IMG/VR virus record: IMGVR_UViG_3300010206_000038 | Span: 1-56,164 of that record | Length of the DNA stretch: 56,164 bases | Origin: a virus | Taxonomy: Duplodnaviria; Caudoviricetes | Reading direction: 5' to 3' (one strand) | Shown: positions 1 through 56,164 of the stretch, piece after piece | Layout of the letters: the number at the start of each line of letters is the position of its first letter | How positions within the stretch are numbered: the first letter of the stretch is position 1 | The notes under the pieces: model-generated | The model's input: the letters and a program-made list of their open reading frames with translations, nothing else | What the model was told of the DNA's origin: nothing | Database searches by the model: none | Position numbers and translations under genes: made by a program

Positions 1-369
1 TCATCTCGGTTTCCTTCCCGGCCAAATGTGCAACGCCCGGTCCGCGGCGCGCTTTTCGGCCTCGGTGGCGAATTCGCCCTTCAGCGCCTTGAGCGCCTTC
101 TTCAGGCCCGCGATCTCCGCTTCAAGCCCGGCCTTCTGGGCTTCCAGCGGCGCGGTCATCTGCCGCCAATAATTGCAATGCCGCCGCAGGACCATGAAGG
201 GGTCAAGGATCGCGCCGCAGTCCCTGCATTCGGCGATTGGCTCCTTTTCCCAGATCAGGACGCGGGCGTGCTGGCATCTGGCGCGCTTGTCGGACCAATC
301 CAAGGATTTGATCCCGGTGGACGGCGTGGCGTCGTGGATGCTGACGACGTTGTCGGGGGTGTCGGTCAT
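1..369 (-). CDS. Phage hypothetical protein with Zn-ribbon-like motif and coiled coil
   Basis: CQH...CRDC motif; ATG at 369 overlaps the upstream stop (ATGA). Confidence 0.7.
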   Translation of the reverse strand: MTDTPDNVVSIHDATPSTGIKSLDWSDKRARCQHARVLIWEKEPIAECRDCGAILDPFMVLRRHCNYWRQMTAPLEAQKAGLEAEIAGLKKALKALKGEFATEAEKRAADRALHIWPGRKPR

Positions 370-515
370 CGCGCACCCCACTTGAATTCGCCGGTCGCCG
401 CGTCGTAATGGGCGACATTGGCGCGGATGGCGTCACGGCGCATGGCCCAGTTCTCGGCATTACAGCCAAGTACAAAGGCGATGCAGATCAGGATGGCAGC
501 CCAGAAACCGTCCAT
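366..515 (-). CDS. Small membrane protein, 49 aa (MDGFWAAILICIAFVLGC...)
   Basis: Translated by hand; coupled to both neighbours by start/stop overlaps; N-terminal hydrophobic helix. Confidence 0.6.
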   Translation of the reverse strand: MDGFWAAILICIAFVLGCNAENWAMRRDAIRANVAHYDAATGEFKWGAR

Positions 516-835
516 CATTCGCCCCTTTCACGCGGGGCGGCGGGGAGCGAACGCCAGTGGGTGACATCGCGCAGTCTGAGCGGACCCGAATACCATCCAT
601 TCCCGAGCCAGCGCGCGATGATCGGGTAGTCTGCGGCAAACAGCAGCAAGAACGACCCATCCCTGGGTGCCGCCTCGATCAACTGCCACCCCTTTAGGTC
701 AACGCCCTGCCGCTCCAGTTCGGCCAGGACGGCGGTGACGGCAGATTCGGCCTCCATGCTCCAGTCTTCCGGGGACAATCCGCATTTGTTGGCGATCCGT
801 TGCTTCACCGCCCCGATCAGTTTTCCCCGGTTCAT
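515..835 (-). CDS. Phage protein with DUF551-like C-terminus
   Basis: WQLIEAAPRDG...VTHWRSLPAAP motif; ATGA overlap at 832-835. Confidence 0.7.
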   Translation of the reverse strand: MNRGKLIGAVKQRIANKCGLSPEDWSMEAESAVTAVLAELERQGVDLKGWQLIEAAPRDGSFLLLFAADYPIIARWLGNGWYSGPLRLRDVTHWRSLPAAPRERGE

Positions 836-1551
836 GCCACCACCTCGATCTGGTCGATGTTGGCCAACACCGGGCGGAAGGTGATGGCGGACACCCACGG
901 GTTGGCGGTCCAGGAATCGGGGCCATAGATGCCGGTCCAGAGCAAAGCAAAGGCAGCCCTTGCGGTCGTTCCGGCCTGTCCTTCGACACCGCTCCACATA
1001 CCGCCAGGAGCAGGGTAGATGCCCTCCGCGACCGCATCCGCCTCGCTGATGTCATGGAGGCGCTCGACCCGCACCGCCTCGACCAGGAGGGTGATCCTGC
1101 TCGCCCAGCGGGGCATGTGGATCGAGGGGCGGTCCTTTATGCCGCAACGCTCCTGCGTCGCCGCATATCTGATGCCGCACCAGCCTGGCTTGCCGCCGGG
1201 GTTGATGTCGCGCGGGCGCACGCTGTCATAGATGTTCCCAACGGCCCACGTCTCCCGCACCCACAGCCGGTCGCCGGGGACAAAGGGCACTCTGAACTCT
1301 GGCAAGCACGCCCGATCATCGACCTGCCACCAGAGCCAGCGGTCGGTCATGCCGCGCGGGTTGCTTGGCGTGGGCCGCTCCCCGCAATATGAATCGAGGT
1401 AAGGGCGATCATGGCGCGGCTTGTTATTGGGGTGGCAGTTCGGGTCCGGCATCGGCGGAACGCTCTTGAGAGCGACCCGCTTCTGGGTCTTCCTGCCGTC
1501 CAGCAGGGCGCGGACCTCGAAGTCGCGCAGATTGATCGGGCGGTCAGTCAT
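832..1551 (-). CDS. Phage ASCH/PUA-like protein
   Basis: RPI...VRALLDGRKTQ.R, GDRLWVRETW, PSIHMPRWASRITL and W.ANPWV motifs of a common phage family. Confidence 0.75.
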   Translation of the reverse strand: MTDRPINLRDFEVRALLDGRKTQKRVALKSVPPMPDPNCHPNNKPRHDRPYLDSYCGERPTPSNPRGMTDRWLWWQVDDRACLPEFRVPFVPGDRLWVRETWAVGNIYDSVRPRDINPGGKPGWCGIRYAATQERCGIKDRPSIHMPRWASRITLLVEAVRVERLHDISEADAVAEGIYPAPGGMWSGVEGQAGTTARAAFALLWTGIYGPDSWTANPWVSAITFRPVLANIDQIEVVA

Positions 1552-1687
1552 GTCCCACCCCCGGCATTCCGGATAGCCACCAAGAGACGATGCCGGATAC
1601 GGCGGCAATGACGTGGATGACAAAACCAAGGCGGAACGCCCATTCTAGTGCTCGCCACCGGCGAAAGTCGTCACGGAGGTCAGTCAT
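1544..1687 (-). CDS. Small membrane protein, 47 aa
   Basis: Translated by hand (MTDLRDDFRRW...); overlaps neighbours; one hydrophobic segment. Confidence 0.5.
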   Translation of the reverse strand: MTDLRDDFRRWRALEWAFRLGFVIHVIAAVSGIVSWWLSGMPGVGHD

Positions 1688-2790
1688 GGCGTCACCCCCG
1701 GCATCCCGTTGTGCTCGACCCCGTCGAGCAGCCGACCGGCGGCGGATTTGCCGACGCGGTACATCACCTGATTTCCAGGGGATAGCACCGCTGACCGGCC
1801 GTCGCGGGCCGGGAAATCGCGAGGGTGGTCAAGCCGCTCTCCGGGCGTCCACTCCCCCCACTGCTTAAACAGGAACGGCACCCCCGCCGCCGCGCACTGG
1901 TCCCGCAGTGACCGCGCCCAATCCGGATGCATCGGCCGGGCGTGCGGACCGCTCTCGCCGCCGACGATGACCCAGTCGAGGCCGCGTCCTGACTGCGAGG
2001 GGAAGACCCGGTTTGGCTTCCGGCCGCGCCCGTTGAAGGCGTGGCTCCCGCACCATCCGCCGACCTTGCCGCAATCGGGGCAAGTCCCACGGTGGCGGCC
2101 GGAAAAATAGCCGCCGCAGTACGAGCATTGCCACGCGATGCTCAGCCACCGCTCCAAATCCACCGCCCCCAGCAGCGGCTCGGCGCTCACGAACCGTACC
2201 GCCGCCGGGGTGGCAAGCAAATGCGGGATACGGGCGTCGGCGCTGGCCTGATCCTCAATGCTGACGCCCAGCCAGACGTTGGGGAGCGGGCGCTCGGCAA
2301 GTCCGCCGCTGCCGCGATAGCCGCGCACGGAGTAGCCGATATCCATTGCTGCCTCGGTGATGCGATCCCAGAGGGTTCCGCCGCTCGGCTTGATCCCCTC
2401 GACATACGCCCGCATCCGCTCCGGCCGCTTGGTCAGGACCTGATAGGTGTGCTGGGGCGTAAGCGCCATGACAGCCCACACCCGGTCGATATAGTCGTCC
2501 GGGATCGCGGCGTGAAAGAGGTCGGTGCGGTCGCCGACAAAGATGCGGCGGCCCTTGCGCCAGCGGAGCGGCTGGTCAAGCTGGTCGGGGTGCAAGCGCA
2601 CCTCGCCGGTCCAGACGTGGCGACCGTCCTCGGCCTGCCGGGTCAAGCCCTGGCAGCGCGGGTGGTGTTTGAGTCGCGTCCCGGCGAGGCGGGCGGAATA
2701 GCACCCACGGCAGGCGGCAGAGACCGGAGAGCAGCCGGACGCGATCTGCCAAGTGGCGTCGGTCCATTCGATGGCGGATTTATCGGACAT
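1684..2790 (-). CDS. Gp37Gp68 / DUF5131 family protein (radical-SAM-like)
   Basis: IEWTDATW, GCSPVSAACRGCY, LTKRPER, SAEPLLG, DWVIVGGESG and FLFKQWG motifs. Confidence 0.9.
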   Translation of the reverse strand: MSDKSAIEWTDATWQIASGCSPVSAACRGCYSARLAGTRLKHHPRCQGLTRQAEDGRHVWTGEVRLHPDQLDQPLRWRKGRRIFVGDRTDLFHAAIPDDYIDRVWAVMALTPQHTYQVLTKRPERMRAYVEGIKPSGGTLWDRITEAAMDIGYSVRGYRGSGGLAERPLPNVWLGVSIEDQASADARIPHLLATPAAVRFVSAEPLLGAVDLERWLSIAWQCSYCGGYFSGRHRGTCPDCGKVGGWCGSHAFNGRGRKPNRVFPSQSGRGLDWVIVGGESGPHARPMHPDWARSLRDQCAAAGVPFLFKQWGEWTPGERLDHPRDFPARDGRSAVLSPGNQVMYRVGKSAAGRLLDGVEHNGMPGVTP

Positions 2791-3589
2791 TGGGGGCCTC
2801 CAATCGACGGATGTCCTGCTCGGCGATCTCGCAGAAAAAGCTGCACGAAATGTCGGGCTCATCTTCGTATCGGCCTTTGTCGGGTGGCAAATCCTTGAGG
2901 CCGTACCGTTCGCCGGTGGCGCGATCGCGGAAGGTGTAAGTCCCTGGGCCTATCGATTCCTGAATCTCCATTATGGTCTTAAAGCGCTCGGGCCAGACGC
3001 GGCGGACCTTGTTCCAATAGCCCTCACCGCCCTTGCAGCAGCCCATGCAATTGGCGTTGTGAAAGCCAAGCCGATACGGGGCCGGAAGCTCAATCCCGGC
3101 CCGCTCGACCATAGCGAGGCAATCGGCCTTGCCCAGTCCGGCGTCGATCAGCGGGGCGCTGACGTGCAAGTCGGGCCAGCGCTCGCAGAAATCGTCATAG
3201 CGGTCTTGCTCTTCGGCGGTATAGCCGAGAACCATGACGTCGTCCGGGCGCTTAATAGCGTCCAAAATTTTACGCTTGAGTGCGCGGCTGCATTCCGCTC
3301 CGTGTCGGCTCGCAAAAAATTGGTTTCGCCGCCAAACCTCGTCGGTCGAGGCCCCGTATTTCTGATCTGCCAGGACGGTAATCGACCGCCCAAACCACCT
3401 TTCGCAGTCGGCCAGGAAACGGCGGTTGTCGGGATGCTCTTCGCGGATAAACGCGTTGATGATGAGCACCTCATTCCTCCCCCAATGAGCCGCGATGGCG
3501 AGCTTTGTTGCCACGGCCGAGGCGGCACCGCACGAAAACTGGCAGACGACGCGCTGCTGCGGACCGAGGCGGATGATGTCAGCCGACAT
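2780..3589 (-). CDS. Phage PAPS-reductase-like (PP-loop) protein
   Basis: FSCGAASAVA PP-loop-like start; GF.NANC.GCCKGG.GYW Cys cluster; C-terminal CSFFC. Confidence 0.75.
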   Translation of the reverse strand: MSADIIRLGPQQRVVCQFSCGAASAVATKLAIAAHWGRNEVLIINAFIREEHPDNRRFLADCERWFGRSITVLADQKYGASTDEVWRRNQFFASRHGAECSRALKRKILDAIKRPDDVMVLGYTAEEQDRYDDFCERWPDLHVSAPLIDAGLGKADCLAMVERAGIELPAPYRLGFHNANCMGCCKGGEGYWNKVRRVWPERFKTIMEIQESIGPGTYTFRDRATGERYGLKDLPPDKGRYEDEPDISCSFFCEIAEQDIRRLEAPNVR

Positions 3590-3938
3590 GGCGCACCTCC
3601 TCGGCTTGAGGTATCGGCAGGTATTTCGCCGCGCGCAGGGCATCCCGCGTCGCCTTGTTATTGATGAGCACGGGTCCGGTATCGCCGTCGATTACTCCCG
3701 GCTTGGGCTTGGGGATAGCCAACGCCTCGACCACATCGCAAGGGACCGGGAAGCGGACGTACCGCTTGCTGCCGTCTTTGTGGGCGTAGTAGCTGGGGGC
3801 CGCGTCCACAGTGTCCTTGGAATAGCGACCAGCCCAGGGGATCGGGTAGGCATAGCCTGCATTGTCAGGACGCCAGAGCGTGATGTAGGGGTTCCCCCGG
3901 AATTGTGGGCGTAAATCAACGATGTAGAAATCACCCAT
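3579..3938 (-). CDS. Phage hypothetical protein
   Basis: ORF overlapping both neighbours; ITLWRPDNAGY motif. Confidence 0.7.
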   Translation of the reverse strand: MGDFYIVDLRPQFRGNPYITLWRPDNAGYAYPIPWAGRYSKDTVDAAPSYYAHKDGSKRYVRFPVPCDVVEALAIPKPKPGVIDGDTGPVLINNKATRDALRAAKYLPIPQAEEVRHVG

Positions 3939-4749
3939 GGCGCGCCTCCCCGGTCAGGGCGTCGAGGGCGGCTCTTGCCTCTGCCCACGCCGGGCAAACG
4001 GGGCACTCCGCATCGTAGTGGTCGGGCTCGTGGTCCTCATCCGCTCCCGCCGCAAGCAAATTACGCAACGCCTCCACCACCCGCAGCATCGCCGCCGCGC
4101 GGGCGGGGATGTCGGTGAGGGCTGCCCTCAATCTCGGCGCTCTGCTGTCCAAACGTTTCCCGAGGAGGATATTCCACGACGGGACGCCGCCTTCCTCGAA
4201 AAGGAGCGCGTCCACTTCCTGCGCCGCTTCCGTCACCACCGCCAGCCGGGCGGCGAGGTCGTTGCGGTCGGATTCGGCGGCATTGGCCTCCTTGACCATC
4301 TCGGCCATGCGATCGCGTAACCCTCGGGCCATCGACGCGTCGTATTGCAGGCTCGATTGCTCACGAAGCAGGTCGGTGTTTTCGGCTTTCAGCCGCTCGA
4401 CCTCGGCCCGCGCCTCGTCGCGCTCGGACTTGCTCTCACTGATCAACCGGCTTTGCACCTGCCAAATCTCAGCCTGTCGCGCAAGCTCGTGCTCAAGCAA
4501 TCTGATATCGCCCCGCAGCACCTCCGGATCGCACCCGGCATCGCGGTCAGACTTGATAACGGCGTCGATGATGTACAGCGCATATATCTTGTTGGCCAAG
4601 CCTGCCCTGACTAACGCCTCGGCGAGACGAATCACCCGCTGCTCGGCGGTTTCTGGCCGTTCGGCCTGGGGCAACCTGCAAGGATCTTCTGCAGGTTCGA
4701 TCCACGGCGCGTCGGGTGTTTCGGTGGGGGTGGTGTCGGTCATGGTCAT
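3931..4749 (-). CDS. Coiled-coil phage protein (Ead/Ea22-like region)
   Basis: ERDEARAEVERLKAE heptads; position in the early operon. Confidence 0.65.
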   Translation of the reverse strand: MTMTDTTPTETPDAPWIEPAEDPCRLPQAERPETAEQRVIRLAEALVRAGLANKIYALYIIDAVIKSDRDAGCDPEVLRGDIRLLEHELARQAEIWQVQSRLISESKSERDEARAEVERLKAENTDLLREQSSLQYDASMARGLRDRMAEMVKEANAAESDRNDLAARLAVVTEAAQEVDALLFEEGGVPSWNILLGKRLDSRAPRLRAALTDIPARAAAMLRVVEALRNLLAAGADEDHEPDHYDAECPVCPAWAEARAALDALTGEARHG

Positions 4750-5324
4750 GCCTCCCGCCGCAGTTCGAAGAACACCTCAGCGCACGCCCTGACATCGACC
4801 AGAGCGTCATGCGCGCCGACCAGATCGAGCCCGAAGAAGTGGCGATAAGCCTCCTCCAGACGGGGGGCTTTCGGCTTATTGAATCCAGCGGCGATCATCC
4901 GGTCGGTCGGCGGCAGATTCATAATCGGGGCCGACGCTTCCATGGTGCAGAAGCGTTCCTCGGGAAGCGCCGCCTCCAGTTCCTGCCGCTCGAACAGCGT
5001 TGCCATCAAGAACAGGTCGAACTCGATGTTATGGGCCACCAGCAGGTTGGCCTTCGCAGCAAGCCCCCTGAACGCGACGGCGGCCAGCTTGGGGTGAATG
5101 CCGAACCGCGTGGCAACGTCGTCGGTGATCCCGTGCACCCGGGCCGCGCCCTCGGGGATCGGCACGCCCGGGTTGACGATCAGACTCAGGCTTGCCCGCT
5201 CGGTTCCGTCGTCATCGGTCAGGAGCGCCGCCAACTGGACGACGTGGGGCTGGTGCTTTGCTCCGATGTCCGCGCGCTTATCGGGGAGGCCGGTGGTTTC
5301 GGTGTCGAAGAAGATGATGGACAT
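4746..5324 (-). CDS. DEDDh 3'-5' exonuclease (DnaQ-like)
   Basis: FFDTETTG, VAHNIEFD and AHDALVD Exo I-III motifs. Confidence 0.92.
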   Translation of the reverse strand: MSIIFFDTETTGLPDKRADIGAKHQPHVVQLAALLTDDDGTERASLSLIVNPGVPIPEGAARVHGITDDVATRFGIHPKLAAVAFRGLAAKANLLVAHNIEFDLFLMATLFERQELEAALPEERFCTMEASAPIMNLPPTDRMIAAGFNKPKAPRLEEAYRHFFGLDLVGAHDALVDVRACAEVFFELRREA

Positions 5325-5326
5325 GG

Positions 5327-5572
5327 CTATTTCGAGCCTCCGGCATTGATGACAAAGGCGGGATAGGGATGCCCACCGAGGCCGCAGTAGCCGCGATCGA
5401 TGCGGACGCTATATGTCCCATCCTGGCGCGAACGGTGTTCAGGGCTTCCGTCCGGCTTGGCCCAGATCGTGTCCGCCCACCGCCACGCCATGCACTGGGA
5501 GGCGATGCACGGGCCGGGCGGCTGAATAACGGGACACGTCGTGTTGCGGGCCTTGTCTTCGGTGAGCAACAT
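5327..5572 (-). CDS. Small Cys-containing phage protein
   Basis: CP...CIASQCMAWRW...GYCGL; start abuts the upstream stop. Confidence 0.65.
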   Translation of the reverse strand: MLLTEDKARNTTCPVIQPPGPCIASQCMAWRWADTIWAKPDGSPEHRSRQDGTYSVRIDRGYCGLGGHPYPAFVINAGGSK

Positions 5573-6345
5573 CACGCGCCCTCCCCGCCCAGGAGTTCGC
5601 CGCGCACCCGGGCGAGCGCCGATTCGTGCGCTTCGGCCCCGATCTGGCGGCACACTTCGACGTCGAGCATTTCCCACACCACCTCAAGCTCGGCTTCGGT
5701 GGTCGCGGCCTGCATCTGGGCCAGACCGACAGCGGCTTCGGGGGAGAGGGTGGTGGCTGGCGGCAGGCCAAAGGGGTCTTCGTCGCGGGCCTGCTGTTTG
5801 GCAGCTTCGGCGCGGATCGCTTCAGCCCTCGCTTTGGCGGCGGCAAGAGCAGCGGTGTTTCCCCGCATCTCCGGTCGCAGGCGCTCCAGATCTTCGACCG
5901 TCTGCGCGCCCGCAATCCGCTGGAGTAAATCGGTTTCAACCGGCGCGACCTGCTGGAGCGGATTGACCGTGAACGGCTTGCGGCTGCCCTTCGTCTCAGT
6001 CAGCGCCATCACCAACTGCCGAGAAATGTGGCTCAGGTGCGAAATCCTGATCCCGCCAACAGCCATTCCGCCCCACTTCACGGCGGGGTCGCGGAAAAGA
6101 GTGATCGAGCGTCCGGCGTAATTCGCCCCGTCCGCGCCCCAGGCATTCACCAAGACGCGGCACATAGACTTGCACGGCTTCCAGGGCTTGCCGTTGTCGC
6201 CCTCGAAGTGGATGGCAACCGGCTGTTCAGTTCCGGCCTGCACGGTCACTTTCGACACGGTGATGGTTCGCGGTCCAGCGATCAGGTCGTCGGCGTTCAA
6301 CTGGTCGCTCTTCGGGACGATTGCCCGGCTCAGGTCGGCGCTCAT
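5572..6345 (-). CDS. Conserved phage protein partnered with YqaJ exonuclease (candidate annealing/ssDNA-binding protein)
   Basis: PKSDQLNADDL...KPWKPCKSM.RVL...W motif; directly downstream of the YqaJ gene. Confidence 0.7.
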   Translation of the reverse strand: MSADLSRAIVPKSDQLNADDLIAGPRTITVSKVTVQAGTEQPVAIHFEGDNGKPWKPCKSMCRVLVNAWGADGANYAGRSITLFRDPAVKWGGMAVGGIRISHLSHISRQLVMALTETKGSRKPFTVNPLQQVAPVETDLLQRIAGAQTVEDLERLRPEMRGNTAALAAAKARAEAIRAEAAKQQARDEDPFGLPPATTLSPEAAVGLAQMQAATTEAELEVVWEMLDVEVCRQIGAEAHESALARVRGELLGGEGA

Positions 6346-7052
6346 GCTGCAATCTCCAGTTCAGTGCGGCGCTCGGTCGGAACGAGGCGCGGGTTCGATC
6401 TGACGGCGTCGTGATAGGCCGCCAGCTTGAGGGCAAGACGCGATTCGAAAGCGGTCGCGGCCGCAAGAATGGCGTCCTGAATTTTCGGATCGGGGTGGAT
6501 GCGGATCGTCGCCATCGGCAGGCCGCCGCTATAGCTGATGAAATCGAGCCATTTCCGTTCGCTCACCAGCATCCCGGTCTGAACCTGGATCACGAAATCG
6601 GCGGGGATTGTTTTGCCCCGATCCACGCCGATATTCTCGACGATCGTCTCGACCTGGAATTTCTGGCGGCGGCTCTTGATCTCGATCAGGCCATCATTGC
6701 CAACAAGGCCGTCCGGGGAATATCCAAGCGTGAAGCCCCATCGGTCATTCGTGATGAGGCCGACTTCTTCGACCTCAACCCCGAATTTGTCGGCATAGGC
6801 GGCACGGGCATAGATCTCGTCGTCATGGCCGCGCATCATGTCATCGCCGATATAGCGCGGCTCGACGTACTTGGTGATGCGCTGGGCGAGCAGTTCATAC
6901 AGGTGGGCGCGTTCCTTCTCGTTCGATGCGACCTTCAGAGTCGGCGTGACGATCAGCTTCATTTCGCTGGCGGTGAGGATGCCGCACCGGGCCGCATGCC
7001 ACTCCTCGCTGCCCTGGTAAAGTTCGCGGTGATAGGTGACGTGGTCAGCCAT
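6342..7052 (-). CDS. YqaJ / lambda-exonuclease family protein
   Basis: QGSEEWHAARCGILTAS, GYSPDGLV, IEIKS and Q.Q motifs. Confidence 0.92.
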   Translation of the reverse strand: MADHVTYHRELYQGSEEWHAARCGILTASEMKLIVTPTLKVASNEKERAHLYELLAQRITKYVEPRYIGDDMMRGHDDEIYARAAYADKFGVEVEEVGLITNDRWGFTLGYSPDGLVGNDGLIEIKSRRQKFQVETIVENIGVDRGKTIPADFVIQVQTGMLVSERKWLDFISYSGGLPMATIRIHPDPKIQDAILAAATAFESRLALKLAAYHDAVRSNPRLVPTERRTELEIAA

Positions 7053-7164
7053 TACCCCGGCCCTCCGTCTCGACGAAGGCGCGGGCGGCGACGATGGCGT
7101 CGTCCAGTTCCCGATCCGGCCCCGTCGCCCGGCTGAGCCGGGCGGCAATGTCGATCTCGGTCAT
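7045..7164 (-). CDS. Small hypothetical protein, 39 aa
   Basis: Translated by hand (MTEIDIAARLSRATGPDRELD...); overlaps neighbours. Confidence 0.5.
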   Translation of the reverse strand: MTEIDIAARLSRATGPDRELDDAIVAARAFVETEGRGNG

Positions 7165-7234
7165 GGCATCGTCTCCAGCAACAGGGCGAACAGCACCACG
7201 AGCGCCCCGGCCTCGACGATCAGCAGGCGGTCGG

Positions 7235-7423
7235 CTAGGCGCATGGCGGCAAATCCTCGGGCTGGAAGCTGCTGACCGGGCGCCGCCGCAGCGGGACGAC
7301 GTTGGGCCACCACTGGCGGCAAACGCGCTCGGCCAGCGGGCGTAGGCTTTCGGGATATTCGTCTGGCCGACGCAGGATGTCGATCACCACAGCACGATGG
7401 GATTCGGTGGGAGCGGGCATCAT
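7235..7423 (-). CDS. Small hypothetical protein
   Basis: GGAGG RBS; overlaps the upstream stop. Confidence 0.5.
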   Translation of the reverse strand: MMPAPTESHRAVVIDILRRPDEYPESLRPLAERVCRQWWPNVVPLRRRPVSSFQPEDLPPCA

Positions 7424-7674
7424 TTGCCTCCATAAATTTCGATGGTGACGGGTCCGCCGCGACCGCCGGTCATCACGCCATCAAGGTCGCTTCGGTCGGC
7501 AATGGAGAGTCCGCGCCACTTGGCAATGAGCCACTGGCCGCGCTTAATTCCCCGTGGCGACCCACGCTGAGACGACCCGACGCTGTACCCGTTTTCCGAA
7601 AGCCACCGTTCGGCGGCTCGCATTGCGATGAAATCGTCATCGGAGGATGGGGGTTGGTTGAATGTGAGGATCAT
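7420..7674 (-). CDS. Phage hypothetical protein
   Basis: AERWL..NGYSVG..Q...PRG...IAKWR motif. Confidence 0.65.
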   Translation of the reverse strand: MILTFNQPPSSDDDFIAMRAAERWLSENGYSVGSSQRGSPRGIKRGQWLIAKWRGLSIADRSDLDGVMTGGRGGPVTIEIYGGK

Positions 7675-7679
7675 GTCGG

Positions 7680-8075
7680 CTACTCGGCTGCGACGGCGTC
7701 AAGCCAGTCACCGCGCCCAAAGGAAGCGGGTTCGCGCGCGGCAACTGGGGTGGTGGCGTCGTCGATCAGTTCGTTCTGGCGCTCCATCAGCCAGTCGGCG
7801 ATGGGCTGCCAGAGCGGCGACGAGGTCGGCAGGCGGCGGTATTCGCCTCGGGTCGCCTGCTTGGTGTCGGCGTGGCCGTAGACCTCGATCTCGGTAATCT
7901 CGATTTCGGCGGCGTCTCCGGGATACCAGCAGCCCGCAGCCGTGTTGAAACTGTCCGGGGTGGCCGGCGAATAGGTGAAGGTCGCAATTCCCTCAATCTC
8001 GGCGTCTTCGTGCAGGATCAGACCGGCATCGATGATCTTGTGGGGGAAAGTGAAGTTGTAGGTGCTGGTCAGCAT
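7680..8075 (-). CDS. Phage hypothetical protein
   Basis: GGAG RBS upstream of MLTSTYN. Confidence 0.65.
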   Translation of the reverse strand: MLTSTYNFTFPHKIIDAGLILHEDAEIEGIATFTYSPATPDSFNTAAGCWYPGDAAEIEITEIEVYGHADTKQATRGEYRRLPTSSPLWQPIADWLMERQNELIDDATTPVAAREPASFGRGDWLDAVAAE

Positions 8076-8076
8076 C

Positions 8077-8253
8077 TCAGTCTCCCCGCGACACAATAAA
8101 ATTAGTGGCCTCAAAAGCATCCATTTCGCCAAAATCATTACCCGTCGTCGGGTCAAAGATGGCGCGCTTGCCGGAGATTTTTCCGGGTCTGCTGGATAAT
8201 CCGAATGCAGCCAGATTATCGTGTAGAGTCTTATTGGGGTCGTACTTCTCCAC
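8077..8253 (-). CDS. Small hypothetical protein (AT-richer)
   Basis: AGGAGG RBS before GTG at 8253. Confidence 0.55.
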   Translation of the reverse strand: MEKYDPNKTLHDNLAAFGLSSRPGKISGKRAIFDPTTGNDFGEMDAFEATNFIVSRGD

Positions 8254-8349
8254 TTTTCCCTCCTTTCGGCCACGCCGGACCGATCTCGGATTGCTTGGCC
8301 GCTTTTGACGCGGCAGCGAGGAGGGGCTGCACTCGGGGAGGCGCATGGG

Positions 8350-8877
8350 TCAGCCCTCCTTCACGGCGGCGAGGGCGATGAGGGACATCCGCACATGGGC
8401 GGCCAGCCCACCCCAGTTCCCCTGACGGCTCGGGTTGGCGGCCATCTCGTTAAGCAGATCATTCGCGCTATCGACAATGCTGCTCAGCGCCTCGACCAGC
8501 TTGGCGTTCTGGTCGCGGAGACGGTCGCCCTCACGTCGAGAGTCCGTGAGGGCAGACTCGGCCTCCAGATACAGGGCGCGGATGCGGGCGTTCTCGGCGG
8601 CCAGATCGGGCGCGGTGGACGCGGTGGACGCGGTGGACGCGGTAGCGCACATGGAGGCGAGCGTTACGTCACCCCCAATCACGAAGGTGACGAGTTGCTG
8701 AGATGCCTCGCCTGAGGCGTTGATGATGACGATATCGCCGACCCGCAGCATCGGCGCGGCGGCGTTGAAATAGCCGGTCGCGTCGACGATGGCGGCGGCG
8801 TCGGGAGTGGTGTAGTGCCACAGCGTGAAGCCGTTGGCATAGGCCAGGACCGACAGGTCCTTCGACAGATAAGCCAT
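8350..8877 (-). CDS. Two-domain protein: alphaproteobacterial LSVLAYANGFTLWHY-type domain plus phage coiled coil
   Basis: N-terminal motif recalled from Rhodospirillales hypothetical proteins; TAS-repeat linker; GGGAGG RBS. Confidence 0.7.
   Translation of the reverse strand: MAYLSKDLSVLAYANGFTLWHYTTPDAAAIVDATGYFNAAAPMLRVGDIVIINASGEASQQLVTFVIGGDVTLASMCATASTASTASTAPDLAAENARIRALYLEAESALTDSRREGDRLRDQNAKLVEALSSIVDSANDLLNEMAANPSRQGNWGGLAAHVRMSLIALAAVKEG
8611..8643. repeat. 9-bp tandem repeat, (CGCGGTGGA)x3 plus a partial copy
   Basis: Seen directly; encodes the TASTASTASTA linker. Confidence 0.9.
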
Positions 8878-8977
8878 CTTTCCCTCCCATCGGGGTGTTG
8901 GTTTGGTTGCTCAGTAGCTGCCGGTGCGGGACAGGCGGCTGATGTCGGACTTGATGGCCTGACGAAGACGGGTGGAC

Positions 8978-9517
8978 TCAGACCTCCACCAGCTTGAGGG
9001 CGATCAACGCCACCACGTCGGCGACGGTCTTGATCCCTTCGGCTTCGTCGTCGGTGATTTCCCGGGCGAATTCGTCCTCGGCCGCCATGACGAGTTCGAC
9101 CTCGTCCAGGCTGTCGGCGCCAAGGTCTTCGACGAGCCGGGCCTCGGGCGACACCTTGTCTTCATCGACGCCAAGGTGTTCGACCAGAATGTTCTTCACG
9201 CGCTCGAAGGTGCTGAGCGGCGTGACCTCCCCGCGCGCCCGGGCCACGACGCGCCGCAGTCTCGCTCCCAATTCAGGCGCGTCCGCATCGGCGGCTTTGT
9301 CCCAGCGGGCCATAACGCTCTCCAGGACATCCAGCATTTCGTCCGACGTCGCGAATAGCGCGGCATTGGCATCGGATGCGGCAGCCCCGCCATACGCCTC
9401 GCACAGAGCGGCAACGATCGCGAGCGGCTGGCTCCCGGTCGAGCCGTCAACCGGCACGATCCACCGATCTGACATGCGCCGCTCGACGCGGAACGGGCCT
9501 TGGGTATGGGTGCCCAT
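8978..9517 (-). CDS. Fusion of a phage HT(P/Q)GP(W/F)-type domain to a C-terminal acyl carrier protein domain
   Basis: C-terminal ~80 aa [16 protein letters not shown]...[21 protein letters not shown]...IKTVAD is AcpP-like with an intact DSL serine. Confidence 0.88.
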
Positions 9518-9522
9518 CGCCC

Positions 9523-9987
9523 TTACTCCGCCGCCAGGGTGGTCGGGGCCGTCGCCTCGCGGGCGGCACGGATCACGTTGCGGATGCTGTGGCGGGCGTA
9601 GGGCGGCAACGCCATGTAGTCGCGCGCAAGGTCGAGCACTTCCCGTCGGGCCAGCGGGTCGATCGGCATAACGACCGAGACCGCGTCTCCGGTGACAACG
9701 CGGGCCGGGCTGGAATTGGACACCGCATCGGGCATGTCGTCGAAAAAGAACGACACCGGAACGTCGAGAACCCGGGCCAGATCGAACAGCCGGGACGCGC
9801 CGATCCGGTTCGCGCCGCGCTCGTATTTTTGGACCTGCTGGAAGGACATCCCCAATGCGGCGGACAATGCCTGCTGGCTGAGTCCGAGCAACGTCCGGCG
9901 CAGTCGCATGCGGTTTCCGACATGGATATCGACCGGATTTGCGCTGCCGTCGTCAAGGCGTCCACGGGTGGTGCGGGTGGTGGTCAT
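9523..9987 (-). CDS. XRE-family HTH regulator of the alphaproteobacterial NPVDIHVG type
   Basis: [22 protein letters not shown]...[20 protein letters not shown]. Confidence 0.9.
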
Positions 9988-10079
9988 CGCTTTTCCCTCC
10001 ATTCCGGGGCCAATCGCCCCTGACTCCTCTGGCCCCGCTGCCGATTCGCACGGCATGCGGGGTTGGCTGGGCGGAGCGG

Positions 10080-10319
10080 TCAGATGGTGAGAACGGCGCG
10101 GTCGATGTCGAGCCACTGGCCTTCGCGGTAGGCACCGTCGGCCGCGATGGTAGGCTCAACGAAAACGCGGGGTGTCCCGGCCAGATAAGTCGTCACCGCC
10201 GTGATGACGCCGGAAAAGCCGGTGATGCGATCGGTCACCGTGTCGCCAAGGATGACGGCGCCGTTGGCCTCACCGCTGGTAGCGGGGCTTTTTGTGCAAA
10301 CGTCCGACTGGCTTTCCAT
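10080..10319 (-). CDS. First gene of the leftward operon, hypothetical
   Basis: LGDTVTDRITGFSGVITA motif; exact start uncertain. Confidence 0.6.
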   Translation of the reverse strand: MESQSDVCTKSPATSGEANGAVILGDTVTDRITGFSGVITAVTTYLAGTPRVFVEPTIAADGAYREGQWLDIDRAVLTI

Positions 10320-10374
10320 CTTGGTCTCTCTCCATGTCCCGCGAGCGGGCCAGCCGGGGTTGGCTGATGTGAGG

Positions 10375-10416
10375 ATCATGCTGCATACTTGCATCGTTAG
10401 TCAATGCATAAATGCA
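10375..10416 (-). promoter_or_regulatory. pL promoter with left operators (TGCA-N4-TGCA x2)
   Basis: Minus strand TTGACT-N18-CATGAT; palindromes at 10382-10393 and 10405-10416. Confidence 0.75.
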
Positions 10417-10505
10417 TTATCGTTTGCAGCCGAATTGCATCGCCACCCGACTCCCCGGATCAGCGTTGGTGCGATATGATTTCGGCTCCCAGTTCGGAGG
10501 ATCGG

Positions 10506-11048
10506 ATGCGCTCTGCTCTTGTTGCCCTTGCTCTGCTTGCCGCCACTCCTGCGCTGGCCGGACAGACCGTCAGCCTTGAGGCGCTATGCTTCACGCCCGG
10601 GGGAGACTGTACGGGGGTGATCGTCGATCAGATCGGCAAGGCCCAGCGCCAGGCGCTTGTGCAGGCGTACAACTTCACCGATCCGGCCATCGTCAAGGCG
10701 CTGATCGATGCCAAACGGCGCGGCGTTGATGTCCAAGTGGTAATCGACCGGGTGAACGTCTGCGCTGAAGACAAGCCGGTTTGCCGGGCATCGGGGGCGG
10801 TTGCGGCCGGGCTGATCGCTCGGGCTGGTATCCCGCTGTCGATCGACCGGGTCGAGAAGATCGCTCACAATAAGGTAATGGTGATCGACGGACACCGGGT
10901 TATCACCGGCAGCTTCAACTTCAGCCAGAGCGCCCAGAAGGCGAATGCAGAAAATCTGCTGGTGATCGAGGACGAGGCGACCGCCCGCCGCTATGCCGAG
11001 AACTGGCGAGCGCACCAGGGGCACAGCGACCCTTACGCGGCGCGGTGA
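10506..11048 (+). CDS. Secreted phospholipase-D-family nuclease (Nuc-like, single HKD)
   Basis: Signal peptide ending ALA; FTPGG, QAYNFT and HNKVMVID...GSFNFS...NAEN motifs. Confidence 0.9.
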   Translation: MRSALVALALLAATPALAGQTVSLEALCFTPGGDCTGVIVDQIGKAQRQALVQAYNFTDPAIVKALIDAKRRGVDVQVVIDRVNVCAEDKPVCRASGAVAAGLIARAGIPLSIDRVEKIAHNKVMVIDGHRVITGSFNFSQSAQKANAENLLVIEDEATARRYAENWRAHQGHSDPYAAR

Positions 11049-11251
11049 TGATTGCCGATCCCGATATCTGGCGCTCAGCCAAGCTGCTGGTCGATCAGCA
11101 TGGAGCGGATGCGACGTTCCATGCTGCCCAGCGCGCCGACGAGTTGATGTCGGCCGGAGACACCGAGGGCTGGGAGGTATGGAGACGGATCGCCCGTGCG
11201 GTGGATGAATTGCTTCGGGCAAGCCCAAAGCCGGGGGAGCGGTGGCACTGA
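11045..11251 (+). CDS. Small helical protein (DUF6961-like)
   Basis: DIWRSAKLLVDQHG.DA..HAAQRAD.L...GD.EG..VWRRI. Confidence 0.7.
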   Translation: MMIADPDIWRSAKLLVDQHGADATFHAAQRADELMSAGDTEGWEVWRRIARAVDELLRASPKPGERWH

Positions 11252-11254
11252 AAG

Positions 11255-11276
11255 AAAACCCCGCCGAGGCGGGGTT
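11255..11276 (-). terminator. Intrinsic terminator between convergent genes
   Basis: AACCCCGCC-GA-GGCGGGGTT stem; the A-run on + gives a U-tail on -. Confidence 0.75.
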
Positions 11277-11354
11277 GGGGGCTTACGCGGGATGCGGGTT
11301 AGTGGGACACCACCACCCTGGCGATGGCAAAGACTAAGCCGTCATAGTTCCCCC

Positions 11355-12278
11355 TTAAATTAGCGGCGGGGGTGATGATGGCAAATTTCTTTTCAATTCA
11401 TTAATTTCATCACGACCAATCCAGTTTTCACTTATATATTTCTTGTATTTGTCAAAATCAGTCGCAATGACCATGGACGAAGCGCGCATTCCTGTGTTAG
11501 GAATAACCTTACTGAATTCAATAATGTTTATCGTCCTTTTTTTCCATGGTGTAAGTACAAGCTTTATATTCATGTTAATGGGGATTGACTTTAGTTCGAA
11601 GAATTTTCCACTTTCGCCATTAACCTCTATTTCAGCGCCAAATTTTTCAGCGAATAGACGCGCCATATACACAAGTGATGTTGCCGCGCGCGTGTCGATC
11701 ACGTGGCCATAAATACGCCAAGCTTGACGCACGGTCAGCATCATTCCATCTCGGCCTGCAATTACTAAAAGACCGAAATTGCGTGCAGGGAATCTGTTGG
11801 TAAATACCCTGAAAAACATTGACACCAGTGGCTGGTCTTTAGGGTCGTTTCCGCGCCCATAATGTTGTTGTCTATCAGGCAATCGAATGGTCGCGGTGAT
11901 TAAGTCACGTTCGAGCAGACTAAATTTTCCAAGATTTTCCAGCAGTTGCGGATCGATAAATATTTCATACATGTCAGGAGGCAGGTCACCACGCTCGGCT
12001 AAGCGCAGCAAGGCGGCCTCAGTATCGATCGGCCCCGTCAATTCATCAGCGGCAGTATCCAGATAGTCACTAAGACGGGCGACAGTTTCCCCTGATTCGT
12101 CATCCTCGGTCGCTCCAATCTTTCGCCGCGCCTCGGCGATAAGATGTGATCGGATATCCATTTCATTTGCCACGACGGGCTCAGCTGATGGATTGCCGCG
12201 CTGATCCAAAGACAGGCAAGCCCTTGCCAACACCCCGACTGCGGCGTCCTTATCCAAATGGGCGAGAGATTTCAGCAT
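11355..12278 (-). CDS. AT-rich hypothetical protein, 307 aa (candidate defence effector)
   Basis: Long ORF, visibly AT-richer than flanks; GGAGG RBS; 3 bp from the upstream gene. Confidence 0.8.
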   Translation of the reverse strand: MLKSLAHLDKDAAVGVLARACLSLDQRGNPSAEPVVANEMDIRSHLIAEARRKIGATEDDESGETVARLSDYLDTAADELTGPIDTEAALLRLAERGDLPPDMYEIFIDPQLLENLGKFSLLERDLITATIRLPDRQQHYGRGNDPKDQPLVSMFFRVFTNRFPARNFGLLVIAGRDGMMLTVRQAWRIYGHVIDTRAATSLVYMARLFAEKFGAEIEVNGESGKFFELKSIPINMNIKLVLTPWKKRTINIIEFSKVIPNTGMRASSMVIATDFDKYKKYISENWIGRDEINELKRNLPSSPPPLI

Positions 12279-12281
12279 GGC

Positions 12282-12779
12282 CTACCTCCTCCTCACCTCG
12301 ATAATGTCAAATTCGTGCCGCCGCAAATCGCGAATCTGCAACTCTTCACCCTGGCTGGCGCGTTGACCTCTGGGCACACGAATCAGCCGTGACTGCACCA
12401 GATTCCTAGGGATAACATATACGACCGGAGTCCATATTGTCCAAGATGTCGCGCGGATCTCCGCGAAGATCTCATCCCGGTCAGTGTCTGATATCATCCC
12501 CCTGGAATACCAATCGCGAGCCAGACGCTTAAATGTTTTACGATATCCGCTAATTAGCGGACTGTGATCGTCCGGTCGGTCCACTGTATCGCGCCATGCC
12601 GTCTCGTAAATTTCAGCGGGGCTCGAACTTGCCGGAATCATCGAACCGGGGGAGCCGTGTGCGGCCATACGGGGATCAAACCACTCCGATACCCAAGCAA
12701 AATAGACATGGTTTCTATGCCGTCCTGTCAAATCGACTGCGAAACGTGGATTGGTTGAATAAAGAACTGGTGATGTCAT
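12282..12779 (-). CDS. AT-rich hypothetical protein, 165 aa
   Basis: ORF tightly coupled to the 307-aa gene. Confidence 0.8.
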   Translation of the reverse strand: MTSPVLYSTNPRFAVDLTGRHRNHVYFAWVSEWFDPRMAAHGSPGSMIPASSSPAEIYETAWRDTVDRPDDHSPLISGYRKTFKRLARDWYSRGMISDTDRDEIFAEIRATSWTIWTPVVYVIPRNLVQSRLIRVPRGQRASQGEELQIRDLRRHEFDIIEVRRR

Positions 12780-12852
12780 GGTTTTGTCATTCTTGACACA
12801 GCGACGGCAGCTTTTCCTGATCTAATACATCTCATTCTCATCCCTATACTCC

Positions 12853-13035
12853 TCAATCCCTCTCCGGTTCCCGCCTCAACCGCCGGACCTCCGCCGTCAG
12901 CTTCGGCGCCGCGGTGGCCAGGATTGACACCAGCCGGGCAAACTCGGTCAGATCGCCGTGGCCATCCCATGCCGCAATCCGCCGCGCCACGTCATCGACC
13001 ATATCGAGGTAGGTGGAGTCGAGGGGCTCGGCCAC
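12853..13035 (-). CDS. Small phage protein
   Basis: GGAGG RBS before GTG; LTAEVRRLR motif. Confidence 0.55.
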   Translation of the reverse strand: MAEPLDSTYLDMVDDVARRIAAWDGHGDLTEFARLVSILATAAPKLTAEVRRLRREPERD

Positions 13036-13037
13036 GG

Positions 13038-13238
13038 TCACTTCCTCCCACACGCACACCCCGGCGGTTTGTGGCACTGCTTGGCCCTGCTGATGCAGCT
13101 ATTGCCGCACGGCTTCCCCTTCGAGCAGACCTTGCAGCAATACGCACCCTCGGCTGGCGTCGGGCCGCGCGCCATGGCTGGGGATGCCAGCAAGGTAGCC
13201 AGCAGGAACAGAGCGGCGGCGAGAGGACGGATGGTCAT
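13038..13238 (-). CDS. Small secreted Cys-rich protein
   Basis: Signal peptide followed by CCKVCSKGKPCGNSCISRAKQCHKPPGCAC (8 Cys). Confidence 0.8.
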   Translation of the reverse strand: MTIRPLAAALFLLATLLASPAMARGPTPAEGAYCCKVCSKGKPCGNSCISRAKQCHKPPGCACGRK

Positions 13239-13624
13239 GGCGATTTCCTCCGACAATCAACGGGCTCGCAAACGAATAAACCGGCGCTGTTCTGGATTAT
13301 TTCAACGCCATCATCCGTCAGAATGCTGACGGCGATAGGCCGGCCGGGCCGTTCCGTGGCAAGCATATAGCTGGTGCTAGGGCCGCCCAGACCGACCCAA
13401 TGGTATGATGTCCCGTCGCCGTCAGGAGAGGATTTCCCGGCAGATTTGGCGGCAGACCGCAAATCCTGGATAGAATGAAAGCCGCGCAGCTTCTGTGCAA
13501 ATTGAAGCGTAAAGTTGACGGGGGATTCGCGCTCGTTGGACCGGACTTGTTCGCCGAGCGCTAATGATGAAGCGGCGAAGGTCGTGACAACTGCAATGGC
13601 AAGAACGTAACGCCTTTCGATCAT
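13235..13624 (-). CDS. Secreted hypothetical protein
   Basis: N-terminal signal peptide; GGAGG RBS; directly downstream of cI. Confidence 0.7.
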   Translation of the reverse strand: MIERRYVLAIAVVTTFAASSLALGEQVRSNERESPVNFTLQFAQKLRGFHSIQDLRSAAKSAGKSSPDGDGTSYHWVGLGGPSTSYMLATERPGRPIAVSILTDDGVEIIQNSAGLFVCEPVDCRRKSP

Positions 13625-13645
13625 CAGGCCCTCCCAGCAGCGGTC

Positions 13646-14371
13646 TCACTCGTAGGCAACGCCGACAATCTTATGGACGCTCACAACATCCCCTCCCTCC
13701 CAAGACAATTCCTTGGGCGGGTTGAACTGTTGAACAACCAAACGGCCGCCGTTCCGATCCCATGACAGCAAGGTCTTCACGTAGGCCAGCGGCGGTTCGT
13801 GCTCTTCCTTGGGCCGGATCTGGATCACGACATTGTCGCCAGCGCGCGGTTGTTTGTGCGGATGGACGTGCAGCAACCATCCCGGCTCAAACCTGGGCGA
13901 CATCGATTCGCCTGAGACATAGACGCCGTAAGCGCCACGCACCCCGGCGAGCGAGGTCGGGGTTTCCGTATATTCGATGATGCTGCCGTTCATCTCGAAC
14001 GCACCGTCACTGCCGCCCTGGGCTAGGCCATAGACTGGGAGGTTTCGGGCAAGCTGGGACAGCGCCGGAACAGGAACCGGATGGGCCACGAAGGCGTCAT
14101 CGTGGATGGCGGGTGGCGGTATGGGTTCTGGAGAGGCCGCGCCTTTCCATCCCATAAAATTGGGCGGCTCAATTCCCAAGGACGGCGGGACTGCCGCAGC
14201 CAGTTTGGCTAAGGTATCGGACCGCGGGATTGAGGCCGCCTCAGGGTTACCGCGAAGCCGGGTAATGTTCGATGGCGCGGTGCCCGCCTCATTAGCCCAC
14301 CGCGCTGCAGACCATCCCGTCGCGGCGATAACCCGGTCCATCCATTCTTTAATCAGACGTCGCTCACTCAT
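13646..14371 (-). CDS. cI: CI-like repressor (HTH plus S24 autopeptidase)
   Basis: N-terminal HTH; VSGESMSPRF catalytic Ser and YVKTL Lys; divergent from cro. Confidence 0.9.
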   Translation of the reverse strand: MSERRLIKEWMDRVIAATGWSAARWANEAGTAPSNITRLRGNPEAASIPRSDTLAKLAAAVPPSLGIEPPNFMGWKGAASPEPIPPPAIHDDAFVAHPVPVPALSQLARNLPVYGLAQGGSDGAFEMNGSIIEYTETPTSLAGVRGAYGVYVSGESMSPRFEPGWLLHVHPHKQPRAGDNVVIQIRPKEEHEPPLAYVKTLLSWDRNGGRLVVQQFNPPKELSWEGGDVVSVHKIVGVAYE

Positions 14372-14374
14372 GGG

Positions 14375-14454
14375 TGCAATTTTGCACTGATCGGGCAATG
14401 CAATCACGCTGCACGTATGCATTGACTACCGCCCCCTCATCGTGCAAACATGCA
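14375..14454. promoter_or_regulatory. Right operator (three TGCA-N4-TGCA sites) with pR
   Basis: Sites at 14375-14386, 14410-14421 and 14443-14454; TTGACT at 14422-14427. Confidence 0.8.
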
Positions 14455-14456
14455 TC

Positions 14457-14666
14457 ATGCTTACCTACCTCCAACAGATCCAGGCGTGCGCTGACGACCT
14501 TGGGGTTGACCTTCGGAAAGCCTGCAAGGCCGAGGGCATTGCCCTGACTACCCTTATGCGCTGGCACAAAGAGCAGGCGTATCCGAGGGAGCAAACCGCC
14601 AGGGCGTTGATCGAAAGAATCAAGTCCATGGCTCACCCCGCCCCCTCTTCCAGCGAGGCCGCGTGA
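14457..14666 (+). CDS. cro: Cro-like repressor
   Basis: Short HTH (LRKACKAEGIALTTLMRW) divergent from cI. Confidence 0.75.
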   Translation: MLTYLQQIQACADDLGVDLRKACKAEGIALTTLMRWHKEQAYPREQTARALIERIKSMAHPAPSSSEAA

Positions 14667-14723
14667 TGGGCGCCCCTCCCCGCGCCCGCTTCACTTATAG
14701 GGCAAAGACCCTGCTCCGCCGCC

Positions 14724-15116
14724 CTATTGGGCCTTCTTCCGATCAGCGGATAGTGCCAGTGCCACTTGCGACAACTTGTGTGCAAGGGAACGTAACTGCG
14801 TATTTCCCAATGCAAACCCAAGACGACATCCAGCGAGGTCAAGCACAAGAAGCGTCTCTTCAGGCTCTTCCTGGAAGCCAAGACCGTGAACCCTGATCGG
14901 GCCGTAGAAGTCATCCGTTTTTCCGCGCTTCGGGGAAACGCCCTGGCTCGACAGGAAGTCATTGAGTCCGGCGAAGTAGGCCACGAGCGGCCCCACCTCA
15001 TCGACCGGGATCACGATGTCCATTGCAGATCCGTCAGTGAATCCCATCGGGGCAATCACCGTCCCTTGATCGGGGAAGTAGGCCGGGTCCCCAATCCCCT
15101 TAATTTGCCTGATCAT
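14724..15116 (-). CDS. Hypothetical protein inserted antisense in the rightward operon
   Basis: GGAG RBS before MIRQIK; protein-like composition. Confidence 0.6.
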   Translation of the reverse strand: MIRQIKGIGDPAYFPDQGTVIAPMGFTDGSAMDIVIPVDEVGPLVAYFAGLNDFLSSQGVSPKRGKTDDFYGPIRVHGLGFQEEPEETLLVLDLAGCRLGFALGNTQLRSLAHKLSQVALALSADRKKAQ

Positions 15117-15372
15117 GACGATCTCCATGCTGGTTGGTCCGTGGAAGGAAACCAGTATGGCGTGAGCCGGGGCGGGAGTCATTCCCGCCCCGATGCTTGC
15201 TCACTCGTTATCGCTCTCCCGACGCGCCAACGTCGTCTGAGCGTATCCGTCCCGTCCCACCGCTGCGCGCCGCTTGCAAGCCTGGATGCGTTTGGTCGGG
15301 GTCGGGGTCATTTCGTCACCTCAATCGGTAGAACCGATCTGCATGCCAACAAGGTATGCGGAGGTGCCGGGA

Positions 15373-15702
15373 ATGTCTTCTCACCTGATGGGGAAGAAAG
15401 TGTCGATCGCACTTACTGACGACCACATCGCTGATGCTTTTTGCGCCGCCATTGAAGGCCCGGCCGCAAAGGACGTCGCGCGTCGGGCCGGGGTGTCCGA
15501 CGGAGCGGTCAAGAAGTGGCGCCAGCGCAAGGCGTTACCGGGGATCGTCGCCGTCATCAATTTGATGCGGGCTGATGATGCCGTCTTCAACACCATCGTC
15601 GAGCTTGCCGGGCGTGCTCCGGTCGGCGTCACCGAAGACCAGCGCGCCGCAGCGGCGGCCCTGCTCAGACTGTTTGAGGGGCAAGAATGCTCAAGGGGCT
15701 GA
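15373..15702 (+). CDS. HTH protein at the CII position
   Basis: AKDVARRAGVSDGAVKKWRQ HTH; GGAGG RBS. Confidence 0.75.
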   Translation: MSSHLMGKKVSIALTDDHIADAFCAAIEGPAAKDVARRAGVSDGAVKKWRQRKALPGIVAVINLMRADDAVFNTIVELAGRAPVGVTEDQRAAAAALLRLFEGQECSRG

Positions 15703-15887
15703 CGTTTGCCGTGCAGATCCATTGGGGTCTGGTGAGGCCCGGCTATCGCTGGCTCGGCGTGGTCGGGATGCTCGCGATCTATGGCGGCCCATTTGCCCTG
15801 TTGATCGGCCCGTGCGCGCTGACCGTGCGCTTGCACAGGGTCGAGCTTGCCGCGCGGGCGGTGGCTGAATCGGGCGATCCAAGATGA
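15687..15887 (+). CDS. Small hypothetical protein
   Basis: GAGG RBS; overlaps the upstream gene. Confidence 0.5.
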   Translation: MLKGLTFAVQIHWGLVRPGYRWLGVVGMLAIYGGPFALLIGPCALTVRLHRVELAARAVAESGDPR

Positions 15888-16119
15888 GCGTCGCCCCTCA
15901 CTCCACTTCATCGGGGGCCACCCTCCGCCCTGGCGACGTTACCGCGTCGTCCGGAGAAGCCGCAGCGGCGCGGCAGCACGACCGGATACCCCGGCCGAAA
16001 ACAGCGACCCAGCGGGCCGAGCCCCGTCAACCCGTGCCCCCGACCGGTCCCCTTGCCGGTGTCAGAAAGACGGGATGGGCCGCACGCCGCATCTTCAACC
16101 TCCTTCGGAGATCCTGACT

Positions 16120-16341
16120 ATGGGCAACACCGTCCGCATCCCCCTGCACATCAGCCCCGACGACCAGAGCATCGCCGCGAATAGCGCTCGGTACGATTTG
16201 CTCTGCACCATGATGGCGCTCAATCCGAAGGGGTTCCGCGCTCCTCCTGGCGGAAAGCCGGATCACCGCAAGCACGCCCGCAAGCCCGCCGGTGAGGTTT
16301 ATCGCTACGCCGCCCTTGCCCGCGCTTCGATGGGGGCCTGA
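16120..16341 (+). CDS. Small hypothetical protein
   Basis: GGAG RBS before MGNTVRI. Confidence 0.55.
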   Translation: MGNTVRIPLHISPDDQSIAANSARYDLLCTMMALNPKGFRAPPGGKPDHRKHARKPAGEVYRYAALARASMGA

Positions 16342-16343
16342 CC

Positions 16344-16628
16344 ATGGGACGCTTCGACTTTCTGACAGGCGGCGACGATTTCGACCCACGGGACATCGCC
16401 CGGCACCACGGCACCCCTTGGGAAGCTCCTGCCACAACCCTTTCCGCCCACCTCGGCTGGCTGCCGCTGGTGGCTGTTGCCACCGTCGCCATCATCCTGA
16501 CCGTGCCGATTCGGTGGTTCCATGAAATCCGCGAATCGCAGTGGCTCCCGCTGGTGATGGTCGGCCTTGGCGCTGCCATCGTCGGCCTTCTGATTATTGC
16601 GCGCCACCTCGTCGAAGGGGGCCTGTGA
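16344..16628 (+). CDS. Membrane protein (2 TM)
   Basis: Two hydrophobic helices. Confidence 0.65.
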   Translation: MGRFDFLTGGDDFDPRDIARHHGTPWEAPATTLSAHLGWLPLVAVATVAIILTVPIRWFHEIRESQWLPLVMVGLGAAIVGLLIIARHLVEGGL

Positions 16629-17242
16629 TGGGCGCCGCCGCATCCTGCCGACCGGAGCGCCCGCCGGTCCGTGACGTCGAACGCGCCATTCTTGCCGAGG
16701 CGATGGCTACCGGCACGTTCCGCCGCCGTGATGGCTCGATCGGTACCATCCAGCGCATCGCCCCGCTCCCTCTTTGCGACGCGAAGCCGTCCCTCGCCGC
16801 CGAATTGCCCGACCCGCCCCCGCCCCCGCATGACGCTGCGGAGAAACGCGAAAACGGGCAGAACAAACGCCGCTATGTCGGCGGAGAGTGGCACCGAAAG
16901 GTGGCCATGGGCCGTGTCGCGAATGCCCTGAAATTGATCGACGGCGGCGCGTCGATGGATGATGCGGCGGTCAAGGCCGGATATGCCCACCGGGACTCGC
17001 TCGCCAGCGCAATCGCCCGCTATAGCCCTGGCGGCGCGCTTCCGAAACACCTCCACAAGACCCGCCCTCAGCACGTCAAGGCCATTTCCGACGAAATGGT
17101 CGAGCTTGCCGTCGCGCGTCACGCCAGAACGGGCGAGTCCTGGTCGGCAATCGCTCGCGCTGAAGGGATCACCCCACAAGCGTTGAACCGGGCGGTGCTC
17201 GCACTTCACCCCGAACTCAAGACCAAAGGAAAACGGCAATGA
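16628..17242 (+). CDS. Protein with tandem HTH-like motifs
   Basis: SMDDAAVKAGY and SWSAIARAEGITPQAL motifs. Confidence 0.65.
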   Translation: MGAAASCRPERPPVRDVERAILAEAMATGTFRRRDGSIGTIQRIAPLPLCDAKPSLAAELPDPPPPPHDAAEKRENGQNKRRYVGGEWHRKVAMGRVANALKLIDGGASMDDAAVKAGYAHRDSLASAIARYSPGGALPKHLHKTRPQHVKAISDEMVELAVARHARTGESWSAIARAEGITPQALNRAVLALHPELKTKGKRQ

Positions 17243-17610
17243 GTGAAGAGTCCTCCTCGCCCGGCGAGATCCTCTCGTTCTCGCAATTCGTGGCGAACCT
17301 CGACGAGGGAAGCCTCCACCACGACCTGTCGGAGGCCCTGACCGAGATCGTCGCCAAGCTGAATGACGCTCGCCAAGGCGGCACCAACAAGCCGAAGGCC
17401 GGAATGACGATCAAGCTGGCCTTCCAGCTTGACGGCCAGACCATCGACGTCATCGGCGACTTCGACGTGAAAACCCCGAAGATCAAGCGCGAACGGTCGG
17501 TGTTCTGGACCACCAGCAAGAACCGCCTGTCTCGCAACAACCCCAAGCAACAGAACCTGCCGTTCAAGGATGTCACCGGCGAGCGCCGTGATTCCGTGAA
17601 GGCCGTTTGA
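17239..17610 (+). CDS. Conserved phage protein that precedes DUF2303
   Basis: F...L..G.L..DLS..L and F.TT..N.LSR.NP.Q..L motifs. Confidence 0.8.
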   Translation: MSEESSSPGEILSFSQFVANLDEGSLHHDLSEALTEIVAKLNDARQGGTNKPKAGMTIKLAFQLDGQTIDVIGDFDVKTPKIKRERSVFWTTSKNRLSRNNPKQQNLPFKDVTGERRDSVKAV

Positions 17611-17621
17611 GGAGAACGACC

Positions 17622-18644
17622 GTGTCTGCTGAAACCGAATTCAACACCAACACTGCCCAGGTCGTCGCCGATCTGGTGAGAACCCACATCGCCCCGGTCC
17701 GGATTGACCTGAAGCACCCGACCGACGGCACCACCGCCCCGGTGGTGATCCTTCCGCTTGCCGATGGCGGCTTGTCCATCAATCCCATCGACAAACTGTT
17801 CGACGCCTATCGCGAAAATCCGCAGCGCCGCGAAGGCACGGCCGTCATGAAGGATATCGACTCCTTCATCGCCCATGTGAACCGCTTTAAGACCGACGAG
17901 TCGGCCCTGTTCGCCGATCCCAGCAAGACCGCCCCCGCTTTGCTGGCGGTGATCGATTATCACGAGCGGGTGAACCTTCCGCGCCCGGCCGTGATTTCCG
18001 ATGACGGGGAAGTCATCACGCCGGTGGCCGACGATTGCGATTTTCAGGCGCTGCCTCAGTTCGGCAGGCACCGCACCAGCTATAAATTCCCGCTGTCGCC
18101 CGAATGGCAGGCATGGAGCGGCCAGAACGGCAAGGCGATGAGCCAGACCGACTTCGCCGCCTTCATCGAGGAGCGCATCCTCGACATCCTGGCCGCGCCG
18201 ACTTTCCAGGGCGATCTGTCCGAGCAGGACAAGAAGCTGAAGCGGTTGAGCGACCTCCTGAACGGCAATTTCGCCAGCCCCGAAAAGATGATGGCCCTTT
18301 CGCGCGGTCTCGCAATCTTCGAGAGCGCCCGAGTCATCAACGCCACGAATATCAATTCCGGCGAAGGCGTGGTGACATTCGAAGAGGAGCATCAGGACAG
18401 CGAAGGCAAGAAGCTGGTGGTGCCCAACCTTTTCTGCCTGGGGATCCCGGTGTTCGACGGCGGCGACGCCTACCGCGTCGTGGTCCGGCTGCGGTACCGC
18501 AAGCAGGGCGCGGCGATCGTCTGGTTCTATGACCTCTATCGCCATGACGAGGTGTTCGAGGATGCCTTCAAAGGGGCCTGCGTCATAGCGGCCGAAGGAA
18601 CCGGCCTGCCGCTGTTTGTCGGCGCCCCCGAAGTGGCGGCTTGA
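17622..18644 (+). CDS. DUF2303 (YfdQ-like) protein
   Basis: SFIAHVNRF, AVIDYH, SPEWQAW, MSQTDFAAFIE and LGIPVF motifs. Confidence 0.88.
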   Translation: MSAETEFNTNTAQVVADLVRTHIAPVRIDLKHPTDGTTAPVVILPLADGGLSINPIDKLFDAYRENPQRREGTAVMKDIDSFIAHVNRFKTDESALFADPSKTAPALLAVIDYHERVNLPRPAVISDDGEVITPVADDCDFQALPQFGRHRTSYKFPLSPEWQAWSGQNGKAMSQTDFAAFIEERILDILAAPTFQGDLSEQDKKLKRLSDLLNGNFASPEKMMALSRGLAIFESARVINATNINSGEGVVTFEEEHQDSEGKKLVVPNLFCLGIPVFDGGDAYRVVVRLRYRKQGAAIVWFYDLYRHDEVFEDAFKGACVIAAEGTGLPLFVGAPEVAA

Positions 18645-18898
18645 TCGTGAGCGCCGCCGCCATCATCCAGGCAGTGATCGACGCCCGGGCGCTGCCGGTA
18701 ATGCTGGCGGCGGCGCGTGCCGACCGGAGGATTGGGCGCACAGAGCTTGCGCGCGCACTCGACTGCGCCCGCATGACGCTCTGGCGCTGGGAGCGTGGGG
18801 ACACGACACCGAGCAGCGTCGAATTGTTCTGCTGGGCTGCCGCTCTCGGAATCAAATTGGGCGTAACAGATACTGTTACGGTCGGGGGTGAGGCATGA
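18641..18898 (+). CDS. XRE-type HTH protein
   Basis: ELARALDCARMTLWRWERGDTTP. Confidence 0.75.
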   Translation: MIVSAAAIIQAVIDARALPVMLAAARADRRIGRTELARALDCARMTLWRWERGDTTPSSVELFCWAAALGIKLGVTDTVTVGGEA

Positions 18899-19284
18899 GA
18901 CACCCCGAAGACGACCTCCAGGCCACCGTTATCTCCACGCTTCGGCTGTCGCCCGATCTGCGCGTGGTCCACGTCCCGAACGGCGGTAAGCGGAACAAGC
19001 GTGAGGCCGCGCGGCTGAAGGGTTTGGGTGTTCGCGCTGGGTTTCCCGACCTGATCGTGCTGTGGCATCCCCGCGGCATTGCCCTCATTGAATTGAAGGC
19101 TCCGGGATTGGTCACCGGAAAGAAGCGACCTCTGGCAGCGCTCTCGCCCGAGCAACTCGCTTGGTATGACTGGCTTCAGACCAACGAATTTCCCGTCACT
19201 GTGTGCGATTCGATCGAGGGCGTCGAGGCATTCCTCCGCTCGGTCGGTGCGCCGGTGCGGACCAGAACGGGGGTGGCGGCATAA
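18895..19284 (+). CDS. VRR-NUC domain nuclease
   Basis: EDDLQ, HVPNGG, GVRAGFPDL, IELKA and LSPEQ motifs. Confidence 0.9.
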   Translation: MRHPEDDLQATVISTLRLSPDLRVVHVPNGGKRNKREAARLKGLGVRAGFPDLIVLWHPRGIALIELKAPGLVTGKKRPLAALSPEQLAWYDWLQTNEFPVTVCDSIEGVEAFLRSVGAPVRTRTGVAA

Positions 19285-19538
19285 TGGCCCACATTCACCT
19301 CGCGCCCGACGGACTCGGGATACGGGATGCCATCCTTTGGTGCATTGATCGTCACGGCGGCGGTGGGACGTGGACACCCGTCATTGCCAACATGTTGAAC
19401 ATGCAAGCGTATTTCTCTCGTCCGTTCAAGGTCAACACCGCCGACGTCCGGCGGGAACTTCGACGCATGGAGAGGGATGGGGTTGTGATATCTGCCCCGA
19501 CCTGCTCCCGGCTCTATCTCGCATGGAGGCGCGCATGA
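19284..19538 (+). CDS. Small winged-helix-like protein
   Basis: TADVRRELRRMERDGVV; coupled start/stop. Confidence 0.6.
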   Translation: MAHIHLAPDGLGIRDAILWCIDRHGGGGTWTPVIANMLNMQAYFSRPFKVNTADVRRELRRMERDGVVISAPTCSRLYLAWRRA

Positions 19539-19726
19539 CCGCCTTCTCCGCCGGAATGCTACGTGCCGCCGAAATCCTCCGCGAGATGGCCGCCAAGGCC
19601 GCCGTTGATGAGCCGTCAGCCGGGGCGCGGCCCCTCTGCCTCACTCATGCTGCCGAGCAAATCGAGCGCGAGTCCCATAAGCCGCAGCCCCGATCTGACG
19701 GGCCGCTGTTCGGGGGTGGGAGATGA
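19535..19726 (+). CDS. Small hypothetical protein
   Basis: GGAGG RBS; ATGA overlaps at both ends. Confidence 0.55.
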   Translation: MTAFSAGMLRAAEILREMAAKAAVDEPSAGARPLCLTHAAEQIERESHKPQPRSDGPLFGGGR

Positions 19727-20649
19727 CCGTCAAAATCCTCATCGGCGACGTGCTGGCCCGGCTTGCTGATCTGCCTTCCGACTCGGTGCATTGCGTCATC
19801 ACCAGCCCGCCGTATTGGGGGCTGCGAGACTATGGGGTTCCCGGACAGATCGGGCTGGAGGAAACGCCGAAGGCTTATGTGGAGCGTCTAGCAGGCGTGT
19901 TCCGCGAGGTGCGCCGCGTGCTGGCCGATGACGGGACACTATGGCTGAATATCGGAGATAGCTACGCCACTGACAGTAAATGGGGCGGAGCAACCAGTGG
20001 GAAAGCCGTGAAAGCAATCCACGGATCTGCTGGCGGCGGTCGAAATAAAACGATCACAGGGCTACCAGACAAAAATTTGGTCGGGATACCGTGGAGAATT
20101 GCTTTTGCCCTTCAGGCTGACGGATGGATTCTGCGCCAGGACATCATTTGGCACAAACCGAACCCGATGCCGGAGAGCGTGCGCGACCGCTGCACGAAGT
20201 CTCACGAGTACGTGTTCCTGCTGACGAAGTCGGGGAGGTATTTCTTTGACAGTAAGGCGATGAAAGAAGACGCAGTAAAGGGCGCGGCGAGATCCTCGTT
20301 CAACACTGGAAAAACAGCCTTACACCAGATGGGACGCAGCGGTACACCCGGGCGCACCGAGGATGGTAAGCGCAATCGCCGCTCCGTATGGACCGTGCCT
20401 ACCCGCCCCTACAAGGGCGCCCACTTCGCCACATTTCCGCCTGCACTGGTCGAACCGTGCGTCCTGGCCGGCAGTCGCCCCGGAGATACGGTTCTCGACC
20501 CATTTGGGGGCGCCGGAACTACAGGGCTAGTGGCAAATTCCACGGGGCGCCACGCCGTCCTAATCGAACTTAACCCGGCTTATGCTGAGATTGCTCGGGC
20601 GCGGATCGAGGCTGACAGCACCCTTTTTTCCTCCGTCGAGGTGGCGTGA
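19723..20649 (+). CDS. Orphan N4-cytosine/N6-adenine DNA methyltransferase (beta class)
   Basis: TSPPYW motif IV near the N-terminus; HFATFP and VLDPFGGAGTT motif I near the C-terminus. Confidence 0.93.
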   Translation: MTVKILIGDVLARLADLPSDSVHCVITSPPYWGLRDYGVPGQIGLEETPKAYVERLAGVFREVRRVLADDGTLWLNIGDSYATDSKWGGATSGKAVKAIHGSAGGGRNKTITGLPDKNLVGIPWRIAFALQADGWILRQDIIWHKPNPMPESVRDRCTKSHEYVFLLTKSGRYFFDSKAMKEDAVKGAARSSFNTGKTALHQMGRSGTPGRTEDGKRNRRSVWTVPTRPYKGAHFATFPPALVEPCVLAGSRPGDTVLDPFGGAGTTGLVANSTGRHAVLIELNPAYAEIARARIEADSTLFSSVEVA

Positions 20650-20984
20650 TGACCGGCCACCTCGTCCAGCACTGCGACGAAGACCCCGCCGCCCAGCTTG
20701 AGGCCGAGGGCTGGACCATCGACCGCAATGCCCTTGCCCACACCCACCACGGACATTACCGGCCCCACTATGCGTGGCGGCTGATCGAGACGAGCGGCGC
20801 CGAGCCGGGTCAACAACAGGAGTCTGCCGACACCCCGCCCGGCATTCTCACCGGCGCCGCTCTACCTCCCCTCGTCCCTCCGGAAGATGTTTCCGCGGCG
20901 ATCGCGTGCCTGGCGCGCAATGAGCGCTGCCCCGTGGCGACGTACTGCCGCCCGGAGATATGCCGGAAGCGGGGTGGGAGATGA
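20646..20984 (+). CDS. Hypothetical protein
   Basis: Coupled ORF. Confidence 0.55.
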   Translation: MMTGHLVQHCDEDPAAQLEAEGWTIDRNALAHTHHGHYRPHYAWRLIETSGAEPGQQQESADTPPGILTGAALPPLVPPEDVSAAIACLARNERCPVATYCRPEICRKRGGR

Positions 20985-21610
20985 TCGCGGCCCTGTATGT
21001 CGAGAGCGATGGCGCCTATTTCGGCCTTCATGGAGTCGATCCCTGGGACGAGGATCGGGACGCCCGCCGCTATGCCGGTCCCTGGCCTGTGGTCGCGCAT
21101 CCGCCGTGCCAGCGCTGGGGAAGATATTGGCACGGCGCACCCTGCAAGCCGCATCAGTATGAGCTTGGCGCCGACGACGGCTGCTTTGCTTCTGCATTGG
21201 CTTCCGTCCGTCGCTGGGGCGGCGTTCTGGAGCATCCGGCCCATTCGCACGCCTGGAAGCACTTCGGTCTCACGCCCCCGCCGAAGTCAGGTGGATGGGT
21301 CTCGGCCGATTTCGCCGGCGGGTGGACATGCCACGTCGAGCAAGGGCATTACGGCCATATCTCGCGCAAGGCGACTTGGTTGTATGCCTGCGGCGTCGAT
21401 CTGCCGCCACTGATATGGGGACCGTCTGAGCAGCGCATCCACCCCCGCGCGCTCGAACTGCATGGCTACGAGAAGGCCAGGCGCATCGGGATGATGGCGA
21501 TGGTCGGCGGCAAGGATAAAACCCGCATCCGCAACGCCTCGCCGCCAGCCTTTCGCGATCTGCTGCTGTCGATCGCCACAACAGCCGCCCGCAGCGAGGC
21601 CGCAGAATGA
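20981..21610 (+). CDS. Divergent C5-cytosine-methyltransferase-like protein
   Basis: AHPPC (motif IV-like), VLEHP (VI-like) and YGH..RKATWLY (VIII-like); no FxGxG. Confidence 0.7.
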   Translation: MIAALYVESDGAYFGLHGVDPWDEDRDARRYAGPWPVVAHPPCQRWGRYWHGAPCKPHQYELGADDGCFASALASVRRWGGVLEHPAHSHAWKHFGLTPPPKSGGWVSADFAGGWTCHVEQGHYGHISRKATWLYACGVDLPPLIWGPSEQRIHPRALELHGYEKARRIGMMAMVGGKDKTRIRNASPPAFRDLLLSIATTAARSEAAE

Positions 21611-21789
21611 CCCCGCGCCGCGTCCGCATCGTCACCGTCCCAGGCCCCTTCATTCGCGCCGAGGTGCGCGCGCTTGAGCCGTGGACCGATCCGAACACCC
21701 GCGAACGCACCGATTACATTGTCGGATTCACGACGGCCGAGAACGCCCGGAAGTGGGTAGAGCGGCAGGGCTGGGAGGTGGCGGGATGA
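21607..21789 (+). CDS. Small hypothetical protein
   Basis: ATGA overlaps at both ends. Confidence 0.55.
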   Translation: MTPRRVRIVTVPGPFIRAEVRALEPWTDPNTRERTDYIVGFTTAENARKWVERQGWEVAG

Positions 21790-22367
21790 GCGGCCACTAC
21801 CGGATGCACCGCGGCTGGATGGATAACCCGGTTTTTGGCCGGGAGCCATACACCCGCGCCCAGGCGTGGTGCTGGCTGATTGAGCGCGCCGCATGGAAAG
21901 ACGGCGCAATCCAACCAGTGGGGAGACACAACGTCCGCGTCCAGAGGGGGCAGATCGCCGTCGCTGTCCGCTACCTCGCAGAGGCTTGGCAGTGGAGCAA
22001 GTCCACCGTCGACCGATTCCTGACCCGACTCGAAACCGGGACGATGATTAGGACGGAAGCTGGGACACAATACAGCGTCATAAGTATCTGCAATTACGAC
22101 AAATATCAGGCTGACGCAGATTTCAGCGGGACGCAAGTTGGGACAGACGACGGGACACGAGTGGGACACGAGTGGGACAAAGAAGAAAGAAGGAAAGAAG
22201 GTAAGAAAGATACTACTGCTGTTGACGCGCGCGTGCCTGATGCCGTTCGGCAGCGCACCGCCCCGATGCCGGATGCCGTCTCCGGCCGGGCCGCCGCACA
22301 ACCTCACCCGAAATCCGCCGCCGCCGCATTTGACCGGCTGCAAGCCGAACTCGCGAGGACCGCATGA
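21786..22367 (+). CDS. Phage replication initiator (wHTH, O-like)
   Basis: QAWCWLIERA, RGQ....RYLAEAWQWSKSTVDRFL and ISICNYDKYQ motifs; internal iterons. Confidence 0.85.
   Translation: MSGHYRMHRGWMDNPVFGREPYTRAQAWCWLIERAAWKDGAIQPVGRHNVRVQRGQIAVAVRYLAEAWQWSKSTVDRFLTRLETGTMIRTEAGTQYSVISICNYDKYQADADFSGTQVGTDDGTRVGHEWDKEERRKEGKKDTTAVDARVPDAVRQRTAPMPDAVSGRAAAQPHPKSAAAAFDRLQAELARTA
22128..22210 (+). repeat. Probable replication origin: GGGAC iterons plus purine-rich tract
   Basis: GGGAC at 22128, 22140, 22152, 22163 and 22174 (11-12 bp period; more at 22038 and 22062), then an A/G-rich tract, inside the initiator gene as in lambda O. Confidence 0.75.
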
Positions 22368-23032
22368 ACGCCATTGCCACCCATCGACCCCGCACGCCGG
22401 TTGCTGTGCGCCACGCTGTTGCGCTGTCTCGGGATATCTCCGGCGGCATCGTGATTGCCGACAACGACCCGCTGATCCCGATTGATGATTGCCAAGCCAT
22501 CGCCGCCGAGATGCGCGCGGCGCTTGAGCCAGCACCGGCAGATCAGGCCTTAAAGCACGCACGGCTGATCGTCGCGGCCTATGGCGGTCAGAAGCCCGAC
22601 GATCCTGACGCCTATGTCCGGCTCATCACGATGGCCGTGGCCCAATGCCCGCCCGACCTGCTGTCTCGTCTGGTCGATGAGGTGACGCGCCGCCATGCCC
22701 GGTTCCTGCCGAGCAAGGGTGAGGTCGAGACGGTGGTATCCGATCTGCGCCGCCGTCGGGTGGGGGCGCTGGCAACAGCCGAGGCGCACCTGAAGGCCCA
22801 TGCCAAGCGGGAAGCCGCACGGCCAGTCAGCACGCCGGAGGAGCGTGAAGCGACGCTGGCCAGGATGCGTGAGCGGTGCCCCGAAGTGTTCGGGCTGGCC
22901 GATGTGGTCAAGCCGATCCCTGGCACGGTGCGCGGTGCCAGCGGGAGGACGTCGGGCCGGGACGACGTGAGCGACGCTGATATCCCGAGGTTACGGGCTG
23001 CGGCACTGGCCGCGTTGCATGCGGCCAGTTGA
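22364..23032 (+). CDS. Replication-associated hypothetical protein (helicase-loader position)
   Basis: Follows the initiator; RFLPS..E motif. Confidence 0.65.
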   Translation: MNAIATHRPRTPVAVRHAVALSRDISGGIVIADNDPLIPIDDCQAIAAEMRAALEPAPADQALKHARLIVAAYGGQKPDDPDAYVRLITMAVAQCPPDLLSRLVDEVTRRHARFLPSKGEVETVVSDLRRRRVGALATAEAHLKAHAKREAARPVSTPEEREATLARMRERCPEVFGLADVVKPIPGTVRGASGRTSGRDDVSDADIPRLRAAALAALHAAS

Positions 23033-23249
23033 CCCCGCCAGCCTCATCCGGCCCGGCGCGATCTGGCAACCCGGGGCCTGGACACCAGCCCGATGCGAGT
23101 TGTGGCGGCAAATGGGCCAGGAAGACCGGGCGAGGTTGGAACGATGGGTAACGGCGGAACACGACAGGGGACGGTGCCACCTAATCCAATTGCCACGTGA
23201 AACGGCGGGAAACAGCACCACCATCGACGAAAGGGACGTTTTACCATGA
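23019..23249 (+). CDS. Hypothetical protein
   Basis: Overlapping ORF within the operon. Confidence 0.45.
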   Translation: MRPVDPASLIRPGAIWQPGAWTPARCELWRQMGQEDRARLERWVTAEHDRGRCHLIQLPRETAGNSTTIDERDVLP

Positions 23250-23313
23250 CCGCGACACCAGACAGGACAAAACGGCCTCCAGCGGGCCGGAAAACAAGAA
23301 GGCCGTTGATGAG

Positions 23314-23571
23314 ATGATCGAGAATGCGGCGCAAGATCTTATTGGGATTGAGGTGCCGTACTTGTGGGCTGATGGGGCAAAAGCGGCCCTCTCCTCCCTC
23401 GGCCTCCCGCTTGAAACGCTGGCCGCACTCAAGGTAGGGACGATGGTGGCGGTTCCTGTCGATCCAACGCTGGAGATGGTCGCCAAGGGCGAAGCTTCTC
23501 ATGCTCACGGTGGTGGTGCAGTTGCGATCTTTGACGCCATGATCTCCTCCGCCCCGAAGGTGCCGGAATGA
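23314..23571 (+). CDS. Hypothetical protein
   Basis: VPVDPT.EM...AMI..AP motif common in phage early genes; start uncertain. Confidence 0.55.
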   Translation: MIENAAQDLIGIEVPYLWADGAKAALSSLGLPLETLAALKVGTMVAVPVDPTLEMVAKGEASHAHGGGAVAIFDAMISSAPKVPE

Positions 23572-23789
23572 GCAATAAGCGAACCACAAGACCGCTCGTG
23601 TTTTACCGACCGGACGGCGAGGGCGGGGTTGAGCAACTGGTGTCATTCCCTGGCGACACCGATCTGGCCGATGTGGTCCGGAAAATGCCGCCGCTTATGG
23701 CGCCGGAGATCGGGCGACAGTTAATCGCCTATGCCGTCGAGGCGATACGGACAAAAGGCCCCGTTATGTGGGAGGGCCTCGGGAAATGA
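23568..23789 (+). CDS. Hypothetical protein
   Basis: ATGA-coupled ORF. Confidence 0.55.
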   Translation: MSNKRTTRPLVFYRPDGEGGVEQLVSFPGDTDLADVVRKMPPLMAPEIGRQLIAYAVEAIRTKGPVMWEGLGK

Positions 23790-23983
23790 TGCACATCCCT
23801 TCCCGCCTCGATTGTCACGTCACCTCATGGACGCCCCGGCCATGGATGGCGCTTGACCGGATGCTGCATGCTCGCGGGCTGCCGATGAACAACCAGGTCG
23901 CTGAATGCCGGGCGCATCCGGACGGCGACCACGCTACCCACCAGGGCGGATGCTGCGAGGGCTGCGCGAGGCTGCCGAAATGA
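23786..23983 (+). CDS. Small Cys/His protein
   Basis: ATGA-coupled; GGAGG RBS. Confidence 0.5.
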   Translation: MMHIPSRLDCHVTSWTPRPWMALDRMLHARGLPMNNQVAECRAHPDGDHATHQGGCCEGCARLPK

Positions 23984-24204
23984 ACCGCCTCGTGTCGTCG
24001 ATCTACGGACGCGCCCCGACCGACCCACTCACCGAGGCGCAGCAGGACGAACTGGCCAGGGCCGCATGGCGATCCGGGGCTGATCTGGTTGCGATTCGGC
24101 TGTCGGCAGTACGCGACGATTGGACGCGGCAAGCGCTGGTCAACGAGGCGACGCGGCAACACGGGGCACGGAAGAAATTTGCAGAACGGAAGGATAGAAA
24201 ATGA
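23980..24204 (+). CDS. Hypothetical protein
   Basis: ATGA-coupled ORF. Confidence 0.55.
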   Translation: MNRLVSSIYGRAPTDPLTEAQQDELARAAWRSGADLVAIRLSAVRDDWTRQALVNEATRQHGARKKFAERKDRK

Positions 24205-24854
24205 GCAGACGAGCGGCATCAAATATCCCCGATGAATGGCGCGGGAATATCGCCGACAACATCCTTCCTCAACAAAAAGACGAGACGACTCATGAATGGT
24301 ACGAACGAGTCATCGCGGCTGAAATTGCCCGCTCCCGCAAAGTTGACGAGTTCTATCGGTCCAAAGACCGCCGCAGGGTGAAGACGGCTGACGTGGCAGA
24401 GCCGATCGATTGGCAGCGCGCCAATGGGCAGTTGGCGAAGGAGGATGTTGTCGGCTGGGAGCGTAATGTTAAGGGCGGATTCAGCGCATACAGGTCGAGG
24501 GCATTCCGGAGATCGTCAGAACGGTGGTTTGGCAGGCTCAACGCCATACACCAGCAAGCCGTGGATCGTATCAGGGCCGCATTTGAGGCTGCTGTCGGCC
24601 CCGTTCGCCCGCGTGTCGCGGCCCTCGAAGGTGCGGGTCGAAAGGGCGTGTTTGCCCGATGCGAGGCCGAGAGGCGACTGACCATGGCCGACCGATACTG
24701 GCGATGGAGCCGAATGGCCGATGAGGTCACCATTCTGGTGCTGTGCCACGGTGTGAGCGTACGGGAGGCGCAGGTAATCGCTCAGCGCCGGCAGAGTTCC
24801 GCCGAGGAAATTATTCAAGGTGATCTCGACCGATGGACAACGCTGTTCGGTTGA
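24201..24854 (+). CDS. Late-gene regulator, putative Q-like antiterminator
   Basis: Last early gene; C-terminal HTH-like segment; followed at once by a pR'-like promoter and terminator. Confidence 0.6.
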   Translation: MSRRAASNIPDEWRGNIADNILPQQKDETTHEWYERVIAAEIARSRKVDEFYRSKDRRRVKTADVAEPIDWQRANGQLAKEDVVGWERNVKGGFSAYRSRAFRRSSERWFGRLNAIHQQAVDRIRAAFEAAVGPVRPRVAALEGAGRKGVFARCEAERRLTMADRYWRWSRMADEVTILVLCHGVSVREAQVIAQRRQSSAEEIIQGDLDRWTTLFG

Positions 24855-24891
24855 CCGGGCGCGGTTAACGAGGTAGATTGTCCATAATGAT
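24851..24891 (+). promoter_or_regulatory. pR'-like late promoter with sigma-pause-like element
   Basis: TTGACC-N17-TAGATT, then AATGAT at predicted +1..+6. Confidence 0.7.
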
Positions 24892-24897
24892 TTTGTT

Positions 24898-24933
24898 GCG
24901 CCCGCCGGGAGACCGAGCGGGCGCTTCTCGTTT
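24898..24933 (+). terminator. tR'-like terminator
   Basis: GCGCCCGC...GCGGGCGC stem followed by TTCTCGTTT. Confidence 0.7.
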
Positions 24934-25145
24934 CAAGCTTCATATCCCCAGGGTGATAGTCCGTGCGACAGCGCGGCACAGGCTAGGGCAACTGTCTTTG
25001 GGATATCTACCGGCCTCCCGTCGTCCCTGCGCCGGCCCGCCTCGTACAGTTCGACGCTTGATTTGCTAATCCCGAGAGCCTCTGCCGCTGCGGCCTGTGA
25101 GAGCTTCCGCCCTTTGCGCCATCCCTTGAATTGCTCTGGTGTCAT
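24933..25145 (-). CDS. Small XRE HTH regulator
   Basis: MTPEQFKGWRK...LSQAAAAEALGISKSSVELYEAG. Confidence 0.88.
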   Translation of the reverse strand: MTPEQFKGWRKGRKLSQAAAAEALGISKSSVELYEAGRRRDDGRPVDIPKTVALACAALSHGLSPWGYEA

Positions 25146-25223
25146 CGCCTACAATCTCCATCCGGAGGTGACGCGGTTTTCTTCTCCTGTGGCGGGGCCG
25201 GTTTCCCTACCCCGCTTTCCCGG

Positions 25224-25292
25224 TTAGTTAGCTGTCTGAGTTCCGGCCAAGAAAATCAGGACAACCAACGTCGCCAGTTTCAGGAGCTTCAT
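25224..25292 (-). CDS. 22-aa hydrophobic peptide MKLLKLATLVVLIFLAGTQTAN (type I toxin-like)
   Basis: Very strong RBS AAAGGAGGTGA; single TM-like helix; translated by hand. Confidence 0.65.
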   Translation of the reverse strand: MKLLKLATLVVLIFLAGTQTAN

Positions 25293-25345
25293 TCCGCGTC
25301 ACCTCCTTTCGGTTTGTCCTCGGGATTATCCCCGCTGACAAAGAA

Positions 25346-25397
25346 ACAATATCGTACTTAGTACGAACGGTCGAGCCTTAATTCGTACTAAGTGCGA
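25346..25397 (-). promoter_or_regulatory. Promoter with two palindromic operators TCGTAC-N3-GTRCGA
   Basis: Palindromes at 25352-25366 and 25383-25397; the first fills the spacer of TCGACC-N17-TATTGT on the minus strand. Confidence 0.7.
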
Positions 25398-25457
25398 TAT
25401 TATACCCGGAGCATTGCCGTGTCGGCCCCAGCAGGGCCAGCGGGCGGAACTAATGCA

Positions 25458-25537
25458 CGGTGTGTAGCTCACAGCCAGGCCAGAGCATCGCGTTTGGGAC
25501 GCGAGGGCCGGCGGTTCAAATCCGTCCATACCGACCA
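25458..25537 (+). tRNA. tRNA-Pro(TGG)
   Basis: Cloverleaf: CGGTGTG/CATACCG acceptor, TCGCG-TTTGGGA-CGCGA anticodon arm, GGTTCAAATCC T-arm, CCA end. Confidence 0.9.
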
Positions 25538-25538
25538 C

Positions 25539-25614
25539 GGGGCCTTAGCTCAGATGGGAGAGCACCGCGCTTGCATCGCGAAGGTCGCCGGTTCGAGGCC
25601 GGCAGGCTCCACCA
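25539..25614 (+). tRNA. tRNA-Ala(TGC)
   Basis: GGGGCCT/AGGCTCC acceptor with G3:U70; CT-TGC-AT loop; CCA end. Confidence 0.9.
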
Positions 25615-25618
25615 ATTC

Positions 25619-25694
25619 GCCGCCTTAGCTCATCGGGTAGAGCGGCCGCCTTGTAAGCGGCAGGCGCGGGGATCGTGACCCCGAGGCGGCTCCA
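25619..25694 (+). tRNA. tRNA-Thr(TGT)
   Basis: GCCGCCT/AGGCGGC acceptor; GCCGC-CTTGTAA-GCGGC arm; atypical T-loop ATCGTGA; CCA end. Confidence 0.85.
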
Positions 25695-25699
25695 ATTTC

Positions 25700-25771
25700 A
25701 GCGGTGAGGCACGGTGCCCGCTGCGGCTCATAACCGCAGACACGCCGGTTCAACTCCGGCGGTCGCTACCA
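25700..25771 (+). tRNA. Atypical tRNA with CAT anticodon (Met/Ile2-like) and shrunken D-arm
   Basis: CTGCGG-CTCATAA-CCGCAG arm; GCCGG-TTCAACT-CCGGC T-arm; ACCA end; weak inner acceptor pairs. Confidence 0.65.
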
Positions 25772-25780
25772 GATGAGGCG

Positions 25781-26068
25781 ATGATGGCGACTGAAACCGT
25801 CACCATATCCCAGGCTGCGAGCATGATAGGAATGAGCCACTCCGGGCTCCACCGTATCCTATCTCAGCATGGCGGCGCACTTGAAGCTATTGGCGGGAGC
25901 CCTGGAGGTCGAGGAAAATGGGCGGCAGTGATGTCGCGCCGCATAGCCGAAACGATTGCCGCTGTTGTGCGGTGTGGTGTGACGCCTGAGCGCGCTGCTT
26001 TGATCGTCGCTACCAATCGAGCAGTTGTCGCGGCGGACGGGACCGTAACATTGAGGCCTGCCGATTGA
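25781..26068 (+). CDS. HTH-containing hypothetical protein
   Basis: TISQAASMIGMSHSGLHRIL HTH. Confidence 0.6.
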   Translation: MMATETVTISQAASMIGMSHSGLHRILSQHGGALEAIGGSPGGRGKWAAVMSRRIAETIAAVVRCGVTPERAALIVATNRAVVAADGTVTLRPAD

Positions 26069-26370
26069 TGCCTAAGCTCTCGACACTTAGGCCGCGCGTT
26101 GGCGCGCTCGACATGCGCACGGCTCGGCCTCCGCAGATCGCCGGGGATGAAATCGACAAGGCATACGGCAGCCAGGCGTGGCGCAAGCTGGCCCGGTCGG
26201 TCATCGACCGCGACGCTGGCATCTGCCACATCTGTGGCAAGCCTGGGGCTGATACGGCCCACCACTTGGAAGAGAAGCGCGAGGGCGGGACGGACGACCC
26301 GAGGAACCTTCGGGCTGTGCATCGCGGTTGCCACAACCGGGCGCATGGTCGGAGGGGGTGGGGGGTTTAG
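26068..26370 (+). CDS. HNH endonuclease (packaging-associated, HK97 gp74-like)
   Basis: RDAGICHICG...AHH...GG....NLRAVHRGCHN; lies upstream of terS. Confidence 0.9.
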   Translation: MPKLSTLRPRVGALDMRTARPPQIAGDEIDKAYGSQAWRKLARSVIDRDAGICHICGKPGADTAHHLEEKREGGTDDPRNLRAVHRGCHNRAHGRRGWGV

Positions 26371-26426
26371 CTTCTGCAACTTCAACAGGTTCCGCGACCG
26401 GTATGGGCTCATCCGTAGAATTTTTC
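26352..26426. other. Probable cos packaging region
   Basis: G-rich stretch to T-run between HNH and terS, the usual position in HK97-like phages; cut site not determined. Confidence 0.45.
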
Positions 26427-26481
26427 CCTGGTATGATTTCCCCTGACCCAAAATCAAACAATCAGACCGGAGGCTAACCCC

Positions 26482-26823
26482 ATGGCGCGCGGAGGTTTTC
26501 GGCCGGGCGCGGGGCGTCCGAAGGGCACCAAGACGACCAAGGAAATCAAAGCCATGGAAGCGGCGCTTGAATCCGCTCCCGCTGGGTCGCCCAACTTTAA
26601 GACGGCGAAGGAATTCGCCATGTGGGTCATCAACAACGAAAAGGTCGATCTCGACAGCCGACTGAAGGCGATGCAGGCCGTACTGCCCTTTACCGATGCT
26701 CGTGTTGCTGACGCTGCGCCCGGCAAGAAGGAGCAGAAGGCCCAGGCCGCAAAGGATGCGACCGCCGCTGGCCGCTTTGCCGTACCGCTGCCCCCGAAGC
26801 TGGCCGTGGATAACACCAAGTAG
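26482..26823 (+). CDS. terS: Terminase small subunit
   Basis: MARGGFRPGAGRPKG start; GKKE...A...GRF end; precedes terL. Confidence 0.85.
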   Translation: MARGGFRPGAGRPKGTKTTKEIKAMEAALESAPAGSPNFKTAKEFAMWVINNEKVDLDSRLKAMQAVLPFTDARVADAAPGKKEQKAQAAKDATAAGRFAVPLPPKLAVDNTK

Positions 26824-26826
26824 CCG

Positions 26827-28494
26827 ATGGACTGGTCAACCGCCTGCCCATCATGGGAGCGCCGCATCGTCGCTGGCGAGCCGCTAATCCCCTTTTCCCC
26901 ACTGTTCCCGTCTGAGGCCGCCGCTGCCCTGGCGCAGTTCCAGGAATTGCGGATCGTTGACGCGCCGGGTAGTCCGACAATGGGAGATGCGTGTCGGCAA
27001 TGGGTGTTCGATTTTGTCGGATCGGTGTTCGGCGCCTATGACGCGGAAACGGGCCGCAGGCTGATCCGCGAGTTCCTGCTGCTGATCTCAAAGAAGAACA
27101 GCAAGTCCACAATCGCCGCTGGGATCATGCTGACGGCGCTGATCCGCAATTGGCGTGAATCGGCCGAGTTCCTGATTCTAGCCCCGACGATCGAGGTGGC
27201 GAACAACAGCTTCTTCCCGGCCCGCGACATGGTGCGGAAGGACGAGGAACTATCCGCCCTGTTCCAGGTGCAGGATCATCTTCGCACGATCACGCATCGC
27301 GGCACCGGTGCGACATTGAAGGTCGTTGCCGCGGATAGCCAGACGGTTGGCGGGAAGAAGGCAGTTGGCGTCCTGGTCGATGAACTGTGGTTGTTCGGCA
27401 AGAAGCCCGGTGCCGAAGACATGCTCCGCGAGGCAACCGGCGGCCTTGCATCCCGACCTGAAGGCTTCGTGATTTATTTGACGACGCAGAGCAACGACCC
27501 TCCGGTCGGCGTGATGCGCCAGAAACTGCAATACGCCCGCGGTGTGCGGGACGGACGGATCGACAACAAGCGGTTCCTGCCGGTCCTGTATGAATTTCCT
27601 GACGCGATGATCGAGGCCGGCGAGCATCGATGCCCCAAGAACTTCCACATCACTAACCCGAACCTGGGCGCATCGGTCGATCTAGAATTCCTGACGGACG
27701 AATTCGCCAAGGCCGAAGAGGCTGGCGAAGAATCGCTTCGGGGCTTCCTGGCGAAGCATCTGAACGTCGAAATCGGGATGAACCTCAGGTCCGACCGCTG
27801 GACCGGGGCGAATTACTGGGAAAAGGCCGCAGAGTCCGGCCTGACGCTCGATGAGATACTTGACCGATCCGAAGTGGTGACGGTCGGCATTGATGGCGGT
27901 GGCGCGGACGATATGCTCGGCATAGCAGTAATTGGCCGCGACCGCGATACCCGGAAGTGGATGCATTGGGGCCATGCCTGGGTGCACCCGGAAGCCCTGA
28001 AACAGCGCAAAAAGAACATCACCGAATACCGAGATATCGAAGCCACCGGTGATTTGACGGTAATCAAGGAATACCCCGAAGACCTCGACGGCGTTGTCGA
28101 TGTGGTTCGGCGGATCAACGAGGCCGGGCTACTGGCCTGCGTCGGGGTGGACACGATCGGCCTTGCTGGCATTGTCGATGCACTGGCCGAGATCGGCGTG
28201 TCCGAGGAATCAAAACAGGTCGCCGGTATTGGCCAGGGCTATGTCCTGACGGGGGCGATTAAGGGCGTCGAGCGTAAGCTGATCGATGGGTCATTCGTCC
28301 ATTGCGGCCAGCCTCTCATGACGTGGTGCGTCGGCAACGCCAAGATCGAGCCGACGAAAAACGCTTTTCTTGTCACAAAGCAGGCATCCGGGTTCGCAAA
28401 GATCGATCCGCTGATGGCGATGTTCGACGCGGCAAAGCTGATGGAACGAAACCCTGCGCCACAGGGCGAAATGCCCGAAGTCCAGGTCTGGTAG
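26827..28494 (+). CDS. terL: Terminase large subunit
   Basis: ISKKNSKST Walker A variant, VLVDELW Walker B, GIDGGG.DD and KIDPLMA nuclease motifs. Confidence 0.95.
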   Translation: MDWSTACPSWERRIVAGEPLIPFSPLFPSEAAAALAQFQELRIVDAPGSPTMGDACRQWVFDFVGSVFGAYDAETGRRLIREFLLLISKKNSKSTIAAGIMLTALIRNWRESAEFLILAPTIEVANNSFFPARDMVRKDEELSALFQVQDHLRTITHRGTGATLKVVAADSQTVGGKKAVGVLVDELWLFGKKPGAEDMLREATGGLASRPEGFVIYLTTQSNDPPVGVMRQKLQYARGVRDGRIDNKRFLPVLYEFPDAMIEAGEHRCPKNFHITNPNLGASVDLEFLTDEFAKAEEAGEESLRGFLAKHLNVEIGMNLRSDRWTGANYWEKAAESGLTLDEILDRSEVVTVGIDGGGADDMLGIAVIGRDRDTRKWMHWGHAWVHPEALKQRKKNITEYRDIEATGDLTVIKEYPEDLDGVVDVVRRINEAGLLACVGVDTIGLAGIVDALAEIGVSEESKQVAGIGQGYVLTGAIKGVERKLIDGSFVHCGQPLMTWCVGNAKIEPTKNAFLVTKQASGFAKIDPLMAMFDAAKLMERNPAPQGEMPEVQVW

Positions 28495-28507
28495 GATTCC
28501 CCCCCGA

Positions 28508-29836
28508 ATGTCGCTCCCTTCAATCATCCGCAGCGGATACCGGTGGTTGGTGGGCCGCGATATGGATGCCCCCTCACGTCGCTCGTCTGATTACGGTTCA
28601 TTCGACTCTGGGGGGTTCGGCGGGTGGTCATCGCCATCCGCCACCGGTATCCAGATCAACCAGTCAACGGCCCTTGCCTGCTCGACCGTCATGGCATGTG
28701 TGAGGATGCTGGCTTTTGACATGGCAAAAGCCATCCCGGGCGTATTCGAGAAGGCCAAGGGACAGCCGCGCCGGGAAGCGATCGAGAATCCGCTTTCCGA
28801 TCTGTTGGAAGAGCCAAACGATTGGCAGACATGGCCAGAGTTCTGCATTCAGATGCAGATCGGCCTTTCCCTACGCGGAAACGCGTATGCCATAATTATT
28901 CGAAACGACTTCCGCCCTCTGTTTTTTGTTCCAGTTAACCCCGACTATTGTGCGCTATGGGAGGCCCCTGACGGGTCTCTGTTTTATCGGGTCACGCCGG
29001 TTGGTTTGCACCAGATGGCGATGCTGCGGCGAGAACCCTTTTTGATTCCGGCCCGCGACGTCCTGCACCTGAAACAGCTTTCCTCCAATGGCCTCGTCGG
29101 CATGTCTCCGATTGCGATGAACCGCGAGGCAATCGCCCTGGCGCTGGCTCAGGAGCAGCAGTCGGCCCGATGGATGGGAAACGCGGCCAAGCCCGGCGGC
29201 ATTCTGACGACTGACCAGAAACTGACCCAAGACGTAGCGGATCGCTGCAAGGCTCAATGGGTTGCCGCGCAGTCTGGGCTCATCAACAGCGGCAAGACCG
29301 CCGTCCTCGAAATGGGACTGAAGTGGCAGCAACTCACGATGAGTAGTGCTGACCTTGAGTTCATCGCGTCACGCCGGTTCCAGATCGAAGAAATCGCGAG
29401 GATGTTCCGCATCCCGATTTCGATGGTCGCCGAAGTTGCCTCAACGTCGAAGGTTGATCCTGACAAGCTCGCCCAGCATTACGTAAATTATACGCTTTCC
29501 GACTTCACGACGCTCTGGGCCGCCGGTCTTGCAAAGAAATTTGACCTTCGCCGTAGCGGGCTGCGCGTTCGGTTTGATATGTCGGCCATCCTTGAAGCCG
29601 ACCTTGCCAGCCGGATCAACATGAACCGCCTTGCGGTTCTAGGGTCTTTGAGAACCCCAAATGAGGGGCGCGAAGGCATCGGCGACGACCCAAGCGACGA
29701 TCCTGAGGCCAATAAACTAATCTTTCCGGCGAATACTACTCCTTATGGATCGGACCACAGTGGAAACGCTCCGGACGGAGCCGGTCGGCCATCCAAAAAC
29801 GGCACCGGCGATCCTGACCAGCCCGGCGCGGACTGA
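28508..29836 (+). CDS. HK97-family portal protein
   Basis: TVMACVRML, LRGNAY, VLHLK, GMSPI, EEIARMFRIP and TPNEGR motifs. Confidence 0.95.
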   Translation: MSLPSIIRSGYRWLVGRDMDAPSRRSSDYGSFDSGGFGGWSSPSATGIQINQSTALACSTVMACVRMLAFDMAKAIPGVFEKAKGQPRREAIENPLSDLLEEPNDWQTWPEFCIQMQIGLSLRGNAYAIIIRNDFRPLFFVPVNPDYCALWEAPDGSLFYRVTPVGLHQMAMLRREPFLIPARDVLHLKQLSSNGLVGMSPIAMNREAIALALAQEQQSARWMGNAAKPGGILTTDQKLTQDVADRCKAQWVAAQSGLINSGKTAVLEMGLKWQQLTMSSADLEFIASRRFQIEEIARMFRIPISMVAEVASTSKVDPDKLAQHYVNYTLSDFTTLWAAGLAKKFDLRRSGLRVRFDMSAILEADLASRINMNRLAVLGSLRTPNEGREGIGDDPSDDPEANKLIFPANTTPYGSDHSGNAPDGAGRPSKNGTGDPDQPGAD

Positions 29837-29846
29837 GGAAATCAAT

Positions 29847-31007
29847 ATGGCGTCCAGAAAGCTCCCCGGAAAACTGCGTCTTACGACCGAAAGCGACCCG
29901 GAGGTCATCGGCGAAAGCGAAAGTCGGACGCGCCGGTTCAAGATTTCGTCATCGGAGGTTGCGCGCGACGGGCACACGCTGGCAACCCCGGGATGGGAGA
30001 TTCGCAACTACCTGAAGAATCCCGTGGTGCTGGCTGCCCACGATTCCAAGCGCATCGAATCGGTGATCGGACGCACGGTCGGCTTGCCGACGGTCGGTGA
30101 CGACCTTTTTGCCGATATCGAGTTTGCCCCGGCTGACGTAAACCCTTTGGCCGAGATGACGCTTCGAATGGTGGATGCCGGGTTCCTTCGCGCAACCAGC
30201 GTCGGATTTATCCCGCTGTCGGGTAAGCCGGCAAAAGGCCGCGGCCCCAACGCTTACGATTTTGACCGTCAGGAACTTCTTGAGATCTCCATCGTTCCCG
30301 TCGGGAGCCTTCCTGACGCGCTTCTGGCTGCGCGTTCCGCCGGAATTGATATCACCCCGGCCCGAGAATGGGCCAAGCGAATCCTGGAGATTGACATGGC
30401 CGAGCCCGCGCCAAAGACCGTCATCAAGCGCGACCTCTATGACGTCGGGTGGCTGGCACAACTGCTTCAGTCGTTGGCTTACCTGGAAGAATGCGTCGAA
30501 TACGAATCCGAGCAGGAGGGCGACGACAGCCCCGTCGTCGGCATGCTCGCCGACGCCATCAAGCAGCTCGGCGCGACCCTGATCGCCATGACCACCGAAG
30601 AGGTGGCCGAACTGCTGGGCGAGGAAATCGCCGAGGAGCGAGAGGCCGACACCGCCGGACAGCGGGCGATGAAGGCGATGGGGCGCGCTCTGCGGAATCC
30701 CCCTGTCATCTCCGCCCCCGTCACCATCGACACGGCTCCGCTGGTCGCCGAGATCCGGTCGGCCCTGGACGGCATCGCCAAAATCCACGCCGGCCGCGTC
30801 CTGTCTTCCAGCAACGAAAAGTGCCTTCGCGAGGTGCACGACCACATCGCCGCCGCCGCCGAGTCTGTGCGAGGGGTCCTCGACCAACTTCCGAGCGAGG
30901 GCGACGACACGGCCGATGGCGGGGACGGCGACCAATTCGAGGAATCCAGGGCCGCCGCCGACCTCCGTGCCCGCAAGGCCAAGGCCCTGTCCTACACCAG
31001 GGACTGA
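29847..31007 (+). CDS. HK97-type prohead protease with long C-terminal extension
   Basis: NPVVLAAHD, GFLRATSVGF and LLEISIVPV motifs. Confidence 0.9.
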   Translation: MASRKLPGKLRLTTESDPEVIGESESRTRRFKISSSEVARDGHTLATPGWEIRNYLKNPVVLAAHDSKRIESVIGRTVGLPTVGDDLFADIEFAPADVNPLAEMTLRMVDAGFLRATSVGFIPLSGKPAKGRGPNAYDFDRQELLEISIVPVGSLPDALLAARSAGIDITPAREWAKRILEIDMAEPAPKTVIKRDLYDVGWLAQLLQSLAYLEECVEYESEQEGDDSPVVGMLADAIKQLGATLIAMTTEEVAELLGEEIAEEREADTAGQRAMKAMGRALRNPPVISAPVTIDTAPLVAEIRSALDGIAKIHAGRVLSSSNEKCLREVHDHIAAAAESVRGVLDQLPSEGDDTADGGDGDQFEESRAAADLRARKAKALSYTRD

Positions 31008-31053
31008 CCTTCCAGCATCCACGAAATCCCCTCTCCAGTCTGGCGAGGGCTTC

Positions 31054-31076
31054 AGCCGCAGAGATGCGGCTTTTTT
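31054..31076 (+). terminator. Intrinsic terminator upstream of the capsid gene
   Basis: AGCCGCA-GAGA-TGCGGCT followed by a T-run. Confidence 0.75.
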
Positions 31077-31151
31077 GTTGCCGATTCGGGGCCTTAGGCA
31101 AGCCGACCGCAACGCCATGATGGCGTCGCATCCCTCAGATGGAGCCTATAA

Positions 31152-32531
31152 ATGGCTGATCGTATCACCACCCTTCGCCAGACGCGCGCGGCGGCGATTG
31201 ACGAACTGAACACCGAAGCCGTGATCGCCGATGGCGAGAAGTACGCCGCTGTCGAAACCCGCATCGCCGATCTCGACGCTCAGATCGAGCGCGCCGTGAA
31301 GGCCGAAGAGCGCATGGCCGGCCTCGCCAAGCCGGTCGGCGCCGGCGTGGCCGACTCCGAGATGCCTGCGCCCGAACTCATGCGGATTGCCACCGGCAAT
31401 GCTGCTTGGTCGCGCCCCGCCGGCCAGACCCGCACCTTCGAGGATTGCCTCCGCGAGGCCCGCGCGGTCAATTCCTACGGCATCCAGAACAACGGCTCGT
31501 TCCGGTCGTTCGGTGAGCAGCTTCAGTCGATCTACAACTACTATGCCTCGCGTGGGTCCAACACCGATGGGCGCCTCGTCCGCGCCCCCCAGGGCGGCTC
31601 CGAAGTCGATCCGACCGGCGGCGGCTTCCTGGTCCAGGCTGACTTCGCCGATGCGATCTTCATGCTGGCCCACGACATCGGCGATATTCTTGGCCGCGTC
31701 CGCAAGCTTCCGATCGGCCCCAATTCGAACGGGATCAAGATCCCCGGCATTGACGAAACGAGCCGCGCCACGGGGAGCCGCTGGGGCGGTGTCCAATCCT
31801 ACTGGGCGGCGGAAGGTGCCGGCGTCACCGCGACCAAGCCGAAATTCCGCCTGACTGAGTTCGACCTGAAGAAGCTGATGTCGGTCGCCTATATCACCGA
31901 CGAGCTGCTTCAGGACTCCACCGCTCTGACCTCGGTCTATGGTCAGGCGTTCTCCGAAGAAGTCACATTCATGACCGAGGACGCAATCTTCGAGGGAACC
32001 GGCGCCGGCCAGCCTCTGGGCATTCTCAATTCCCCCGCCCTCGTCACCGTGGCGAAGGAGAACGGCCAGGTCGCCGGCACCGTCGTCAAGGAGAACATCG
32101 ACAAGGCGTGGGCTCGGCTGTGGGCGCGGTCCCGCAAGAACGCGGTGTGGCTGATCAACCAGGATGTCGAGCCCCAGCTCGCCGCCCTGAACGGCATCGT
32201 CGGCACCGGCGGTCAGCTTGTCTACATGCCGCCCGGCGGCCTGTCGGCGGCGCCGTTCGCCACCCTCTACGGCCGCCCGGTGATCGCCAATGAGTATAGT
32301 TCAGCCCTCGGCGCCCCCGGAGACATTCTGCTGGCCGACCTCAGCCAGTACTACGTCGCCGACAAGAGCGGTGTTCAGGTGGCGACCTCGATGCACATTG
32401 CGTTCCTCACGGACGAGATGGCGTTCCGCATCACCTACCGCGTGGACGGCAAGCCGATCTGGCACCAGGCCATCACCCCCTTCAAGGGCAACTTGACCAA
32501 GTCCCCCTTCGTCGCTCTCGCCCAGCGTTGA
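31152..32531 (+). CDS. Major capsid protein (HK97 fold)
   Basis: N-terminal coiled-coil delta domain; GGFLV, WAAEG, TDELLQDS, GTGAGQPLGILN and LYGRPV motifs. Confidence 0.95.
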   Translation: MADRITTLRQTRAAAIDELNTEAVIADGEKYAAVETRIADLDAQIERAVKAEERMAGLAKPVGAGVADSEMPAPELMRIATGNAAWSRPAGQTRTFEDCLREARAVNSYGIQNNGSFRSFGEQLQSIYNYYASRGSNTDGRLVRAPQGGSEVDPTGGGFLVQADFADAIFMLAHDIGDILGRVRKLPIGPNSNGIKIPGIDETSRATGSRWGGVQSYWAAEGAGVTATKPKFRLTEFDLKKLMSVAYITDELLQDSTALTSVYGQAFSEEVTFMTEDAIFEGTGAGQPLGILNSPALVTVAKENGQVAGTVVKENIDKAWARLWARSRKNAVWLINQDVEPQLAALNGIVGTGGQLVYMPPGGLSAAPFATLYGRPVIANEYSSALGAPGDILLADLSQYYVADKSGVQVATSMHIAFLTDEMAFRITYRVDGKPIWHQAITPFKGNLTKSPFVALAQR

Positions 32532-32586
32532 TCCACCATTCGGGCCGGGCGGTTCGCCGCCCGCGCCACCATAGGAGTTTGCCGAC

Positions 32587-33069
32587 ATGGCCCGTCAGTT
32601 CTCGCTTCCGGCGCAGATTCCGCCGGTTTCCTTGCTGCCTGCCGCGACCGATGCGGCTGGACGTACCGGTTCGTACCGCAGTCTCCGCAATGCGCTGAAG
32701 GCCTACATCGTGGTCGAGGTCAATCAGGGCAACGCCGCCACGGTGGCTATCACCCCGCTTCAGGCCAAGGACTCCAGCGGCACCGGGTCCAAGGCCATCG
32801 CCGCCAGCCCGATTTGGCTGGTCGCCGATACCTCCGTTTCCGACGCACTGGTCTCCCAGGTCGCTGCCGCAAACCTGACCACCTCGGCCGCGCTGAAAGA
32901 CAAACTGGTGATTTTCGAGATCCAGCCCGAGTCCGCGCTCGACGTGGCGAACGGCTTCAACCACATCGCGGTCCAGACCGGTGCCAGCAACGCGGCGAAC
33001 ATCACTGCTGCCCAGCTTTACATTCTGGGCAGCTATGAGCAGGCGACCCCGCCAACCTCCTACGTCTGA
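32587..33069 (+). CDS. Virion structural protein (head decoration candidate)
   Basis: AGGAG RBS; beta-rich; directly after the capsid gene. Confidence 0.7.
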   Translation: MARQFSLPAQIPPVSLLPAATDAAGRTGSYRSLRNALKAYIVVEVNQGNAATVAITPLQAKDSSGTGSKAIAASPIWLVADTSVSDALVSQVAAANLTTSAALKDKLVIFEIQPESALDVANGFNHIAVQTGASNAANITAAQLYILGSYEQATPPTSYV

Positions 33070-33074
33070 TCCTT

Positions 33075-33101
33075 TGGGGCGGCTTCGGTCGCCCCACCTT
33101 T
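33075..33101 (+). terminator. Hairpin/terminator
   Basis: TGGGGCGGC-TTCG-GTCGCCCCA followed by CCTTT. Confidence 0.6.
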
Positions 33102-33126
33102 CACTGATTCCGCGTAGGAGGGCTGA

Positions 33127-33876
33127 ATGCCTGTTGCTCGCATCAAGGGTGCCTACTCCGCAGGCATCCCGACTTTCACCGACATCACGACCGGCGAGAT
33201 CGTCGGCGTGACCAACCCCGTTTTCTTCTATGACGATTTCCAGGGTGCCGGCCACACCAGCATCCCGACGACCGTTTCGTCTGGCGCCAACTGGTGCGCC
33301 AAAATCGTCAAGACCAGCGGCACCGTGACGGTTTCTGCCGTCGCTAATGGTGCCAACGGTCAGGTCGCGCTAATTACCGATTCCACCGCTGAGAAGCAGG
33401 ATGCGGTGTTGTACACCGCCGATCAGCGAGCCTTCACCGTGACGAACGGGCTCCAGTTTGAAACCCGCGTCCAGTTGGGCGTGATCCCGACCAGCGGCAC
33501 CAAAGCCGTGTTCGGCGTTGCGGCGGCGTGGGCTGACGGCCCGAACAATATCGCCCAGTACCTGCGTTTCGCGGTCAACGGCAATGGGCAGCTTCTCGCC
33601 GAAAGCAAGGACGGGACGACGACGCTGTCAGTCGATACGGGGGTCACCATTTCGACCACCGCCGAATGGCACATCCTCCGTATCGATGCGACGGACGTGA
33701 CCAACGTGCTGTTCTTCGCCGATGGCGTTCAGGTGGCTTCGAACACCACGTTCCCGTTCGCGGCGACCGGGGCCAACGCCCAGGTCCAGCCCTACGCCGC
33801 CGTTTACAAGGCGTCAGGCGCGTCCGTCGGGACGATCAATATCGACTATTACGCGCTCTGGCAGAATCGCCAGTAA
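33127..33876 (+). CDS. Beta-sandwich structural protein (concanavalin-like, head fibre/decoration candidate)
   Basis: FYDDF...WHILRID...FFADG...IDY pattern. Confidence 0.7.
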   Translation: MPVARIKGAYSAGIPTFTDITTGEIVGVTNPVFFYDDFQGAGHTSIPTTVSSGANWCAKIVKTSGTVTVSAVANGANGQVALITDSTAEKQDAVLYTADQRAFTVTNGLQFETRVQLGVIPTSGTKAVFGVAAAWADGPNNIAQYLRFAVNGNGQLLAESKDGTTTLSVDTGVTISTTAEWHILRIDATDVTNVLFFADGVQVASNTTFPFAATGANAQVQPYAAVYKASGASVGTINIDYYALWQNRQ

Positions 33877-33947
33877 CACGATGGCCGATAAACAGGGCCG
33901 GGACCGCATGATATGTCCCGGCCCGTTCTATTTCTGGGAGATGCGCC

Positions 33948-34304
33948 ATGGCGCTGTCGATCGGTCTGGACACGATCCCGGTGACGATTGCCAACGGGCA
34001 GTCTATCTCGGCGGAAGCGGACCTGGGCGCGAAGACCCTTGTCGGGATCGCGATGCCTGCGGCATGGACTGCGGCGGTCCTGACGTTTCAGGTAACGATC
34101 GACAATGGCGCAACGTGGCTTGAGGCAACGACTTCCGCCGGGGCCGCGTTCAGTTTCACCGTTGCCGCCGGCCAATTCATCGCGGTCGATCCGGCGCTCT
34201 GGCGCGGCATCAATGCCATCAAAATTCGTTCGGGCACGTCCGGCACGCCGGTCGCTCAGGGATCCGACCGCGTCCTGAACCTGATCCTGCGTTCCGTTGC
34301 CTGA
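33948..34304 (+). CDS. Structural hypothetical protein
   Basis: TIANGQSIS...GIAMPAAWTAA.LTFQ motif; GGAG RBS. Confidence 0.7.
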   Translation: MALSIGLDTIPVTIANGQSISAEADLGAKTLVGIAMPAAWTAAVLTFQVTIDNGATWLEATTSAGAAFSFTVAAGQFIAVDPALWRGINAIKIRSGTSGTPVAQGSDRVLNLILRSVA

Positions 34305-34306
34305 CC

Positions 34307-35173
34307 ATGAGCGGTTCTGACTACATCCTCTCGACAGTTACGGTGCCGTCTTCGACCCGCGCCCTGACGGCGCTCGCCACGGTCAAGGACGATTGGGGCA
34401 TCGCGACGGCGGCCGACGACGCATTTCTGACCCGCGCCATTAATCGGTGCAGCGCCGCAGTCGAGAACTTCTGCAATCGCAGCTTTGGGCTCGCGTCCTA
34501 TCAGAGCGTAATCCGGCTGGAGCAGGGGTATCGCGATGGATACCTCATTTCAGGGCGGCAAAGCCCAATCACCCTTCCTCAATGGCCGCTGATTCTCACC
34601 CAGTCCATCACAGAGACAGATTCGAACGGGGCCTCATCGCCACTTGCCGAAGGTGATGACTTTGAAGCTGACCGGGTTTCGGGACGTCTTTTCCGCTTAG
34701 ATTATCATCGTAGGCCGCGCGACTGGTCGCCGACGGTGAAGATCACCGCCTCCTATTCAGCCGGATACAGTCTCCCGCTCGACGCCTGGGCACCAGCGGC
34801 CGCCTATGACGTCAATGCAGTGATCCGGACCAACGGGAATGTCTATCAAGCCTCCGTCGCTGGCACCTCCGCCAGCGCGGGAAGTGGCCCGACCGGAACC
34901 GGAGCGTCAATCACTGACGGCTCGGTTACCTGGAAATACATTTCCGCCTACGCCCCCACGCTTCCGCTCGACATTGAGGACGCCGTGGGCCGGCTGGTCT
35001 GGGCGCGCTATGCCGAGCGCCGCCGCAATCCCTTTATCAAGGCGGAAACCGTCGATGGGGTCGGGTCGGTCCAGTACATCGTTGGCAACCCGAACGGCGG
35101 CTCGGACGGCGGAAATATGCCGTCTGACGTCGCTGATATCCTGAACAATTACCGTCAGCCGGTGGTCGCCTGA
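34307..35173 (+). CDS. Head-tail adaptor (gp6-like) with inserted CBM-like module
   Basis: LATVK...DDAFL..AI..CSAAVENFCNRSF, YSAGY, LPLDIEDA and ILNNYR motifs. Confidence 0.8.
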   Translation: MSGSDYILSTVTVPSSTRALTALATVKDDWGIATAADDAFLTRAINRCSAAVENFCNRSFGLASYQSVIRLEQGYRDGYLISGRQSPITLPQWPLILTQSITETDSNGASSPLAEGDDFEADRVSGRLFRLDYHRRPRDWSPTVKITASYSAGYSLPLDAWAPAAAYDVNAVIRTNGNVYQASVAGTSASAGSGPTGTGASITDGSVTWKYISAYAPTLPLDIEDAVGRLVWARYAERRRNPFIKAETVDGVGSVQYIVGNPNGGSDGGNMPSDVADILNNYRQPVVA

Positions 35174-35736
35174 TGACCCGTGCCACTTTCCTCGGCATGG
35201 TCGAACGCTTCGGCGGCCCCCTGCCCTGGCGCGCAAAGACCGGCACCGGCCCGGCGCAATCCCCGCCGTCGATCACCGGGGCCGCCACCGCCTCAACCGC
35301 CGCCCTCGCCGGGTCCGGGTTCGTCACGATCCGCGCCGGGTATGCCATCGGCCGTCTGGTCCCAGGCGACAAGATCATTATCGCCGGAGCCGCCTATACC
35401 GTCACCGGCCCCGTGTCGGCCGTCAGCAACGTATTCACTGCCGTTCCGATCACTCCGGCCCTTGCCGCTGACGTCACGATCGGAGCCGCCGTCACCCTGA
35501 CCTTTGCCGCCGATACCAGCGTCACCGCTCGCGTTGCCGAGTATTCCGCCAAGGAACTGATCGGCGGTGTCCAGGCGGGCGACATGCGGGCGATCATTGC
35601 GGCCCAGGGTTGCCCCATCACCCCGATCATAGGGCACGAGGCGACCATCGACGGCACCGGGTGGCGCGTGCTGAGCGTGAGCCGCAAGACGTGGGGGCCG
35701 GACCTTTTGGGGTGGGAATGCCAACTCAGAAAGTGA
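35173..35736 (+). CDS. Head-closure/neck protein with insertion
   Basis: Gene position; VQAGD...IDGTGWRVLSV...WECQLRK C-terminus. Confidence 0.65.
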   Translation: MTRATFLGMVERFGGPLPWRAKTGTGPAQSPPSITGAATASTAALAGSGFVTIRAGYAIGRLVPGDKIIIAGAAYTVTGPVSAVSNVFTAVPITPALAADVTIGAAVTLTFAADTSVTARVAEYSAKELIGGVQAGDMRAIIAAQGCPITPIIGHEATIDGTGWRVLSVSRKTWGPDLLGWECQLRK

Positions 35737-35743
35737 GGTTGCC

Positions 35744-36049
35744 ATGACAAGAGACGACACCGACGAGTGTGTCACATTCCTTAATTCACTTGCGAAAATT
35801 GACCCGGTGGCGATGGGCGCGCTCGTTGCCGCTCGCGTGCCGTGTTCGCGGCTCCTCGCCGATCACCCGAGCGTCCAGGTCGCCGCTGGATCTGACGGCG
35901 TCACAACGGTTGGTATCCTGGGGGTGATAAACGGCTACTGCGGGGTCATCGAAGGCGGAAAATTCGACGGATGGGGTCCGGTCATGGCCGTCCTTGAAGA
36001 GGATGGAAGCGTGACTGCATTCCGCCGAACGGATTCCGATGCCAAATGA
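35744..36049 (+). CDS. Hypothetical protein
   Basis: GAGG RBS; LADHPSVQV...VGILGVING motif. Confidence 0.65.
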   Translation: MTRDDTDECVTFLNSLAKIDPVAMGALVAARVPCSRLLADHPSVQVAAGSDGVTTVGILGVINGYCGVIEGGKFDGWGPVMAVLEEDGSVTAFRRTDSDAK

Positions 36050-36501
36050 TCGACGAAACCGCCATCCGCACCGCCTTTGAATCCGTCCTCGGCTCGACCT
36101 TTGCTGGACTGCCCGTGTCCCGGATCGGTGAGGGCGCGGACCCGACTGGCCCGCACATTCGCACCTATCTGGTCAAGGAGCGGCGGTTCGAACTCTATTA
36201 CGGCATCCGGCGCGCTAAGGGGCTATTCGGCGTTCTGGTCCACACCCCGTTCGGAGACGGCATCGACGCGCCAGAGGCCATCGCTCAGCAAATCCCGCCG
36301 CTCTACCGCACCGACGAGAGCCGCAACGCGACGATCTTCACCGCCGCCGGTCGGCCGATCACGATCCGCGAAATCTCGCTGATGACGACCTATCGCGGGG
36401 TGGATGAGCAGGCTGCTAGCGAGTCGGCAGGAACAATGCTCCCGTGGCTTATCACCCCGGTCCAGATCGACTGGCGCGTCGATATCACCGCAACCGTGTG
36501 A
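36046..36501 (+). CDS. Tail terminator-like protein
   Basis: G...V.V.TP.G.G and W..TPVQIDWR pattern; gene position. Confidence 0.65.
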   Translation: MIDETAIRTAFESVLGSTFAGLPVSRIGEGADPTGPHIRTYLVKERRFELYYGIRRAKGLFGVLVHTPFGDGIDAPEAIAQQIPPLYRTDESRNATIFTAAGRPITIREISLMTTYRGVDEQAASESAGTMLPWLITPVQIDWRVDITATV

Positions 36502-36505
36502 ATCC

Positions 36506-36730
36506 ATGATGATCTGGTCGAACTGCCTCATCGCTGCCGTGGCCGCATGGCTGCGCTGTCCGTGCGGTGTCCGGATCAGATTTGTCCGCAATCGGTCACG
36601 GCGCTTGCACTGCGTCTGGGATTTCTGCGGATCAACTTTTGAGTTCTACGCACCGGGGCGGTCCACCAAGCCGTATTGGCGGAACGTCATTTATCGGGGC
36701 ATCGTTCGTCCAGTCCCCGCAACCGTGTGA
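36506..36730 (+). CDS. Small inserted hypothetical protein
   Basis: ORF bounded by a 14-bp direct repeat. Confidence 0.55.
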   Translation: MMIWSNCLIAAVAAWLRCPCGVRIRFVRNRSRRLHCVWDFCGSTFEFYAPGRSTKPYWRNVIYRGIVRPVPATV

Positions 36731-36737
36731 GGCGATT

Positions 36738-36959
36738 ATGCCCGAACATTTCGACGCCGCCCTTTTCGGAAAGGATGCGGGAGGATTCGTCTTTGGCGGC
36801 GACCAGGTAAAGGTCGCCACGGCCCTCCGCGCCCTGGCCGATCGGATCGAGGCCCGGGCCGCGCTGCTGCTCAAGGTCCATAGTGGGTCGTTCTTGCGTC
36901 CCGACGACTATGCCGAGCGGTCAGTCCTGATCCGCTACGTCGAAAAAGTATCCCCCTAG
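36738..36959 (+). CDS. Small hypothetical protein
   Basis: GAGG RBS. Confidence 0.55.
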   Translation: MPEHFDAALFGKDAGGFVFGGDQVKVATALRALADRIEARAALLLKVHSGSFLRPDDYAERSVLIRYVEKVSP

Positions 36960-36973
36960 ACCAGGAACCCGCC

Positions 36974-37207
36974 ATGCCCGATACCGCCCTCGCCGACGCG
37001 CAAGCGCCGGAAGCCGAAGCTTTGCCCGCGCCGGTCCCGCCCGACCCCGAGCCGCCTCGCACCGCTACCCCGGCTGAGTCCTTCCTCGCGTGGTGGGCCG
37101 CCACCGTCCCGAACAGCCCGTTGAGTCGGGACACCGCCCGCTACAACCGCCTATTCGATCTGCGGTCGCAGTTTCTGACCGCCCTTTCCTCTGTGACCGG
37201 AGGGTGA
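36974..37207 (+). CDS. Small hypothetical protein
   Basis: AGGA RBS. Confidence 0.55.
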   Translation: MPDTALADAQAPEAEALPAPVPPDPEPPRTATPAESFLAWWAATVPNSPLSRDTARYNRLFDLRSQFLTALSSVTGG

Positions 37208-37208
37208 G

Positions 37209-37487
37209 ATGCCCGATGCCATCCCTATCAGTCGGCCGGTAACAATCAACGGGAAAGTCGTGGCGATGACGCCCGGCATCTCTGAGAACAGCGTCATTCG
37301 CATTGTGTCGCATCTTCGCGAAATCGCCGATGAATTGGAATCCGGGGCGCGCGGGCTTGTTGGCCTCTCGCTGGCATTCCCGCCCAATTGGACCGTGGGC
37401 ACTTCGTACAAAATTTCGGTTGAGGTCGGAGATGTGATTCCGGCCGACCGGCGACACGCCCTTGGGCAAGGCCAAGCAGCGCCGTGA
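37209..37487 (+). CDS. Small hypothetical protein
   Basis: GGAGG RBS. Confidence 0.55.
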   Translation: MPDAIPISRPVTINGKVVAMTPGISENSVIRIVSHLREIADELESGARGLVGLSLAFPPNWTVGTSYKISVEVGDVIPADRRHALGQGQAAP

Positions 37488-37564
37488 GGCGCCGCATCTC
37501 CCGATAGAGCCCAACCCACCACCAGCGCCGTGAGGCGCCGACCCTCCCTTAGATGGAGCTACCC

Positions 37565-38500
37565 ATGGCCCAGTACAGCTTCGGATCGGGCAACCTGATC
37601 CTCGTCCCCCTCGCGTCCGCCGCCTCGACCCCTGTCGCTTTCAAGGCGCTTCAGGATATGTCGCTCGACTTCAAGTTCGACAAAAAGGTTTTGCACGGCC
37701 AGAAGCAGTTCCCGCTGGCCGTCGCGCGCGGCAAGGGTAGCGTCGAGGGAAAGTTCAAGGACGCCTCGGTCAATTCCGCCCTGTTCAACAGCGTGTTCTT
37801 CGGTGACACGGGCGCGACCGGCCAGCTTTTGGCTGCGATCAATGAGGCAGGCGTTATCCCCGCCGCCGTCACGCTTACGACCAGCGCCGCGACCGCGTCC
37901 GGTTCTTCCTTGACGTTCACCGCTACGACCGGTGTGGTTGATGGTGTGACGGTCACGGGAACCAATATCGCTGCCGGAACCACCGTCCTCTCCCATACCA
38001 GCACCGGCGTCGTGCTGAGCCAGGCCGTCTCTGGCAATGTGTCCTCGGGCGCGACCATCACCTTCGGCCCGTCGATCCTGGTGGCGAATTCCGCCACGTT
38101 TGCGACCGACGGCGGCGTCAGCAATGCCGCGACCGGCCAGCCCCTGACCAAGGTGGCAAGTGCCCCGACGATCGGCCAGTATTCGGTGTCGGCGACCGGT
38201 ACCTATACCTTTGCCGCCGCCGATGCCGCGAATGCCGTGGTCTTCAGTTATACCTATACCGCCACGACCGGCGGCGTGGTCACCACGATCACCAACAAGG
38301 ACATGGGCGCGGCCCCGCTGTTCAAAACGATCTACACCACCGCGTACCAGAACAAGCGCCTGACCATCCAATTGAACTCATGCCAAGTGGATGATCTGAA
38401 GCTGTCGGCGAAGAACGATGACTTCGCCATCCCTGAAATGAGCTTCAGCGCCTTCGCTGACTCGGCGGGTAATATCGGCATCGTGTCGGTGACGGAGTAA
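37565..38500 (+). CDS. Major tail tube protein with inserted beta-rich domains
   Basis: YSFGSG.L, LQDMSLDF...K.LHGQ.QFPLAVARGK and DDFAIPE.SFSAFAD; upstream of chaperones and tape measure. Confidence 0.85.
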   Translation: MAQYSFGSGNLILVPLASAASTPVAFKALQDMSLDFKFDKKVLHGQKQFPLAVARGKGSVEGKFKDASVNSALFNSVFFGDTGATGQLLAAINEAGVIPAAVTLTTSAATASGSSLTFTATTGVVDGVTVTGTNIAAGTTVLSHTSTGVVLSQAVSGNVSSGATITFGPSILVANSATFATDGGVSNAATGQPLTKVASAPTIGQYSVSATGTYTFAAADAANAVVFSYTYTATTGGVVTTITNKDMGAAPLFKTIYTTAYQNKRLTIQLNSCQVDDLKLSAKNDDFAIPEMSFSAFADSAGNIGIVSVTE

Positions 38501-38505
38501 TTGGC

Positions 38506-38892
38506 ATGAGCATCGCCAACGAAACCGGCTCCATCACCCTGGCGGGGGAGTCTTTCCCCGTCCGGGCCTTCACGCTCGACGAACTCCAGACCGCCGTTCC
38601 GCTCATCACCGGCTATTACGAGGCGTTCCGTGTCGGCGATGGTGTCGCCCCGATCGCGGCCGCCAAGAAGGTCCTCGCCCTGGCCCTGCGGAAGGAAGAG
38701 GCCGAGATCGGCAGCATCCCGGCCACCGTCGCCGATCTGTGGTCCGCCATCGACGTTATTGCGGAGGTGGCGGGATTGAAGGCCCTGGGGGAGCGGATGA
38801 GGGCGACGACCCCGGCGATGTCGACTGGGACCGACTCTATGCCGACCTCGTCAACTTCGGCGCCGGAAACTGGGACGCCGTCGGGCGGCTGA
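38506..38892 (+). CDS. Tail assembly chaperone (G-like)
   Basis: Gene position; overlapping -1 frame ORF. Confidence 0.75.
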   Translation: MSIANETGSITLAGESFPVRAFTLDELQTAVPLITGYYEAFRVGDGVAPIAAAKKVLALALRKEEAEIGSIPATVADLWSAIDVIAEVAGLKALGERMRATTPAMSTGTDSMPTSSTSAPETGTPSGG

Positions 38893-39077
38893 CCCTGCAT
38901 AGGGTTAAGGCGCTCTATTCCGCTTGGGAGCGCACACCACCCGTCGCCGTGATGGTGGCCGGGTATCTCGGCTACAAGGGCAAAGACAGCCCGAGCGGAA
39001 CCGATGTGAAGAAGGCCGGGCTGGCTCAGTTCCTGGCCGATTTTGGTGCGGCAGGCGGCGTGGTGATGGGAGGGTGA
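38787..39077 (+). CDS. Tail assembly chaperone T segment (via -1 frameshift)
   Basis: GGGGGAG at 38787-38793; the -1 frame reads DWDRLY...LTL.RVKAL..AW...PP. Confidence 0.65.
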   Translation, partial: GGADEGDDPGDVDWDRLYADLVNFGAGNWDAVGRLTLHRVKALYSAWERTPPVAVMVAGYLGYKGKDSPSGTDVKKAGLAQFLADFGAAGGVVMGG

Positions 39078-39078
39078 T

Positions 39079-39669
39079 GTGTCGTCCGACCTTGACCCTC
39101 AACTTGCCACCATCAACGCCGCCCTTCTCGCCCAAATCAAAGCGGCTGAGATCAAGGTGGCCCGGGATGCAATTGACCGTGTCGTCCGTGAAAACCACCC
39201 CAGCGCCGTCGAGATCATCGTCGATGGCGTTCCGGGCCGGCCTGTTGAGGAGGTCCAGCCCTTCGGCGTGATCGAGGCTCATTTCGGCTACGGCACCGAG
39301 ATTGTTTCCGCTGCGCTCGAAATCCTCCGCGCCCTGAGCCCAGTCAAGACGGGGGCCTATCAGCGGTCGCACCAGATCTATGTCGATGGATCGATGGTGC
39401 CGGATGGTGCCGACATCGGAGCGGCTAACCATATCGTGATCGCCAGCACGCTCCCTTACTCGAAGAAGATCGAGCATGGCGAATCTAAGCAGGCCCCAGA
39501 CGGCGTCTATGCTCATGCGGTGGATACCCTGCGCCGCCGATTTGGAAACTCCTACCGCATTGAAGCCGGGTGGGCCGGGATTGGCGGTGATGCGGTCATT
39601 GGCGGCAGTGCCGGGAATAAATCTGACGGGCGATATCCCGCCCTTGTCATTGATCGGATCGCGCCATGA
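39079..39669 (+). CDS. HK97 gp10-like tail completion protein
   Basis: SPVKTGAYQRSH and LPYSKKIEHGESKQAPDGV motifs. Confidence 0.8.
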   Translation: MSSDLDPQLATINAALLAQIKAAEIKVARDAIDRVVRENHPSAVEIIVDGVPGRPVEEVQPFGVIEAHFGYGTEIVSAALEILRALSPVKTGAYQRSHQIYVDGSMVPDGADIGAANHIVIASTLPYSKKIEHGESKQAPDGVYAHAVDTLRRRFGNSYRIEAGWAGIGGDAVIGGSAGNKSDGRYPALVIDRIAP

Positions 39670-42600
39670 GCGATGACGTTGTTGCCCTGAAAGTCGATGC
39701 CTCTGCGGGCGTCCAGGCCTATAAGGACATGGTCGAGGCCGCCGCCCGCGCATCCGAGGCTCAGGCCCGGTTCGCGTCGATCGCGGCAATCAATCAGCGC
39801 GCCCTGGAAAGTTCGGCTGCCAGTGCCGCCATTCTTGCGACAAATCTCGGAAAATCGTCGGACGCAGCCAACCGTGCCGCCGAAATGCACGCCCGTCTAT
39901 CTGCCGCGACCGGCACTGCCGCGTCGCACCTCGATAGCGTTTCGTCCAAGCTCGATCTGGTTGGGAAGGCCGCTGGCGTTGCTTCGACCGGCCTGGATGC
40001 GGTGGGATTTATCCCGGCCGGACTCGCTGCGTCGGAAATGTCGGCGAAGATCGAGACGACGGTTGGCATCCTGGACGCCGCCTCAGCAGCCGCGAATTAC
40101 GCCTCAGAATTTTTCAGCAGCTTCTCGGAAAAGGCGCTCGCCAGCGCCGCCGCGAACGACACTCTTGCCGCCGTGTCGGCGAAGACGATCGATGCCGAAG
40201 GGCGGCTGACCTCCGAGACGAAGGAACTGACCGCGGCTACGGCGCAATCCGTTGAGGCGTCCAACAAGGCGGGCGAGGCCGAAAGCTCGAACACGGCCTA
40301 TTATGTCGCTGCGGGCGTCGCTCTGGCCGGGCTGGCTGCTGCGACCTATGCGTCCGTCCAGGCCATCTCCTATATCGCCGAACAGCTTTACGACGCGGGG
40401 GTTGCCGCCAAGGATTGGGTGTCCGATATAAGCGGCGCGACCGGGCTGGAGGAGCAGTTCGCCCAGGGCGCGCTGGATGCCGCCGAGGCGCACCGGGTTC
40501 TTGCTCTCGAATTGGGCGCGCAGGCCGATGCGCTGGCTCACGTCGCTGAGATCGCCTCCGACTACGACGTCTCGACCGAGCAGGCAACCTCCGGTCTGCG
40601 CCGCATGATCGAGGTGCTGACGGTTGGAAATGAGAAAACAGCCGAGGCCCGCGACGTCTTGCGGTCCTATATCGGCAGCCTCGACGGCCTGACCGCCCCC
40701 GAAGCGTTGGACAAGTTCGCTGAGCGGATGAATACCGTTCGCGACGGTGCGGCAAAAACTCGTGATGTGCTGTCAGTCCTCGGGACTGATGGCGTCAAAT
40801 GGCTCAAGGGCATCGCCGACGGCGGGGCCGAAGCGTCGCACTCCTTCACAGAAACGGATCGGATTGCGGCTGTCCTTGCCGCGACGATCGCCGCTAGCAA
40901 CGCCAAGATTGCCGAACACAAGACCTATTGGGAACAGGTGATTGAGCGAATTGATGCGTTGGTTACCCGCACGGACGAGTTCAAAGCGAAACAGGAATAC
41001 GCACTGTCGCACATCGCTGTGGCGTGGCGTGAGATGGGCAACACCAACCAGTCGGTCGGGGAGGAAATTTCCAACGTCTGGAATGGGATGATCCAGACTG
41101 CCGAGGATTATGGCCGGGTTATCGCGGAGAAGATCATCCCTCTCCAAGGGATGGTGAAGCCGCTTGTCGTCCCCGAATTACCTAAGGACACCCGGCCCGA
41201 GCCGGCCGAACGGCTTGATCCCCGGCGATCCGCCGTCAACGCGCAGATATTCGCCGCCCAGAACCAGGGCGGTGACATGGCGAATTGGCGCGAGCAATGG
41301 AAAGACGAGGTCGCCTCTGCGTCCGATGTCGCCAAGGCGGGCGAGCGGGCGTATTGGGCGTCGAAACTGGAGATTGCCGAGGAGGATGCATCCCTCTATC
41401 GGCAGGTCCGCGACCAGATCGCCGCGCTCGACAAGGCCGAGGCCGATCGGTCATTGCAGGCCACCGTCCTGAAGCTGCGGGCCGAGGAACAGGAAGTCGC
41501 CAAGAATGGCGCGGCCAAGGTCGCCAAGCAGCGCGAGATTGCCGAGGCCGTCCGCGCCGCCAAAGGTGACGATTCGGTCGAGTATCTGGCCGAGATGGTC
41601 AAAGTCCAGCAGGCCGAGCGGGAGGCCGGGCAGCAGACGGCCCGGATCAAACAGGATGCGGCGGAAGCGGCGGCGAAGATTTCCCTCTCCAGCCTGGATG
41701 CCGAGCGCGATACCCTGGCGCAGCAGCGGGCCATGGGCGAGATTTCTGCCGCCGACGAACTGACCCGGGCCGTCGATATCGAGGACCGGAAGCGGGCGAT
41801 CAAACTGTCCGCAGCGCAACAGCGCCTCGCCGATCTGAAGACCCACGATTCGTCGAATATCGAGGAGGTCCGCAAGGCGGAGGAAGCCATCACCCAGTTG
41901 ATGGCCGAGCAGGAAGCCCAGCGGGCGAAGGACCGGAACGCCGCTGCACTGGAGCGCCAGAAGGCGGCGAAGGAACTTGCTCTGATTGAGGCCGAGGGGC
42001 TGGCGAGCCAAGCCAATTTCAATGTCGATTCCCGGCAGAAGGACGTCAGCTTCGGGAAGTCGATGGGCACCATCGACGGATCGCAGGAAATCGCATCCGC
42101 CCGCGCTATTGCCCAGGAAAAATATCAGATCGAGCGCGACTTGCTCGATAAGAAACTTCAACTCGCCGGACAGGATGAAACAGCCCAAGCCCGGGTTGCA
42201 AATCAATTGGTTGATCTGGAGCAGCGACGCGCGCTTCAGATGAAGCAGATTGACCACCAAGAATCGCTGAACCGGGTGGCCGAGATCAATGCCGTCGTCG
42301 CGCCATTCACGTCGGCAACGCAGCAGATGACCCAGGGTTTCATTCAGGGCACCCTGACCCGGCAGCAGCTTGCCAACCGTGCCGCCCAGTCAATCGCGAT
42401 CAGTTACGCGAACATGGGCGTCAAGGTGGCGACGGATTGGCTGCAAAAGCACGTCCTGATGGCGGCATACGACAAGCTGTTCGCGACGCGAGAAGTCGCC
42501 CAAGCAGCAGCGACTGAGTCCGCCAAGACGGGGGCGGCGGTGACAGGAACGGCAGCCAGGAATGCGGTCGGCTCCACCGAGGGGCAAAGCTCCATTGCTC

Positions 42601-43280
42601 AGATGGCATCAACGGTGGCCGAGTGGTTTGGGTTTGAAACGGCAAAAACCGGTGCCACAATCGCCGGGGAAAGTACCAGGGCTGCCGCATCGGCCGGCGC
42701 CGCCGCTGAGAAGAAAGCCATCACGGCCCCGTTGGTGTTGTCGGACGCGGGGGAAGCAGCGGCGAACGTCTATGCCAATGTCTCGGCAATTCCCTTTGTC
42801 GGCTGGATCATGGCCCCGATTGCAGCGGCGACGGCTTTTGCCGCCGTAGCGGCGTTTGCAGAGGGGGGGTGGGATGAAGTCCCAGGCGATGGGCACCCCG
42901 CCATTCTTCACAAGCAGGAAATGGTCCTCCCCGCAAAGTTTGCCACTCCGCTTCGCGCCATGCTGCTCGATGGCGGTGCGTCACCCAAAGTACCGAACTA
43001 TGGCGTCTCGGCTGGCGTCACTATGCCCCGCTTTGGGCTGCCCGATTTTATCCGCCAGTCTCCAGCGGCTAATTTTGCCACGAACGAAAATGCGAGCGGC
43101 ACGGTGAGGGGGGGAGACACCTACCATATTTCAGCCCCGGTGACCGTCTCGGCAATTGACGGCGCTTCAGTCAAGCGAGTGCTGCTCGACAACCCCGGCG
43201 CAGTCGGATCGGCTTTTGCCAAAGCGGTCAAGGACGGCCACGCCGATGCCTTGGCCGCCATAAAGCATACTCGCAAATGA
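39666..43280 (+). CDS. Tape measure protein
   Basis: 1204 aa, Ala-rich helical; C-terminal AIPFVG...AEGGW..PG...ILH..EMVLP. Confidence 0.92.
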   Translation: MSDDVVALKVDASAGVQAYKDMVEAAARASEAQARFASIAAINQRALESSAASAAILATNLGKSSDAANRAAEMHARLSAATGTAASHLDSVSSKLDLVGKAAGVASTGLDAVGFIPAGLAASEMSAKIETTVGILDAASAAANYASEFFSSFSEKALASAAANDTLAAVSAKTIDAEGRLTSETKELTAATAQSVEASNKAGEAESSNTAYYVAAGVALAGLAAATYASVQAISYIAEQLYDAGVAAKDWVSDISGATGLEEQFAQGALDAAEAHRVLALELGAQADALAHVAEIASDYDVSTEQATSGLRRMIEVLTVGNEKTAEARDVLRSYIGSLDGLTAPEALDKFAERMNTVRDGAAKTRDVLSVLGTDGVKWLKGIADGGAEASHSFTETDRIAAVLAATIAASNAKIAEHKTYWEQVIERIDALVTRTDEFKAKQEYALSHIAVAWREMGNTNQSVGEEISNVWNGMIQTAEDYGRVIAEKIIPLQGMVKPLVVPELPKDTRPEPAERLDPRRSAVNAQIFAAQNQGGDMANWREQWKDEVASASDVAKAGERAYWASKLEIAEEDASLYRQVRDQIAALDKAEADRSLQATVLKLRAEEQEVAKNGAAKVAKQREIAEAVRAAKGDDSVEYLAEMVKVQQAEREAGQQTARIKQDAAEAAAKISLSSLDAERDTLAQQRAMGEISAADELTRAVDIEDRKRAIKLSAAQQRLADLKTHDSSNIEEVRKAEEAITQLMAEQEAQRAKDRNAAALERQKAAKELALIEAEGLASQANFNVDSRQKDVSFGKSMGTIDGSQEIASARAIAQEKYQIERDLLDKKLQLAGQDETAQARVANQLVDLEQRRALQMKQIDHQESLNRVAEINAVVAPFTSATQQMTQGFIQGTLTRQQLANRAAQSIAISYANMGVKVATDWLQKHVLMAAYDKLFATREVAQAAATESAKTGAAVTGTAARNAVGSTEGQSSIAQMASTVAEWFGFETAKTGATIAGESTRAAASAGAAAEKKAITAPLVLSDAGEAAANVYANVSAIPFVGWIMAPIAAATAFAAVAAFAEGGWDEVPGDGHPAILHKQEMVLPAKFATPLRAMLLDGGASPKVPNYGVSAGVTMPRFGLPDFIRQSPAANFATNENASGTVRGGDTYHISAPVTVSAIDGASVKRVLLDNPGAVGSAFAKAVKDGHADALAAIKHTRK

Positions 43281-43335
43281 TGACTCTCCCCCTCGGCTGC
43301 GGCAGGATGTCCTTGTTGCAACTGAAGGGGTATGG

Positions 43336-43707
43336 ATGATGCGGGAAGTGATCGCGGCGGCGATTGTGGCGTTGAGTCTGGCAGGGTGTGCCAACGTCGG
43401 AAATAAACAGATTGTCGATAACAATAATGTAGCAAAAATAAAAGCGGGGGAAACAACCAAAGATCAGGCAAGGGCAATTGTTGGAGAACCGTCTAAGGTA
43501 ATATTCTCTGACAGCGGAGAAGAAACTTGGGAATATGAGTTTTCTTCGTACAGATCAAATCCCGCTCAATTCGTCCCAATCGCAGGGCTTTTTGCCTCCG
43601 CTGACGTCGAAAAGCACACCCTCACGGTCAGGTTTAGACAGGACGGTATCGTGAAGGAAGTTGGAAAGGGTCGTGTGACCGGCAAGGCGGGCGGCCTTGG
43701 GGAATGA
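43336..43707 (+). CDS. Lipoprotein, BamE/SmpA/OsmE-like (moron)
   Basis: Lipobox LAGC; IKAGETTKDQARAIVGEP...WEY...LTVRF..DGIV; AT-richer. Confidence 0.85.
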   Translation: MMREVIAAAIVALSLAGCANVGNKQIVDNNNVAKIKAGETTKDQARAIVGEPSKVIFSDSGEETWEYEFSSYRSNPAQFVPIAGLFASADVEKHTLTVRFRQDGIVKEVGKGRVTGKAGGLGE

Positions 43708-44672
43708 CCAGCGAAAGGGTGAGCGGCAGAATTCGCGAATGGCTGATCCGTGTGTTTTCGCGCGCGATCAGCGGAGTATCGAACGAGGATGACCGGCGCG
43801 AAATCGCGGACTGGCTTGTCAGATCGCGGGATATCCTAGCCGGAGACGGAACGAAGAGAGAGAAGTTCACGACACTTTACGGGCTGATGGATACTCGAAA
43901 GACGGTCAAGGTCTTCGCCCACAGCGTCGTCGAGACTGTCAAGAACTACAAAAACGCCGACCTGCCGCTTCCGGTGAAGATCGCCATCCCTATAACGCTG
44001 TTCGCAGCGCCGTTCGTCGGCGGACAGGGCGCAGGCGTGGCCGCCATCGGAGGTGCTATCGGCCTTCCCGTGCTGCTGTTGATCTTCCTGGGGACCGCCG
44101 GTATCACGGCCGTTCTGGAAAGCTTCACAACTCACAAGGACTCGGCACCGCTCGTAATGAGCATCCTCGGAATCATCGCTGAAGACGAAATTTCTCGGCG
44201 CGTCAGTGCGGCGATGAAAGCCGCGATGAGAGACGATCCGACCGAGTCGAAGCGGCTCAAGATGCCCCAGGCCGACGACAAGCTTCGCCAAAAGCTGTTG
44301 GAGATGGACCCGTTCGATTTCGAACGACATGTCGTCAGTTTTTTCAGCGTCGCCGGGATGGAAGCCTGGGTGACGCGAAAGTCGAACGACTTCGGGGTTG
44401 ATGGGTTCGCACGGGGCGTTGATGGACTGATCGTCATCCAGTGCAAGCGGTATGCGCCCGACAATCCAATTGGGGGTCCGGCTGTTCGCGAGTTCAAGGG
44501 GGTGATTGAGGAAAACGGAGCGGCGCGCGGCTATCTGGTCACGACATCAAGGTTCACTGCGGATGCGGTGAATTCCGCAGAAAAATCGTCAACTCTCGAA
44601 CTGGTGGACATGGACGTTTTAACGCGATGGCATGCTGATCCACCGTTCAAAACGTCGAAGGTAGCGGGCTAA
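43704..44672 (+). CDS. Membrane-anchored Mrr-like restriction endonuclease (moron)
   Basis: MDPFDFE...SNDFGVDG...IVIQCKRY...VTTSRFT Mrr_cat motifs; central hydrophobic Gly-rich hairpin. Confidence 0.88.
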   Translation: MTSERVSGRIREWLIRVFSRAISGVSNEDDRREIADWLVRSRDILAGDGTKREKFTTLYGLMDTRKTVKVFAHSVVETVKNYKNADLPLPVKIAIPITLFAAPFVGGQGAGVAAIGGAIGLPVLLLIFLGTAGITAVLESFTTHKDSAPLVMSILGIIAEDEISRRVSAAMKAAMRDDPTESKRLKMPQADDKLRQKLLEMDPFDFERHVVSFFSVAGMEAWVTRKSNDFGVDGFARGVDGLIVIQCKRYAPDNPIGGPAVREFKGVIEENGAARGYLVTTSRFTADAVNSAEKSSTLELVDMDVLTRWHADPPFKTSKVAG

Positions 44673-44685
44673 TCAATTTAATGGC

Positions 44686-44880
44686 TCAATGCCCCAGCAG
44701 CTTGGCGAGACCGAACATCGCGCCGAGCACCAGGGCGGTGTTAACGACGACGGCACCGAGGATCGTCTTGGTCAGATCGGCCTTGGCCTCGGCGATCTTG
44801 GTGCCGAAGTCAGTCCGGATAATGGCGCTTTCCCGGTCCAGATCATCCTTGCTGACAAGCTCTCGGCTTGTCGCGTCGTC
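44686..44880 (-). pseudogene. 3' remnant of a DUF1640/CCDC90-like gene
   Basis: Frame reads ELVSKDDL...KIAEAKADLTKTILGAVVVNTALVLGAMFGLAKLLGH*; no upstream start codon in frame. Confidence 0.55.
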
Positions 44881-44931
44881 TCCAGGCGGAAGATCAGCCG
44901 GGCAGCATGACTTTCGCCACGTCGAATCAAT

Positions 44932-44961
44932 AAAGGCCGCCCCCGGGTGGCCTTTTCTTTT
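44932..44961. terminator. Intrinsic terminator, possibly bidirectional
   Basis: AAAGGCCGCCC-CC-GGGTGGCCTTT followed by a T-rich tail. Confidence 0.75.
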
Positions 44962-44975
44962 GGAGCCACGCCAGC

Positions 44976-45563
44976 ATGTCGAACGCGGTCTTCCCGACGC
45001 TGCCCGGCCTGACGTGGGACATCAAGCGCTCTCCCGAGTTCTCGACCACCATCGTCAAGGGTGCGGACGGCGGCGAAACGCGGATCGGAAACTGGGTCTA
45101 TCCGCTATGGCACTGGACGCTGACCTATGAGTTGCTGCGAGACGACGCGACCGCTGAGTTGCACACCCTGCTTGGCTTCTTCCTGTCGCGGCAGGGCAAG
45201 CTCGACGACTTCCTCCTTCGCGACCCGGACGACTGCTCCGTCGTTAATCAGACCATCGGTATTGGGAACGGAGTGACGACAATATTCCAGTCAAGCCGGA
45301 CTATGGGAGGATTTTCAGAACCGATAAAGGAACTTAATGGAATCCCAACGATTTATATTAATGGCGAAAGGCAGACAAGCGGATGGTGGCCGTTAGGTTC
45401 TGGTCAGATTTATTTTGTGTCACCCCCTTCTAACGGAGCGTTAATTTCTGCCGATTTGTCATATTACTGGCGAGTTCGCTTCGATATGGATATGGCAGAG
45501 TTCAACCAGTTCGCCGCAAAGCTCTGGGAACTCCAGCAATGCACCTTTGTGAGTGTCCGATGA
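44976..45563 (+). CDS. DUF2460 distal tail protein
   Basis: P.FSTTI....GGE.R...W..P, FF..R.G....F...DP.D and VRFD motifs. Confidence 0.88.
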   Translation: MSNAVFPTLPGLTWDIKRSPEFSTTIVKGADGGETRIGNWVYPLWHWTLTYELLRDDATAELHTLLGFFLSRQGKLDDFLLRDPDDCSVVNQTIGIGNGVTTIFQSSRTMGGFSEPIKELNGIPTIYINGERQTSGWWPLGSGQIYFVSPPSNGALISADLSYYWRVRFDMDMAEFNQFAAKLWELQQCTFVSVR

Positions 45564-46429
45564 TTGATATCGCCCCCGCCCTCAAGAGCATGCTGACTGG
45601 CCGCCGTCCTCACCGGGTGTTTGACCTGTGGACGTTTTCTCTGCCGATCGGGATCACTTTGCACTGGACGTCGGCTGATATCGACCTGACCGTCGGTGGA
45701 CAGACCTATTCGTCCGTAATCCGGATCACGCGCGACAAGTGCAAATTGACGACCGGGCTGGAGACGGCAACGCAGCAGGTCACGATATCGACCGATGCGG
45801 CGAACGAAATGCTCATCGGCGGCATTCCGCTCCGTCAGGCCATCCGGGTCGGCCTATTCGATGGCGCTGCAGTGCGGCTGGAGTGGGCCTATTACGACCT
45901 TGCCTATCCGCCCGCACTGGTCGGAACGATGCTGCGGTTCACCGGCTTTGTCGGCGATCTCGACGCCTTCGCCGCCAAGGCGGTGCTGACGGTGAACTCG
46001 CCGTTGAAGCGGCTGGACTTGCAAATCCCCTGGAAGGTCTACGGCGCAGGCTGCCGCTTCGTGCTGGGCGATCTGTCATGCGGGGTCAATGTTGCTGATT
46101 TTGCCTACTCCTGCACTGTAATGCCGGGATCGACCAACGGCGCGGTCGCGACGGACGCCTATGATGGGTCATGGGTCGGGGGGACTTTGGTCTTGACCAG
46201 CGGAGCCGACGCCACTTTCCGCCGGACGATCAGGGCATATTACGGCAACGGGATAATGCTGCTGAAGACGCCGCTGCCCTGGGCGCCGGCATTTGGCGAT
46301 ACCTGCGCGCTCTTACCCGGGTGCAACAAAACCACGGGCAGCGGCGGCTGCCAGCGGTTTTACGGCGCCGCGTATGACCTCCATTACGGCGGGATGCCCT
46401 ATATCCCGTCGCCTGAGACCGCCTACTAA
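45560..46429 (+). CDS. DUF2163 / BR0599 baseplate hub protein
   Basis: GLFDGA, C...LGD..CG, PGCNKT...C..F and YGGMPYIP motifs. Confidence 0.88.
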   Translation: MIDIAPALKSMLTGRRPHRVFDLWTFSLPIGITLHWTSADIDLTVGGQTYSSVIRITRDKCKLTTGLETATQQVTISTDAANEMLIGGIPLRQAIRVGLFDGAAVRLEWAYYDLAYPPALVGTMLRFTGFVGDLDAFAAKAVLTVNSPLKRLDLQIPWKVYGAGCRFVLGDLSCGVNVADFAYSCTVMPGSTNGAVATDAYDGSWVGGTLVLTSGADATFRRTIRAYYGNGIMLLKTPLPWAPAFGDTCALLPGCNKTTGSGGCQRFYGAAYDLHYGGMPYIPSPETAY

Positions 46430-46442
46430 AGGCTTTCCCATC

Positions 46443-46907
46443 ATGACCGATCTGGAACAGAGCCAGCGGGCCGCGGTGGTGGCCGAGGCGCGCTCGTGGA
46501 TTCGCACGCCCTATCATGAGCGGGGCCGGATCAAAGGGGCCGGTGCCGATTGCGCGATGCTGCCCGCCGAGGTCTATGAGGCGGTTGGCCTGATCCCGCA
46601 TCAAGACCCGCCCTATTACCCGCCCGATTGGCATTTACACCGCGACGAAGAGCGCTATCTCGCCGCCGTCGAGCAATATGCCGTTCAGATTGATGGCCCT
46701 CCGCTGCCCGGCGACCTCGTGATGTACCGGTTCGGCCGCGCCTTCGCGCACGGAGCGATCGTCACCGAATGGCCGATGGTCGTTCACGCGATCAAGGGTC
46801 TTGGCGTCACCGAATCGTCTGGTGAAGGCCCGGAAGTTGCGCTCGACCGATCCGGAAACCCTCGTGAACGCCGGTTCTATCGCCTGAAAATTTGGTCCGC
46901 CAAATGA
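46443..46907 (+). CDS. NlpC/P60 tail-associated peptidase
   Basis: EARSWIRTPYH...GADC...HGAI...VHA. Confidence 0.9.
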   Translation: MTDLEQSQRAAVVAEARSWIRTPYHERGRIKGAGADCAMLPAEVYEAVGLIPHQDPPYYPPDWHLHRDEERYLAAVEQYAVQIDGPPLPGDLVMYRFGRAFAHGAIVTEWPMVVHAIKGLGVTESSGEGPEVALDRSGNPRERRFYRLKIWSAK

Positions 46908-49900
46908 GCATCTTCGGCGGTGGCGGGCAGACGACGCAGCCGGAAGCAGCGACGACTCCGCATGAAACGGCGCTTCAGGTTCAATCGTCGAGCGCGGGCA
47001 AGGTCGTCTCTGTCATTTTGGGGACGAAGCGCGTCGCAGGAAATTTGATCTGGTACAGCGATTTCCAGGCGGTCGCCCATACCACCACGACATCAAGCGG
47101 CGGCGGTGGAGGTGGCAAGGGTGGCGGCGGGGGTGGTTCGAGCGATACCACCTCGACCAGTTATACCTATACCGCCTCGACAATGGTCGGACTGGGCGTC
47201 GGCCCCATTCAGGGAATCGGCAAGGTCTGGGCCCAGGATTCGGAGGTTGCGTTATCCGGTATCGGGGCGTTGGTCCACGTCGCGACCGGCAGCGTTGGGC
47301 AAATGTTCTGGCCGTGGTTGGTGTCGGCGCATCCCGGTCCGGAAACGCTGGCCTATTCCGGACTGGCCTATGTTGGAGTTGCTGCTGCGAATCTCGGAAC
47401 CAGTTCCGGGCTCCCCGCTTGGAACTGGGAGGTGCGCGGGCTTGGGACTCCGGTCAACACCGACCTTTCCGGCGCTTACGATATCTCGTTCGCAGAGGCT
47501 ATCAAGCTGGTGATCGAGGACCCCGGCTGGGGCTGCGGCCTCACCGGAATCATGGCCGACATGTCGGATTACGCGGCGTGGTGCGCGGCCCAAGGCTTTG
47601 TGATGAGTGATGCGCTCACGGACGCCCGCTCTGGCCGCGAGATCATTCAGGATTACACGAAGGCGACACTGTCTGAGGCCGTGTGGTCGGGCGACAAACT
47701 CAAGATCATCCCGTATGCGGATCAGATCATCTGGGATTACGTCCCCGACTTGACCCCAGCCCTCATCATCGATGAGACCATGCTTCGCCCGGCTCAAAGC
47801 GAAGGCGAGACGCCAATCAAGGTCACACGGAAAGACCCGGCCGACCTCGCCAATTACCTGACCGTTGAATACCACAATCGCGCGAATGCCTATAACGTCG
47901 CGACCGTCACTGCGACCGATGACGGCCACATGGCGACCTACGGCCTGCGGCCGGGTAGTTCGATCAGCGCTCATTTCTTGCCGACAGCGGAAATTGCGCA
48001 GCATGTCGCTGACCTCGTCCAGGGCCGCGACCTAGCGGTCACATCAAAATACGAATTCGGCGTCGGGCCGGTCGGCGCGTTCCTGGAACCGATGGATATC
48101 GTCTGGATTAACGATCCGGCCCAGGGCCTCGTGAATTTCCCCGTCCGCGCTAAAGAGATCACCGAGGACGACGCTTATTCGTTTTCGATCAGCGCCGAAG
48201 ATATCCCAGGCTGCGTCGGGGCGATGGTATCGCGTCCGATAGCGGATATCGGCGGATATCGGTCTGATTTCAACGCTCCGCCGTCCGGCCCGAGCAATCC
48301 GCCGATTATCTTTGAGGCCCCTTATGAACTGGCGAATGCGGCCAGCCGTTTGGAAATTTGGGCGGCGATCAGCAGCCGGGACCCATCCTGGGGCGGCTGC
48401 CAAGTCTGGCTGTCGATCGATGGGGACAGCTATAAGCGTGTTGGGACCATCAACGGCAGCGCCCGCACTGGCGTCTTGACCGCTCCGGTCGGTGCTGGCT
48501 CCGATCCAGACACGGCGTCGTCGCTATCGGTCGATCTGTCCGAAAGCCGGGCGGTAATGCTCTCGGGCACTAAGGCTGACGCCGACCTTTACACCACCCT
48601 CTGCTGGGTCGATGGCGAACTGATCTCTTATCGAGACGCTACCTTGACCGGGTCCTCGGCCTATAGCCTGTCCTATTTGCGGCGCGGGGCCTATCGGACC
48701 CCGGTGACGTCGCACGCCGCCGGGACACGGTTCGCCCGGCTTGATGGCTCTATTTTCAAATTGCCGTTCACCGCCGACATGATCGGCACATGGGTCAGCA
48801 TCAAGATCCTGGGGTTCAACGCGCACGGCGGCGGACTCCAGGGTATTGCCGACGTCCCAGCCTATTCGTATCTCATCACGGGCCGCGATCCGCCGCCCAA
48901 CCCCGTCAATCTTTTTCGCCGGGACGACCGGGCCTATTGGGAAATCCCAGACCCGCCCGCCGATCTGGCCGGCAGCCGCATCCGCCACCTTGCCGGTCGC
49001 ACGCGGAATTGGGCGCAAGGGATGGACTGGCCGACCGACGGCGCTGTCGTCACCGCCCGCGAGATTGACCTGACCCAATTTGGGTCAGGCGAGCGGACGA
49101 TTATGGTCCGATCAGTCGATTCGTCGGGGAATCTGTCGGTCGGTTCTGCCTTCCTGACGGTCGGCATGGGCGAGCCGTCGGTGGCGAATATCGTCTGGAC
49201 CTATGACGATGCCGCCGCCGGATGGGCAGGGACTATCGCCAATGGATCCGTCGTCAGTGGGCGCGTTGTCTCCCGCGACACCGGAGAAGCTTATCTGGCT
49301 GACGACAGCGCGCTTTATCTTCCTCAGGCCGGCTTCGCCTACCTGCCACTGGCGTATAGACGAATGGTTTACGACCTGACTGTCACTCCGCCCATAGATT
49401 TTACACCTGGCTCGATGACGATTCCCGCCGTCATTAACGGGGAGGGGTGGCAGGTCCTAATACGCCAGCATAATAGCGGATTATATATGCAAGGTAACGA
49501 TAGCGCGTACCTGCCAGAAGACGATGCGCCATACTTGGGAGATATGTCCTCCTGGTCACCATGGCCCGGGTCAATGACCGTGACACACCAGCCGTATTAT
49601 CTCCGGGTTATTACCGAGGCGGGGGCGACAGAAGGGGTTATCTCTTCCCTATCCGTAATCGTCGATGTGCCGGATATCGTCGAAAGCTTTGAGGACTTGG
49701 TTATTCCTGTCGGAGGACGCCGGGTTCCAATCACCAAGACTTACCGGGCAATCGATTACCTCGGGGAGATTACGATTCAGGACGATGGCAACGGCGCCAT
49801 TGCCATTTTGATCGTCGATAAAAATCCAACTCTTGGCCCGCTGTTGCGCGCGGTTAACGCGGCTGGAGCCGCATGCGCAGCCACTATCGACATTAAGGAC

Positions 49901-49915
49901 ATGAAAGGGCACTGA
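46904..49915 (+). CDS. Central tail/host-specificity protein (phage-tail_3, J/megatron-like)
   Basis: GNLIW, Gly-rich GGKGG, YSGLAY, LEPMD, VDGELISY and LRRGAY motifs. Confidence 0.88.
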   Translation: MSIFGGGGQTTQPEAATTPHETALQVQSSSAGKVVSVILGTKRVAGNLIWYSDFQAVAHTTTTSSGGGGGGKGGGGGGSSDTTSTSYTYTASTMVGLGVGPIQGIGKVWAQDSEVALSGIGALVHVATGSVGQMFWPWLVSAHPGPETLAYSGLAYVGVAAANLGTSSGLPAWNWEVRGLGTPVNTDLSGAYDISFAEAIKLVIEDPGWGCGLTGIMADMSDYAAWCAAQGFVMSDALTDARSGREIIQDYTKATLSEAVWSGDKLKIIPYADQIIWDYVPDLTPALIIDETMLRPAQSEGETPIKVTRKDPADLANYLTVEYHNRANAYNVATVTATDDGHMATYGLRPGSSISAHFLPTAEIAQHVADLVQGRDLAVTSKYEFGVGPVGAFLEPMDIVWINDPAQGLVNFPVRAKEITEDDAYSFSISAEDIPGCVGAMVSRPIADIGGYRSDFNAPPSGPSNPPIIFEAPYELANAASRLEIWAAISSRDPSWGGCQVWLSIDGDSYKRVGTINGSARTGVLTAPVGAGSDPDTASSLSVDLSESRAVMLSGTKADADLYTTLCWVDGELISYRDATLTGSSAYSLSYLRRGAYRTPVTSHAAGTRFARLDGSIFKLPFTADMIGTWVSIKILGFNAHGGGLQGIADVPAYSYLITGRDPPPNPVNLFRRDDRAYWEIPDPPADLAGSRIRHLAGRTRNWAQGMDWPTDGAVVTAREIDLTQFGSGERTIMVRSVDSSGNLSVGSAFLTVGMGEPSVANIVWTYDDAAAGWAGTIANGSVVSGRVVSRDTGEAYLADDSALYLPQAGFAYLPLAYRRMVYDLTVTPPIDFTPGSMTIPAVINGEGWQVLIRQHNSGLYMQGNDSAYLPEDDAPYLGDMSSWSPWPGSMTVTHQPYYLRVITEAGATEGVISSLSVIVDVPDIVESFEDLVIPVGGRRVPITKTYRAIDYLGEITIQDDGNGAIAILIVDKNPTLGPLLRAVNAAGAACAATIDIKDMKGH

Positions 49916-49916
49916 C

Positions 49917-50462
49917 ATGGCGCTCCCTGCCTCAGGCTATTTTACCAATCCCGCCCGCACGAATGGTGAGGCAAAGCAAGCACAGAATGACATGCTGGCG
50001 GCGTTACTAAGTTTTGGATCGGCGGCGACCCACGCAGCAACCGACTTTGCGACTGCGGCTCAGGGCGCGAAGGCGGATACAGCAGTTCAAGCCTCACAGA
50101 TGACAGGCACGGTGCTGTACTCCGGGTACCAGAAGTTCCCCAGCGGGCTTATCAAACAAGGCGGGTTGACGACTTTAAGCGCAACTACCGCAACTAACCC
50201 TCAAACAATTGGCGGAATTACTTGGTATACTACATATTATATTGTAACACTCCCGACAACTTATCCAACGCACCACTTCAGTGTCATTGGATCGTTATTC
50301 GGTAACTCGGCGTATCTTTCTGGCATTGGAAACCCGGCAACTTTAAATTTTAGCACCTCAGTATATGTTGATGGTGAGAATAGGGGGGCGTTTACTGTAG
50401 CAGTAATTAGTCCCTGGACAGGTTGGACCCCTATTATCTTCTGGGAATCAAGGGGGAATTAA
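49917..50462 (+). CDS. Short tail fibre / receptor-binding protein
   Basis: DFATAAQGAKADTAVQ fibre repeat; GYQKFPSGLIKQ.G...FW...G C-terminal domain; AT-rich. Confidence 0.8.
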   Translation: MALPASGYFTNPARTNGEAKQAQNDMLAALLSFGSAATHAATDFATAAQGAKADTAVQASQMTGTVLYSGYQKFPSGLIKQGGLTTLSATTATNPQTIGGITWYTTYYIVTLPTTYPTHHFSVIGSLFGNSAYLSGIGNPATLNFSTSVYVDGENRGAFTVAVISPWTGWTPIIFWESRGN

Positions 50463-50842
50463 TGATGCTGTACTCAAAGTCAACCAGGGGGTTTTACGAC
50501 CCCAACATCCACGGCGACAATGTCCCCGCTGACGCAGTTGATGAGTCGAAATGGGCTATCAGTTACCAGGACTTGCTTACCGGTCAGGACGCCGGAAAAG
50601 CCATCGCCGCCGACGACGCGGGGAAGCCGATCCTCGTCGATCGGATCAGTCCGGCGGAAACTGACGAGGACCGCAAGGTCCGGATCAACGGTCCTATCAT
50701 CGCCCAACTCGCCGCTCTCGACGCGGCGACGGTACGGCCACTCCGAGCGATTGCCGCCGGGACCGCGACCCAATCCGACCGCGATAAGCTTGCCAGCCTG
50801 GACACCGAGGCGGCGGCGCTACGGGCCAAACTGATCGCCTGA
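50462..50842 (+). CDS. Tail fibre assembly-like protein
   Basis: YSKSTRGFYD..IHG..VP.DAV...Y..LL.GQ..GK.I motif. Confidence 0.8.
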   Translation: MMLYSKSTRGFYDPNIHGDNVPADAVDESKWAISYQDLLTGQDAGKAIAADDAGKPILVDRISPAETDEDRKVRINGPIIAQLAALDAATVRPLRAIAAGTATQSDRDKLASLDTEAAALRAKLIA

Positions 50843-50884
50843 TCCTGCACTGCACAACACCAGGGCGACTTTGCCCAATTTTTT

Positions 50885-50913
50885 GCCGCCCCGGTCCACG
50901 GAGGCGGTTTTTT
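50885..50913 (+). terminator. Intrinsic terminator
   Basis: GCCGCC...GGCGGT stem followed by a T-run. Confidence 0.7.
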
Positions 50914-50933
50914 CATGCCCGAAAGGATCTGAT

Positions 50934-51104
50934 ATGCCGCCTGACCGTGACCTCGATTTCGCCATCGGTGCGGGGGCATTGACGACCCCGCTCTGGCTCT
51001 CCGTCCTGAATGCCGCCTTGCAAGAAGTAATGCTGATCGGCGGCGCGATTCTTGTGCTGGTGCGGCTGTGGTCGCTGGCCCGGCGCTGGGGAGGTGGATC
51101 ATGA
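50934..51104 (+). CDS. Putative holin
   Basis: 56 aa, hydrophobic, overlaps the lysozyme start. Confidence 0.6.
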   Translation: MPPDRDLDFAIGAGALTTPLWLSVLNAALQEVMLIGGAILVLVRLWSLARRWGGGS

Positions 51105-51577
51105 GCCCCGCCCTCATCGCCGCCCTCGGGATTATCCGCCAGTTCGAGGGATTGCGGCTGAAAGCGTATCCCGATCCCGGAACCGCGCACGATCCCGATC
51201 CGGCCAAGCGGGGAAAGCCCTGGACCATCGGCTACGGACACACGGCAGGCGTCAAACAGGGCGACACCTGCGCCGCCGCCCAGGCCGAAGCATGGCTTGC
51301 CAGCGACGCCGCCGCGACCGAGGGCGTTGTTCGCCGGCTCGTCCTGGTCGAGGCCAGCGAAAACCAGATCGGGGCGCTGACCAGCTTTGCCTTCAATGTC
51401 GGGACCGGAAACCTGAGCAGTTCGACCCTGCTGCGCCTGATGAACACCGGCCACCCGGCCCAGGCCGCCGACGAATTCGCCCGCTGGAACAAGGCTGGTG
51501 GTGCGGTCCTGGACGGTCTGGTGCGCCGTCGCAAGGCCGAGCGGGACCTGTTCGTCACGCCTGATGGGCACCTCTGA
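51101..51577 (+). CDS. Endolysin, GH24 lysozyme
   Basis: FEGLRLKAYPD...WTIGYGHT, SFAFNVG and GLVRRRKAE motifs. Confidence 0.93.
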   Translation: MSPALIAALGIIRQFEGLRLKAYPDPGTAHDPDPAKRGKPWTIGYGHTAGVKQGDTCAAAQAEAWLASDAAATEGVVRRLVLVEASENQIGALTSFAFNVGTGNLSSSTLLRLMNTGHPAQAADEFARWNKAGGAVLDGLVRRRKAERDLFVTPDGHL

Positions 51578-51606
51578 CCAACTCTTTCAATTCTTGAAAC
51601 AGTTCC

Positions 51607-51638
51607 CCGCCGCCCGGATCGTCCGAGGCGGCTTTTTC
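51607..51638 (+). terminator. Intrinsic terminator
   Basis: GCCGCC...GGCGGC stem followed by TTTTT. Confidence 0.7.
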
Positions 51639-51657
51639 ATGCTCGAAAGGCCTCATC

Positions 51658-51921
51658 ATGACTGTTCGCGCCAAATTTGCTTGCACTGCCAAAATCGTTC
51701 GCCCCTCCAGCCAGGAGGGGTTCGACGAAGAGGCCGCTCTGTCGTTTTCGGCAGTATGCGGCAATTTCAACGCCGAAGGTGAAGACGAGCACCCGGAAAA
51801 CCGCATCTTCGGCAAGTGGACGCCCTCCGCCAGCCTGACGATGACCATTCGCAACAAGGTGGCCTACGACCAGTTCGAACAGGGCAAGGAATATTACCTC
51901 GACTTCACCCCGGCGGAGTGA
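51658..51921 (+). CDS. Conserved phage protein
   Basis: VRAKF...EN..F.KWTPS....TI.N.....F..GKEYYLDFTPA. Confidence 0.8.
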   Translation: MTVRAKFACTAKIVRPSSQEGFDEEAALSFSAVCGNFNAEGEDEHPENRIFGKWTPSASLTMTIRNKVAYDQFEQGKEYYLDFTPAE

Positions 51922-51927
51922 GGACCC

Positions 51928-52161
51928 GTGCCCGCATACCTTTCTGCCCGGCTGCCGGAGCGATCGTCGCAGCACGCGACCACGGCAGCCATCACCGCCC
52001 TCGCCACGGTCGCCAGCAACCCCATTGCGTGGCAACCGGGCGGCATTGACCTCTGGCTGTCGCTCGTCTGGCCGATGGCGGTCGCCCTGATCGCCTTCCT
52101 GTATCCCGAAAACCCTCCCTCGGCCGGGCCGTCGCCGCGCGCTTCGGACCCGGCCGCCTGA
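51928..52161 (+). CDS. Small membrane protein (second holin candidate)
   Basis: Two hydrophobic segments; lysis region. Confidence 0.55.
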   Translation: MPAYLSARLPERSSQHATTAAITALATVASNPIAWQPGGIDLWLSLVWPMAVALIAFLYPENPPSAGPSPRASDPAA

Positions 52162-52184
52162 TTTCCAGCACTGGAGACATCCCC

Positions 52185-52475
52185 ATGCCCGCCACGTTCA
52201 TTCCCGTCGATGCCGTCGCCGTCGTCCCCGTGGCCTTCACCGATCAGGTTGGTCGCCCGGTCTCCTCCCCGGCCGAGGCGACCTTCTCCGCCGCTTCCGG
52301 CCTTGTCTCGCTGGCCTGGGACGGCACGCACCTGACCATCACCCCGACCGGTGCCGACGGCTCTGACACGATCACTGCGACTTGGGCTGGTGGATCGGCT
52401 GCTTTCGAGGTGGAGACTGGCGCCCCGTCCGCCGTGTCCGCCGTTCTCGGCGAGCCCACCTTCACCACCCGGTAA
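52185..52475 (+). CDS. Small beta-rich hypothetical protein
   Basis: GGAG RBS. Confidence 0.6.
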   Translation: MPATFIPVDAVAVVPVAFTDQVGRPVSSPAEATFSAASGLVSLAWDGTHLTITPTGADGSDTITATWAGGSAAFEVETGAPSAVSAVLGEPTFTTR

Positions 52476-52487
52476 GGAGCATTCCAG

Positions 52488-52745
52488 ATGCGTGTTTACC
52501 AGTGCCACAAGCTGGTCGAGGCCGCTCCGATCATTGAAGTCGGCTCGGAATTCCATGCCGAGGATCATGATTTCATCAACATCACCGTCGAGGGCGGCGA
52601 CGTTCACGCCCTTCCGGTCGAGGCTGTCGCCCGCTACCTCCCCGTGGCTGGCGACTATCTCGTGAAATACCGGCCCGATGGCTACCTCTCGATCAGCCCC
52701 AAGGCGGCTTTCGAGGCGGGCTATTCCCTGGCCGAGGAGAAATGA
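52488..52745 (+). CDS. Conserved phage protein
   Basis: YQCHKLVEAA...GDYLVKY..DGY.S.SPK.AFE.GY. Confidence 0.75.
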   Translation: MRVYQCHKLVEAAPIIEVGSEFHAEDHDFINITVEGGDVHALPVEAVARYLPVAGDYLVKYRPDGYLSISPKAAFEAGYSLAEEK

Positions 52746-53113
52746 CCATGCGACTTTATGCTCTCGCTTGCACCCTGATCGTCTCGGGTCTGCTCGCCGC
52801 GTGCTCGATCATCGCGCCCACGACCCCGGCCCAGACCGTCTACGACATCCGCGCCGCCTATGATGCGACGATCCTGACGCCTGCCGTGGCCTATGCCTCC
52901 CTGCCCCGCTGCCCGGCTGAGGTCGAATGCTCCGACCCGGACGCGGTGGCCGAGATCCGCCGGGCCGATGCCGCCGTCCTGGCGACGCTCGACGCTGCTG
53001 AAGCGACGGTACGTCAGCATCCCGATCTGGATGCATCCGCCGCGATCGCTTCCGCTCAGAACGCGGTAACGGCGGCAGCGAAGATTCTCACCCTCTATGG
53101 AGTGACCAAGTGA
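52742..53113 (+). CDS. Helical lipoprotein (spanin-like position)
   Basis: Lipobox LAAC; lysis region. Confidence 0.7.
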   Translation: MTMRLYALACTLIVSGLLAACSIIAPTTPAQTVYDIRAAYDATILTPAVAYASLPRCPAEVECSDPDAVAEIRRADAAVLATLDAAEATVRQHPDLDASAAIASAQNAVTAAAKILTLYGVTK

Positions 53114-53289
53114 TGGATATCGTTCTCGCCGCGCTCAAGCTGGCCCCGCTGGTGATCCAGGCGGGCCAGGACTTCGCCGCGTTCGTCGCCCGGGTCGAGG
53201 CGGCGGCCAGCCGCACCGACGGCCCGACCAACGCCGACTGGGATGCACTTCACGCCCTGGAGGCCGAGTTGCGGGCGCGGCTCGGATAG
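53113..53289 (+). CDS. Small amphipathic protein, 58 aa
   Basis: Translated by hand (MDIVLAALKLAPLVIQAG...); GGAG RBS; coupled to the lipoprotein gene. Confidence 0.6.
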   Translation: MDIVLAALKLAPLVIQAGQDFAAFVARVEAAASRTDGPTNADWDALHALEAELRARLG

Positions 53290-53327
53290 TCACCAGCCCC
53301 TGACGGCCATCCGCCGAATAGTCACCA

Positions 53328-53359
53328 GCCGCCGGCCCTTCACGGGGTCGGCGGCTTTT
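53328..53359 (+). terminator. End-of-late-operon terminator
   Basis: GCCGCCGGCCC-TTCACG-GGGTCGGCGGC followed by TTTT. Confidence 0.8.
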
Positions 53360-53405
53360 GTGATTCTGGAAGCAAGGCGATCACCGCGTCTGCCAATTTC
53401 CACAC

Positions 53406-53522
53406 CTATTCCGCCCGAAACCACCCGCTCGGATCGGCCCCCATGCCGCGCTCATGGGCAATCCACCGCGCCAGATCGATAGCCTCTGACATGGGGTCGA
53501 TCGTCTCTCTTTTTCTGGACAT
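53406..53522 (-). CDS. Small hypothetical protein, 38 aa
   Basis: TGATG coupling to the Zn-ribbon gene; translated by hand. Confidence 0.4.
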   Translation of the reverse strand: MSRKRETIDPMSEAIDLARWIAHERGMGADPSGWFRAE

Positions 53523-53695
53523 CAAGTTTCGGGGAACATGGCTTTCGTTGCACTGTCGAGTTCAGTCCGAAGAGAGGTGATTTCGCCGGTATCTTTGAAC
53601 CTGATATGGACATCGTATTCCCATCCGCATTTGCAGCGGATCAGGCTTTCGGTGAGAGGGCAGCCGCACTTGGGGCAATTTCTGATGTCAGCCAT
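53522..53695 (-). CDS. Small Zn-ribbon protein
   Basis: CPKCG...CKCG; AGGGG RBS. Confidence 0.65.
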   Translation of the reverse strand: MADIRNCPKCGCPLTESLIRCKCGWEYDVHIRFKDTGEITSLRTELDSATKAMFPET

Positions 53696-53714
53696 TGTTG
53701 ATCCCCTGTTAATG

Positions 53715-54046
53715 GAGTGCCCGAGGCTCGCACCGTGGGTGTCCGCCTCGGGCTGACGGGGGCTACACCCCCTTGGTAGGATGGGCTGGACCACTCGCTT
53801 CCCACCCCGGCTACTCGGCATGGTCGGCGGTTAATCGCCTTTCGGCTCCCGCAACGTCCGCCGGATCACGGGCCTAAGCCTTGTCCGTCCGCCCAACTCT
53901 CGACTGCCTCTCGGCAGAAAGTGTGATGCCAGATCAGGTCCATTGTGGTCCTATCGGGCTTGCCGACGTATTTGGGCTGCAATGGCCGTCCTGTCACGCC
54001 TGTCGGCGTGAAATTCTCCGGCCTATCGTCCCCGGCCGGGTGGGGT
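53715..54046 (-). ncRNA. Candidate structured non-coding RNA or long leader
   Basis: Eight or more helices, two GNRA-capped on the minus strand; no convincing ORF. Confidence 0.5.
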
Positions 54047-54047
54047 A

Positions 54048-54147
54048 GTGGGCTGGCCGGGCTTGATACCGGCTTCCGCGTTTCACGGGGTTACTCCTCA
54101 GCGGATCACGTCAATATCACCGCACGTCCTTCCGTGCCGCCGCCCAC
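54048..54147 (-). ncRNA. C4-like (tRNA-like) phage RNA
   Basis: GTGGGC/GCCCAC closing stem; GCACG-GAAGGA-CGTGC arm; TCCGC/GCGGA arm; GCCGG-TATCAAGC-CCGGC T-like arm. Confidence 0.65.
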
Positions 54148-54154
54148 GCCGGAA

Positions 54155-54373
54155 TTATACGTTGCCGCCCGTGCCAGTCGCAACCATCCGGTCAAGGCCC
54201 ACCTTGCGCGCCTCAGCCGCCGTCGGGTTGTCCTTCCCGAACCATTTGACCGCGAACGCCCGTTGTCCCGCGTCATCGTCTATCGCCAGAAATTCGCGCA
54301 CGGCATCGGGGCCAAGGGCGATGATCGAGAGGACGGACTGAACGTCGAAGCGGCTAAGTCCGAATAGAGACAT
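54155..54373 (-). CDS. Small hypothetical protein
   Basis: AGGAG RBS. Confidence 0.65.
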   Translation of the reverse strand: MSLFGLSRFDVQSVLSIIALGPDAVREFLAIDDDAGQRAFAVKWFGKDNPTAAEARKVGLDRMVATGTGGNV

Positions 54374-54409
54374 TGGTTTCTCCTATTGATTTACGTTCCG
54401 CAGATCACT

Positions 54410-54630
54410 TCAGGCGTCAACAATCTCCTGGTCGCGCACATCGAGCGCGGCGCGCAACCGCCGAACCTCGGCCAAAAGCCGGGCGATATCATCAATCGAT
54501 TCCTCGATCATATCACCTTCGTCTGGGCCGAAATATTCCATGGAGCAGCATGATTTTGCGGCGATCTTTGCCCGCGACTCGATCTCGCATAGGTCGGCGT
54601 CGGTAAGGGGGTGATGCTGGGGGCGGTCAT
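54410..54630 (-). pseudogene. Frameshifted small phage gene (LTD..L.EIE.RA...LLAEVRRLR family)
   Basis: Coupled ATG at 54630 is one base out of frame with the recognisable body; C5 run at 54607-54611. Confidence 0.5.
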
Positions 54631-54875
54631 ATCGTGGGGAGCCTATTTCTTTGGGCGATGATAGTGGCAAGGCGCTCGGCATCTGCGAGCAGATTATTCA
54701 TGTGCCGACGGATGATCGCCACTTTGGTCGGGTCTGGCTCAGTGTCGGCGATTGCCTTCAGGATTCCGCAGGCGTAGGCAATCGGGCCGGTGAATAATTC
54801 TATGTCGTCCGCAGCCTGGGGCGACACTGCCCGGATCGGGGCGAGGCTATCAGAGCTATGTGTCGCGTCGGTCAT
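54627..54875 (-). CDS. Small hypothetical protein divergent from int
   Basis: GGAGGA RBS. Confidence 0.6.
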   Translation of the reverse strand: MTDATHSSDSLAPIRAVSPQAADDIELFTGPIAYACGILKAIADTEPDPTKVAIIRRHMNNLLADAERLATIIAQRNRLPTI

Positions 54876-54919
54876 GTCGTGTTATCCTCCGACCATTCGT
54901 CTTTTTGCAAGGGACCGCC

Positions 54920-56164
54920 ATGCCGGTTCGGAAATCATCATATACCCCGAAGGATGGAAAGCCGGGATGGGTCTGTGATTATAAAGATGCGGCAGGAAAG
55001 CGCCACCAGGAGGCGTTCTCCACCAAGAAAGCTGCCGATGCTCGGTTCTCCGAAGTGCAGGCGCAGATCCAGCAGGGAAAGCACGTTGCCAACAGCGCGA
55101 CTGTCACCGTGCAGGCTGCCTATGAACTTTTCATCGCCGCAATCGAGGCTGATGGCGCGGCCCCATCCACCGTTAAGGGGCACACGCTGTATTACAAGAA
55201 CCATGTCGCGCCGTTCCTGGCCGACAAACGCCTCACGATGATCGCCCCGGCGACGGTTCAGGGCTATCTCGACGACTTGCGCGAGAGCGGGCGCAGCGAC
55301 GACACGATCAATCGGGCGAAACAGACGCTCGGGACGATCATCGACGAGGCGGTCAGGACGGGCCGAGCCGCGTTCAACCCGGTTCGGTCGCTGAAATCCC
55401 GCCGCCGCGTCCGCCGCAAGGATATCGAGGACCGGACGGCACGATCGTCTGCCGTCATCCCAGAGCGATCCGACGTCAAACTCCTGATCGAGGGTGCTGA
55501 CCCGGGGCGCGTGTGGAAGACAGGCGGCGGCCCAGTGTCTGCGGCGAAGTGGCTTCAGCCGTGGATGGCGTGCATCGCGTTCGCTGGCCTGCGTCCGGGA
55601 GAGGCGCGCGGTCTGACCTGGGCGGCGGTCAACTTCGACGCAGGCTTCATCGACGTTCGCACGGCGGCGGACGGGTTCGGAAACCTTGGACCGGTCAAGA
55701 CAGCGGCTGCGGTGCGGCGCGTGCCGATCGGCGACATCCTGGCCGGTATGTTGCGGGATTGGCACGAGCGATGGGTATGGAACGCCCATGACCTCGTGTT
55801 CGCGACCAAGGGAGAGCAGACGGCGGAGGGAAAGCCGCCTCTTATCAGTCTGTCGAACGCGCTTCGACTGCAATTTAACCCCCTGCAAAAGCGACTCGGT
55901 CTGGTCGATGACGCTGGCGATCCCCGCTATACGCCCCACAAGCTGCGCCACTTCGCCGTCTCGCTTTGGATCGACGAAGGGGCGGACATCAAGCAGATAT
56001 CGCAGTGGGTGGGGCATGAGAGCGTGGCCTTCACGATGGACGTTTACGGGCACCTGTTCAGGGCGCGGGCACTCGACCGGACGGCAGCGACGGCTGGCGA
56101 AATATCAGTGATGCAAGCTGCGCTGCCGGGGCCGGAGGAAAACGAAGATTCCGAGGACTCTTAG
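54920..56164 (+). CDS. int: Tyrosine integrase
   Basis: N-terminal arm-binding-like domain; catalytic R (GLRPGE), K (PVKT), HKLRH, VGH and Y (DVYGH). Confidence 0.95.
   Translation: MPVRKSSYTPKDGKPGWVCDYKDAAGKRHQEAFSTKKAADARFSEVQAQIQQGKHVANSATVTVQAAYELFIAAIEADGAAPSTVKGHTLYYKNHVAPFLADKRLTMIAPATVQGYLDDLRESGRSDDTINRAKQTLGTIIDEAVRTGRAAFNPVRSLKSRRRVRRKDIEDRTARSSAVIPERSDVKLLIEGADPGRVWKTGGGPVSAAKWLQPWMACIAFAGLRPGEARGLTWAAVNFDAGFIDVRTAADGFGNLGPVKTAAAVRRVPIGDILAGMLRDWHERWVWNAHDLVFATKGEQTAEGKPPLISLSNALRLQFNPLQKRLGLVDDAGDPRYTPHKLRHFAVSLWIDEGADIKQISQWVGHESVAFTMDVYGHLFRARALDRTAATAGEISVMQAALPGPEENEDSEDS

Follow-up and report, generated by a model that had tools for sequence, protein, structure and literature searches.

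A conserved phage RNA motif with a covarying closing stem and a nearly invariant core in the non-coding leader beside a provirus integrase gene

Introduction

The C4 antisense RNA of phages P1 and P7 and the CI RNA of P4 are small phage RNAs that are cut from an operon leader near the immunity/integration region, and both are built as a closing stem with internal hairpins. The put RNA of HK022 acts in processive antitermination. Further structured RNAs are found near the tRNA genes of phages: skipping-rope RNA (RF02924) is one such conserved and covarying element, and theta ribozymes, which are minimal HDV-like ribozymes, have been reported beside phage tRNAs, whose 3' ends they free (PMC10879173). 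Last, a catalogue of 8495 csRNA candidates has been drawn from IMG/VR; these are short covarying intergenic motifs, some of them tRNA-like or gene-adjacent (PMC10690425).

In this work we consider a window of 56,164 nucleotides that constitutes an IMG/VR provirus record (IMGVR_UViG_3300010206_000038) with a completeness estimate of 95%. The provirus is of the siphovirus type, with a gene-transfer-agent-type tail module, S24 repressor, terminase, portal and capsid all present, and several small minus-strand ORFs lie between the last plus-strand late genes and the integrase gene. The original prediction, made from the letters alone, had singled out 53715-54046, the middle of a 459-nt gap among these ORFs, as an undescribed structured RNA of some 330 nt. 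The features of the region are as follows:

53696-54154: non-coding gap of 459 nt between two minus-strand ORFs (72-aa and 57-aa)
54155-54373, minus strand: 72-aa ORF upstream of the leader
54154-54183, minus strand: promoter-like site TTGCGA-18 nt-TATAAT
54048-54147, minus strand: element 2, a second conserved structured RNA of 100 nt, just upstream of motif 1
53895-54047, minus strand: spacer with local hairpins at 53994-54011, 53940-53985 and 53904-53917
53783-53894, minus strand: motif 1, a conserved element of 112 nt
53719-53772, minus strand: pair of GC-rich hairpins that separates motif 1 from the next ORF
53522-53695, minus strand: 57-aa Cys-rich ORF (CxxC...CxC), the first ORF downstream of the leader
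54920-56164, plus strand: tyrosine integrase gene (int) at the right end of the window

Element 2 resembles C4 and CI RNA in having a closing stem and hairpins and in standing at the 5' end of an int-proximal leader. The original prediction had accordingly called this neighbour C4-like, and while a real conserved RNA does lie there, the family name did not hold: the Rfam C4 model matches neither element 2 nor motif 1, with no hit at E<=10 in 53200-54500 or in the 411 nt of 53770-54180, and none at the gathering threshold window-wide. Also unlike C4, complementary target sites were not seen downstream in an unsystematic look, and motif 1 occurs in many contexts that have no relation to immunity. 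Motif 1 shares with theta ribozymes (PMC10879173) its small structured form and a position, in places, directly downstream of the tRNAs of phage arrays; it differs from them in being a rod with an outer closing stem, in giving no match to HDV-like models, and in that 33 of its 46 copies lie away from tRNAs. It is likewise akin to skipping-rope RNA in being conserved, covarying and carried by phages near tRNA genes, but its sequence and structure are unrelated, its invariant core is much longer, and its carriers are phages of two bacterial phyla. The csRNAs are similar in kind and in their IMG/VR origin, and motif 1 may already be an unnamed entry among them; three words of its core are absent from the searchable supplementary files of that catalogue, outside of which the alignments presumably lie (PMC10690425).

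Results

Coding content and setting of the gap

The original prediction held the stretch to be non-coding, and this proved correct. From about 53810 to 54110 the gap displays no frame-specific GC pattern, and neither the ORF list nor a frame check offers an open frame with a credible start; a hidden or decayed gene was considered and rejected. The upstream 72-aa ORF has a coding-type GC pattern, and its sole match among 5.8 billion proteins (size class 39 to 126 residues) is itself. The downstream Cys-rich ORF carries AGGGGA 7 nt ahead of its ATG as a Shine-Dalgarno sequence of its own, and gave a sub-threshold Pfam match to UPF0547 (E 0.037) and one weak 24-residue match in a protein search. 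Its 99-aa extended frame yielded nothing in Pfam or PHROG beyond the Cys motif, and a protein search with a 123-aa ORF found no relatives. The promoter-like site overlaps the stop codon of the 72-aa ORF and agrees with the consensus at 10 of 12 positions, a match to consensus alone; the scan found one site, with 0.6 expected. Its -10 hexamer is followed 7 nt later by the closing stem of element 2. Among sequencing runs, the locus occurs in the probable source metagenome and in no RNA run.

At the other end of the leader, no minus-strand terminator was called after motif 1. The two hairpins at 53719-53772 appear in minimum free energy (MFE) folds, lack U-tracts, and have no homologues by blastn among the loci fetched in this work. 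More broadly, 53400-53782 gave no credible match, the one 21-nt hit (E 0.02) lying in the Cys-rich (Zn-ribbon) ORF. The spacer at 53895-54046 matched nothing beyond chance in 186 fetched loci, phages and plasmids, and as a candidate third family it was set aside, given no phage match and plasmid matches only at E 0.4, inside ABC-transporter genes. A search for direct repeats or iterons returned only short two-copy chance families. The three tRNAs at 25.5 kb are the only ones that ARAGORN and Rfam find in the window, and none lies at 53700-54150.

Folding of the predicted stretch

On the minus strand, 53715-54046 folds at -151.3 kcal/mol (z -3.12, with 1 of 100 shuffles as good), as opposed to a z of -0.83 on the plus strand, where 20 of 100 shuffles do as well. 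The entire gap gives z -2.62 (minus) and -1.28 (plus). In 200-nt sliding windows on the minus strand, z runs from -2.7 to -3.3 at 53600-53849 and from -2.3 to -3.0 at 53850-54099; flanking coding windows of this size lie between -2.0 and +1.8. The structure of the stretch is modestly above chance and specific to the minus strand, so that the dense folding that had been proposed stands for this strand and not for the other. Nor does it stand for the conserved element by itself: motif 1 alone has a z of -0.61, a stability matched by 48 of 200 shuffles. Lineage-specific hairpins account for the excess, together with a long-range helix that is not conserved, and motif 1 is distinguished by its conservation and not by its thermodynamics.

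The helices of the original prediction (53719-53727/53745-53753, GGGGG/CCCCC at 53758-53772, GCC-GAAA-GGC at 53837-53846 and CTGCC-GAGA-GGCAG at 53904-53917 on the minus strand, 53994-54011 and 53940-53945/53980-53985) are all present in the sequence, as are the complementarities 53891-53896/53972-53977 and, with a 1-nt bulge, 53801-53811/54035-54044. As elements of RNA structure they fare less evenly, in that the GAAA hairpin at 53837-53846 belongs to the family structure described below and no other listed helix does.

Relatives and carriers of motif 1

A blastn search of phage records with 53400-54400 matched nothing. The neighbouring proteins were also of no use as anchors, the small flanking proteins being orphans and the cargo being different where the integrase has relatives. 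The integrase itself had no match in genome or viral contigs; the 80 loci with integrase relatives from a metagenome alignment scan share no DNA with 53300-54920, and the closest of them (L009, 70% identity) has different cargo upstream. At that locus two small overlapping ORFs (2858-3473, minus strand), which resemble a toxin-antitoxin pair of the BrnT/BrnA type, stand directly upstream of the integrase in place of an RNA leader.

The first relative came from a low-stringency blastn of 53600-54200 against plasmid records, the single hit of which (E 3e-5) is a 105-nt match on p1 of Azospirillum argentinense, flanked by ORFs for a tyrosine recombinase and a DNA-methylase-like protein. The two copies have three blocks in common, and their closing bases differ yet remain complementary. 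These blocks were made into exact patterns and scanned across sequence collections: the 5' block was found at 7 genome and 21 viral loci, the 3' block at 6 genome and 22 viral loci, and gapped two-block patterns at 2 genome loci and at 27 and then 7 viral loci, with the proviso that these sets overlap, many entries being one place found twice. Two more carriers emerged when one copy was compared by blastn with phage records, namely Microcystis phage Mwe-JY13, with a full copy, and Streptomyces phage Braelyn, with a minimal one situated between a tRNA and gp125; in four related Streptomyces phages the match covered only 27 nt. Aureimonas flava and Agaricicola taiwanensis also have full copies.

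A covariance model (R1) built on 31 sequences gives 46 hits in 50 sources, representing 45 distinct sequences carried by IMG/VR phage contigs, seven alphaproteobacterial records, Mwe-JY13 and Braelyn. The window holds a single R1 hit, at 53774-53904 on the minus strand (107.5 bits, E 3.9e-29, full model length). Four loci found by pattern only (L092, L130, L142, L145) were dropped, as they lack the other core block and R1 does not match them. The searches required exact conserved blocks, such that divergent members are under-sampled and the invariance of the core is partly built in. However, the 3' block is nearly invariant in copies found through the 5' block alone, and vice versa; since each block is conserved where the other was the seed, the conservation of the core is not only an artefact of the search. 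Between phages of Alphaproteobacteria and a Streptomyces phage the core is nearly identical.

Rfam 15 has no family for motif 1 in the window or at 12 other loci, whether at E<=1, <=5 or <=10, and at the gathering threshold the whole window yields only the three tRNAs. In particular, no Rfam model of a self-cleaving ribozyme (hammerhead, twister, twister-sister, pistol, hatchet, HDV-like, hairpin) matches motif 1. A full-text literature search found no description of it. A possible mimicry of rRNA, or pairing with it, was rejected after six copies had been compared by blastn-short with a 6.5-kb contig that bears the rRNA operon of a carrier genome; no match exceeded 11 nt or had an E below 0.1. 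By every test applied motif 1 is a new RNA family, and the expectation of an undescribed minus-strand phage RNA outside Rfam is borne out, though for 112 nt of the stretch.

Structure and covariation of motif 1

The family has the shape of a rod, in which a covarying closing stem is followed by two nearly invariant core strands and by an apical domain that may be long, short or absent. As delimited by the R1 hit, the alignments and the pair counts, its parts in the window are the following:

53887-53894 and 53783-53791, minus strand: 5' and 3' strands of closing stem P1, with a bulged A at 53787
53868-53886, minus strand: 5' core strand, nearly invariant
53812-53867, minus strand: optional apical domain, containing the GAAA hairpin
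53837-53846, minus strand: GCC-GAAA-GGC hairpin at the tip of the apical domain
53792-53811, minus strand: 3' core strand, nearly invariant

P1 is 8-13 bp long across the family and reads GGGC-GGAC / GUCC-A-GCCC in the window. Its inner four pairs may be GGAC/GUCC, AGAC/GUCU, CGAC/GUCG, CAAC/GUUG, CAGC/GCUG, GGGC/GCCC or CAC/GUG, and just below these, on the 3' strand, an unpaired A, AG(U) or ACCA is common. The consensus is GGACAAGGCUNNGGCCCGU for the 5' core strand and CCGGGRUGGGWAGCGMGUG for the 3' core strand; the window copy has both strands in order and agrees with the consensus at all invariant columns of the structure-blind alignment. After the 5' core strand comes a short covarying stem that leads into the optional domain, with its conserved GUGG.../...CCAC stem and a terminal hairpin that varies in both stem and loop (GCC-GACA-GGC in Azospirillum, GGC-UACG-GCC in Agaricicola). 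Minimal copies (L099, L120, L137, L177 and, in Braelyn, L182) have no apical domain, and 4-15 nt join their core strands. Their MFE folds are rods with GCU/AGC and CCCG/CGGG pairs and two purine-rich internal loops, and on this model the core strands would form two short invariant helices separated by such loops. A small alternative core hairpin, GGC-UNNG-GCC, would fit the data equally well; the core helices never vary, so that the covariation described below does not bear on the core pairings.

Covariation among homologues had been named beforehand as the test of a conserved fold, and it is strong. In the structure-blind MAFFT alignment of 31 sequences (A4), 94.0% of cells at the 22 modelled pairs are able to pair, versus 82.6% when shuffled; compensatory changes occur in 11 of the 22 pairs, with 72 cells changed on both sides, and the covariation score of 0.304 stands against 0.111 for shuffles and 0.038-0.077 with the partners slid. 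The model-fitted alignment of 45 sequences (A5) gives 95.3% versus 80.2%, compensatory changes at 13 of the 22 pairs (132 cells changed on both sides), and a score of 0.358 against 0.116 and 0.037-0.069. Not one of 500 shuffles of either alignment reaches any observed value. Eight of the 22 pairs are invariant or vary on one side only. In P1 of the 45 sequences, columns 15/170 are CG in 16, AU in 13 and GC in 11, columns 16/169 are GC in 34, AU in 8 and CG in 2, and columns 17/168 are AU in 35 and GC in 8. G-U pairs are frequent (columns 13/173 have 8, and columns 38/146 are U-G in 30 of the 45 sequences), which makes the fold specific to the strand of motif 1.

Genomic context and copy number

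In the fetched flanks, tRNA or tmRNA genes lie on the same strand as motif 1 at 13 of 46 loci and on the opposite strand at none, the other 33 having no tRNA nearby. At six loci a tRNA within 60 nt upstream ends 1-30 nt before the stem, six have a tRNA or tmRNA within 60 nt downstream, and some copies are packed between tRNA genes without any ORF. In Braelyn (1058-1133 of the fetched locus, about 92044-92119 of the record), a sequence that scores 32 bits with the Rfam tRNA model ends about 30 nt upstream of the motif; this candidate is unannotated in the record and is not called by ARAGORN. Some further RNA genes were noted in the vicinity of motif 1: tmRNA genes within 25-900 nt (L116, L121, L137), a skipping-rope RNA on the strand of the motif, some 260 nt downstream (L105, 1562-1633, minus), and a sub-threshold YrlA-like hit (L101, 69-179, plus).

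By a crude GC3-based gene call that is noisy and miscalls the window, both neighbours are co-directional with the motif in 24 of 44 loci and the upstream one in 34 of 42. Several loci have 15-45 nt between the stem and the start of the next ORF. There is no constant gene neighbour, in that no flanking protein family is common to more than three loci (ORFs from 41 loci), and the Pfam names of 29 flanking ORFs are diverse, among them integrase, Mu Gam, capsid, DNA methylase, vWA-TerF-like and head-tail attachment protein. Six genomes were tested for copy number: all five phage records of 103-171 kb, and the 56-kb provirus studied here, hold one copy each. An exception is the 35-kb contig IMGVR_UViG_3300033076_000850, where two inverted copies (L102 and L110) lie about 8 kb apart with almost identical closing-stem sequences and different apical domains. 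Within one alphaproteobacterial order, 1 of 151 genomes has motif 1, that one being the carrier itself. Motif 1 is phage-borne and sporadic.

Element 2

A blastn of the flanks of the gap against all fetched loci matched 54055-54143, the eight hits falling in seven locus entries that amount to three distinct motif-1 contigs, several entries being one place. The element so delineated has these parts:

54142-54147 and 54048-54053, minus strand: closing stem of element 2
54122-54137, minus strand: hairpin with a GAAGGA loop (GAUGGA also occurs in the family)
54056-54073, minus strand: invariant hairpin, separated from the loop hairpin by a variable middle

In an RNAalifold prediction on six sequences, 14 of 20 pairs keep their pairing through double changes. 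A model of the element (R2) scores 101.3 bits in the window at 54040-54151 on the minus strand; it also matches L091, L117, L149 and L101, in all four of which element 2 adjoins motif 1, and L109 weakly. No Rfam family corresponds to it. R2 detects a further copy in Komagataeibacter phage phiKX2, with int and a tRNA-Met as neighbours and a terminator-like, U-run-bearing hairpin after it, and another on plasmid p1-AD2 of Roseomonas mucosa. The order of the two elements differs among phages, and each is also found alone. A pattern search for element 2 in alphaproteobacterial genomes was discarded: 56 of 401 genomes matched at <=1 mismatch, none of 30 fetched loci scored with R2, and the pattern word also reads as ordinary coding sequence.

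Discussion

Most intergenic hairpins of phages are lineage-specific, whereas the core of motif 1 is kept nearly base for base in phages whose hosts differ at the level of phyla. An invariant core within a stem that changes by compensation is characteristic of ribozymes, riboswitch aptamers and RNP cores, and the element behaves as a movable single-copy gene, often among tRNA and tmRNA genes. The 459-nt gap is best described as a minus-strand non-coding leader in which two independently conserved small-RNA modules are joined by lineage-specific hairpin spacers. The explanation that we favour overall, with a probability of about 0.5, is that of a leader with two RNA modules in which motif 1 would be a discrete small RNA that binds a conserved partner. 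It is reasonable to postulate that motif 1 is made as part of the flanking transcript and then acts as a discrete small RNA, which, judged from sequence and context, comes close to an even chance without quite attaining it. In tRNA arrays, the enzymes responsible for maturation of the abutting tRNAs might also release motif 1, and its invariant internal loops may bind a partner that is supplied by the phages themselves or is conserved from one bacterial phylum to another. In the present phage, the promoter-like site at 54183-54154 would drive expression of motif 1 along with that of element 2 and the Cys-rich ORF. A single copy per genome, free relocation among operons and packing among tRNA genes argue against both a gene-specific riboswitch and a general punctuation signal, and agree with a small-RNA gene that uses its invariant loops to contact a conserved partner.

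A bolder form of this proposal, which we regard as rather unlikely, is that motif 1 represents a new functional class of RNA, one that is catalytic or else binds a universally conserved cellular machine with high affinity. If true, it would constitute a freely relocatable single-copy RNA gene, the roughly 40-nt core of which is nearly unchanged between phages of Actinobacteria and Alphaproteobacteria, and together with element 2 it would turn the leader near int from a UTR into a cluster of small-RNA genes. As some carriers (Braelyn and its relatives, Mwe-JY13) are cultivable, a function could be assigned by simple experiments.

Several other explanations deserve to be weighed. Motif 1 could be a self-cleaving ribozyme of a new class, or the target of a dedicated RNase, that is cut at its own border so as to free the 3' end of an upstream tRNA or mRNA. 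The six loci at which the stem starts 1-30 nt after a tRNA 3' end would accord with such a role, as would the short spacers between co-directional ORFs that it occupies elsewhere and a core that is host-independent and nearly invariant, as is expected of a catalytic center. Against this, permissive Rfam searches with ribozyme models included returned no family, the topology is an outer closing stem on a rod and not a nested double pseudoknot, and the approximately 40 invariant positions exceed the usual need of small ribozymes. Given also that one copy per genome is not what a general punctuation signal would show, and that most loci have no tRNA nearby, we consider cleavage an improbable function.

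A role in cis only is less probable still. Here motif 1 would be a metabolite-binding riboswitch aptamer, or an RNA that modifies RNA polymerase in the manner of put, and would control read-through to the two hairpins and the Cys-rich ORF. Its core is as conserved as that of an aptamer, the closely following ORFs at several loci would be suitably placed for control, and the window copy lies about 250 nt after the promoter-like site and just before two strong hairpins. These points are outweighed by the mutually unrelated nature of the downstream genes, by copies flanked solely by tRNA genes, which control no ORF, by a closing stem that is clear of the ribosome-binding sites in the copies inspected, and by no terminator-like site having been called on the minus strand here.

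The original prediction had joined the approximately 330 nt into a single RNA or switch, with a pseudoknot and with long-range and local helices in competition. The stability of the stretch on the minus strand, and an MFE fold that does form 53801-53811/54035-54044, speak for it. Only motif 1 has homologues, however, while the spacer and the downstream hairpins are without relatives, and both of the special pairings draw upon bases that the family consensus commits elsewhere: one arm of the pseudoknot (53891-53896) is the 5' strand of P1, and one side of the long-range helix (53801-53811) is the invariant 3' core strand, a complement to which occurs within 300 nt in 4 of 44 other loci versus 5 for a reversed control. 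The pseudoknot and the long-range helix are not supported, since they use bases of the conserved stem and core, and the single-RNA model is very improbable. Equally hard to credit is that motif 1 works as DNA, a hairpin or cruciform for a recombinase, primase or packaging enzyme, for despite its proximity to int here, to a tyrosine recombinase gene in Azospirillum and to HNH or terminase genes in some phages, and despite the contig with two inverted copies, its strand agrees with local transcription in 13 of 13 tRNA contexts, its many G-U pairs become A-C mismatches on the other strand, its stem varies around a conserved interior (the reverse of inverted-repeat recognition sites), and its genome position varies.

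Other observations in the window

Three further regions of the provirus merit mention. At 43336-44672 (plus strand), inside the tail-gene block, an ORF for a BamE-like lipoprotein and one with an Mrr_cat restriction-endonuclease domain stand between a tape-measure-sized ORF and the DUF2460/BR0599 tail genes, and look like an inserted cargo pair. The region 10404-12779, probably recently acquired cargo, comprises an ORF with a PLD-like nuclease domain and a DUF6961 ORF, followed by two minus-strand ORFs (11358-12779) that have no Pfam hit and a GC3 of 0.45-0.54, versus about 0.7-0.8 elsewhere. Last, an early-region ORF at 8981-9517 (minus strand) encodes a phosphopantetheine-attachment (PP-binding) domain, an unusual feature in a phage.
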